Position numbers and translations under genes: made by a program | Notes under the pieces: model-generated | The model's database searches: none | What the model was told of the DNA's origin: nothing | What the model saw: the letters and a program-made list of their open reading frames with translations, nothing else | Assembly: GCA_021432655.1 (NCBI GenBank) | Contig: MU271451.1 | Location: 1 to 62,935 of the forward strand | Reading direction: 5' to 3' | Source: Atractiella rhizophila | Taxonomy: Eukaryota | Length of the DNA: 62,935 nt | Shown: one piece after another, positions 1 through 62,935 of the stretch | Layout of the letters: each line of letters begins with the position of its first letter | How positions within the stretch are numbered: position 1 is the first letter of the stretch

Positions 1-2573
1 TTTAATCAGCTTTGGAGGATGTGGCGTGTCGTCTTTCTTGACAACCTGGACGACTGTGTCCAGGAAGAGCCAAAGTCGAGCCGAGATGGCATCGTACGAA
101 TGGTAATCATCCAACAGATCTAGGGCGTCATCCACGACATCTCGCATAAGCTCAACAGTGGACGAAGTCCCCACCCTCCGTAACATAGCCACTAAAACCA
201 GTGGAGCGTCGATATCCATCCCTCTCATCCCAGCTGCGCCGAAAGAAGGTGAAAGACGAGCAGAAACGGCCTCGATGAGATAGTCGCAGTTATCTCGCAG
301 GAGGTCTGCGGTCGAAGAATAGCCCACATTGCGTGCGATGAGGTCTAAGGAGGTTTGTGCGTTTGATGCTACTAGAGAGGACGAAGACACAGACGCTTGC
401 AAACGAAGAACGGGATAAAGGGTCGTCATCAACTCAGGTCGAAATGCATCACCTAGAGCAGATGAGATGGCGACAAGAGCGGAAAGGCCATTGCAGATTA
501 ATCTATCACCCTCGTGAATGAGCATCTTCCTGATCTGTCGATCGGTTGGTCGCTTTCCGGATAAAACAAGAGACGAAGCGTCGCTCGGTGGCCTTTGAGT
601 GTGGAGTACTCCAGCGGCCTGATAGCCGTTCCACTCTACTCTTGTCTCCTCCAATTCCTCCGCAGTGATCTGTTTCCCAATGTCTCCAACTACCGCCGCC
701 GTTCCGACATGCAATTCCTCATCCTCTGTCAATCCATCTCTCTGGTTTATCATATCCACAATAGAAGGGATCCACTTCTTTAATCTCTTCTTTTCCTTCT
801 GGCCCACTCCACTCGCCAACTTGCCCACCACCCAGAGTGCCCTGGAAGTAATTCTCATCTCATCCAAAGCTTCTTCTTCTTTTCCCTCTCCTCGCGCAAC
901 CTTCTGCTTCGCATTCTCGAATTCGAAGTTCGAGATAGCCCAAAATTTGTCCGTAATCTCTCGAGCAGTGAGACCATGAACAATTCGTGCAGAGGTCGAG
1001 GAAGAGGCAATGGTGAACAGCATGCGTTCGACAGCGCTTTCTATCTCCGTTTCTTCCGCCACAAGTGGCACTGAACAATTCTCCAAACGCAAGAGATTTA
1101 GATCCGTTTGGTTCTGCGGTCGATATTCCACCACGTTCTTTGTTTGAGTCATCCGAGCGTTTTCGAGACCACGCAGAATGCCCCATATCCACTTTTCTTG
1201 CTTTGCTATCTGTCTTACTCCTTCCTCTCCCTCGTCGTCCAATTGGAGACTGATCAAGTTTAAGCGACAGCCAGCTTCAATAATTTTTGCTGCCTCCTGC
1301 ACAGCCACTGTATCTCTACGGTAAAGCGACGGTGGGAGTCGATCTAGAGATTCGGAAATAATGTCCCTGACTATTTGTTTCATTCCAGAGGTCAGAGATA
1401 GATGGTCGACGCAATAACTCGTCGCTCTAGAGGCGACTTCCGGAAAGTCGTCCGTAGCAAGTAGGAGTATGGCGGTTATGAGCATATTCTTTGTGGTATT
1501 CAGTTCACTAGACGAAGGAGGAAATACGGCGAGAAAGTTAGACGAGGGGGGCAGGAGAGACGGGGCGAATGCAGCGAGTGCCTCCCTCATCTTTGGACGT
1601 TCGGAGGCCCGCAAGGAAGAAACGACATGCTCCAGAGTGAGCGACAGGGGATGGGTCCATTTCGTTCGCTCCGCCTCGTCAGTTCCGCCAAAAGGTGGGA
1701 GCGCTCGCAAAATGTCACCCAGAACCTGTAAACATCTGCAAGAGAAGTCTGAGTTGAAGGATCGCATAGTCTTGGAATCCATGCCTTTGTTCGTATCAAC
1801 GGACAGACTCGGAACATTGAGAGTAGCTGAAGCGAGGGTTGAGATCAATCCGGCAAGGATGGACAGGAGAAAGGAATTGTCCATGGTCAAAAAAGCAGAG
1901 AGCAGTTCGAGAGATGCAAAACGCAATTCCAGAGCCTGTGCAAATCGAACGAGATCAAGAACAACATTGATGAGTTGATATCTCATCGCCTTTCGGATCT
2001 CGGGAAGCTTATTTCTCTGTAACCCCGTCATCATCCCTCGCAAGAACTGAACTATGGTTAGTTTGGTTTCTTCTGCTAATTCTCGCTCTTTCCCCTTCTT
2101 TTGCTCCGCACTTTTTGCGAAATCAATCGGTCCACCAAGTTTCAGCACTCCGAGAATAAAAAACTGTTCGAAAATCGCATCGTCCATTCCGCTAGGACAT
2201 TGGATCCATCGAACAACTAGCTCCTTTAGCGCTTCAAAGACGCCTTCCAGTAAAAGTTCCGAGAGGTGATTGACGTGTAAATATTTGGACAGAGGGACGT
2301 AGACGTAATTTGCCAGGAGGAGCGTGAACTCTGGCGCCTCAATGGCTGACAGGGTACGCGCGAGATCAGAAAACAATTGTCGCTGAGACTCGATAGAACG
2401 CGGCAGAGTCACGGTTCCCTGCAAGGAGGGAGGAAGAGGCGGTGCATCTGGAGCAGAGTAGAGGAGCGGTACGCAAATGAGCTTCAGCTGTTGTACGTGT
2501 CAGCAGCAATTCTGAAAAAGAAGGCCAGACAAACTTTTTGAAACGCTAAAGAGTTGGGCTCTGTTGCTTGCAT
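1..2573 (-). CDS. TTI1: TEL2-interacting protein 1 (TTT complex HEAT-repeat subunit); 5' part only, runs off the left edge
   Basis: ATG at 2573 gives MQATEPNSLAFQK, then a GT-AG intron, then LKLICVPLL. Manual translation of 1-530 gives ALGDAFRPELMTTLYPVL...GYSSTADLLRDNCDYLIEAVSARL...DVVDDALDLLDDYH, which are characteristic TTI1 motifs. It is probably missing from the ORF track because the frame runs off the window edge; I did not translate the middle part. Confidence 0.8.
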
Positions 2574-2860
2574 TTATTTAGACTTGACGGTGTTGAATGT
2601 TGATAATACCCTGTCGGAGTCGAGGGAAGTGCAACAGGAAAAGTCGAACTGTGATATCATCATCAGAGAGGGCCATGTGAGCTTAAATACTGCTTGTTGC
2701 ATACGGGACGTTTCCTGCAGGCTAACAATTGCAAGCAGATATAATCAATGGGCTCAACCTGAACGTTAACATGAAAAGCAAGTTCGATCTGCCGTGCTGC
2801 GCAGTGACAAACGCACTTGATAAAGTTTGTGCACGTTGCAACTCTTAGCGACCATAGGCC

Positions 2861-3907
2861 ATGTCAGCTGAAGACTTACTCCAGAAAGCCCAAAAGAGGC
2901 TCGCGTCCTCTTCGGGCGGTCTCTTCTCCTTTGGTAGCTCCTCATCTAAGAAAGAGGAGGCCCGCGACCTCTTTATTGCAGCCGCCAACCAATTCAAGAT
3001 CTCGAAACGGTGGCAGGAGTCTGGGGATTGTTTCTTTCAGGCTGCTAAGGTAGCCGAGAGCCTAGATGAAAGAGACGATGCGATGAATGACTTCTGGAAT
3101 GCTGCGAAGAGCTACAAGAAATGCAATCCTGACCGTGCGTCTTCTCCTTCGTCATCACGTCGGGTTGGGATTGAGACGTCATCTGGTTTTTTTACAGTCG
3201 CTGTCAGTAATCTAGAAAGAGCTATCCAGATCTTGATTGAGAAGGGTCGTTTCCGACAAGCGGCGGACCGGAAGAAGGAGATAGGAGAGCTGTACCAGGA
3301 AGGAGAGGTCGACCTTGTCAAAGCTTTAGATGCCTACGAGCAAGCTGGGGACTGGTATGCCCAAGAAGATGCTCATGCGTATGTTCTCCTGCCACGAAGC
3401 TCTGCGGAGTGTTAACCAGCTCCGCCTGCGGTGACAGGACAGCGAATGCCATGTATAAAACCGTAGCCGAGCTCGCCGTCGCCGTTGATCCTCCAGACTG
3501 GAAGAAGGCGATCGAGCGTTTCGAGCAGGTCGCGAAGGCATCTCTGAGCTCCAACCTCACCAAATATAGTGTCAAAGAATACTATCTCAAAGCCGGATTG
3601 TGTCGCCTAGCCACCGGGGTCTGTCGTTGTTTCTTGTCCTGACGTGACGCTCATGATAGGGTGTGTACAGGACGTTGTCGCCACTCGCCTTGCGCTCGAT
3701 AACTACGTCTCTCAAGATCCTGGCTTTTCGCAAACGAGGGAATTCAAGTTCTTAAGCGCCATCGCCGATGCATACGAGAAGAGCGACAAGGATCAGTATG
3801 CAACAGAGGTCAAGGAATATGACTCTTTGACAAAGCTCGACAGCTGGAAGACTCGAGTATTACTCCAGATCAAGAATGCCATTCCTGACCTCGAAGATCT
3901 CACCTAA
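2861..3907 (+). CDS. SEC17: alpha-SNAP (soluble NSF attachment protein), 4 exons
   Basis: Motifs AEDLLQKAQKRL...KKEEARDLFIAAANQFK, GRFRQAA, SNLTKYSVKEYYLKAGLC, DPGFSQTRE and TKLDSWKT...EDLT*. Three GT-AG introns at about 3135-3196, 3379-3437 and 3619-3670. Confidence 0.97.
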
Positions 3908-5001
3908 TTGCTCTCAATTTCTGCCTCCTCTCCATTTTCTTGTCTTCTTCAGCGGAGTGGGAAACGATGTGAGACTCAAGTCTGTAACAATGCAATGAAT
4001 GTATCGCCATGTCCACGAAGCAACGATGTTGACTTGACTTGAAGTGGAAGAAGAGTAGTGAATGAAAGTTTAATCGGCTCCCAACGCAACTCAATGGCAG
4101 TCAAATTGATATGTGCTCAGGTTGAAAGACTCAAGGGAACGTACGGAAACAAGCAATAACCAAGGATGGAGACGCTGAAAGTGGACTACAATGCAAATAC
4201 TACCACTCGATCTCTCTACAGTAAAGATATATCGAAATAAAAACTATCAATAAGCAATCTCAAATATCATATACCGCAAGACTTATCGAGAGGAAAGAAG
4301 CAGTTGTCAGGAGTCGAATGGGTTGTTTTGTTTTGGGATTTGGGATTGGGGTTGGAAGTGTGTGTATGGGAGTGTGATGTGTTGGCTGATTGTAGATTGA
4401 GAATCTGAATCAAAAACGCAAGAGGAATGAAAGGTAAAGGAAAGGGGGAAAGTCATCGTGAACTCGACAGAAGAATCAAATGGAATGCGAACTGGCAGAA
4501 CAAAGAAACACTGACTTCCACATCGAAACTCTCTCACAAAAGCAACCATCAGAAACTGAAAACCACTCATCTTGAAGGAAAAGGTAATTTTGATGAGATT
4601 AGCATCCTCGAAATCCTCGCGGGAGTAACTTCGAAGAAACAAAATGTAGTTTTGGGTTGATGCTTGTTGGATGAGAAGGGTAGTCGGTCGGCGAAAGGGG
4701 CTACGAAGAATTGAAAGAAGGAACAGAAAATGGGCCAAAAAATACCGTACGAAGATGATGGAGAAAATCGAAAGGTATAAATCGATCATCTACTACAAGT
4801 ATCGAAGAAGGAGAATTGAAGTAACCCAAACAGAAAAGAACGAAGGGTAGATAAACAATGGCGGAGGAAGGGAAGTATGCGCGGTTATACAATGCTTTAG
4901 AAGGGTGAAATCAGAGAGGAAATTGAAGCCAGGCTTGTTTATTCTTCGTGCTTGTACAAAATTTGGGGTTGATTCGGTGGAGATGACAATCGAGCATTCG
5001 A

Positions 5002-7189
5002 TCATGAGAGGGTCGTGAGCACGGAGGTAGTGGCATCTGTCAGAACGTTGGGTTTCCACCTGTTGTTCGACAAGGCAGGTCTGCTCGAAGTTCCGTTCAG
5101 CTTCTTTGGCGAAGGGATCGAAGCTGGGAAGTTTTCCTTCGAGGCATTGTTGGAATGGCAGGAGAAAATCGAGCTCGATGAGTACGCCGAATAAGGAGTA
5201 GGGGGTTCTGAGAGATCTGTGTCTGATGCGCTCCCGCTCGTGTTCGTAAGGATGGAGGAGTCGGAGCTCGAGGATGACATGAAGCTGACAGACGACATGA
5301 GAGGAGCTGCGACCTGTCGTCGACGAGGCCTCTCAGGAGTAGAGCGAGACCAGTCCTCCATCGAAAATCGGTTGCCAGACAGATACCACTGGCGGACAAG
5401 GGTGGAAGCGTGGGAGCGGTACTTGGTAGAATACTTCTTCACAACGATCACCGAGAGCTGATCTAACTGCTCCCTAAGCAGCAGGTCCATGAGCTCAACT
5501 ATCTCGAGAACATCTGCATTGTCGTCTCGAAGCTGTTCGCAACGGACACTCAGCAACTTGCAAATGAAGGCGTTAGAGAAGTGGATAACTCACTCGACGA
5601 CCCTTGCCTAGCACGAAACGCGCGAGTAGCAGGGAAGCGGTAGCCACGTCTCTTGGAGTGAACTTGACAAATTCCCTCTTGAAAAGCGTCAACTCCATCA
5701 AAAACCTAGCCAAATTTTGCGTCTTCAAATCCTCCCAGAATTCACCAGCGCAAGCAAGCCTTAACCAAGCCTCCGCCGTCGGATGCCCAACAATCCAGTC
5801 GATGGTTTGGAGCACATGCCCTTCCATTTGGATGAAGGCTCCTTCATCGTAGGCGTTGCAGCACATCGAGACGAGATCGTGGACCGTGGGAATTCGGTCC
5901 TTCGCGTCCTCGAATTTGGCAGCAATCCAAAGTGCAGCGCAGCCGACAAGCTGATAGTGTTTTTTGTACACGATCCTTTTGGAGACGTAACGGTCGACGA
6001 TGTTGAGGGTGAGATAGAGGGTTTCGGGGCGTAGCCCATATTGTTCGTGAATTTCGATGATGAAATCGACAAGATACGGTCGCATGAACCATTCGAGTTC
6101 GGGTTGCTGATCGATGAGACTGACGGACGCCATCGTTCTATCCTGCAAGGGGTAAAACGAGTCAATAGTCAACTCCATCAAAAACCTAGCCAAATTTTGC
6201 GTCTTCAAATCCTCCCAGAATTCACCAGCGCAAGCAAGCCTTAACCAAGCCTCCGCCGTCGGATGCCCAACAATCCAGTCGATGGTTTGGAGCACATGCC
6301 CTTCCATTTGGATGAAGGCTCCTTCATCGTAGGCGTTGCAGCACATCGAGACGAGATCGTGGACCGTGGGAATTCGGTCCTTCGCGTCCTCGAATTTGGC
6401 AGCAATCCAAAGTGCAGCGCAGCCGACAAGCTGATAGTGTTTTTTGTACACGATCCTTTTGGAGACGTAACGGTCGACGATGTTGAGGGTGAGATAGAGG
6501 GTTTCGGGGCGTAGCCCATATTGTTCGTGAATTTCGATGATGAAATCGACAAGATACGGTCGCATGAACCATTCGAGTTCGGGTTGCTGATCGATGAGAC
6601 TGACGGACGCCATCGTTCTATCCTGCAAGGGGTAAAACGAGTCAATGCGTGCTCGATAAGAAGGAGTGGGGGTTTAGAATCGCGTCTTTCATCCCAAGAA
6701 TAACTCAAATAGGAGGGGATAACAAACCTGAAAGGCGTCCATGTAGTCCTTAACATCCTCCATATAGTCGTGTTCATACAATCCTAAAGACTCCTTCTCC
6801 TTCTCCCTATCCACAAACTCCTGCTCCCTCTGAGCAGCCGCCAAAACCTCAGCCGCGACCAACGGTCTCGAAGGTCCACCTCCGAAGACGTTCGCTGGTG
6901 ACAACTCCTTTCTCGTCCGCTTGGATATCCCGGGAGACGATCTTTTCTTAGGATACATCGTTGGCCTCATAGCAGGAAGGGCCGCAGAAGATTGTGCCTT
7001 CATGATGAGGAGCGATGAAAAGTCGAGAGGAGGGGGCTTGTACGGTCGAACGATGGACCGCGTGACAAGTTTGGCAATTGGGAACACGGTCGGATCGGTT
7101 TCGACAGAGGTCGAGACGACAGAAGACCCGTCAGAACAGGCAGGCGACGATGACAGTTGAGTTGGAGATTGGTGACGATTAGAAGGCAT
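5002..7189 (-). CDS. G1/S-type cyclin (Cln/Puc1/Ccn1-like) with Ser-rich PEST-like tail; cyclin box duplicated in this assembly
   Basis: Cyclin box QQPELEWFMRPYLVDFIIEIH...PETLYLTLNIVDRYVSKRIVYKKHYQLVGCAALWIAAKFED. The N-terminal exon ends EHDYMEDVKDYMDAFQ at a GT donor near 6727. The last exon contains KKYSTKYRSHAS and S/T/P-rich sequence. The start codon could be 7189 or a later ATG. Confidence 0.9.
5688..6646. repeat. Perfect direct tandem duplication, period 480 bp (5688-6166 and 6168-6646)
   Basis: Lines 5701-6160 and 6181-6640 are identical by inspection. Each copy starts with gtcaac and ends with gtcaat, giving gtcaa microhomology at the junction. Confidence 0.97.
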
Positions 7190-7539
7190 CGGTTCCGTTC
7201 GAGAGTCGAGATCGAATGATGGTATCGAGCAGAAAACAAGCGGGAGAAGAGGGCACAAGTCAGAAACTGAAGGGGAATAGGTACTGAAAACTGATGGAGG
7301 GAAAGTGTATGCTGAAAGGAGCGTGTAACGAAAGTAGAAACAAGCAAGCAGACAGAGCACGACGAGACGCTTAGGTGGAAATTGCGGGCTAAGACTCAGG
7401 GCTTTTATACAACCCAGACTTTCCCACGCTAATAATTAAGGGATGGAACATCAAAAGGGACGATGGGAATATGATCTGGATTGAGTCTGGATTGAGTCTT
7501 AAATCTGAGACCATCCTATCAACATATCGAACTTTGTCG

Positions 7540-7547
7540 ACGCGAAA
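7540..7547. promoter_or_regulatory. Possible MCB/SCB-like cell-cycle element (ACGCGAAA) upstream of the cyclin
   Basis: ACGCGAAA lies about 350 bp upstream of the cyclin ATG, and the same octamer occurs upstream of PSF3. The motif is short and could be chance. Confidence 0.3.
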
Positions 7548-10500
7548 AATAAAATGATAATTTGGATAAACCCAACCCATGGCCCATATGAGTTCCCGAT
7601 TCTCTGTATACGGCAGGTGCGATGCGTCTACTAGACGTATTTCACATTTCCTTCATGCAGAGTAATCGACTTCTCTTCACACGTCCGAGTCTGAAGCTTC
7701 GAACGGACACCACAACCCCGGCTTCCAAGACATCGTAGACGGATTCTCGCGATCTGAACGTCGACTCACAATAAAGGGTAAGCAAGATATATAGGTAAAT
7801 AGGTGGTATATAATAGTTTCTGTTTCAGCAAATCAGTTTTTTCGACGTATCACTTGGGTTGCGCATTGGGCGAAAACGCACAATTTGCAGAGGACTAAGC
7901 CTCTCTACCTTTTATTTCCTAAATAGAGGAATGGGAGGGATTGAGCAGAGGAATGGGTAAGGATCGAAGTCTCGGAGGGCGTGACAGTGAAGCAGCCAGT
8001 CCTTTTATACGGATGTGATGGACAACTTGCTTGCTTGCAATGTCACAACGGAAGGCTCGAAGTTTATACAAGCCCACAACCTAATCTTTTGTCAAAACGT
8101 GGTTCCCAGATTTCGAATTGGGCAAATCCATAACTCTGCAGAGATTCGTACAGTGTCAAAGAAAGGAGCCCTAATGTGCCTCAGCTCGTTCTTCGAATCA
8201 TTCAGCTTTCGTCTTCCTTTCAAGCACCATGGCTACACATTCGCTCGCCTCAAAAATGTCACAAAGCGCCGTCCGAGGTCTCCTGCCCCAGGGTTGAGGT
8301 AGCGGTGCGAATCTGGTCACAACAGGACTGATCCCAACGTCACTCTTTCCATGTTCTTTCTTTGTTTGAGCTTTTGTTAGGTCGGCAATTTGCTTCCCGC
8401 GTCTGACCATCCTCGCAGCTCTGGAGCAACAACATGTCACAAAGAACCCGAACCCGATAGCTAAATCTCCCCCCCAAAAAAGCAACCGAAAGAATGGTGA
8501 ACCATCACACGGTTACTCCACCGCTCAGTGTGGGCATCTATGCGACGCTACGGTAAACAATGCAAATCCTTGTTATTCCAGTTCTCCATTAAGTACTTCA
8601 TGTTTTCGAGATCTGTTCCACCATTAATAACCGTTTACCGTGTGCTTGCCGTGTGCCCTCATCGCAGAATATCAGAAGCACGCCAACTCTTAAACTGGAA
8701 CTCCGTTCATTTTCCAGCTTCAACGCCCGCCGAGAAGCCAACTGCTCAATCCCCAGACTCTCTTCTTCGCATACACGCACTTACAGTAATGACAATGCGG
8801 GATGGTACCTTTGTGGTTCTGCTGAAAGGGACGTGGATCAACGCACTGCCCTTTTCATGATCACTTCGGTCGTGCAGTTCTTTGGGCAAGGAGGTTAGCA
8901 CAGATAAAGTTAGCCAGTTTGTACAGCAATCAAAGTTTTGCACGTGGCATGTGAGATCTGGATCTCAAATCCCATTTTTTGAACTACCAACCAGACACCA
9001 GGATTCTGTTGTACTTTCGCTGCTTAAAGGCAGCTTCTAGGATAGCTTTGGTCAATCAAAGCCTTTGTATACTAGTTATCCAATTCACCTTGTACCAGAC
9101 TCTCTACTACTGTATTATGGCCCACACTCAATTTTGGTTTCAGCACCCACGATTTCTCCAACCTCTCAAATGCCTCTCCGTGTTCTCCCTGCCCAGCTAC
9201 GTCTCACGAACTGGTAAAACTCTTGTGATAGAAAAAGGTTGCAGGAGTCCGAATTTTTCCTCCATGAAAATGAAAAGAGATAGGGTGATAGTGCACTCGG
9301 CTAAACTCCTCCACTCTCCGCCGCCACAAGCAAGTTTGCTTCGCAGCTTATAGTGCAGGTTCTAGATACAGTGAAATCACGACGGTGATAAATGATTGTT
9401 GGTCAAGCTCTTGTCACATTCACAATTAGAAAAAGACCTCGAAATTGGCCGAGGCAGGCATGTTCCACAGCGAGTGGACAACACCACGCTTGTTGGTTGG
9501 AACATTATAAAGGGTCAGAATGGAACACAAACATGCCCTGAGCCCAAGATGTTTCATTTGTCATTTGAGCGAAAGACCATCGATCTCGACTTAGCTGGAA
9601 AGATATCGGTCCCGTTCTTTCTGGGCAGATCAGAGACGAGGACCAAACCGTTATCCACCGCTGGACGTCCTTCACAACTCGGCCCTGCATCTGTGATGGC
9701 GTCGTCAATAAGAAACAAGTGAAGTAAGAGGGGAACGGAATACCGCATTTGATCACCATGAAGAATCACGGGTCTCGTATGTTGTCAGTCAAGGGAAACT
9801 TGTTACTCGGCTCATCGCGTTGATATGATATGGTCCCTGACAAAAAAAAACAACATATTCAGCGAGCACCGTAAAGTCACATCATTGCCAACAGACAATG
9901 TATCACTCGCCGATAGTAATCCGAGAGCAGCTAAGTTGCCAATAGCACTTGCCTGTAGCCCTCCTTGGAGAAGAAGATCATAACTATGGACTTGTTGTCG
10001 TAGGATACTTAATCACGATTCTACAGCAATGCCAGATGATGATGGTCAAGACTCTCATAAAACGCTCTGCAAAACAGAATTAAACCCTCCGAGTTAGATA
10101 GACTGGACAGATTTTTATTGATGTTCTTTGAGAGACATCAGGTTTGCTGGTCTCAAGCCGGGCGGATGTGTGGCTTACACCCAATCTCAGATGTCGCGTC
10201 AAGCATTGTAAAGTCCACCCTCGAGTCCCTCGCTACAGTAAAGGTACTTTTGCTGCTTTATCTCTTCACTTCCCACCATCGTCTCCTTCCCTTCCACCGT
10301 CTCGGGGACGATTGTGCTCGCCATCTTTAGTTCACTTCCGCGGCGACATTTTGCTGTTGGTGAGTGTCACTTGTTGTTACATTAAATTACTCCGTATCTT
10401 TCTCCCCAAGTGCTCTATTGGATTCGTTAAGCCAGTGAGGATATTTTTAAGAGATGCACCGAGATTTGCTCAATATAGGCAGCTGTTATCGTCTAGATAT

Positions 10501-10719
10501 TCCCCTGATTTGATTGAACATAGAAGCAGACGGCTTCGTGCCTGAGCTTTCTGCCACTTCCTTGACGCAGTGATCCTTTTGCTTACTTGATATCAAATTC
10601 ATTCGCGTTCAGTGCTTCCGGCAGTGGTTAGTTTCAAGCGGTAGATGTGACAAACACTTGCTCTTAATCTTCTACCATGTCGCTTCCAATGGGGTTACAA
10701 CTCTTTCAGCTGTAATGAT

Positions 10720-12956
10720 ACCATGGTCTGGATAGAATAGATGAGGAGGTGGGACGAGATTTAAAGAGGTGCTATGTTCGCGTCCAGTCGTGTTCCGTTT
10801 CCTTCATTCAACACCTGTCCACTTCTTCGTCCATTAGAATTGGACTAAGTCTTCTGTATGCCGCAGGTTTTAATCAGTCAGACAGAAGCGAATTAACAGC
10901 CATGTCGTGAGTGGCTACTCTGTCGCACTCTAGCATAGTTGACCGTCGTGCTTCACAGACTCCACTCATCTCCATCGGCTTTGGGAGTAAATACCAACAT
11001 ACCAACGAACTCTTCGCTTCTGTCCAAGCACAAGTCAAGGTTTCTGAGTGTGCGACCGCTGGAACTCGACCTCACGGTGCGATCTTCGCCGTCCGTCGTT
11101 CCATCGTCCCAAGTATCTACAAATTCGCGGAAGTTCGAAGACCTTGCTTCAAAGCTTCGTAGAAAACCTCGTATAGTGAAAGGGGAGTTGGATAGTGTTG
11201 TGGAACAGGTTAGTTAGGTTTTTTCTTCGCGTCGGGTCTTAATGTTGTTAATTAAGATCAATCTGGCTCATGGTGTTCAATCCTCAGGCGGAAAGCTTTC
11301 AACTTCAACACGAAGAGTTTCAGCGAGCTTTGAGGATGAAGACAGCAAAAAGAAAACCTCCTCCCACACTTCGATAGTCCAAACGCTACTCCGCCCGTCC
11401 GTTGCGTGCGCAAGCATGTTCTCTTATTTATTCAACTTTCAGCTGCCTGGTGTATCCACTGCTCTCAAAGACTTGAGCGCTACTGGTACTTTCACCTCGT
11501 TGTCCCTTTCTGGAGCTTACCAAGGCTTACCGGACGGCAGTACATCAGGCAGATGTTCGCCTGCTTCAGATAATATCGGCTCCTCGGCAATTCAGCACAA
11601 TCTATGAAAAAGAACAAGTGCCACCAGCCGTTGCTCGTGCTGAATATATCAAGTATTACCCACTTTCTTTGAATTGATACGAGTGTAGCTGACGGAATCA
11701 TAGCTTGTACAACACCATATGGTTGATCGCCAATGACATGATAGTCGGCAGTGCTATCTCGACCTTCTTGTGCGAGAATCACGTCCTGATATCACAACGA
11801 TTGATGGAAGTCGTAAAGGTGTCCCTGCTCAGCCAAATGAGCATAACTTAGCTTGCTCACGATAACGACGACAGGTGTACACCATCCAACTCATCCGCAA
11901 GACCTTGACATGGCTCAACGAATGGCCAGCCGGTTTAAAGCTCAACTACGAATTGGGGAGCTTCATTTGTGAAGGGTTTCTGTTATTTACAGAGGTTTGG
12001 GAGCAACGTAGGCCAAATCTACTTCATCTTATCCACCTTGCGACCCCGGTTGACATGGGGCCAGTGGTTCTTGCCCCTGTTGGACCGTATCTTCCGCACA
12101 TTATTTATTTTATTGGAGTCTCCGGAGTCTGTGGAGCAACCATGGCGCTTTCTGTTTCGTCGGACCTATTATCAATGTTCACAGTCCATATCTACGTTTT
12201 TTATTACATCGCCACGACGGTCTTCAACTGGCACTTGAAAGTGATTAATTCGCTGTTCAACGTGTTTCGAGGTCCGTGACCTGTTCTTCAGCTTTATGCT
12301 TCCAGGGTTGATGCTGGCCATGTACAGGGAAGAAATACAACGTAATTCGTAAGCGAGTGGAACCTGCTGATTACACTCTGGACGAATTGCTGCTGGGGAC
12401 AATACTGTTCACCTTCGCCGCTTTCATTTTCCCTACCGTCCTCGCCTATTATCTTGTCTTCGCCACAGTACGCGCTTCCTCTACCGTTATATGGCCACGC
12501 AACTAATAGAAGGTAGGCACGTATAGCCATTATTGGTCTACATGCGATGATGGAAACATTTCTCGCGTTCATGAATCACTTCCCACTCTTCGCGGTAATG
12601 CTGAGGTTGAAAGACCCGGATCGTTTGCCAGGTACTCTCTCTAATAGTCGACAAGTAGAGACCTAATTGCTGGATATAGGAGGCCTAAAGTTCGTCTTGA
12701 ATGCGAATCTGCAGTCCTTCGACCTCAAGAACCATCCCATCGAGCTGTCAGCTATATTCTTTCAGCATCTCAGACTTTGGAGGCGCCTTTCAGCTCACTA
12801 TTCGCCTCTATACCTTCTCCGACAATTGTTTTCTGGTATGTCTTTCAAGCCTCGCCGCGACAGATTTAAATGCGCAGAGTAGGAGGCCTTATTTTTCCGA
12901 TTTCGAAACGAAGTCTGCAATACCCTGCCGTCAGTATCTCACCGAAGAATGCATGA
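10720..12956 (+). CDS. GPI1: GPI-GlcNAc transferase subunit Gpi1 / PIG-Q, multi-exon; 5' end unresolved
   Basis: Spliced motifs LKDLSATVHQADVRL, YINLYNTIWLIANDMIVG, WLNEWPAGLKLNYEL, SLFNVFRGKKYNVIRKRVE..DYTLDELLLGTILF and NHFPLFAVMLRLKDPDRLPGG. Predicted stop TGA at 12954-12956. Confidence 0.93.
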
Positions 12957-13285
12957 GTTTTGGTATCATTATTATTGCGAGCAAATGCAAGAAGTTACCG
13001 TTTTCATCTTCAATCTCCTTGATAAGCAAAGTTCCACGATGGGGTAATGGTTGTCGACTTCGAGCAATTTGGTTGGTTCCCGTACAGCGATAGCAACTTT
13101 GTTTCTGCCGACAATGAACGACAAAAGGCTTCCTCAGCACGGTGACCCTTTTGGTTTGCATGATACCTGGCTGGAATACTACTTCTGCAATCTTGACGGA
13201 CGGAACGACAGAAAATGCATTACAGGCGAGTCCATCGAGCTCTATCTTGGTATATGATATGAAACTATTCACCCAACACCACCGC

Positions 13286-14475
13286 TCACGTAATAGTCAC
13301 TCCTGAAGCGGTCCTCTTCATCTGAATACCCTTAGTCTCCTCTCCATCCCCAAAATCGCTAAACTCATCACTCCACCTCTCCTCCCTCCTCTCCCTTCCC
13401 TCCCCAATCAAGTCCACCCGACTCCTGCTCGCATCACCCACATACGGTCTCCCCTCCTCGTCCAGGAGACCCTCACGTTCGGCGCCCACGGCCTCCTCCT
13501 CATCCTCCAAGTTGAAGGTAGGGAGGGTTACGACGGAGCTGACGTGCTTCTGGGTCAGTCGCCAGACGTACCATCCCGTGCCTATGCCCAGGAGGGAGCC
13601 GAGGATGACGTAGACTGCGTTCAACGCTTTTGCGGTCGAGTCCATCTTCAGTCGCTCTTCTTCATCTGAGAGCAGGTACAGGCGCGAGCCGGTGAAGACG
13701 TGCAAGAGACTGTCCCAGTTACATGTCAAGGTCAGAACGAGGAACTTGAGGGAAAGTAGAGAGTAGAACGGACAGTTTTGGTGTGATGAAGAGAGTTGCG
13801 AGGAGGAATTGAGAGATGGAGACGCTTTCTATTCTACGTACACACAGTCAGTTGTCGGCTTGGCTGGATGAATGAGAGTAGCATGTGGACGTACGATGCG
13901 AAGAAGAGGTTGGAGTAAGGGAAGGGGAAAGGACAGAAGCGTATGAGGATGACGAGAGATGTGCCTTTCGCTCGCACGGCTGTTGCGAGGGCGGAGAAGG
14001 TGGGAGAAGCGTCTAGGAAGGGCAGGAACCTCTTAAGAGCCAGCCGACACACTCTGTTCATCGTTCAATGCTCAGTTCAACTCCTTTATCCTGCTAAGCT
14101 TGAATGAAACGGAGTGGCGCACATAAAACTTAATGTTGATCCAAGGAGACACCCCACGACAGCAATGAGCCATCCTCTCCAGACACCAAAAGCGAATCCA
14201 CAAATGGTGATGCACGTCCCATACCCTACGAGGGGAGGAAAGGAACTTGCGACAATAAGTACCAACAGGAGGGCCCATCCATACTCGGACTGTTCGAGAG
14301 ACTTCCCCCAGAGTGCGAGCTGGTTGAAGATTGTCTGTGGGCCGAGTATGAGGACAAGGACGAAGAGTGCGGTGTTGATTGCGAGGTAGAGGTGGACGAA
14401 CGAGCGAGTCGAGGGCGAGAGGGAGGAGTAGGTCGCGTGCAGCGAGCGCAGGCGTGAGAAGAGCCAGGATGTCAT
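13286..14475 (-). CDS. TVP38: Golgi membrane protein Tvp38/TMEM64 (VTT/DedA, SNARE-associated domain)
   Basis: SSFPPLVGYGTCITICGFAFGVWRGW, LVILIRFCPFPFPYSNLFFAS, LLHVFTGSRL and an acidic C-tail. ATG at 14475. Confidence 0.9.
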
Positions 14476-15903
14476 GGTTGAGTTGTGTTGGAAGCGCAAG
14501 AAAAATGCGGGAGCTGGAGCAAAAACTTCCCTTCCCGAACTTACACCCGGCCGGAAAGCGATCGAAGGGAGGATCCAAGTTGATCCAAGTTGCAGATTAT
14601 CTGGCCGAATCTGGCAGAATATCGTAGGGTATCCAAAAAACGAAAGGCTGGTGGCAGATGGGGAGAGTGAAAAGACGGCAACTGGGCATCGTGAAATCAG
14701 AAGAGGCTGAATGGATCTAATGACGTGAGGGCAGTAGTAATGGATTATTATGGATGTACGGCGCCTTGGCTTTGTGGTTCTAGCTTCAGTCGCATTGTGT
14801 TCGTAACTGACAGCGTGGGAGCAAGATTGGCTTCCAATTGGGTGTCTTTCTCAAAGTAGCCAAAGATGATGGGATAAATTACTCGTTGGGCACATGATTC
14901 TCACAAAAAGAGCCCTTTCTTGCTCTGAACGACGACATCGGGTAAGGCCCATAAATGCCACCTTTCAAGTATCATCGTATGGTGTATCAACAGCCTATAA
15001 CAGCCACAAAGTCAAATCGCCAGTAGTCGCGACTTCCTAAAAGAATATGCTTAGAGGAGAAAGAACATAGAGAACGTGGCGTTTTGGAAAGAGTCCGTGG
15101 GCTGAGTCGACTTGATCACGCCAACTATCTTTCTCTGCTAGATAAATTAGTGACCATACGCCATGAATGAAGGGTGCACACACCCAGCGGTGTTATCATT
15201 TGTCAGAAAGACTCTTTTCGACCTGTGTCGATGCCAGTGACGGCGAAGATGCGAATGTTGAAGTTCTCGAATCAAAGCGTGTCTGAGCATAACGACATCG
15301 TTGAAAAACAGCTGGGATGACATCGCAAGTAGAAGAAACGGTCGTGCCCAGACAATAGAGAAAGACCGGGTATTGTTAGCTGGTCATCCAAGCGTTAGCG
15401 ATGCCCCATTGATAGAAGCAGATAATCCAGCGAAAATGGACGGTTGAACGAGAGTAATGACAGGTTTACTCAGTAACGCATCAGTGGAACGTCCTGAAGC
15501 TCTGTACGTTTTCTGAAGCATTACTCTATTAGTTCTACAGAATGCAATAAAGTACCACACCTCCCTTCAAGTTGAGATCTTGTAGTCTAAGGAGTGTTAA
15601 CTATCACCGTGCGTGTAAAGAGTGTGCAGGACACCAAGACAATAAGTCGTCATTGGTTCTTTGTTGGTTGACGTTACTTGCCCTTGCCAACTTCGAGTTC
15701 TTAAAGTTTTGTTCCCTTCGCCACAAGGCGAACCATCATACGCATTATAGGATGATTTTTAGGATACAGGTCTATCTACATGTGAAGGTCGCGGATCTTG
15801 GAAAGACAATAGCCGCTGAAACAGGGGAGTGAAAGACATTCATGTAACCAGTGTTACAATGCAAGGAATTGTGAATTGTGCAACTTCAAAGACATCACGG
15901 TTC

Positions 15904-17676
15904 CTAGGCGGTGGTGGGATAGAGGCGAGCATCAGGGAAATGTTTGAGGACGCGGGGCCACAGCCAAAACATTGGTGTGGCATAGGAGATATCTGGACAG
16001 TCCTCATCGGTTCCCGTCGCCCCAACCAATACGCCTCCAATTTTGCCGAATCCATCAACGATGACAGCGCCGGAGTCTCCAGGGCCAGAGAAGAGGGGGC
16101 ACATCTCCCTGCCATTAAAAAGGGACTCCGTATAATTGAATACGGCCCAAGCCATCCCATCTTCTCCCGTCTTCACGTCTCTCACGAAGGAGAAACAACC
16201 AGTGGGGAGGCCGATCGTCACTCCAGTGGCATTGCCACTCTTGATCACGAGATTGCAGGGTTCTTTGTTGTCAACTGCGATTGTGTCGGGCGATAACAGA
16301 ATTTGTTCGCTCATTATGTCGCGGAGAGGCAAGAGGCGATAGAGGGGATACCTGAAGGCTTCTTGAGCTTCGTCCTGTGGTTGCACATGCCTCATCGCCC
16401 TGCCCAGATCTCCTGCACAGAAGGAGGTACCTAAAACCACCCTAAGGAGGATGTTAGAGTGATTAAAGTAACAAACCCATCGAGATCAATGAAGTTGCCT
16501 TTCAGAGTAGGCTTAAACCTTCGCTCGTCGATCTCAATCACCGCCCAATCCTCCAAAAATTCCTGACTACTACAGCCATGAGAGTTAGAGATGGGGGAGC
16601 GTATCGGATGTGTCCAATAATGCGCAGGAGGGGATCACTCCATTCTTCGTTAACCATCGATTCGAACTTGCCCAAACCAGCCAGCGCCGACCTACCGTGT
16701 TCCAAGCGCTGCATGACCCGCCTTAGATGGCGCTTCCTTTCATCCTCTTCCTCGTCGTGCTCTCCCCCCAAATCCTCCTCATGACCATTGATCTCACTCT
16801 CCCTAAATTCGATATCTGACTCGTGATGGCGAATCTCACTCCCGACCGACTTCAACAATCTCTCGAATCCCTTCGTCCCGAGCAGCATGACAGGCTTTTG
16901 GGGTTCGCCAGCGTCGGCGTCATCGAACGCTTTGTTCTCGTTATTGGGTTGAGATCCGGTGGGAGGGAGGAGAACGTGGCGACAAGTGAGCCCGAAAATC
17001 TTGTCGTTGCCTTCCCCTTCTTGGAAGTAAAGGGTCAACGTTCCCTCCTGATCTGAGCTCTGGGAACCAGCAATCGGGAGTCCAAGCGTACTGGTAAGGG
17101 GACCACGGACCGCGGCTGTTGAATGGAAGTCATCAACTGAGCGCAAGAGGGGGGACCCCTAGATGATAAGCGCCTGTACGTTGACTCCCGATACTCGATT
17201 TCGACGTCTTGAATTCCATATTCGATCAAGAGGTCGAGGACAGCTTCAGCAGACCACGCTACATCGTCGATAGCTAAGGAGTTTGGCGACACCGCAATCC
17301 AAATGAGGACTGGACCGCGAATCTCTGGATCGCCGTATTCTCGTCCCTTCGTGATGAATCTGGCGACGTCAATGGATGAGTAAGGGACATTTTGGGCCCT
17401 CAGCAGGTCACGGATGCGTGGCCCCAGTTCCGGCCAGAGGCGGTTGAGGGGATGCCCAAACACGCCGACCACCTTCTTAGGATATGGATCAAGAGAAAAA
17501 CGATCGTGAGAATATTTCCAAGGATGTCTATCCCGGCCGGTGCGGTATAGCAGCCTAGGAGGGACGAACGAAATGCCGTAGTAGTATCGCTGCAGTTCCT
17601 CCTCTGGAATATTGATGGTGGTCACTAATATAATGAAGTCCTGAGTGCTGACAAGAGTTATCATAACAAAGAACAC
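15904..17676 (-). CDS. Trypsin/chymotrypsin-fold serine protease (Ssy5/S64- or Nal1-like), interrupted by two 1-bp frameshifts at homopolymers
   Basis: Triad motifs in order: GLTCRHV (His), EDWAVIEID (Asp, after restoring the frame near 16593), VIKSGNATGVTIG and FSGPGDSGAVIVD (Ser). Frames switch in G runs near 17150 and 16593. Confidence 0.75.
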
Positions 17677-18467
17677 TCACTTATGAACGCTTTATGTCTA
17701 TACAGCTTTATACTGCTTTATGAAGGTGGCGGTTAAAAACGCTCAGAATTTGTTTACATAATTTTGGCTTCCATCCACTTGCATCCATGACTTTCGTATC
17801 GCGCTCTGCAAACCTGGTCATTTTATTCGTGACAAAGATAAGGCCTAATCCAGTCAAATCTCAGGGTTCTTCCCCATCAATCAGTACTCGTAGCAAGCAA
17901 CTAGAGTACCAAACGCTGAAGAAACTGGAACCAGGCTTACAGTAGCTTAAACCTCTCCCCTCTGTTCTACGTTACTTGTTCTAATCAATCTTGAACTTCC
18001 TTAGAAGGACCTCTTATCCTCCCCTTTAGGCTTTCCTGGGTCGTCAACGATCCTCGTTGTACCTTGCCTAGTCTGTCTTGCTGATCGATCTGAGGACTTC
18101 GACTACACTTCAAAGCTTCAACATCCCATCCACTCCTCTGCCACATCTACGTGGTCCTCTCAGGGCACAGGACCACAAGGTCGGAGTTGATGCTGTCGGA
18201 CAACCTCTCAGAACCTCTCAAGATCAAGTCAGAGTTGGGTGTTTGGTTTTGTAAGTAAGTATAAATTGAAACAAATGGCATCTTTAACTGGAAGTTTCTA
18301 ATAACACAAGCACTTAAGTGAGGGATAGAACGTCAAACGATCGAGGATCTTCTTAAGTTACTCTCCAAAGAGACAGTAGTCGGAGGCATTCCTAACAAAG
18401 TGTACAAAGGCAATTGTATCAAATGTCCGTTTCTCCTTCCTGGCATCCCAGGATGCACAGTGGAAGT

Positions 18468-20103
18468 CTAGCGACTCAGGCTGCTGGATGCGGACGCCTC
18501 TCCGGCCTTGGTCTGCAAAGGCACCGCAGGAGGGTTGCTGTTGCTCTTCTTCTTCCTCGTCCCTGGTGACAGGTACTTTCTATCCTTTTCTTTCCCTTTG
18601 CCGACGCCTACTTTCCCCAACAAATCCAGAACGGCTCCTCCCTTGCCTTTCTCCTTCTGACTGCTGCGACTTCCCGCCCTCTTCCGCTTCATAAACGGTT
18701 CTTGCTCATCTCCACTCCCGTCGCTACTATAAGTCTCATATGAATTGAGACTCTCTGCCGACTGTAGCGAGGCGTTCGAAATGAAGGACGAGTGGTCGTC
18801 TTCCGCATCAGAGTCCAAGACGAGATTGCCTGTTTGTTGGTTGTGGGTGGGCAGACCAGCCTCGTCTTCTTCTTCATTAGCCGCGTCTTCAAGTTCAGAA
18901 CGCCAGGCATAACGGATCGCAACAGGGACCATGACCGCGACCACGATACCTGCGAGACCGAAGAAATTGCGCCAGGAAATGAGGTGAAAGTCGGCTGAGC
19001 TCGTCATCTGATCGAGCGTCGTGCCTATCTGAGTGTGGATGAACGAGACGCCCATGATTCCAAGGAAGGTGGCGATCCAGAACGTTCCCATTCCGATCCC
19101 GAGATGAGGGCACACGACGTTCACGACCCAATGTGGTGGGAGAGGTGCTATACGAAGGACGATCAGGTAACTAATGACATTTCCTCCTTGCTTTTCCACC
19201 CGAGTCTTCCACCGATCGACGCGACCACGCCACTTCGACGAATGGGCGAGAAGAGCGGGACCAATTAGTGCAGAGATGAGGTAGCATAGAAGAGCGCCGG
19301 TGGCCACACACTATAAACGCGGCATCAGTATTGTCGCTGGCAAGTGCATAAGACAAGGAAACTCACAAGGCAGACCAGAGGGAGGGCCATGAGAACGCCG
19401 TACATCGCTCCAGCAAGGATGGAAAGGTACATGCTACCGGGTAAGGAGAAGGCTTGCAGGCTTCAAGGGCGTTAGTGCCATGATGTATGGAGAGACGAAG
19501 AATCACTCACAAGAGATAAACACAAATGTATGTGCCAAGGACCCTGGCATAATTCTTGTCCTTATACACCTGCAGTACTTCATTAAGAGCCTTGAGGTCG
19601 TCAAAACTCTTGGGAATCTTGACCTTCGCTTTGTCCTCCGGATCATCTATCGGCGGTAGGAGCGTCTTGATGAGAACGATGAGAAAAGCGCAGGAGAAGA
19701 TGAAAAGGAATGCAGCCTTCAGGAGGGCAGTAAGGAGAGGTCGACGACGCAAAAACGCGATGGGATGTCTAGATTCGTCTTGCTCCGCAGGGGTATCAGG
19801 ATCCGGTTCCATGAGAGCATGAGTCGAAGATCTAATCGAGTCCATAGGCGAATGGATGATTTCTATTATCGTTGATTGCCGTTTGTGATGCTTTCTGCCT
19901 CCAATGGAAGTGCGGGAACCGGTCGATGACCTCGAGCGAATGGAGGCGTTGTCGTCGATTTCCGCCTCGTCGTCCGCGTTAGCCTCTTCCGGCGGAGATG
20001 GAGGGTTCGGCGGGAACGTGGTCATTGAATCAGAAGAAGGCGAAGGAGACGTAAGGGAGAGCGCAGATTTGCGAGAGGGTGGTGGATGGGGAACTGCAGT
20101 CAC
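18468..20103 (-). CDS. TMEM41/VMP1-like VTT-domain (DedA superfamily) membrane protein, 3 exons; start uncertain
   Basis: KIPKSFDDLKALNEVLQVYKD, YLFLQAFSLPGSMYLSILAGAMYG, CVATGALLCYLIS and YLIVLRIAPLPPHWVVNVVCPHLGI. Low-complexity N- and C-termini. Confidence 0.9.
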
Positions 20104-21130
20104 CAGCTGCGAGGAGACAGAAGGGGAGTGAGAGCGGAGACCAGCTGGTTGTAACGGTGGGGTCTGGGCAGGAGAGAAAGTGATAAGTGCAGGTGAAGAT
20201 GGGCGACGTGGTGCAGAGCTGTAAAGGACTCATTAGTCGTGATCCGGCATGGGGTTTTCTCCAGAAAACATTGCAGACAAAGGAGTACAATGCCATTTTC
20301 AGTAATACGATACCAGGGTTGCTAGCCAACAGAAGCACTTGCATGACTCTGATTGCGCGAGGAAGCGAAGCATGTTCGGGGTTGACCCTCACAGTAATGG
20401 AAGCAAGCCCATGATGCCTCTTGCTTCACAATAATAGCGTTGCAAAAACCTGAAGCACCACCGAGATGTAGGAAAAGCTCAATGCATGGTGGCTCCTTCA
20501 GAGTACCCAAAGTGTTGTTCTTCCGCGCAAATCACAAGCACGCAGTTTAAGCATGCTTTGAACAGAGAGCGGGAAAGAGGTTGGAGAATGTCTTAGAAAA
20601 AGGAAACTGGAGCTGTAAAAGTGCGACAAGTCCAGTGCCTTGGCCAGCGACCGGGCTAATGCCCCGCCGCCTCCGTCCCTCCGTTCTTTGCCTAAACAAT
20701 ACGCACACAACAAAGAAACTGACCTTGCTCGCTCCCTGCCCTCGCCCTCCGATGGACCAATAATGGTCTTCATGCTATGAGCCGAGAACTGTTGATCGTC
20801 ACGGTGGTTGGCTGAGGTGTTTGGATGGAGGAGATTGGAGTCGAAGTCAGAGAAACGATTGTTAACTGGTATGGGATGTGTCATTGACTGAGCTTGTTGG
20901 CGGATGGTGGTTCGACAGAGCGGGAGAACGATGGTGGTCCGGTGGTCAGAGTTGGTGGTGAATGATGAAATGAAATGGGTGAAGGCAAAGGGGCTGGCGG
21001 CAATTTCTTATATTGGAGGTTACAGCGCAAGGTAATGTTCTTCCGACCGTTACTAGTTTTCGACACTTTTATGCCTCTGACAGCCCATCACTAGCTGACA
21101 ATTGTTTGTAGATGCTTTAGTACCCCAAAA

Positions 21131-21147
21131 ACGCGAAAATCACGCGT
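21131..21147 (+). promoter_or_regulatory. Tandem MCB-type elements (ACGCGAAA and ACGCGT) just upstream of PSF3
   Basis: acgcgaaaat cacgcgt lies 29-45 bp upstream of the ATG of a DNA replication gene. ACGCGT is the established fungal MBF-binding MCB element. Confidence 0.6.
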
Positions 21148-21175
21148 CTAAATAACCCGTTACAACTTTGGCACG

Positions 21176-22121
21176 ATGAAAGACGACTACATTGGCGAAG
21201 AGTTCTACTCGATTGAGGCCATCCTCTCTGAAAATCAAGTTCGTACATCCTTTGTCACTGCTATGTGACCTGATCGACGTCAAAATCAGAAAATCCCAAC
21301 CACGTTCAACCTCACCGTCCCGAACTTGGGCTTTTTGGAAGGAGACGGCTCCGATTCGCGCGACGTTTGTATTTGTATTTCATTCATTGTCTTGCATGCC
21401 CAAGGAACGACGCTCATCCCTGCTGTTGGATTGTTGCAGATCCAAAAAGGCGTCACCCTAGCCTTGCCGTTCTGGATCGGCGACTACCTCTCCACCCATC
21501 CATCCTAGTCCGTCTATTCCGTTCTTAAAGGTTCAATGAAATGTAACCTGGGTAAATTATAGTGATTGGGTTTCCCTCTCTCTCCCTAAGCAGTTTGGAC
21601 CGCGGATACGGCAAGCACTGAAGGCAGACGCAAAGTCTGTCAATTTGCGAAACCTGAATGGAGGGGCAGGAATCTCAGGTGCAGGATATTGGTATGAGAT
21701 GGGCCTCCGAATGGACAATGTGTAAGTTTGAGACTTTTATTCTTCTCCTAAGAATCAGGAATCAGTTAGCTAATCTTTCGGAAGGATTCACGACGACACT
21801 CTGCGGGAAACTCTCGCGGACGCTTTTCAGAAACGCTTTCTCGAGATTACGATCAATCACAACACGCATCCGCCTCAAGTTCAAGTGGAGGCGGCGGCGC
21901 GTCAGTCGCTTCCGTGGGCGAGTCGCAGGCCACAGAATTCATCGTGGGCTTGGAGGAATGGGAAAGGGAATGTTCGTTTTCTCTCTGCCATCTTTCCTAT
22001 CTGAGAAGTGGACCGGATTGCAGTGTTCGTTTCTGGTGAGCAATCGGCGAGAATCATGAAGATTTATCTGGAGAAAGGACCCAATCATGTACCGTTACCT
22101 AACACTGGAACGAGTTTGTAA
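21176..22121 (+). CDS. PSF3: GINS complex subunit Psf3, 6 exons; one apparent 1-bp deletion near 21848
   Basis: Manual splicing gives MKDDYIGEEFYSIEAILSENQ|KIPTTFNLTVPNLGFLEG..|IQKGVTLALPFWIGDYL..|..PKQFGPRIRQALKADAKSVNLRNL..|..AFQKRFLEI[Y]DQSQH...EFIVGLEEWERE|LF. Stop at 22119-22121. Confidence 0.92.
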
Positions 22122-22248
22122 CACCCGTTGTACATTTACCTAGTTGTTTATCCTGCGCTCGGAGAAGCAGTCAATTCTCACCTTCATGAGGTGAAGATTT
22201 CATTCGAGACTCAGTGGGTAGCTACATGTATGACGGCGCTGCTTCCGA

Positions 22249-24025
22249 TTACCATCTGCTTCGCTGGTTGTCAAGTTGATCTGCTCCATCCTTCCACCCG
22301 ACCTCGAAGTAGCTTCCCTTGAAGCCGTAGGTCCTGTCCTGACCTGGTCTCGTCAAGTCAACGAAGAAAGCATTCGAGTTGTAGTCCACAATACGAAGCT
22401 GTTCCGTAAATTGATCAACAGTCCAAGACAAATCTCCAAACAAAGTTGAGATACACAGAGATCGTTTTGTCGAATCAGGGTCTCCAAATATAGGTGAGAA
22501 AGAGAGGTCCCTGTGTATCGAGGGAACGTGGGTCGATTTCGTATGGTGGAGGATGAAGGTGGGAATGGAAGCAGGTACGACATAGCACCAAAGCAGCTCC
22601 AGCTCCATCAGATTTGGTAGTTGTGACACCCTGTAAAGAAACTGATCGGATATCAGATTTGATACTTCATGATTTCCATCGATGACAAGCTCTCGAAGAC
22701 CTGGTCCCGATTTAGCTCTTCAGGAGAAGCGTCGAGGGACACATACCAGTCAAGGATAAAATGTCGTCGTCCACAGCAGCCAGCAGCGTCAAGGCAAGTT
22801 CGCCCTGCCAGGGACCTAGTTGGCACGTAAAATGACGCAGATGTGGACGAAGCTCGGCCATGAGCTGGAAAAGCTGTTCTGGTTGGAGAGAGTCATGTCG
22901 AAAACCTTCGAAAATAAAGTAAAAAATGGGTTCCTCGACCTTCGGACTAATCTGAGGCAACAGAAAGGGAAGGAACAATTGCAGCGAACTCGTGGTCATA
23001 AGGCACTCTCGAATAGTGAGAAACTGAAGGTTTACAGCAGTCTTGGCTGCACTGAAATTTGTTTCCACGCGAAGGTCCCATCCCAACATGCTGAAATCCC
23101 TAACTCGCAAACCTCGCGACAGGAGCAGAGAAAGATCATTTGCGTCCCATCGGCTGGCGCCGTGTCCAACTTTGTTGGATATTTGGAGATGAGACAGGAG
23201 TGGGAGAGACAAAAGATAGGTCAGAGCGATTTTTCTAATCGTTCTATTTGATGGCGGTCTGACGAACAACACTACCCAACCTAGGTTCTTGCAAAGGTGG
23301 AAGGCTTGAATGAGTAAAGACCAAATGATGTCCGTCGGATCATCTCGTCTGTCACCTATGAAAAGCTGTCGAAGGTACGGCGCAAAAGCAGCTGGATAAT
23401 GTCGCACAAATGTCAGAGGAGAAAGCCTTGGTCCGCTATCGCGTTGCCCACCAAGCAATCCCGGCATATTTCGAGAAGAGTACACAGTGCCTAGAGTGCA
23501 TCCGAGTGTAGACAGTGCCGTCTTTGCAAAGAATCTGTTGGTCAGGCGGATCTGCTGCAAGTAACGGGGAAGATTTGAATTTCCACGAACACTTATGTCG
23601 AGATCATCTCTCTCAATCATCGATGAGAAAATGAGATGCATCAACTCGGGCGGTAAGTCTGTGAAGGGATCATAGTCCCACTTTTCTTGCACAAATATTC
23701 TAACCATAACGCCGGGATGGGGGCTTGTAGAAGCAGAACGAGAGGTGTTATCCAGTATGAATTCCTTCGAAACTATCCAACAATGTTCCGGATGAAAAAG
23801 GAGACAAAGGGAACATTCTTCGTCGTGATCGAATTCGAATGTAACCGGAAAGACAGATTCGTCCCCGCGTTCGCTGAATGCAGCTTCATCCTTGGAAATT
23901 AGGGTAGATACCGCCAGAAGAGACGTAGACTTCCACAATTTGCGAACTCGATTGGTACATTCAAAGTAGGTCGTCACACTGTTATGTTGCTCCGCCGTGA
24001 CGACAGAGACAAGTGCGAGAAACAT
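22249..24025 (-). CDS. F-box protein with LRR-like C-terminal region (accessory family)
   Basis: Internal F-box DPFTDLPPELMHLIFS...LQQIRLTNRFFAKTA in the 437-aa ORF, followed by Leu-rich repeats. After a probable short intron near 22745-22710 it continues as LRELVIDGNHEVSNLISDQFLYRVSQLPNLMELELLWC into ORF 22249-22629. Confidence 0.7.
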
Positions 24026-26103
24026 GGGGCACGCTTTGAGGACCGGATATTGTCAAATGTCACCTTAGTCTGTCCAGGAAACCAAGGAGCCCCAAGCTCA
24101 GAAGCGAAGAATGGCGGTTTAAAATGGTCCATCAAATCAAATACTGTACCCTCGCCGAGAGCTCATGCATTCAACCCATGAATCAAGCGAACAGTAAATC
24201 ACTATGTTTCCCGAGCGGGAGCTCAAGAGACCTTTCGTTATAAGGAAGTAGACTATTGCTTTAACTCTCAGCACAATTGCTTATGTGTAACCTTTTGATA
24301 GGTTGCTTCATGCCGGCAAGACGTGCATGGCGAGAGAAGTTCCATCGCTCATCTCTTGAAATAATGGGGATCATGCCCAGATCACTTGGTCCCGCTTTCA
24401 GGCGAAGATTTCAAGTTTTGTTTTGAGAATGGAATGGAGATGTTGCAATGCATGAGTCAGGTACAGCCCAATCATCAACTGGCTTCAACTGTCCTGGCAA
24501 CAGGAACCACCTTGACTGGACTGGTTCAGGCATAATATCTCGTCCCTGACATCCTCCTTCCTCCTCCTTCCAACAGCATTCGCTGGATTTACAGTAAAGG
24601 AGACCTGAAAATCTTGAAACGTTGCTTGTCTCGAATTTTACGCCTTCGCATTCCTCATACATCGAGCACTGAGGATTCACGGTGGATTCGCGGCGCAATA
24701 TCTTCAACGTCTCCCTTCAGGACCCTCTTACGTCTCAGAATGGCTTCTTGTCAGACCAAGATTACTCTTCGAGTGGCTATACCCGTTTTTGACAACTGTG
24801 GCGCATCCTTCCGAGCTTACAACTTCCCTCATGCGAGTGCTCGCTACATTCCTAGGACGAAGAGCCCGCTATTGAACGAGGTGAAGCCGGATACCCAAGA
24901 GACTAATAAAAGTAAGAGGAAGAGAGAAGAAGAAGAAGAAGAGCAGGAGGATGTTATTGGGAAACAAGAGCAGACAAAGAAAGTGAAAGTGGAAGGCGGG
25001 AAGGAGAATCTTTGTGGCCTTAGACACTAAGGATACTTCATCTTGCCTTTACTTTCGCATTCTTCTGTTGCCTCTTATGCCTAAAACCCCGAAAAAAGCG
25101 AAAAAAGCTCGTTCGTGCTGCAAAAAAAACCGTATTTGCGCTACTTTCTTGGTCCTTCCACTCGTGGCACGAACTCCTCGCTCGCCCAGTGGCATATGTT
25201 ACATGCACATCTCACGACCTTTACGACTCTCATGACGACTCTATGTTATGGTATGTCACGCACCAAGTTTATCAAGATTAAAGTCAGTCCTTTCCTCTTT
25301 CTTGATTTTGTTTTGACGATAAGCCAGAGACATGCATATTCCATGTATCGACCCAATATGGGCCTCACCAGCAACAATGTGCTGTTTGTTCTCTCACTTG
25401 AGACTTGTACATTCTTTTACTGTCGACGCAGCTTTGTACTGACAGAAGGAATCAAGGCCGCGAAACTAATATTGCTCATATACCCATCATGACATTCAGT
25501 CTACATGTTATTTGCAACCAGTCGGCACGTCCCCTTCTCTTCCTTTCACACGCCGCCGATGCTGATGAAGTGCTCGTGCAGATTACCAATTTCGTGCTCA
25601 CCCTTTTGTCATAGCAACACATACAACAAACTCACATCACAACAAACGGTCAACTAGCAGGCCATTCAATTTCCTTCAGTATTAGGTTCATGCCTCGTTC
25701 AGTTCTCAACTTCCTGTATCTTTCGCACCAAAACTTGACATTTTCATTTGTTAGATCTCTACCGTGCCAACAGTCCATATGTATCATGCAGTAACCACTT
25801 TCGTGCAATGTACCGTCGCCTTCTTGAACACATTGCAAAAATTGCTCTTTCCTGATACCTATCGAGCTCCATTTCTGTTCCGCTTCCTCTATGCTTCCTC
25901 TATCATGGCAGACAACGCAGGTTTAGAGAGAGGAAATGAAGTGCGTCTGTGAGCATGCCTGCTCACCTTATATAACTGGACAGAAATATGAACGTGGAGC
26001 AATGGATTCTTCGAAAGATGTCCAAAGTTGGATATGGGTATGAAATTGCTCCTCCGAGTGAATGAATGACCACATACATTACACCCTTCCTTCTACCTCT
26101 ACT

Positions 26104-27512
26104 CTACTCCAACACCAACCACCTCTTCCTTTGCTCCTCCTTTTCCCCATCTAACCGCTTGCCCTCCCCCCGCACTTCCCACTCCCACCTCCTCCCTCCC
26201 TTCGCCCACCCCGTGACTACGAGCACGCCTCCCAGAGCGTACACCAACGTAGCCGCATAAAAGAAGTTTGCATTTCCCCTACCATCCAACCACGCGTCAT
26301 AGAAGGCTGGCAAGAGTGCATAAGCGGCCATCAAGGCGGCGGCCGCATGCCACAGGGGCGGTAGATGGGGTATGAGGTGGCTTTGAAGGGTGGGGAGGAG
26401 CGCGAGGGGTACGGAGAAGGTGTAGAGGGTGGGGTAGGGGGAGAAGAGGGCGAGGAGGGACCAGGTGAGGAGGAAGGCGAGCAGGGGTTGGGTGGAGTAG
26501 CGGATGGTGAGGGGGAGAGGGTAGGAGATGAGGTGGAGGGCGAAGAGGAAGAGGAAGAGGGTGCGGAAGTGGTCGAATTGTTCGGTGAAGAAGTACCAGT
26601 TGAGACCTATCGTTGGTGTCAACGTGCAGGTCGTCAATCTGTTCACCGGCCGTGGTTAGTTTTTGGATGGGATGAAGGAGGAGGGAGAAGACGGACTGGC
26701 AGCCCCATGTCCCGAAAATATATGAAAAGGACCCAACGAGAGCGTAAGATAGGACGTTGAGGGCGACAAAGTTCCCTATGAGAAACAATAGGAACTGGTT
26801 CCTCGCTGTCTGTTTCCTCCCATCAGTCACAGCAAAAGGAAAAAGTGAGGACGGACCTTCTTCACTGACGGTGACGATGAAGATGTGGAAGAAGGAAGGG
26901 AGTGTAATAGCAGCGCATAGCAGGGAACGGAGAGCAGGAAGGAATAGACGTCCATGTACCCCGCCAAAGCGACAGCAGCCCCAGCAGCCGCTGCATCACC
27001 TTGAACAGCAAATAATAAACGTTCGAGCTCCACTAAATAGATAATAATAGAGTAAAGACACACCCCTTAGCGCGCTCGTCAACGCGATGATGACGGGGAG
27101 CGTCCCAAATGCCTCCGAGCTCAGACTGGCTGTTGCCAGCAGATTGACGGGATTGAGCGCATATGTCCATCCCGCTACTTTGTTGGTCTTGTAGAGGAGC
27201 GCGGATGATGCGGCGTGGAGTGCTAGCGAAAGCAACGGTGCTGGGATGGCTGAGTAGAGCGGGATGAGCAGCGGCGGATGGTGGACGATGGTGGAGGAGT
27301 AAGGGTCTATGCCATGCTGGTAGAGATAGATGGCCTCGCGCACTTATTGCTATTAGCTTGATACGATACCAGGGAGGATGCTTACGGCTGTGTATTGAGT
27401 GCAGCGGAGTTGTCAACTCGACACGATGCGAGAGGTCCATTGTTGTTCTTACGCGAACTACAGATGAGACTAGAAGCATGACTCGTTCTGAGGGTGAGGG
27501 TGCCCATTCCAT
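26104..27512 (-). CDS. GAB1: GPI transamidase subunit Gab1 / PIG-U, multi-exon
   Basis: RVELTTPLHS..LREAIYLYQHGIDPY...HHPPLL, YALNPVNLLA, LTPTIGLNWYFFTEQFDHFRTLF, FSPYPT and GRGNANFFYAATLVY. Confidence 0.95.
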
Positions 27513-27616
27513 TCGCTCGGGACTGCCCCAAAACTTACGCCATACCGCGCCATAACCCACTCTTTTGCCTGCTTACTACTCATGCTGCACGCTTATAGAT
27601 CTACTACACACATATA

Positions 27617-30425
27617 ATGGCCTACCCACCAACAAGCCCAGCACCACCCACAAAGGTCGCCATCCAGGAGGAGGACATGGCCCACCACGCCTACGAGGAC
27701 GTCGAGGCAGAAGCAGACGGGGAGGAGGTCATCAGTGCGTTGGACGCGACAATAGATGACATCGGAATGGTGCGTTCTCTCTCTCCAGTCGTAGTTGGAA
27801 AGAGGTGAACGCTTCCGTTTTGGGGTGGCGACGTGCGATGCTAGGGGAGGTATCAACAACGTTTGCTGTGCGTCTATCTCTCTCCATGATCGCCCAGAAA
27901 GATTGAGGATGTCGGGCTGGGAATAGGGTACTGTGCGGTTGTGAGCCTCCTTTCCTGTGCCCCGGTTGGTATAGAACTGCCACTCATTAATTGACTCAGT
28001 CGGCTGGATGGCGGACAACGTTTGTCTCCCTCCTCCCTTATTCGACAGAGTCGTTATATTAACGTACTTGTGCCGAATGCAGATGTGGCTCCAATGTGTA
28101 TCCATCATCCTTCCACGAGTACAAGGTCCGACTTTCCTTCTCTCACCACGCTCCAGGGCATAACTTAAACATAGACGAATGGAGCCTTCCCGAACGTTAC
28201 GTCGGTCTCCTGTCCTCTGCGACCTTCGCCGGAATGATGCTGGGAGCATGGGGATGGGGGAGTTGTGCGTGTCTCCTCTCTGCTCGAGGCATCGCTCAAG
28301 TCAGTGCCCATAGTTTCTGATTCATACGGTCGCACACCAGCGTTCAATGGCACCCTGTTACTGACAGCAGTATTCGGTCTCCTCGCCGGTTCGTCTTCCT
28401 CCTCCCGCCTTCTCGCGTACTCTTCTCGTCTGCAATAAGACTGAGCCATGGTGTGTAGGATACGCGCCGAACTTTGGGTCGCTGTGCGCTTCGATGTTTT
28501 GTCTGGGAACAGGGATTGGAGGTGCCTTTCTCCTTCTCCCATACATATCTTGTCCTGATTATTTGAGCAGGAAGTATGCCCACTGATGGTTCGTTTCCTC
28601 CCCTATTTAATGAATGGTTACTGACTCTGTACGTTGATGCTAGGCACACTGTGGGTTCCTTTATTTTGTGCAGAAGAGAAATGATGGGTCTGATGGTGTC
28701 GTTGAAGGTTTCTTGAGAATATTCCGAAAGCGAAAGCCTACCTCCTCACAGGACTAAGCGTCTTGTAAGCCATCCCTTCTTCCGCTTCGCTTTCTAATGC
28801 TATTTAATATCTGATGTGGTTGGATAACTGGACAGTTTCTCCGTTGGCGCAGTCCTCTCTTCCGTCCTTGGCTACATCATCATACCGCCTCACTCCTGCT
28901 CAAAGGTCGCAGACGTACCGTGCAATGTGCAAGTCGAAAACATCGTGAGTTTAGCCGAATCATCGCTCCTTGTATTTGTCTCATAAGCATGAATGAAGGG
29001 CTGGCGGTCTCTTCTTCGGTGGTTGGGCATCATCGTTCGTCCCTCCCCCTTCTTTGATAACCCTTCATGGATACCCGTCCGTTCGCGGCGCGGCAGACAT
29101 TCGTGATGCTCTTCGCTCGTCTTGCGCTCTTCAAACTCGAAGAGTCGCCAAAGGTACACTTTCTCCTCTCTTGTCCATGACCGTCGCTAACACCGACCTG
29201 TGATGCCAGTTCCTCGTCTCCACAGGTCGCGCGGACGAAGCCATCCTCGTCCTCCGCCGCATCTGCCACTACAACGGTATCACCGCTCCCTCCTCCGTGC
29301 ACGACATCAAAGACGAAGGCTCGACCTTCGCCTCCATTCCCGTCGAAGGCGAAGGGGGGTACACCGCGCTTCCGACGGAGGAGGAGGTGCGAAACGTGCG
29401 TGCGGAGCGGAGGGCGAGGATTGGGAGCTCGAGCGAGCTCTTGACGAGGAAGAAGATGGGCGGGAAGGGCAGCGTGTTTCTTCAGAGGGTCGAGGAGCTT
29501 TTGGAGGGCAGGTGGAGACGGGTCACTTTCTTTGGTAAGCTTTCCTCTCCTTTCTGCTCCCTGCTGTAAGCTATGGGTGCCTTTGCTCATTGGAGGGATT
29601 TTGTGTTGCTAGTGTGGGCCATTTGGACGGCTGTGTCGGCTGGCTTCACTATCTTTAATGGTTTCCTCCCTTCTTATTTGGAGCGGAAAGTCATCGATCT
29701 AGACCCTTCATCAAATACACTAGAGGAGACCTTAAGGGACAGCGTGATCTACACAGGTTCGTCCTGCTCCTCTTTTTGTTACAAAGAACGGTTCGTTGAG
29801 ATGATAAACAGCAAGCGGATTACCCGGCGCCATAGTCGGTGCGTATTTGGTTGAGGGGTCGTTAGGACGGAGAGGATCGATGTTTTGGTCCACGTAACCC
29901 TTCTCCTCCATCTTCGTTTGTCTTGTACTCATGATACTTCGTATCTATAAGGGTTTTAACCGCAGCCGCTGCACTCTCGTTTGCACTCGTTCGCAGCGCA
30001 TTCTGGATTGTCTTCACGGTCCGTGTCTTACCCTCCCTCTTGTTTTTTGGGGTGTGCGGTGTGGGATGTATAGCGTGGGAATCTGATGAAGAGGGATGGG
30101 ACAGACAATCGTGTTTTCTTTCGGTGCAACCATCATGTGGGCAGTCCTCTACTCTTGGACACCTCAGCTCTTCGAGACGCGCACACGGTTTGTCCCCATC
30201 CCTATAAGGTATTCATGGTCGCAGAGATATTGATGGGGATCCTTGGGTAGTGGTACGGCCTGCGGCATCGCCTCCGCCCTGAATAGGCTGGCAGGAATCA
30301 TCGCTCCCATCCTCACTGGCGCACTATTAGAGATCTCACTCGTTGCGCCTCTCGCCGTGTCCACAGCCACGCTTGCCCTCGCCGGTGTGCTCATGCTTGG
30401 GTTGCCGGAGAATATGGAGTATTGA
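27617..30425 (+). CDS. MFS transporter (SV2/SVOP-like), very intron-rich with microexons
   Basis: LDATIDDIGM|GRYQ, GWMADN|MWLQ, GMMLGAWGWGS, DSYGRTPAFN, GGSMPTDGTLFLENIP, LEESPK, GTACGIASALNRLAGIIAP and LPENMEY*. Confidence 0.92.
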
Positions 30426-30824
30426 AACAACGAGGCATTGAGCTTGATTGAATGGACAATTGAAGTCTTATGGGGGCGTCCCCTGGTACCATGGCACCAT
30501 TGAAGGTGTCTACGGATGACATTTATGCATGATGCATTAGAACAACGACATGAGATGTCGAGTTGTCGATACCACGAAGTTTGTATTTGTACTACCATTT
30601 CTTTCGTCGAGTGGTGGAAGTAGAAGTGTATAATTCATCCCCGTTCATACCTTTGATCACATATAACCTCAAGCTCTGTACAATCCTGATATCTCAGATT
30701 CTTGCCGCGCCAATTTACCACCTGGCACTCGGGAGCTTGCTTACGGGATATTGCAATACTTTTGGGTTTCTCCTTATTAAGCTAGGTAGACTGACAAACC
30801 ATCTACGTATGTATGATTTTTACA

Positions 30825-31861
30825 TCAGCGCCGTTTCTTGTTCCCGCCACCTTGTCGGGACGAGGAATCAGGGGCGGAGGAAGATTCGCCGGCGAGGAAG
30901 GAAGAGAGACCCGAGGTGACATCTATGTTTTGAAATGACTGTTGTCCATCCATCCCAAATGGAAACAAGAGAAATCTTGTTAGCTTCATTGGACAGAAGG
31001 GCAGAGAGAAAGGATAGAGGGGGATGGTAGAGGGAGACATACGGCCATGCTTCGATTTATGTCTGCTTGGTTGGCTTGCATCTCCTTCAGCGCTTCCGGG
31101 TCCAGGTTTCCCTACAGGCACCACCACGTCCATCAATAATCTCACTCATCCTGATTGAAACCAAAACCAAAGACTGAAGGAGGTGTGGCGTACCATCAAT
31201 TTGGGCATCAAGAACACGAAGGCTGCTCCTCCGACCATGAGAAGCATCATGGGATTGGCCATGAGCAGTTTGATGGGGTTGAACGATTGCGGGTCCGCTT
31301 TGAACTTGTGGATCCCGCCAGCGTAGATGGTGAGGCCTCCAGGCGAGGAGTAGGGCAGGAGTTGGGCGGGGTGTGGGGGGATGAAGACGTTGGCGGGGTT
31401 CAGCGCCGCGATCTGGATGGTGGGAGCAGAGGAGGAGACGGTGAGCGAGTAGTAGGGGAAGTTGTGGGTGCGAGACAGCACATTGAGTACATAAGTGCCT
31501 TCATCGATGTCCTTCCTATATAAACATAGGTTTTAGTCCCCTTCCTTGAGAGCGAAGCAAGCATTTTCTCCATCGAGAAATTATTTTGTCATGAAGGAAC
31601 AAACAGGATTCAAAAATTGTACCTCCCATCCCCAAAAGCAGCGTAGCAGAAGAAAGCAGAATATAGTATGTAGAAACGCACAGGGTGAAGCTCCCATCCC
31701 TTTGCACCAACGCGGTTCCCCATTTCCCTCCGTCCAAAACGACCCTTGTGTCAATTGCCAGCTCGTTCAAATCCTTCAGCACCTCATTTGTGCGTATGCC
31801 GCCCAGTAAAATCCAGCGCGGTTGCCAGCGCGGGGAGAAGGAACAGCAGTGAGCACAACAT
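30825..31861 (-). CDS. EMC7: ER membrane protein complex subunit 7-like; one apparent 1-bp insertion near 31803
   Basis: Signal peptide MLCSLLFLLPALATA, then DTRVVLDGGKWGTALVQRDGSFT, EGTYVLNVLSRTHNF, FNPIKLLMANPMMLLMVGGAAFVFLMPKLM and a basic tail GGNKKRR*. Confidence 0.8.
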
Positions 31862-32230
31862 GGCTGGTGGTTTGAGTGAGTGTGTGGAAGGTTGGTAGAA
31901 TTTGGGTATTATCTGATGAGCGCTTGTTATCAGCAGCAACCAATAAGGAAAAACCGTGATTCAGCTAAATCGCTCACTTCGACATAAAAGCGCCTGAAAG
32001 CGCATAAAAACATATAAAAGTGACAGGTCAAGCTGTCGTCGAAATAGAGGGAAGAAAAAATGTTGTTGGCACGAAAAAGCTCGTCGAAATACTTTGCCAA
32101 TCTCTCAAAATCATCACATTTCGATATTTCATCAAAATCACCTCTTAGACGACTTTCCCGTGAGTTTTTCATATTTAGTCTATTAGTACTGATATAGCGG
32201 TGCATCAGTTCGTCAGGCGCTACTCTCAAA

Positions 32231-34090
32231 ATGGCAAATCCAAGTCCAATGAAGTCGAGCGTGTCAGCCCTCCTCTCCTCCTCGTTCTTCAATTTGACTG
32301 AGGGTATCGCTCGATTCAGGATCTGATCCTTTCCGTTCTCGAATCTCAACCTACAGCTCGAGACTCACGCTCATACCTCAAGGCGTTCACTCCCACCCCC
32401 CCAACCTTGAGCAGCAAACCGTCGCTTCCGTTCCCCCTTTCAGACCCAGTCATGCCAACCACCGCCTTTCCGCGTCCACATCATTCGACTGGAAAGCCGC
32501 TGGACTCCTTATTCGAAGACCTGACCGTTTTCCCAAACTCGCCTTCCAGGATTGGAGTTGTCGTTATTCAGGGTCCCTTCGATGATTCACAACTCAAGGG
32601 AATAGTGGAGGGCGTCATTCATTTGAAGAAATTGGGTCTCGGGAGCGTCGTGTTGGTGGATCATGAGGATTGGGAGGAACGTATCCGGTCCTTGAATGTT
32701 CATGAAGAATGGGAAGGAAGGGAGGAGGAAAGGCAGGTCAAGAAAGACGCCTTGAAGCGGGACGTGCTTCGATGCCTTCATCGACTTTCTGAGGTATTTT
32801 CATCTCAAGGGGAAACGCCGCAGCCTCTCTTCCAAGGAGTTTTGACTCTCCTCATTCATTTTCATCGGCAGATGGAGCGGAGAAAGAAGAAATCACGATC
32901 GACGAGGACACTTTGCCATCCCTTCACTCTTCCCTCCTCTCCGGGATCATACCACTCATCCCTCCACTTTCCGTCTCCTCCCCCTCCTCATTGAAACCTC
33001 CATCCTCTTCCTCATCCCGCACCTCCGCTTCCAACGGCCGCTTCTATCCCATCCCTCCTTCCCAAGCACTCTTGGCCTTGTCCTCTTCCCTCCTCCCCTT
33101 ACGCATCATCCATATAAACCCTCGAGGTGGGATTCCCTCTCCAGCTCGTGGAGGTTCTCCACACGTATCCATAAATCTAGAAAGCGAGATGTCGTTCATA
33201 GAACGTACCTGGAGATCAGAGTGGGGGAAGAAGAGGCTGGAGAACCTGAAGCAGTCGGAGGCGCTCTGAAGAAGTTGCCGAGGGAGAGTAGTGCGCTAGT
33301 TCTTGGTCCTGAGAGGGGAGGGAGGAGGATGGTGGGAAATCTCGTGACAGGTAAACCGGTGATTTCTCCTAGTTTACGCCTAGGCAGAGAGACGGACCGG
33401 GAGAGGGAAGCGGACAGGGACAATCCGACTATTGTTAGACTGGGTTATCCTATTCGCGTCATTCGTTCTATGGAAGAAGTGGATCGTTCAGCTCTTACCT
33501 CCCTCCTCGAAGGAAGCTTTGGACGGATCTTGAAACAGGAATACTGGACCCGCCTCGAGAAGTGTCTCGAATTCATAATAGTCGTCGGCGACTACAAGGC
33601 CTGTGCTATCGTCACGCTCGAATCCCATCCCTCTCATCCAACACATCCTCCAATCTCCTACCTCGACAAATTTGCCGTGCTCCCTTCCCTCCAAGGTGAG
33701 GGGACGGTCGATTTCCTTTGGGGAGCCTTACGCGACGAGTCGTTTGGACTAGGAGCCTACGACTCTCTCAACCCGAATCTGGGAGGTTTGCAGGGACAGG
33801 GAGAGAGTAAGGACCTAGTATGGAGGAGTCGGGCAAACAACCTCGTTAACAAGTGGTATTTCGAGCGCTCGAATGGAAGCATCAAGATACCCCCGCCAGA
33901 AGGGAGTGATGTCGGCTTTGTGCTGTTCTGGTGTGATGCGGAGGATGGCGAGGAGAAGATGCAACGGTTGTTGGAGGCTTGCGGAGACGAGGAAGAGAGG
34001 GAGAGGCTGTTGGATGCTGAGAGGGGTAAACTCCAAAGATGGGAGAAGATCGTTCGTGCGATACCAAGCTGTTGGGAACCAAAAAAGTAG
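32231..34090 (+). CDS. ARG2: Mitochondrial amino-acid N-acetyltransferase (N-acetylglutamate synthase); two apparent 1-bp deletions
   Basis: DLILSVLESQPTARDSRSYLKAF, VVVIQGPFDDSQLKGIVEG, HINPRGGIPSPARGGSPHVSINLESE, and the GNAT/DUF619 region YLDKFAVLPSLQGEGTVDFLWGALRDE...LVWRSRANNLVNKWYFERSNG. Split across ORFs 32407, 32913 and 33221. Confidence 0.93.
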
Positions 34091-34271
34091 GATCACGATT
34101 CATGCATTGTGCTTGGTCATGCCTAGAGAAACGTAAAGGAAAGATATGATGTTAGATTTCCTGTTGTTGCATTAGCATATGTATTAAGTATCAACACTTC
34201 ATCAAGTACACAAACTTACTTTCTTACTGAACACGGAACTTCATAAACAATATTATGCAACAAAGTCTACA

Positions 34272-36174
34272 TTACTCAGTTCGTCTCCCACCTCTCATTC
34301 TTTCTAAAACCTTCCTCCAACCGAACATCACCCAAAGCTGTGGCCGCATAAACCGTTCCATAATCATACTCCTTGCCCTCTTCTTCCAAGCTTTTCTGCG
34401 ATCTTCCTTCATGAACGCGCTCGGGAGGATAACGAACGCTACGTCAACCCAATTGAAAGGAGGCATGATGATGACTTCCTCCCCCTCCCTTGGCCCAAAA
34501 GCCCTCAGAAGGCGGTACCATTCTGCTGTAGCCCAGACGTCCAACCTCCAGCCTTCCTTGAGCTCCTTAATCCTCATTTCCTCAGTCCCTCCAACCCAGC
34601 TCATCAGCAATGCCACCAACAGTCCCAGCGCTATCGATGTGCGTGCTTCCATGGGAGCTATCCTTCCGAAGGCACCGGAACCTTTCGGGCCGCGGTGAGG
34701 GCCCTCTCCTCTTCCTGGTGCGAAAGAAGGGGATGTGGAGGAGGAAATGTTGAAGTCGTCCCAAGACACGTCGGGGTCATACACGTCGATTTCGCCGTTG
34801 AGAGACCAGACAAGGGCTAGTCCGAATACGCAGAGGAAGAGGAGAGAGTGCCTGAAGCCTCTGAAATGGGCGGAGAGGGCGGAAAGGGTGAAAAAACTCT
34901 TGAGGCCACCACCGTCGGATGGAAGAATGGCTGGATTGAGAGAGGGGAGGGAGGAGGGGAGGAGAAAGGCTGAGGAGAAGAGGAGGGGGAGGGAATAGCA
35001 GAGAAGGACGTATGATATGTAGGCGAGGAAGGAAGAGAGGTGCAAGGGGAAAGTGAGGCGAAGAATGAGGGAGAGGAAGAGCATGGAGTGTCCCAGTAGA
35101 GGAGGAAGGGAGCCGGGCGGGAGGGGGCGAATGTGTGGATATGAGAGAGGGCCACGGTAAAGTACTTTGAGGACGCTAATCGTGTATCCTAGCACGCTAG
35201 GCACCCACACCGCCCACCAAATAATCGCTCTACCTGCGGTTTCAGCGTGACGGTGACCTTCCTCTTCTTCCTCATAATACCATACGAAAGGATTAGGATG
35301 GTGTTGATGTTTGTATTCCGAGAACATGGCGAGGTAGAGCGTGAGGAGCAGAAAAAGAAGATTCCATAGGAGGGACAGGCGATGTAGGTGCCTAGGTGAA
35401 GAGAGTGTCGAAGGGGACCAGCGGATATGGGAGAGTGTGAGGAGGAGTGGGTGGGAGAGCAGCGGTACGAGAGAGGGGTGAATGAGCCGGGAGGACGAAA
35501 GCAGGATGAGGTTATCCAGCACTGCATACATCGGTCAGATGACACGCTTGGCCGGAGAAAGCAGACCTGATGGATTCATAAGCAATCCAAGCTCTTCTTC
35601 TCCCTCTTCTTGATCGCAGGCGAGGTCGAGCACGTCTTTCGTGCACTCTAGCAGCTTCCCAACTATCCGACAAAGGCGAATGGTTGTGAGACTCGTCTAA
35701 TTGCGGAAAAGGAAACGCACCGAATTCCTCTTCGTCTTTCTTCCGCCTAAGATACCGCACGACATCTGCGCTGCGTTTCGACTGAATGGGAGTCTCGTAG
35801 ATGTCCCTGACGAGAGAAAGCAAGGCGGCCAAAACGAGAGCTGTCTTTTCTTCCAAGGCATCATTTGAGTCCCCCATTTCTAGGGGCTTCGGTTCTCCAA
35901 ACCGATTGTTGAGGATCCGTTGGCAGGCCCTCGACAGCTCGGCATTGTCAACTGGTACTATTAACAGAAGTGCAGGAAAGCTCTGAAGCAGCTTGGCGCC
36001 AGTCGGGATGGCTTTGAGACGATGGACGAGAGAGGCTTTCATGCCTTCTAAGTCGTCCTCCAACATTCGACCTTTCCCCTTGACATCTTTAAAAGAGCTA
36101 GACGGTGAGTCCGTGCGCAGAAGGGATCCATAGCCTGGCCTAGGCTTCTGCAGCAGAGATTCGTGGTCTGACAT
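34272..36174 (-). CDS. Multi-pass membrane protein, possibly a distant TRP/Yvc1-like channel, 3 exons
   Basis: Two GT-AG introns join ORF 35512-36174 to the 419-aa hydrophobic ORF, which has several TM-like segments. IIMPPFNWVDV after the last hydrophobic segment resembles the PPFNL motif of fungal Yvc1 channels. The gene is solid; the family call is weak. Confidence 0.55.
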
Positions 36175-37631
36175 GGTCCAAAGTTTTGGTCAACAGAGTT
36201 TAATTTGGGTACTGACTTTACGCAGCACCAGCAATCGTAAATATCCAAGACCAGTGTCATTCGCAGGTTCGACACCCCAAATTCTGATTTTTTTGAGGTA
36301 CTAAGACTGAACAGCTACTCTCCTCAAGTTGGTTGTTTTGTTTCGTACCGAGAATATCAAGAACGTCGCTTCGTCTCAAACCAGATTTGTCACGTTCGAC
36401 ACTGTATGCCCATCCCAAACAGTTCGTCGCACCGCTTCCACCACGACTGCCGTCCTACCTCAAGATTTCAGGATGGTCTACGTGGACAATTGTCAGATCT
36501 CTCCCCGTCCTTCCTATTCTCTTCTAGCCCGCTTTGTCTAATGGGAGAGCGGTAAATGTACAGTTCGAAAAGGAAGCAAGGAAGTCTCATCAACATAGAG
36601 GGGTCGGCTTCGGAGGATCCACCTTTGGCAAACTGTTCGACGCAATGGCCTTCTGCAAATACAAGGAAGACTTTGATGAAAAATCTCGTCCTTCGATGCC
36701 CTTTAGGCTCTGAAGACTACCATAACGAACCTCCAACTTTCCACCTCCAACGATTGGGCTCATAGAACCTTTATCGGTTCTACAGGCGCCATTCCGAGGC
36801 CGTCCTTTCATAATTCAAGGGGGGAATCTGAGCACTACCAAGCCCCAGGTCCTCCTCAAAAGTCGTTGGCTTTTCGGAATCCTTCTCACTCCTTCCCTGA
36901 TCCTCACAAACCCTCACGAGGAAGAGGGTCAGAGAGGATGATTGTTCTTTCGAGGAAATGGAAGACTGGTTAGCATCTTCCAATGTTTCGGAATAGGCCT
37001 GGATTCAATCGACGTAGACAGATGGCCGACATACTTCATACGATGGCAGCCTGCCAACGCATTCACCAAGAAATCCTAAATCACATTTTGGGTCACGAGC
37101 AATGAGCGAATCATGCATCACTTCCGGCATGAGCACAGGGCGTTCCGAGATGTCACATTCGTGAAGTTAGGGAGGAAGGTTAAAGTTGCTTCAGGCTGCG
37201 GGACAGTCGATCACTAAGTGTACCACAAATGATTCTTCCTTTCGATCCTCCTCAAAGCCGGTCAGTAGATGTGTCCGTTATGTACCTAGCAGTCATTATT
37301 ACAACATCTGCTGCTCTAGTGGAACATTGCACAAATACGGGGGAAAGGCCTTGCAACGGACTCTCATGAATGCAGGAAAATTAGTACTGAAGGGGCCCAC
37401 AACATATTTCCTTCTTCCATCAGCTCCAATCTGGGTGCAACAAAGGCGACTACTACAAGTTAGGAGAACATGTTTGCAATTTATGTGACAAACCTAACTG
37501 CAGGGTTCGTTACTTTTCTTCTGTACTTCTCGGCCTTGTAATTTTCTAAACGTAGATCTCAGCGATCAAGAAAAGGCACCCTAGTAGTCCAAACTGCTCG
37601 AATGTGCCGGTATGTGTGTGATCCGCAAGAA

Positions 37632-39205
37632 CTACTCGGTAAGAGTGAAATCGAGATTCAAAGTTTTGGCATATTTTGTCGCTTCATCCATTTCCCTCCT
37701 GGACCACAATCCAAAAAAATTAATCAGTTTCACTGTGCTTCCAGCTGTGAATTGGTCCAGAACATTCAACAGTCCTCTGTATTCGATGTGGCAGAAATGA
37801 AGCTGGAGCCGAAGAAGTGGTCGTATCATTGGTAACTCTGAAAAAAAAACGTCTTGGTAGGAGGTTTATAGATTCGTGTCCACCGTCAACTTCTAAGATG
37901 GCTAGATTGTGCCATACAGTGCCTTTCAATGGTTCTGCAAAGACAATGCCTGTAATATCAAATATCCTGTTGCGGCTATAGAAGACCTTCAGGGTGGATG
38001 AATGTTCAAGAAAAGTGACAACATTCGGATCCAGAGCGTGTTGGGGAGTTAAGCTTAATATATTGGCTCTACGAATGAGCGGGCCTAGGACTAAGCACAT
38101 GAAGTGTTGACTTCCACCCTTTAGTTCCAACAGAGCAAGATTCAGCTCCGCTTCCGGTTTAGTAGGATTGATGGTCTTGGGGGAGATGGGAGAATCGATG
38201 TCAATCAATAAGAGTTGTTTCAAGGTATGAACGGACTTCGAGCACGATAAAAACTGCAGGACTCGTTGTTCATCCCAACCTCGCAATTTGATAGTTTCAA
38301 GCGTACGCAAATAGGCTAACGACAACAAGATAGACCTGTTGTGATCTGATGCGGGATATATGAGGTCTACAAATCTGATCTGTTGGACACTTTTCAGGAG
38401 GGTGAAGAGGCTTGGTAGATCAATCTGATCTCGAGCATCGATTATCCTATACCGTAATTCGGTCCAATGCGAACGGTAAAAATTGCCATTCTGCTTCAAC
38501 GACATTTGCTTCTCAGTCGCCGCGAGAGGTTCCGTCTCAAAAGTTTTCGCGTAGTCCCGCCATTCGCGGCAAACTAATCGGTACCTCACGTCTATGCCCC
38601 TCCACCATCCTTTCCGAAGATGAGGCATCGCAAAGCTTCGATTCTGGTAGGTCCCCTTCTCACCTTCGAAACAGATCGACAAGACGGAATGCAACAGTTC
38701 TGGTGGTAATCTAGATATGTAAGGCTTGTTAGCCTGCGTTGTAAGTTGTATACACCAAGAGCCTCGACTCATTTGCTGTGGAATCGGGACAACTCCTGAT
38801 TCGCTCTCGAAAGTGAGCAGATAGCTTTGAAATTCCCAAACGTCATTAACATCTTGAGGAAGAGGTTCCAGTACGGCAATGCCTTCTCCCCCTTCCCAGA
38901 GGTAAGATGAAGACAAAATGCAATTCATAGAGTATCGTAAACCATGCCAAACTCCCAATGTATTCAAAATTAAAGAAGATGAGGTTTTGAAGTTGGATGC
39001 CAAGAGCTTCGAGTTCTGTCAAAAATACGTTATGTGAGGCAACTGGGTAATGGAAGTTTGTCGTTAGATGGATGACGATATTCCGTAAACATGTTGTAGA
39101 GACAAAGGAACTCGTCCAAGTAATAATAGGGAAACAACTCCTGTTGGGGTAATGCCCCATAACGTGAATAACGGGCGTAAGTTCGTGAACAGCAAGCTGT
39201 GTCAT
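37632..39205 (-). CDS. F-box protein with LRR-like region; frameshifts near 38890 and 37845
   Basis: F-box PYISRLPPELLHSVLS...RYRLVCREWRDYA followed by Leu-rich repeats. The tail LAILEVDGGHESINLLPRRFF continues in ORF 37632-37829 after a shift in an A9 run. Confidence 0.7.
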
Positions 39206-40397
39206 ATCCCAGCGATTCTATGATCCGAAGGGTTGTCAGCTAAGGTGAAGAAGTGAGAAGAAGGTTGACGATTATTGCAGGCGGTTGGGGTATTCGATAA
39301 AGTAGTGGCTTAAAGTATAATATTCGAGATATCAAGATGATACTATTGTAGATGAGACGACGATTATGATAAATGAGTAAGGGTTCACATACGTTTTCAG
39401 CAGCCAAACCCTGACATGGAAGTGACAGGAACTGTCTACTTACCCATTTTTTTGCCAGCTGAGAACAAGTTCTTTGCGGTATGATCCTAGTTGTTTCAAC
39501 TGATCCGTAGCAATCTTGAATTTAGCCGGATTTGGTGAGGCAGAGAAGTGAGCAGCAGCAAAAGTGGTGAGTATTTGCGCAGCACAGACGATGTTGGATG
39601 GCGATTGTCATCTTGGTTCACCTTTCTTGTTCTTAACACTTTGTCCATGCCATGCTTACCTCTGAGAAGTACTTCAGTGCTATGGAGGTTCAGCCCAACA
39701 TCACAATTACATTTCACTCTCGTATTCAAGCTGGGATCGCCTTGCACCGGACCCTCGGAAATGATAGATAACAGAACTCTATGATTTGTGGATGGCAGAA
39801 GTTGGGTCAAGAACTCGAAGCATTCGTCCACAATTGGAAAGGTGAAGGGTGAAAAGCATGAAGCTCAAATGCAGACTTTGTTCCTATGGATTTGACCTGT
39901 GTATCATAGAAGCTTGGATGGACATAATCTTGAGAAAGATACTGGAAAGAGGAGGTAACTTCATTTGATTGATTCGGCTACAAATGTTGTGTGCCCTTCA
40001 GGCATGTGTGATAACAGGATTCTCGTAAACTGATAGCTCGAAAGTTAAAAGGAGACTGATGCTAATTGCGATTTGAAGAAGGAAACCTCAATCAATCATT
40101 GCAAAATGTAAGGGAGGAAACATGTCAGGGGATATACCTTGGTACAGAAAAATTCATGTCCCGATTCAAGGATTTAATTCCTTCGGGTTCTTTTAAATGG
40201 TCAAATCATGCCCAAATTGTTTGATCTAGGGCTCCAAAACGACAGTTGAAAGAGACAAAGTGATACAAGAAAGTAGAGGCAAAAGGTGGGCCGAGACCAG
40301 ACGGGATTGTGGAATAGATATGTAGTCGGTAGCGGGGGGACGACGAGGTGCGACAGCCGTGATTTCATTTCGGAATCGTAAGGGAAGAGGGATTTGC

Positions 40398-40768
40398 TCA
40401 TTCCATTTGGTTTCCTCCGAAACTGAAACCGCCACTAGGAGCAGCGACGTCGGATTGGAAGGCAAAGGCACCAGAGGGATCGGCTTGTCCAGCATCGATT
40501 CCGGTTTGTTGATCGTCATCATCAGGCTGGGGTTCGTATCCGTCAACAACGGTTTCAGCTCACAGAAAAGAACGCGTACGAAGTATTTATCCATAATGAA
40601 AAAGCATTTCTTGTAGATCTCCACGTTCTCATGATGCTGGAGATTGTGGATGGTGACCATTCCGCCAGCCTCCTCAACAAAGATGGAGTATTGATTGACT
40701 CCGCCGTTCTGCTCTTTATCAAGCTCTCCGACTTTAAGGATATTCTCAAGTCCGTCCAACGCAACCTG
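40398..40768 (-). CDS. SRP1: Importin-alpha (karyopherin alpha), 3' end only, cut by the N gap
   Basis: [19 protein letters not shown]...[76 protein letters not shown]. Stop at 40398-40400. Confidence 0.96.
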
Positions 40769-41072
40769 NNNNNNNNNNNNNNNNNNNNNNNNNNNNNNNN
40801 NNNNNNNNNNNNNNNNNNNNNNNNNNNNNNNNNNNNNNNNNNNNNNNNNNNNNNNNNNNNNNNNNNNNNNNNNNNNNNNNNNNNNNNNNNNNNNNNNNNN
40901 NNNNNNNNNNNNNNNNNNNNNNNNNNNNNNNNNNNNNNNNNNNNNNNNNNNNNNNNNNNNNNNNNNNNNNNNNNNNNNNNNNNNNNNNNNNNNNNNNNNN
41001 NNNNNNNNNNNNNNNNNNNNNNNNNNNNNNNNNNNNNNNNNNNNNNNNNNNNNNNNNNNNNNNNNNNNNNNN
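40769..41072. other. Assembly gap (304 N)
   Basis: Run of n characters. Confidence 1.
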
Positions 41073-43540
41073 CCCAAAGTCTAAAATAATGTGAAGGAAA
41101 GGTAGGTAGACAAGCGAGCAGGTCTATGCCTACGACGGCCCTACGTCAGGAGATACAGCCGGTTACGAAGCAATTGCAGTTTGGAGAGGAGGTATAACTT
41201 GCGATTCGTCCCTAATTGACCCCATTTGTTAATTGATTTACGTCTTATATAACAAGAGAGAGAGCAGGTTATACAAAGTATAAAGGTGAAGGGGTTCCAA
41301 GTGTGGCAGTAGAAACAGAGGAATTACGCAGCTCTACCGTGTGGTCTTTGCCTAACTCGTTGCTCACCACGTACACCCTATTATGTCTAAAACTTCTCGC
41401 TTGATGAACATACTTTTATACATATAGAAAGGAGACGGTTCGGTTCATGCGTTACGGTGAAGTAAAATATCTGTCAGTATGTTACATTATGCAAAAACCG
41501 TAGTAACTACTTCCATCGCGTATTTTATTACCCTATTACCCTACGAAACGTTTCTAAAGTGTAAATCCCTGACTCCATCAGGATTCGAAGTTGAAGCGAT
41601 ACGACATAAGAGAGAGAGCAGGGGAATGCACGCTCTGCTATGTGGAGTAAGTGAACGTGTATGCAAAGGATGATAAAGACGACCGTTCTGTGTCTTTACC
41701 ACGTCATCGCCTACCGTAGTTTTGTTCCAACGGGCATAAGTGTAGTTAAAATAAAGCTAGTGTATGTGTTGTGGCAAGGGTCGAGGTGTCGTATGTCTAA
41801 AAGGGCGAATGTTAAGATTTGTTAAGGGTTAGTAAATTTCGTTATTTTTACCAACGGGTTTAGGAAGGAATCATAAAGACGAGGTGAAGAACGAAGGGAT
41901 AGAGAAACAGGTAAGGGAGGTAGAGAAGCTCATGTGTCGTAAGCAAGCGTTGTCCACCTTCTCTACCTTCACTTATGAGCCTAGATTGTTTAGTAACCTA
42001 GTACTGGTATATGTACAGCGACCGCTCGTGTCTTATTTGTGTATATGTTTCACGTTTTGTTCAAGGACAATGACAAGGCCTCGGCTTTTGAAACAAAGAA
42101 CGACGTGTTTTTTAGTTCTGGCGGTAGAACTCGCGTGCAGTTAAAGGTTCGTGTCTTAGAGAAATTTTGAGGTAGTTAATAGGGATAGTACCGGAGATAT
42201 CTTGTGGCGTTCTTGTGAATATTCTTGTTTCCGCAAAAGTTCGTTCTACTTGACTCCTCCTCCGCGCTTCTCGTCGTCCACCTTTAGTCTGCAGTCTTTG
42301 CACTTCTTAGACACCGGTTCTCCTCTTTAAACCGTCTACACCCACTACTATACCCTCTATCGCTGCTACTCCGACAACGGTGTCACACTCGTGGAAAGCT
42401 AAGCGCTAACCCGCTCTACCCAAATGCCTTACTAGCCTCGTCGAACCTGCGGGTAGAAGTCCTTGTTGAAGGAGTTTACCAGGTAAGAAAAGAGGCTGAG
42501 ACAGCTTCGAGTTAACCTACGCCGATGGTTTAAAGCTTTCTAGGACAGCTTCCTCTCCTTGGGGTGGCTAGCTATTTCAGTAGCTTTAGCCGCACTAGCT
42601 TGCCTACCCACTCACGCGTAAAACGGGCAACACTTGTTACTTTAACTCTGCAGCCAGATCAACTCGCGACGAGGCATCGGGTGTGAGATACTAGGTCCAG
42701 GCATGAAGCACATCTACACGGAGATCTAAAAAAATACATGGACACGAAGATCAAGCTTACGCGGACCCCCCAATGGTTGCAACGAAGGCACGCAAGTAGT
42801 GTAGGAAATGAGAAACGGACGTGATTACAATTTAAAATCCCTTGTAGGCTCGTGTGGGTTCATCAGTAACGTCGACCACGACAAGGTCAGAAGTAGCTTG
42901 AAGAAAGAAGTGGGCCACGAGCTGCATGCACTCGTTCGTCAAACCCGTGAACCCTTGTAACGTCCTCTATCGGGATTTACAGCTCTGATACAGGAAGTTC
43001 GACCGCGAGACGCAGGGAATAACCGAGAAGAGTTGCTCCCGGTGTTTAACTGGTACGACTCCTTACGATGAACCTGGAACTCGTTAAAAACAGCTCCTTC
43101 CTTGGGCGTTGGTCTAACCCTTAACCACGCAAAAGGGCACAAGTCTGCAAACCTACTCATGAGTCTCATAACGCAATCTAGAGTGGGCGCCGAAGTCTGG
43201 GACTGGTTTAACTAAATAAGCAAGCTACTGCTTCAGAACTAGCTACGAACAACCCGTTAGAGGATAGAAAGCCTGCCCAGGTTGCTGTTCTAAGTCCGAC
43301 AGTAACTATCGCCTCAGTGGTCTGCCGATCAACTTGACAACTACATACCAAAAGCGGATCCAGCGGTTGGTAGTGCGACTGAGACTACCTTGTCCGTATT
43401 GAGCTGCTCGCAGGTCTGAGGGCGAAACTCCAGCTAGCCTTTACAACAGTGGCCACTGCTAGAGGTCTGCGTTCAACAGTAATGGAGGCCGCGGGAAGGA
43501 CGAGAAGAGGTGAACGAAAGAAGAGGGTTTCTACGCTATT
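41073..43540. other. About 2.47-kb segment written reversed without complementation; holds the upstream region and 5' part of importin-alpha
   Basis: No meaningful ORF on either strand, but the simple complement read left to right gives importin-alpha coding sequence with GT-AG introns up to about 43539. The right boundary is set by where that similarity stops. The left boundary is assumed to be the gap edge. Confidence 0.93.
42189..43539. CDS. SRP1: Importin-alpha 5' exons (IBB domain and most ARM repeats), readable only as the non-reversed complement
   Basis: The complement from 42189 reads [48 protein letters not shown], then [98 protein letters not shown] and PALRSIGNVVTGDDLQTQVV...LLSSPKDAI. 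Several 1-2 bp indels. Confidence 0.96.
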
Positions 43541-44179
43541 ACTATGGCACATGTCACGCTCTCATTAATTGATAAGTTTACGTGAGGACACATTCATGCT
43601 ACAACAACTCTCCATTGCAGGATCCAACGGGAGTAAATGAACGAACGACACTCGATTTAACCATCCAACCATTCCATGGAGGAAGTAAGGGTGAGGCAGA
43701 GAAAGGCACGATATCTTTGTTGTCCTTTTACACAGAATCGCGTCAGGTTCAAGGTATGACTCTTTTGTCAAACACCTACAAGATTATCCGGTTTTTTAGA
43801 TCTTTAGATTTTCGAAAATCCGAGACATCGTATCGTAGCAGACTTACCGATCGTTTATTTGGTTTAAGGAAGAGGAGAGGGAGAAGAAAGAATACAACAA
43901 CGTGAGATCGAGACGTTGTAAGCCTTCCACATCTGCTGTTTCGCAAGAAAGTGGAAAGTGTTTTCCGATTTTTTTCGAGCAGTATTGGGTTCGGCTGCTC
44001 CGACGACAATGAGTCAAGAGAGGAAAACAGAGAATAACACACTTTTAAATCGAGAGTATGACCAACATACGACTAACCACCGACCGACCTGAAATCCAAT
44101 GTCTTCACCATCCCCTCTTCTCCCGTCGTCACCTCTACCAACCTTCCTGCGTCCAACATCCAACATCCCGCTCCTTCAA

Positions 44180-45240
44180 TTAATCTCTCCCTCCCCTCGC
44201 CGCCGCCATCCTCGCTCCAGTCCACGCAGGACTCTTCCTCCCCTCTTTCTTGACCCTCACAAATGACACGAGGACTCCCTTCTTATTACACTCCGCGACC
44301 GTCCTCTCCACCGCTTTAAAGAGATCCCAATCCACCGCCGCCGGGTACGTTCGTTTCCTGAACCACGACGAAGACGGCTTGTGGGACGTTATGATCCTAG
44401 CCTGAGGTGCGGGCAAGGTCCCAGAGAAGGTGTATTTGCGACCTCTCAACTTCCTTTGCTTCCCATCATTCTTCGTAGCGCTGCTGGAAAGGTAGGACGG
44501 CCTGGTCCCGCTCCACGGCTTGGAGTCGGGGGAGAGCATGATGCCGTCGAGGAAGTAGAGGGAGGAGGTGAGGATCACAATCTCCTTCACGTTCGTAGGT
44601 ACTGAGTAGGAAAAGGAGTGTTTGTATCCCTCTTCTTCCCATGAGGATCCGATCTGACCCGCAAAGCTGCGAATACGTCCTGGCACCTTTGCGCGATCCA
44701 TTTCCCTGTTCCATGTCATATCAGCGCCGACTAATTGACAAGGAAAAGAGACAGGACGGACCTCAACGAATTAACCGCCAACTCCCTCCCCTTCTCCACC
44801 GCCTTCAACACTCCCCAAACCTCCACGCTCCTCTCCGTCTGTCTCCCATTCCTAGTTCCTCCAGTGACCACTTCCGTCGGCACGACGTAAGCGCAGTTCC
44901 TTCCACTCTCAATGTGTCCATAATCGATCCCAACGCCAGCACAGACGTCGTGTCCGAATGGCTGACAATACGAGGCGACGTGGAGGACAACTGCATTGTG
45001 CGAAGGACAGGGACCGGACACCTTCGTAGGAGGAAGAGATAGGATTTGGCAGGAAGGGCAGAAGGTGGTTTGGCGGAGAGTGCCGAGGGCGAGAAATGAG
45101 CTGTCTGGATGATAGAGCGTGGAGGGAGAGGCATCGTGATGGATCGTAGGTAAGATCGTAGATCGTAGAGAAGTTGAAGGAAGGAAAAAGGGAGAGTTCA
45201 GCGAAGAACTCAGCCCTGAAGAAATCCAAGCGTCCTGTTG
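44180..45240 (-). CDS. RNase H1-fold protein lacking most catalytic acidic residues, preceded by a CxxC..CxxH motif; 5' end unresolved
   Basis: Ordered RNase HI-like blocks VVLHVASYC, AGVGIDYG...RN, QTERSVEVWGVLKAVE, IVILTSSLYFLDGIM, DWDLFKAV, VSFVRVKKE and GARMAAARG. An intron near 44760-44707 joins ORFs 44731-45021 and 44180-44719. The frame is open back to an acceptor-like site near 45241. Confidence 0.65.
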
Positions 45241-46395
45241 CTGAGCGTCGAATCAGTCGATCAAAAGTCCTTCAGACCTTTAGCAGATTGGATTGGAAAG
45301 AAAGGCAAGAGCGAGGAATAACAAGTGAATGAGTGGTTCTTATAAAGTTTATGGGCAAACCTTCGGCTGTGCACAAAAGTGGTGACGTGAGTCTGGCGTC
45401 GCGACGTGTTTGCACACCCGAAATTGGGGCACCTTCAGCTTTCCATTCTTTGCAGTAGGTCGCGCAAAGAACAATGGATGAAAGCGTGTCTTTGCGCCGC
45501 TGCCCCTCAGAACTCAGGTACTGCTTCAAATTCAGATCGCAGTAAGCTAAAACACTGCTCGCTGCAGGGCGAACCAATTGAGAATGGATTGCAACAATTA
45601 ACAGTCTGCTGCTCTGTCTAAATTACATGGAGAAGACACCCAAAAAGAATCAGCTGACAGAACCATGAAGGCCTTCGTCAGAGTCACATTCCATAGAAAG
45701 TAAAGACGGATGGTCCTCAACTTCTGGTATTCAAGACCACGCCGTTGGTCTCAACGATGTGATGTGCAGAGAGAGGAGCCTGAAGATCTGAGTGATGGTA
45801 TATCTTCCTGTTTTTGAGTTCAGTTTACGAGCAGGGACGACGCTCTGGCTGAGGTTCAAGCGCAAGCAATATCTTTGCGGTCTCAAGAGGATCGTTGTGT
45901 ATAGAACAGTCGAACCGAAGCATGATAACAGCGCCAGTATGCACTCATTCCACGGTGAGCTTAAAACCACAGGAGCTTACAAAGACGATTTGTTGTTTTT
46001 GAGTGTTCAGGCCAATCCACCAACAAATCGTAAATCACGCACGTTCCAAACGTCTCCGTTGCGCCTTCCCCGGCAATCTCTTCAACCCGTTGCAGGTAAT
46101 CACAGGAACACTGATTAATTACTGATTGAGGAGCAATTTTTGTTGTTTGCAGCGGTTCCGTCGGGCGGAATAATTACTCTTTTCAAATCCCGGTCGGTTA
46201 CTGGCGGTTACTTGCCGGTAATCACGATTATTTTGTCACGCGTCTCCGTGGCGTGTCAAAATTTGTTTGGGGAGAGCTCTTCGTTGGGGAGGATGGCTCC
46301 CTTCAAAAGGCTGCCTCCGAAGGCATTCTCACTTGCCACGAGCATCTCTTTCCACCCATCCCATTTCAACTCTCCCTCTTTCGAGTCTGAACAAG

Positions 46396-47549
46396 ATGGA
46401 CGCCGTATTCTCCAGCGACTCCCGAATCGCTAGATACCTCTGGCACAACAAAGTCTGGTCAATCGAGTACCCAGACATCTTCGGACTCGTTAACAGGAAC
46501 GGGGACGGTGCGCCGCATCCGTTATTGGAGTGGTATGTCCTTCATTACTGTTTATGTTAAAGAAGCGACCTTATGTCTTGCCTGAATCCAGGACTCTCCA
46601 TCCGCTCACTCCGGTCCTTTTTGCAACTGTCTACCTCCTCACCGTCTCCTATTTCAATCGCTCCCGCCCATGCACTCCATCCTTCCACATTCCTCGCTCC
46701 CTCATCGTCGCCCACAACGCTCTACTGGCAATTTACTCCTTTGCCACGTTCTGCAAGACTGCTCCTCTCGTCTATGGGAGCTTCATCAAGGCGTTCTGGT
46801 ATCACGGATCCCAGGGGTTCGTAAGGACATACTGCGATATGGATGGGAGGATTTGGGCGGAGGGATTGAATAATTGGAGTTACGTATTTTACCTCTCGAA
46901 ATACTATGAGGTCATCGGTATGTTCTTTTCCTTTTCCTTCCTGCCCCTCATTGATTGATTGTCTGGTAGATACCATCATCATTCTCGTCAAGGGAAAGAA
47001 AGCACATGTGTTGCAAGAATATCATCACGCCGGAGCCATCATCACAATGTGGGCGGCTCTCAGGTTCGCAGCGTTTCCAGTCTGGATCTTCTGCGTGTTC
47101 AACAGCTTCATCCATACCAGTTCGTTTTCTTTGTTCCCACTTGCGCTTCCTTATAAACGACATAGTCATGTACACCTATTACGCACTTTCGACGATGAAA
47201 GTCAACGTGCCATTAGTTCTCAAACGCAGTTTAACAACGATGCAAATCACGTGCGTGCTTTTAATCCTACCGTTTTCTCACTGGCTGACCTGCTTTTCAA
47301 TCATGTAGCCAATTCCTTGTCGGCTTCGGAACAGCTGCCTCCTACCTCTTCATCCGCATCCCCCTCGGCGAAGTGTCAGACCAAGTATCAGGCGTCGCCC
47401 AATGTCTCGCAAGCGACGGACAGAAGCTAGCGACCGTCCTCAACCTCGCTTACCTCACTCCTCTCACCGTCCTCTTCTCGAATTTCTTCATTAAGTCGTA
47501 CACGAAGAGGGGCAGGCGACATGCGCCGAAGAGCGTCAAGGTGGATTAG
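46396..47549 (+). CDS. GNS1/SUR4 (ELO) family fatty-acid elongase, 5 exons
   Basis: HNALLAIYS, FYLSKYYEVIDTIIILVKGK, LQEYHHAG, FNSFIHTIMYTYYALS, KRSLTTMQITQF and YLTPLTVLFSNFFIKSY. Stop at 47547-47549. Confidence 0.95.
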
Positions 47550-47865
47550 ATGGAAGGAAGATGGTGGTTCGGTTGGTTCGGTCGTGCTTGGGGTTCTTCG
47601 TGTGCTTTCGGGTTGTTTTAATAGGGTATGAACGAAAAAGTTGCAGATGTGGGACGACGGTTATGATGCGCCAACTTCAGAGCTTTTACACTGAAAAGCT
47701 TAAATCAAAAGTTCATACATACATCAATTCATACCTAACCGTAGTACTCTTTCAGATGTCAACTGGTTCTGAAGAGTTCATTCTGTGAATATCTGTTTGG
47801 CAGAAATAATAGATATAATACAACACGTTCCCGTGCTTCCTCGTACCGATATCCTAAGGGATGTT

Positions 47866-49564
47866 TTACTTATTCGTTTCGTCGCGAGAAGTAGCGATGG
47901 TTGTGACCAGCTCCACAACCTTCTCAGCGGCGAATCGAGCGCCACCAGTCGTCTCACAGACCTCCTTCATTTTCGAAACTGACGACCCGAACTTGTTCTC
48001 CTTGTCTCGCATGACCACTTCCAGCGCCGTCACAAGTTCGCGTTCATTCACCAACGGTGCAGAGCTTCTATTGGCCCAGACACCTACTCCAGTGTACTCG
48101 ATCCTGACTTTGGCGGCTCTCAGTCATGTGCATGTCCGATTAGTGAAGGAGAAGGACCAACCTGCAGAATTGTAGCAATCCCACCATTGGGGGAGGGCAA
48201 CATGCTTTAATCCGTACTTCAACCCTTCAAGGTAGGAGTTAGCGCCTGTAGATCGCTCTAGGTTCAGTCGAGCTCAAAGTTATGAGAGAAGGGGCGGACC
48301 AGCGTGATGAACAAAGGTGGTCACTGCCGGATGGGAATAAATGGTTGGCATAGACTCTGCTATCCAATCTGTGACCCAAGCTTCCTTTCCTTTCCACTCG
48401 TCTTTGATTCCTCCTCCAATACCTGCCTCAGAGAAAGAAACAAACGCAAGGTCTCCGAAAGTCTCGTTGATGACGTCCAAAATAGATTGAAGGTTAGAGA
48501 GCTTCCATAACACTCTAGAACCAAAAGAGGAACAGATTTTCCTCGCTGCCCTTGCTATCGCCGCTACCTCTCCGGTAGCTCGCGGGAAGTGAACGCCGGT
48601 TCCAAGGCAAATGAGAATCACTTCTCTGCCCTCTTGTTCCGCCTCATCCAACCAAGAACTCAACAGTCGTTTATCATCTCTGGAAACTGAAGAGTCTCCA
48701 ATGATCATCGGTCCAACTTCCATGCCGTTCGTAGGGAGGCGCGAGAGGGGGAGATCGGCTTCGCGAAAGGAGGCACAGATGAAGAGTTCTGCGTCGAACG
48801 GAAAGCCATCAACGAGTGGAAGAGGGGTAGGGAGAGGTCCAGGAATGCCAGATGCTGCTCTTGCTTTTCGTAAAGCTGGAATGTGAGGCGAAGTAAAGAT
48901 GTAGTATGCCATGGTCAGGAAAGCGCGGATGTTGCAGAAAATGTTTGAAACAGGGAGCGGAAATGGCAATCCCGTCCATGGAACTGTTTTTGTGAAATTT
49001 AGTTATGAGAGTGCGATGGAAGGAGTACGAACGGGGGTACCGCCATAACCACTGTAGCCAAGGCTGATATGGGACTAGGAATACATCGCTCATGAACAGA
49101 GGGCTGAGCACAATGAACTTTTGTTTCTTTGTCCTACAAGCGTCGATACCGTAAATGGCGAGCTGATCACAGACAACCATGTCCGGCCTGAGATCTTCAA
49201 TCAAAGCCATAACCTCTTCTACCATCTGGACGTGACATTCCTTCTGCCCTCCAATCATTCCACAGACTTCCCGGTACCACCATGTATCCCTGGTTGTGGG
49301 TCCATGGCGGAACCAGGCAAACGAATCCTCGTTTGGCGGTGGAATATGACGATCGCTCAACGGATGAAAGTGAACATGCTTAGCGGAAAAGAGAGCTGCA
49401 ACACGCCTCTGGAATTTTCCGTTCTCAGGGTCCGCCGCGAGATGGACGGAAAGTGAAGAGCCCGAGGACTGGGACAGATGGAGGAGCTCATTGACAAGTG
49501 CAAGCTGAACGTTTGATTGACCGGCATCAGGTTGCGTGACGAGGAGAATAGTAAGATTTGGCAT
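47866..49564 (-). CDS. Family 1 UDP-glycosyltransferase, 4 exons
   Basis: N-terminal TQPDAGQSNVQLAL, RPDMVVCD, ILICLGT, RVLWKL, and the UGT signature WVTDWI...HPAVTTFVHHAG|ANSYLEGLKYGLKHVALPQWWDCY. Tail GGARFAAEKV. Confidence 0.92.
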
Positions 49565-51089
49565 CCTGTAATAACGCAGGAGAATACTTTGCCTTTGACC
49601 TGAGACTATATGGCCGGTAGAATTCTGGCTGATTCCAGAATGTTAAACGCGCATCGCTGTAGCGAAATGGCGTCGGTGGACTCTGCGGTCACTGAACGGC
49701 TGCATCCGGTGGAGACCGCGCAAGATATTACCGAAGTTCAGCAATAGATGGACAATGTTTTGTCTCTCCTAGCCTCCTGCGTTTTACAATGATTGATTTG
49801 CGATTCGCGAAAATGGTTCTACATATCTTTTTCCCGCCGTGTCAACAGCGAAAAGGAGGAAAGAATGAAGACGAGTGTCTTTGTCTAATGACTCTTAAAA
49901 TACTTTATTCTCAAATGCTGGAATAGATCTATAATTTTTAGTGGACACTGAGGCGCTGAGAACTTCGCACTATTCCTCGCATGAAAAGTATCAGAGGTGG
50001 CTACACATGCTTCAAACAATTGTGAAAGGTCAGAACTCTCTCAAACGAGATTTTGTGATTCCGTCAATTATTCAAAGATGAGACGAGTCAGAATTCTGCG
50101 CAAAAGTGAGAAAATTTGGAAAAGAACAACCCGACAGAGATTGTGTTCTGCTTCGCTCGTTGCCTATTTTTTGATATGAGCCTATTATTTTATAAAGGAA
50201 GAAGAGCCTAAACTATTTGCATAGTCCGAACTGGAGAAGGAATGTGAGAGGACAAGATTCGTTGATGGTATTTCCCTTGTAACGCTCAAGGGGTAGAGAG
50301 AAAAAATCAACGCTGGTTTCTGCGGAGTAAAACAAAAGAACATTACAGGCAAGACAGCCTGTATTCGAATATCTATAGCGTGGGGCATCCAGGGGTGCCC
50401 CATGATCTGCGTCCAACCTCTGTCCAAACACCCTATAGAGCGAGTCAGGTGGTCCATAACAATGGCATCCATCCATACGTTTAATGCATGTCCTGCTCGG
50501 CAAACTGGGGTGTATCGTGGCTTTCAAAGCTCTTTGGTGCTTAGAAGTGCACTGCTTTGGGTCTGCAGAAATGATACCATGGAAGCATGAGGCTTGTGAA
50601 TGTCAACCATGTCCCGCCAAAGAATCCAGAGGGTTAGCTAGGATATTTATTCTCCTGTGCCGAATAGGTTATATAGGTGCCTTTGGAATGCCTGAAGTGA
50701 ACAGCATAAAATTGAATGGTGTTAGATTAGCAGTTGCAAAATGGGAATAATTCTTGGAATAGGGTATTCCCTCATTCTTTTGCTGGGGAGGTTGAAAGAC
50801 TCACCAAAACCGACCACCATTTCGAATTCACGGGATTGCAATCGCACCAATTCCTTTCCAGTGACCAAGCTCTCTATCCAAACTAATCTCCGTCCATCCG
50901 AATCCCTTTCTGCTTACTTGCATAAGGGTAATTGCATTCCCAACCGCCCTGACTATACACTTTCCACTAAACTAAAGGGAGAGGATTACCCACTCGCCAA
51001 TCCTTCCTCAGTCTTTCCCTTGCTGCTCAGTCCCAAGTGGTCGCGTAGCCACAGAAGAAGCGTCCTAAGGTACAGGCGAGATTACTATT

Positions 51090-52432
51090 ATGGGTAGCAA
51101 CGTTCCCCTCGACGCCTCCCATTACATCGAGCCAGACTTTCGCCACCTACCACTCGAGATCGAGAATCTGCTTAAATTCGACATTGGCATTAAATTTGAT
51201 GCTGGTGCGTGTATTTCTTATATTGTCAATGGGCTCTCTTCTAGTTCGCTATGTCTCGACCTCTTGTTACACTTATATCGTGGAACGACAGCGGAGCGTC
51301 AAAGCTGAAGCCTGAGACTACAATAGTCTGTAGAAGCAGTAACTATGTTGCCAAATCCAAGATTTCTAGGCTATTGGAGAGCCGGAATGAGCTCTGTCAT
51401 ATGCTCGATCAATTTGCTTTCAATCTGCCCAAGGTCAACCACCACCATCCAAATATGTGATTCTTCCTCCACCAAAGCAGTATAACACAACAGAACTTTC
51501 CACGTTTGGAGTTTTGGTACGAGCTATAACTGACGTATAATATACAGACGAACAGATCTGCTCTGATTACCTCTCGTCCGGCCAATGTCCTCGTGGCTCC
51601 GCCTGTCCCAAACGACACATACTCGCTCCCTCACCTCTCAACTTCACCCCACCGCCTCCAGTTAACCCTTCTGCACACGCCCGCACGGTATGTAAGCACT
51701 GGCTGCGCGGTTTGTGCAAAAAAGGAGCCACCTGCGAGTTCTTGCACGAATACAATTTGAGGAAGATGCCAGAGTGCTGGTTCTTCGCCAAATATGGATA
51801 CTGTAGCAACGGCGACGAGTGCATGTATTTGCATGTCGATGAGCAGATGAGGAGGAGCGAGTGTCCAAAATACCGCCTTGGGTTCTGCTCAGATGGTACG
51901 TTGCCTTCCACTTTCAGTTACTTTAGCAATCGACTAATGGTTTTTTCCTTTATTCACGAACAGGTCCAACGTGTCCACTCAAACACGTTCGCCGCCCACT
52001 TTGCCCAGGATATCTCACCGGATTCTGTCCACAAGGTCCTAACTGCCCCATGGGCCATCCAAAAGCGAATCTCGAGCCTCCACCGCCGTTCCGCGCCGGA
52101 ATGTTTGGTCTGTCAGCTCCTCAAGGGTATGACGGTACGAATCGCGGCCTCGGACATTCAGGCAACGAAGGGTTCGGAGGGGGTGGAGGAGGAGGAGGAG
52201 GAGGAGATGGACAGCCAAAGAGGAGGTTGAGGAATACAGACGACGTTACTTGTTTCAAGGTGCGATTCGAACCTCTTCACTTCATTGGAGGGTAATGCAA
52301 GTGCTGATTGAAATTTTGTGTGTCTAGTGCGGCCAGAAGGGTCATTTCGCCAACAACTGTCCTAACCCTTCGATACCAGGTAAGAGGGGAGGTGTCGAGA
52401 GGGGTCCGGGAGGCAGGATCGTCAATGCCTGA
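51090..52432 (+). CDS. YTH1: mRNA 3'-end processing factor Yth1/CPSF30 (CCCH fingers plus C-terminal CCHC knuckle), 4 exons
   Basis: TVCKHWLRGLCKKGATCEFLHEYNLRKMPECWFFAKYGYCSNGDECMYLH, ECPKYRLGFC, CPGYLTGFCPQGPNCPMGHPK and VTCFK|CGQKGHFANNC. Stop at 52430-52432. Confidence 0.96.
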
Positions 52433-52936
52433 ATATGGACCACTCCGATACCCGGATCGAAACCTACAGATCTCTGTCACCAATTCGACCCCTAAACTCC
52501 AACATAATACGTCGACTCCTGTGCTCGCTCGGAGATGTTGGGGTACCTGACTGCTCAACAGTTTCCGAGAGGGGTTGCTCGTCCTTCCGCTCTTTCTCCT
52601 ATTACAGGAAGACTGTGCAGGATATGGATAATTCGCTATTGCATGGTTGACAACGATCTGTCAGGAGAAATCAATATGTACATGGGGAAGGACGAGGCTA
52701 AAAGATGTCGCTTGTGTCTGGAGATATAGCCTGCCTATTTTTCGTGTACATTGCTATATCTGCAAGGCAGGCTCTTTGATAAAATCTGGTAAATGCTAAA
52801 CATGAACATTGCTATGAAAGGTTTTTTTATTGAGAGAGATTCTTTGTGAAATTTAAGGAGAAATACCAACAGAGAAAGGCACTCAGAGAAGACTCCAGAG
52901 CCAGAAGGCCCAAAAGTAGCAGAAGAAGAAAAAAGC

Positions 52937-55287
52937 CTAAACTTGCTGTACTGCCGGTTTCTTGCCTTTTCTTTTGTTTCTCGCCTTTCTCGGTCTTGAG
53001 CTATTCTGCGCTTGCTCCCCCGATAAAAAAGCGCTTGAAGATACGGAGCTCAACCCGATGATGGCAGAGGACGGACCAGGCGCAGTGATCATTTGAATAC
53101 CACGATGCTTTGAGTCTTCTCCTCGTTCCTGCATGCAGTGATTAGAAACTTGACGGGAAAGGTGCATTTCATTTCGTGGGGCTACTTTCTCCTCGCTAGA
53201 ATGCCATGTCGCGTCTTGCCCTTCTTGGGCTAGCCTGTCGAACAGATTATGAAGTTTTGTCTCGATCTTCATTTGCAGATCACCGCCGAAGTCCTGCGAA
53301 GATTCTTCGGCATTATCTTGAAGCCCTTTGAACCCTAATCCAACCTCCTCTTGCATCACTCGTCTCGCTTTGGGTGTCTCCTGATTTCCACTCGAGTAGC
53401 AAACGGTATCGTCTGCTACAGAGTCTCGTTCCATGGTCGGGGATTGAAATTTCATCGAAGTCGCGGGAGAGGTGACAGACGGACTGTCGTAGACATCCCG
53501 TGGTGATTCTCCATCGAATCTAAACTCCTCCGCGAAGAACGATACAGGGGATGGTCCAGCTGACATCTGCGAAGGAGACCCAGGCCGTACGTGGGGCACA
53601 TGTCTAGTCCCGACTGCCGACGATTGAGAGCTGTCGCTCATCTGCATTGTCTCCGAGGGTGGTTGGGGGACTTCAGAATTGTAAAAGGCTTCTCTCATCG
53701 CAGACTCATCTGCCGAGGATTGACCTGAAGCCAAGAGTTGTGACGCGTCCGGTCGATGTCTTCTAACCATGGAAGAGGCACCTTCTGTGCTAGTTGCCAT
53801 TCCGTCATTTACAGGGGCAGAATATCTCCTGCGTAGGAATATCTGGCTCCTCCTCGACGATTGTACCAATCTGAGCGGTAAAACGTCCTTCTGGCCTTCG
53901 AACATTACCCTTCTCATCGGTACCTTGGTCACTCTCTCCAGCGGTGTAAATCTCCCACCAGATTGCAACGCAGGAGTATTGTCTGTGGTAGGCGAGGTGA
54001 CGTCGCTGGGGATCCAGCTTCTTGAACCTTCGAATTCTGCCCAGTCCATCTCCTGCCCTGGAGCCTCAATCGCATCCTCGTTTCCCAGCCGTTCCTTTTC
54101 CAGAAGCTCTCGAAAACGCGCCTCCTCTAATTTCTTTGCGTTCCACTTCGCTATCGCAGAGCGCTTGCGATAATTCTTTTGGGACCTCCAAGCGGAGGAA
54201 AGTAAGTTCATGGCGCGCAAGAAGTAAGGATGAACCGGTTCCACCACGCGATTAATTCGCACTGCTGCCTGAGGACCAAAGGTACAAATGAGGATGTCCT
54301 TAAATGAAAGAGGAGGGACCGTCGTTGGTTCGAGAAAGGAGCTGAGCGCGTGCGCAGCGAGTATGAGGAAGGTAACCGCAGGAACAACAACGTTAATTTG
54401 ACTGTTTGGCCAGACTCAGTTTAACTTCTTCTGACACTTGACTTGGACTGATGAAGAAAGACATACAACCAGGAAAACACCCCCTCCTTCTTTCTCCATC
54501 CCCCTTCGAACAATATTTGGTCCGCTTTCCATACTCGTCGTATTGTCCCTTCTGAAGGTCCCCAAGAATCGGAATCCGACCCAGACTCTAGAGGTGAGGT
54601 TTCGCGAACTACGTCAGTGTGCATCTTAATGGTAATAAAGTGGCGAAAGCTGAGGGTCACGAAGCGGCCGCGTAGAGAGCTCGCCTTTACATAGTAAGCG
54701 TCGATCACGGGAACTCGAGCCGTGCACTTCATCCTGTTGCAACCAAGGAGTCAGCGCAAGTTGGGTGTTAGGATAGCTTATAAAAGGTGTGAAATACCTT
54801 GGGAGTGGACTTTTACTGAACGGATGCTTCACCATTTCCGTCTCAACCTCCAGCCTATCCTCGATATTGAGAACATGTTCCACAGCGCCTCTCTTTCCCA
54901 CCATAGCAGTCAGAAGGGCAAGAAACCACCTACAACAGTCAAGGTTAGGACCGGATGTCACGCAAAAAATAACACCAACCCAACCCAAACCTCCCTCCAC
55001 ACCTCCCATCCCATTTCCATAGCCATCCAATCGCTCTCCAGTCTCATTCCTTCGGCTGGGTCAATCCTCCTAAACCCTGCTCTGTCCTGCGTCCTAATTA
55101 GCGACATCTCTCGCTTATACTTCGATTCGACAACGAGGGAAGTGTGATAAATGTACTTGAGGAGGAAGTCTTGGACATCCTGCAAAGATGGTGGCATGAA
55201 GGCATCTGTCGGCTTTGCGGTGGGCTTTTGATTCTTGCGAGTTGGTAGAGTGACTTCCTTTTTAGAGGATCGAGAGGACGACATCAT
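52937..55287 (-). CDS. Hypothetical multi-exon protein with a long, probably disordered C-terminal exon
   Basis: 441-aa S/E/Q-rich ORF plus upstream ORFs (54958-55287, 54626-55030, 54421-54732) that can be joined by plausible GT-AG introns. No recognisable domain, and the gene model is tentative. Confidence 0.5.
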
Positions 55288-57763
55288 CGTTTCTTTTGCT
55301 CCAAGGAGTTGCTTCCCATCATTTCCGCTGGCAGTGTCTGAGACATCCCGCTAGTCTTTACGTAAACCCAAACTGAGCAAAGTTGTACCAAAACATAAAG
55401 TGAAGAGTGCAGGAGTGCAGCAAGAGAAACCTAGAGCGCTGGAGTACAGTAATCACGAAGCAACCCAAGGATGGGATCAAACACAGACATGAAATACAGA
55501 GTTGGTTTGGTAGTGTACAGGTTTGATGAGGATAAGCCTAGAAGATGGACAGAGGCATGAAGCGTTTACAGCGCGGTTGTTGCCCGTAAAAGCAAGATGG
55601 AGCTGTTGTCCATCATCATCCGCGAGTTGGTTCGAAGGTGTGAAGCCATTCAATCTCCAGTCGAAGACCTCGCGATGACAGAGTGAGATCCGTACTGAGT
55701 GTGATATATGACATCTTCAGTCATTGAGGGATATGGTCACCTTGACAGCAAGAGAACTAAAAGACTCTGAATAACGATATATGAAGCATGCGTCTTGATA
55801 AGTTACGTGGGCGATTGACAGATAGGTGATAACTAAATATCACCAGTGCTCAGTGATCGCGAGATTCTGAATCTTAAAATATGAAGAAGGACGTACTGGT
55901 GAGAAACAGATAGCTGAAATAATCAGAGTAGGAATGTTGAGAGTGCGGCATACTAAAAGGAGCGATACAAATCAAGGTTAAAGCTCGTGCATAGGTTCGA
56001 GAGAAGGGGGTAGACTCACCTGAAGTATGAAAGGAACAGATAATAGTGCAGTTTGTGCATGGGGTATTTATGAGCGGTTTGAAGTTTAGGGGCGACTGGA
56101 ACAGGCTATCCCACGCGATTTAACGGTTCGAAGCCCAGTACAAGAGAAAATTACACACCTAGAATTCAACAACACCTGCGACGTTCCACTTTGAGCTATT
56201 GGCTCCCAAGAATGTCTTCTGTATCTAGATCCCCATCTAGTTGATTCTTCCCAAGAAATTCGCGGATTGGAGGTATTGAGACTGATAGAATCGGGTATCA
56301 TGTGGAGTCTTATGTATCGTAGTTTGAGCAACCGTGACGCATACTCGAGAGACAAAGCAAAGTGACACTGAAGGAATATGGTAACGACGTAGAGAAATTG
56401 TTTTTGACTTTTTTTCGAATTTTCAAGCTTTTTTTGGGATTTTCGTGTTTTGTGGTTATTTGGGTGCAATGACTGGAGCAGCGTTACTGCTCCCTCGCCT
56501 TCACCCTCCTCTCTCCATCTTCTGCGTCTACGTCCTCTCTGTTTCTCTTCCCACACTTCGTCACCAGCTCCCCCGGTGCTGCCCAATAATTCTTCAACTC
56601 GTGACTTAGCTTCGATCGCTTCTCGACTCCCACAGACTCTTTCCCTCCTCCTTGCAATCCCTTCCCCGTCTTGGCGAGAAAAGCTGCAAAGTTCTTTGGG
56701 GGAATGTTCTTATCCTTCTCCAGCAACAAAATCCGTTTCTGAGCAATGTTTCTGGAGGGAGACAAGGTAGCCATGATGCTAATCTATCTTGAAGGCGGTT
56801 AGAGGCAAAATCTACAGCTGAAGGAAAGCTGTCTCGTCGTTGTCGGGGACAATTTTGGCGGACAGAGGTTGCGGTAGGTACGTACGTCACGACTTCTGCT
56901 TCCGCCTCGACCTTTCCGCTGTAAACATTTACCAGCTGCTGCTGCAGACCTTTATTAGTAACTTGAGAGGTCTCCGATTTATTTGTTTTTTATTCTAATA
57001 CGTTGTAAAACATATGATACACTTGTAGGATTGCGCAACAGATGCTTTAATAATCGTTCTTCCTCACTTCTCCCTTCTCAGCTCAAATGCCAGTGTGTGA
57101 AACAGAATGGAAACACTTACCTGAAAAGCAAACTTTTTACCGGTTTCCGGGGCTTCTTTCCTAATTCATTGAGCAGAGAGTCGGATGAGAGCAAAATATG
57201 ACAATTGTTCAAATGACTAACTTCCTTCAAGTTGCACTCCGCTAGATCCTTCAGAAAATGATCCGTCCTTACTAGTTACCCATGACGACGAGGAAGGGCT
57301 GGGAACTTGATGTTGGGTCATGAAGGCGATTGGGGAAAGGAATTGGGAATAGAAAGGGAGTGGAAGACTATAAGGGTTGTCCGGTATCGCAGGCACAATC
57401 TGAATGGTCGCGGACCAACGTTCGTGATAGAAAACATGAAATCAATTTCAGAAGTTCATATATAACGATTTCTGGAGAGGGATGGCTTACTACTTTACAG
57501 ACTGAAGAAGAAGGTGTGTGCCTGCCATTGCGATCATTCTGCTCGCACGAGGTGGCCAAACTGGACGGTTGGTGCATGCGCAGCGCGAGGAAGAAGATTG
57601 AATTCAACGAGATCGCAAGATAGAGGAAAGAAAAACTGTCACCGGCGTGCTCCACCCTCACTCTTCACATTCTCACATTTCTTGACAATAATGGTGGCGT
57701 AAAGCGCTGTCCAACACAGCTGAGGCTAGTGGTAAATGGAGGAAAGAAAGAACATACTCGGGA

Positions 57764-58584
57764 CTATTCCTTGGACCGTCTCTCCTTCCCTTTATACTCC
57801 GTCATCGGTTTCCCACTCCCAACCACTCCCACTCTTCCATACGGGTTATCAGGCGTCTTGAAAATGCTTTCGCCGGTCATGCCAGGAATTTCGATTCCTT
57901 TCTTAGCTGCCTTCTTGGTAAAGTTCTGCCAATTGGACTGCTTTGCGACTTGCTCCTTAGCTTTGTTAGCTCTAACCTCAAGCTTCTTCTCAGTCTTCTT
58001 CTTCTTCCTCTCCTTCTCCGCCTCTTCCTCCATGACTTGCAGTGCCCGCTTTTTCGACTCCGTCATAGGCTTGACGTCGTTGGAAGTCAGCAAAGATGCA
58101 GTTTGCTGGCCAGAAGAAGAAGAGCTCCCACCAGCTCCTCCAACCGTAGGAATGCTTTTGAAGACTACAGAGTAACTGGGGGCGTCTGCCGTGCCTCCGA
58201 CAGTCGTGATCTTTGCAGGAAGAAATTTGCCGCTGCTCGGATCGCGAGCCATACAATCCATACCCGCGGTGAACGTGACGGTAGTCTGTTCTGGTTTAGG
58301 ACGCGATGGACGGGGTTTAAGCGCAGAAGTGGAAGTGGAAGAAGTAGACGCGGTCGTTTGAGTGGCGGGGAGGCTGGAGAGGTATTGGGATGTAATATCG
58401 ACGAAGTTCATCAACTCTTTTTGTAAATTCGTGAGTTCTTCATTGTTGGGATCTTTGGAAAGGGCTTGATTGACCTATCCACCCAGCAAATGAGGGAGAA
58501 CCCAATCCAGGACGACAGAGAACGCACCTGAACCAACTGATACTTGTACTGCTCCAACTCTTTTGATAATTCCTTAGCATCCAT
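57764..58584 (-). CDS. SPF30: Tudor-domain splicing factor SPF30/SMNDC1, 2 exons
   Basis: MDAKELSKELEQYKYQLVQ|VNQALSKDPNNEELTNLQKEL, a Tudor-like FTAGMDCMARD..GKFLPAKITTVGG..YSVVFK, then KQSNWQNF and SIFKTPDNPYGRVGVVGSGKPMT. Confidence 0.93.
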
Positions 58585-59233
58585 ATCTAATCTTCTTGCG
58601 ACGCTCTCTGTTCTGACTGGCTAGAACTGACTACTGAGGTCTGATTGCGATGTCGTTTTGCTTGCTGGCTAGCTGTCCTGATACTCCAAGTAGGGCTAGG
58701 GTTGCGCCACTCATGCAGCACTAAGTGCGTTAGGAAAATAAATTAGGTGCATAATACTTAGGTGACAGTATCCTGTTTCCATACTTTACCTTGGCCGCGA
58801 TGGAGATATTGCCGGTACAAAAATTTGGTCGAGTTTAACATAGTCCATATTGATTACTTGTCATGTGGTAGAAGGAAGGAAAGAAGACTGGACAATGATG
58901 ACAGAGCTCTTTGTACCACAACCGAAGTGATAATACGACAGTAATCTCCAATAAAATACACATCCAAGCTTGAAGTCATCCAATCCGAAAGAGGAACAAA
59001 GGAAGCCAACGTATTGATGAACAACTCTTGATTAATCCACTGATAATATCGAGGAAAAGAATTCGTGCACCGAAGAACGCAAAGGAAGAAATGGATTCCG
59101 AGAGATTGTCCGAGAAAAGAAGTAGTTGACGAGCAGAAACGAGATCCAACAAGGCTGTTTATTTGGACATTTTATCGCATCCCTTCATGTCGGGAAACGA
59201 AGATTGAGAGTTACTGAATCTTTGAAGGAAGAA

Positions 59234-60702
59234 TTATCTTGTCTGCGAAGTCGAATTCTTCGGCGGTGTAGGGGTTTTGCTGTTGCTCCCGTTATTGTCC
59301 ACCGTCGTCGGCGACGGGTGAGAGGAATGTCGAGGGTCTTGATCCATCGGCGAATGACTTCCGAACTGTGTCCGCTCGAATGTCTGAGGAAGAGGTTCGT
59401 TTCCTCGCAGTCGCCGGACCTACCACCGAGCGTTCACCTCAGATTTCGGTCACTGTTCATGAAGGCGAAACACACATACCTCCGCCTCGTATTCCATCAG
59501 CTTCTCCCTGAGATGCGCATTCTCTCCGCCCAACCTGGTGACTTCCTCCCTCAAACTCTTGATTGGATCCGAATTCACATATCGTTCATATTCCTCCAAT
59601 TCCCGCACCCGCTGTTCCAAAAAGTCCAATTTGTCCTTCATCTCTCTAGCTCTCTCCTTCGTCCGGTCTCTAAAACGTTGGCTTGATTCTTTATTCTATG
59701 GAGGAACATGATCAGATTCATAATCATAAGAGACAGTCAGCATAAACGGACCCGTTTTCTTTTCTCTTCCTTGGCCAACAAATCTTGCATATCATCGCCC
59801 GAATACGAGCTGGAGAGATGTTGGCCGTATCCTGCCTGTGGTGGGGGAAGGACGGGTAGAGTGGTGGATGATGGGCCAGCCAAGATAGGATTGAAGCCTG
59901 CAGTGGTCGAATACTGAGATCCGACGTTTCCAAACGACGTCGGGGTCGAAGAAACGAGGGGAAGGGAGGGTATGTGAGGGGCCTGGGTGTGCGTAGGGGT
60001 TGGGAATCCGGCCGAGACAGGGGTATTTAGATAAGATCCGATGTGTACGCTTGCAGGGGACAGCGAGGTCGAGTTCGAGGTTGGAGAAGGCGAACCGGTC
60101 GCTGGTTCGATTGGAGGTGGGATGGGGGGTTGATATGCTCCTCCTCCAGCTCCTCCGCCTGTTTGGGAACCGCTGCCCGCCGAGAAGGACCTGTGCAGAG
60201 CTTCGGAGAAGTAACTAGGCTGAGGCGTGTGTCCTGCTGAGATTGAAGGGCGCGAAGCCGACGGCTGCGACGAGGAAGATGGCGCGGAGGGATACCAATT
60301 GGATCGTTCGAGTTGGAGGTTATGAGGATAAGGAGCGTAGCGATGCTGAGAAATAGGCACTGAGTTCCGCCGATATCCTGGCTGAGATCCAGATCCAGAA
60401 GAAGACTGAGAAGGGGGATGCACTGTCAGATGTTGTTCGTAGCTCGAACTCTGAGAGTGGTGGGGGTAAGAATATACTGAAGTCATTGTTTCGGAGGAGT
60501 ATTGAAATTGAAAAGGCGTTGATTCGGTGGGCAATTGAAGATTAGGTGGGTGTTGCGTTTGGGTAAAAGGTCGACTCTGCGGTATCGATGCAAGTGGGCT
60601 GAGATTCAGGTTTGCTATCTCGCCGTGTGAGACGTGTTGCAGGTTTTGACGCTGTAACCGTTGTTTCTGGGCCTCCTCTTCGTCTGAATCCCGATGTTGC
60701 AT
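59234..60702 (-). CDS. bZIP transcription factor, 3 exons
   Basis: Long S/P/Q-rich region, then the spliced basic region EEKRKR|NKESSQRFRDRTKERAREMKDKLDFLEQRVRELE and a second zipper LREEVTRLGGENAHLREKL. Predicted stop at 59234-59236. Confidence 0.88.
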
Positions 60703-60714
60703 GAATTATCGTCT

Positions 60715-60732
60715 CTATCTGTGGGAGACCAT
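60715..60732 (-). promoter_or_regulatory. Candidate uORF (MVSHR*) 12 nt upstream of the bZIP start codon
   Basis: The minus strand reads ATG GTC TCC CAC AGA TAG AGA CGA TAA TTC ATG(main). Whether it lies in the transcript is unknown. Confidence 0.45.
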
Positions 60733-62274
60733 GCAACTCCTCTACGTGATGTTTCGTGGAGGAGAGAGGTTGACGAATATGTTTCGATATACACTACGTG
60801 ACGACTTCGTCAGTCGATCGTCTGTCGAAATCTCGAAGATTAGAGGGATTAGAAAGTAGAAGGCAAAGTAGATGGGAGTATGATTATAAGAGGGATAAAG
60901 ATTCTTGCTTCAAAAGAGTGTGCAGCTCGAGAGAAGGTCTACAGACGACAGATTTTAAAAAAGTCAATTCGAGCGGAACCGGGAAGAGGAGCTCCCCGCG
61001 TTCTTTAGAAGAGGCAAGGGTTGCCTGCAGCTCGACGGCTGCTCGATCTAAGGTCGATAATGGAGGGAGGTAAAAAGGCTCACTACGGATGACCTGATTC
61101 AACTGCATCCCACGTTATGGAACGTTCACTCCACGACCTCTCTAAGCGACGTAAAGGTGACCTGTTTAAGTGGTGATAGGGTGACTGCTCGTCTCAAGGG
61201 AGCTCGGTTGACGACCGGCCCCCTCTTCCCACGAAATCGTCGACGTCCGACCTTCGACCTCGGCTGAACTCGCCAAGTGGGTAAGCGGAGGGTGGGGGCT
61301 TATGCAACCGTTTATCTTTGAATTTCCCTGAGCTTTCCGTCAAGGGATTGACCAGTGCTCGTCGGGGCCATCAGTTTAATGTCTTTCACGAAAGAACTCG
61401 CTCGCTCTTCAACCCGGAAGGTTGCCCTGACGTGCTCGAGTAACCGTCGATCGGTTTAGAAGCAGGTTGAAAGTTTATGGATTTTAATCCCCAAATAACG
61501 GGACTGCATTTGCTTCCGACTTTTCAGCCCATTTCTAAGAGTCAATCACGGTAGAGCCAGGACGTCCGCTGCCGTGCGAGGGATGCTTAGGTGAGATTAG
61601 GCTACTCTGGGCTGCAGAAGGAGGCAGGGAAGTCGATGGCCAGCGGGAGCGAAGGGCAGAAGAAGATCGGCAAAATTGCAGGTAAAATTGAAAGAGGCCT
61701 TGGTTGTGGTAACTCACACGTGTAATTCATGCCCTGCGAAACGAGTCTCGTCCGAACTCTCCCAGCATTCGTCTAACCACGAATAGCAAGCCATTCAAAT
61801 ATTGAAGTCACGACAGCTCAGGTTCACAGAGCCTTATCATTCAACTGCAGCAGCTCCGTGTTCAGCAGCACAATATCGATCTTCCATCAGCTCCGAAATC
61901 CGCTAGAAACAAGAAGGAATTCGGAGAATCACCTCCGCCTTGAATGCTCGAGGGCAACATCAGGGAAACAGCATCAGTGAGGGTCAGAACAAAGAGAGCG
62001 GGTTAGCTTGAATCGGGGTTCCTTGCATTCTCCTTCAAATTCCAAAGTTCGAACTGGTGAGCAGATCTCTTCCTCCAACCTTCGGGTCTCCTCACAACAA
62101 ACTGTCTTCGCTTTTTCGCTTGCTTTGACCGGCAACTCCATCCCCCGTTCGATGCCATGCCCTCCCCGCGCACGCAGCATTTCTAGCTTGCCATCATTCA
62201 CGTCCAACTTTAATATTCCAACAGTTCGCCGCGGCCGTCAGTCGAACTGAACGAATTCACTCATAAACATCAGC

Positions 62275-62935
62275 ATGGATGCCCGTAAGGCTTTCCAGAC
62301 GCTCACTCAGCTCAGGGCCCTCGTCACGGACGCCGAGTGGAAGCGTTCACAGGATCTCTTCGTCCAAATCAAGCAGAAGGCCCGCCTCCAACCTGTCAAG
62401 GCAGTGAATAGCCCAACTGGCCTCGCCGCCATCAGCCTGTTTCTAACGTAAATCTTTCTGCCCTCTTGACCGTAATTCGGCTAACTAACAAGTGGTAATT
62501 CTTTAATTTTGCTTCATTTTGTTCGGGTGGGTAGCTCGGAGGAGAGAGATGTAGACGTAGACGCTTTCCAAAAACCAAGCGGATTCACGGCTAGAGAGTT
62601 CAAAGCCCATGTCACGGAGATCAAGTTAGCGCTGAGCCTTTCAAGCTTGAATGAGCATGGGGGTGCAAGCGTGAGCGTGGCGGGTACGCCTACGGGGAGG
62701 AAGACGCGTTCGTCCACCTCGGCCGCTTCCACTCCCACCCAGACTCCCACCAAATCTAACCCAAAGTCCAAACCCTCCACTTCCACTTCGGCTTCGGCTT
62801 CCAAGTCTCCCTCCAAGTCCTCTCTCCTCGCACTCGCACAGAATGGCTCGCCCACCCCTACCAAACACGTGCGGACGAGTCCACGCCGTCCCCTTCCCCC
62901 AAGGATCCAGGCTGACCGACCAGCTTCTCCCTCTT
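62275..62935 (+). CDS. Probable origin recognition complex subunit 6, 5' part (runs off the right edge)
   Basis: MDARKAFQTLTQL...SQDLFVQIKQK...TGLAAISLFLT|SEERDVDVDAFQKPSGFTAREFKAHVTEIKLAL resembles the Orc6 N-terminal helical domain. It is followed by a linker rich in S/T-P CDK-type sites (TPTK, SPSK, SPRR). The frame is open to the window end. Confidence 0.5.

Follow-up and report, generated by a model that had tools for sequence, protein, structure and literature searches.

Contig MU271451.1 of the Atractiella rhizophila genome assembly GCA_021432655.1 contains, directly beside a run of N, about 2.5 kb of DNA in which none of the six reading frames makes sense, and the question raised by this locus is what such a segment represents. 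The window that we analysed is the whole stretch from position 1 to 62,935 of the forward strand (62,935 nucleotides). A first-pass annotation, made from the letters alone, had proposed that an importin-alpha gene becomes readable in this segment when every base is complemented but the order is kept, and that software and not biology had written it so, an explanation supported here by tblastn searches, orientation statistics and a junction in independent sequence data. We consider it highly probable that positions 41073-43538 are genuine fungal DNA whose letters some program put down in reverse order but did not complement. What the analysis demonstrates is the reversal and how far it extends, the junction at 43539, and which gene is affected. 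The block is not a biological feature; the locus is an ordinary, highly conserved importin-alpha gene and holds no new biology.

The backwards block spans window positions 41073-43538 and comprises 2466 bases, reversed in order and not complemented. Its left neighbour is the sole N run of the window (40769-41072, 304 N), and its right end falls in mid-exon, ungapped and without any marker. The longest open frame inside the block as deposited has 102 codons (all six frames), and in neither the written nor the reversed block did aragorn report a tRNA or tmRNA. The parts of the locus around the block are the following.

40769 to 41072, no strand: 304 N in place of about 88 missing codons (homologue residues 343-430), from the N-run listing, tblastn and the gene model.
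41073 to 42188, no strand: backwards non-coding DNA, the true 5′ flank of importin-alpha, from the orientation score and the loose end of the X1 contig.
42189 to 43538, no strand: backwards 5′ two thirds of importin-alpha, with the IBB domain and ARM repeats, from tblastn and the gene model.
43539 to 43592, no strand: bases right of the block where normal writing resumes, a spacer that reaches the poly(A) site of the gene upstream, from the fit of the X1 contig and poly-T loose ends.

To identify the gene, relatives were found with a 63-residue exon that is written normally to the left of the N run; 786 of 795 candidates reached E ≤ 0.001, and 120 were listed. Among these 120 we picked 12 queries, all full-length fungal importin-alphas of about 530-550 aa with an IBB domain, and ran them by tblastn against two versions of the window, the deposited one and the complement-only one, on both strands of each, so that all four orientations were covered. 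Against the deposited sequence, all 12 queries matched only 40768-40407 (residues ~427-536) and none matched within 41073-43540 on either strand, which, with the 102-codon limit, upholds the initial remark that the segment has no sensible open reading frame. Against the complement-only form, every query aligned residues 1-342 to 42189/42207-43539, with E values from 3e-86 to 2e-112, and none aligned elsewhere in the window. Such a search had been named as the check on the decoding, and the decoding passed it: the coding content of the block is readable solely after complementing or reversing alone (0/12 as deposited versus 12/12 complement-only). The same 12 queries revealed no forward copy of the 2466-base block in the window. 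The best named relatives among the matches listed were basidiomycetes (Sporobolomyces, Wallemia, rust fungi and Tremellomycetes). No protein at least 90% identical to the 63-residue 3′ exon was found: in the list of 120 longer proteins identity peaked at 86%, and in that of 44 proteins similar to it in length, at 85%; the species' own importin-alpha is therefore apparently absent from the protein collection searched.

The searches bear on the most familiar kind of assembly error. Misoriented contigs next to scaffold gaps are common, and the block might be one of them, that is, an ordinary reverse complement, or it might result from complementing in place, the gene then lying on the plus strand. 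Like such a contig, it is a stretch in the wrong orientation that abuts a gap and was made by software, not by the genome. The usual misorientation, however, is a reverse complement, which leaves genes readable in six frames and reads mappable, whereas the block is reversed only and unreadable in all six; its k-mer orientation statistics, described below, are also inverted. Moreover, the decoded 5′ part is colinear with the 3′ exons at 40768-40401 only under in-place reversal. We regard both the misoriented contig and the complement in place as very improbable.

Read in complement only, the block presents an ATG at 42189, a peptide with a basic IBB motif and then ARM-repeat sequence in changing frames, and this peptide terminates in ...LLSSPKDAI at 43539. 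The first-pass annotation had placed the start codon and the IBB peptide at 42189, a GTGAGT at 42609 and a PKDAI end near 43539, and all of these were recovered, the GTGAGT serving as an intron donor in the complement-only gene model. The decoded exons, left to right, are seven.

42189 to 42385, complement-only: first decoded exon.
42440 to 42608, complement-only: second decoded exon.
42666 to 42697, complement-only: third decoded exon.
42753 to 42788, complement-only: fourth decoded exon.
42840 to 43125, complement-only: fifth decoded exon.
43179 to 43343, complement-only: sixth decoded exon.
43395 to 43538, complement-only: seventh decoded exon, the last in the block.

The six introns between them are all of the GT..AG type and measure 54, 57, 55, 51, 53 and 51 nt; these lengths of 51-57 nt match the 48-56 nt introns shown by contigs in the normally written flanks. 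The IBB domain, the ARM repeats and the canonical introns claimed for the decoded gene were thus found, but its frame proved less clean than claimed and needs four one-base corrections. The breaks lie near 42485, 42561, 42911 and 43190, each at a short run of one base. Uncorrected, the spliced complement-only reading holds 9 stops; with one base dropped at each of the four breaks it holds none and encodes 342 residues. The locus accordingly offers no intact single open reading frame, being interrupted by the 304-N gap and by the four breaks. We read the breaks and the gap as assembly errors and not as the marks of a pseudogene, the breaks being probably base-calling or consensus errors of the same assembly. 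They fall within about 1030 coding bases of the block, closer together than the three fixed differences of one base that separate the contig-covered flanks from X1, a density that hints at poorer or different data behind the block than behind its flanks.

The decoded 342-residue model is identical to the 12 homologues at 254/336 to 271/338 positions (76-80%). The IBB and ARM calls on this peptide were made by alignment to homologues that had been scanned with Pfam. For the IBB domain (PF01749), the peptide aligns from residue 1 to the homologues P0024 and P0015, whose IBB domains occupy residues 7-94 and 10-94, respectively. For the ARM repeats (PF00514), model residues ~100-342 share about 70% identity or more with the ARM region of all 12 homologues; P0024 and P0015 bear 7-8 Arm stretches (8 in P0024).

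The remainder of the gene is written normally on the minus strand, to the left of the N run, as the first-pass annotation had reported, and consists of an Arm_3 exon (40768-40580) and a last exon (coding part 40526-40401).

40580 to 40768, minus strand: importin-alpha exon of 63 codons, QVALDG...DKYF, which runs into the gap (Pfam Arm_3; tblastn).
40527 to 40579, minus strand: 53-nt intron, GT..AG; contig 12 of run X3 skips 40527-40579, with CT..AC on the plus strand.
40398 to 40526, minus strand: last importin-alpha exon, 42 codons at 40401-40526 with the acidic tail and the stop codon at 40398-40400 (open frame; tblastn).

The 63-codon exon is 74-84% identical to residues ~430-493 of all 12 homologues and matches the C-terminal Arm_3 family (PF16186) with E 2.7e-17 and 62.6 bits against a cut-off of 28.8. 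In the last exon, whose start at 40526 is set by the joint in the X3 contig, homologue residues ~492-530 align to 40526-40413 (tblastn). What is absent from the window are homologue residues 343-430 (88 codons, 264 nt), and the ARM repeats encoded there fall within the N gap; 264 nt, alone or with one intron of about 50 nt, fits the 304 N. The resulting domain order, with IBB, ARM repeats and the atypical C-terminal Arm_3, is that of the known basidiomycete importin-alphas (karyopherin alpha; Srp1/Kap60 in yeast). Compared with these, the protein is in no way unusual, whereas the gene is broken by the 304-N gap and the four frame breaks and has two thirds of its length in reversed base order.

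A 1281-letter X1 contig and a 940-letter spliced X3 contig both stop exactly at 40768, the first base before the gap. A shared repeat or a branch point at 40768 would explain why all three assemblies break there.

The reversal can also be recognized independently of any protein. Taking the reverse complement leaves the statistics of DNA unchanged, whereas reversal by itself does not. We trained an order-4 Markov model on both strands of the remaining window and scored 500-base windows as written against the same windows reversed. All nine windows starting at 41251-43251 were negative (-4.0 to -17.3); elsewhere, 13 of 238 were negative, with a lowest score of -3.8 and at most two in a row. With pentamer log-odds, the maximal segment was 41078-43545 (score 48.5), the next best being 17884-18077 with 5.6, and the pentamer orientation of the block stood at z = 10.1 relative to 275 control windows of equal length. 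The non-coding part, 41073-42188, scored +22.4 when taken alone, compared with a mean of -17.1, a standard deviation of 5.6 and a maximum of -3.0 for 289 controls. As the non-coding part is inverted too, the backwards stretch is not limited to the gene but takes in everything between the gap edge and about 43540. Neither the Markov nor the pentamer scan detected a second backwards block in the window. The pentamer-orientation score located the block to within 7 bases and needed no protein data, so it could be used to screen public assemblies.

Sequence data from outside the assembly were examined by placing the contigs of four public runs on 38500-46500. A contig of the run X1, which is marked 'DNA?', fits the window from 43539 rightwards. 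Leftward of 43539 it continues for a median of 255 further letters that match nothing in 38500-46500. The 30 letters directly before 43539, however, are the exact reverse of 41073-41102 (30/30), and this 30-letter string is absent from the as-is, reverse-complement and complement-only forms of the window. The segment thus has the opposite letter order in real DNA, and the junction in X1, with 41073 beside 43539, is the one predicted by in-place reversal. The direct evidence for this junction comprises 30 letters of one contig from one run, and the isolate is other than that of the assembly: between 39488 and 40768, 7 of 1281 letters distinguish X1 from the window, which marks X1 as a related isolate or haplotype and not as the same consensus. 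The proposal that reversing the segment in place rebuilds one colinear minus-strand gene is supported by this junction. As X1 fits from 43539, the block ends at 43538; the first-pass annotation was right that the mirrored segment adjoins the gap, and its end at 43540 has to be moved accordingly. It had also proposed mapping raw reads to the segment as deposited and to its reversed version, and here the junction of the reversed version is what the X1 contig displays, in a single contig of a related isolate.

The same junction decides against a complement written in place, which would place the complement of 43509-43538 before 43539, whereas X1 reads the reverse of 41073-41102. The X1 loose end and tblastn in four orientations together refute ordinary inversion as well as complement in place. 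Two further measurements were not counted as evidence. Run depth in 40903-43305 was zero in all four runs (in X1 the depth was about 243 to the left of it and 145-260 to the right), a value to which we gave no weight, since lack of cover proves nothing. For sampled words of 41073-46072, no run held half or more, the best shares being 0.38 and 0.37; this low share agrees with a backwards half that is absent from real data, and it was likewise left out of account. Exact 30-base patterns taken from 40739-40768 and 43542-43571 gave no matches in metagenome contigs, which thus supplied no further independent copy of the true locus.

With the reversal established, it might be asked whether the isolate truly carries natural or engineered mirror DNA in place of the 5′ part of importin-alpha. 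None of our results speaks for this. Such an isolate would be without a readable importin-alpha in the window. In the related isolate X1 the junction shows the normal order; the reversal affects the non-coding flank as well as the gene, and the block stops at the N run. To our knowledge, no process of replication, recombination or repair reverses sequence without complementing it. Importin-alpha is essential in yeast, and real mirror DNA at this locus, for which there is no known mechanism, would remove an essential gene. We give this reading practically no credence.

Natural mirror repeats (e.g. PMC9171763), homopurine/homopyrimidine tracts that form H-DNA, share with the block the reversal without complementing. 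They are short and of low complexity and have both arms side by side, whereas the block is a complex, gene-bearing stretch of 2466 bases and mirrors the real locus of a related isolate.

A further alternative is that the reversal is absent from the public assembly and was added later, by file conversion, by the preparation of the window or as a deliberate control, the N run then being a masked stretch. That contigs of both X1 and X3 end exactly at 40768 would also be expected if the sequence beyond this point had been withheld from all sources. On the other side, the block abuts the N run exactly, it terminates unmarked in mid-exon and the 304 N fit the missing coding sequence, which is the pattern of a partially filled scaffold gap; no result of the analysis points to later editing. 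We judge this alternative improbable and prefer an error made during assembly, although the reversal could have entered anywhere on the way from the reads to the window.

If the block was indeed written backwards by an assembly program, the true plus strand would run to 40768, continue with about 265-320 missing bases (now 304 N) and the reverse of 41073-43538, and then proceed from 43539 onwards. Read from right to left, the true minus strand would present the poly(A) site of the neighbouring gene (43593), about 1.17 kb of 5′ flank and the ATG, followed by the IBB domain and ARM repeats in seven exons, the missing ARM repeats in the gap and the two 3′ exons (Arm_3, acidic tail). The result would be one ordinary importin-alpha gene of the Srp1/Kap60 type on the minus strand.

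As to how the error may have arisen, the position of the block between the N run and an ungapped mid-exon junction makes a partial gap fill the likeliest source, presumably one that extended the right-hand contig leftwards. The N run, with its non-round length that fits the missing sequence, likewise looks like a partly filled gap. The right junction has no N, which would be unusual for a plain orientation error of a whole contig, and we infer a gap-fill origin from this layout. Two mistakes could account for the written order. The program may have written the complement in place of the reverse complement of a minus-strand extension, or it may have stored the bases in the order of a leftward walk and never turned them round; both would yield an identical written order.

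Phrase matching in the literature, a procedure that may miss other wordings, found no description of reversed-but-not-complemented blocks in assemblies, the passages that matched dealing with synthetic controls, with mirror repeats or with other senses of the words. The search thus offers no known bug as the cause. It is conceivable, although we doubt it, that the block is the trace of a systematic bug in gap filling or scaffolding, with many such blocks at gap edges. In that event the same assembly, and perhaps others from the same pipeline, would contain reversed-only blocks that hide genes and create false orphan DNA.

For users of the record, the consequence is that a gene essential in model fungi has been made unreadable, and that 2.5 kb which look like unique 'orphan' DNA are spurious. 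Mapping reads to the record as written, or searching it in six frames, would wrongly imply gene loss. To restore the locus, 41073-43538 would have to be reversed in place, the gap closed and the single-base runs polished. A scan for orientation asymmetry could flag the same error elsewhere, and the value of the finding lies in correction of the record and in assembly quality control.

To the right of the artefact, the neighbouring locus is transcribed and written normally.

43593 to 45277, minus strand: neighbouring transcribed gene outside the artefact, with introns at 43724-43778, 43995-44042 and 44705-44760, from spliced contigs of the runs X4 and X6.

Its poly(A) site, which is that of the upstream neighbour of importin-alpha, lies at 43593, where X3 and X4 have poly-T loose ends just before this position. 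No Pfam family exceeded its cut-off in the largest exon of this gene, Bac_rhamnosid_C reaching 20 bits against a cut-off of 22.1. Summed X3 contig depth over the gene rises to about 685,000, with many variant contigs.

All four runs carry an extra T behind 45068, beside a run of T, and the window's version at this position displaces the long open frame in the transcript of the neighbouring gene; the assembly consensus is probably wrong by one base here. Behind 45068, 45995 and 46257 lie fixed differences of one base relative to X1, the first of them shared by all four runs. Taken together, the four frame breaks in the block and these three fixed differences suggest an assembly consensus that easily goes wrong where one base is repeated.

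On the minus strand at 39217-39444, X1 and X3 contigs of low depth show joints with CT..AC ends that connect 39217 to 39270 or to 39444. Further joints nearby, with the same CT..AC ends and again in low-depth X1 and X3 contigs, connect 39342 to 39393 or to 39433. These joints suggest a further, alternatively spliced minus-strand gene downstream of importin-alpha.
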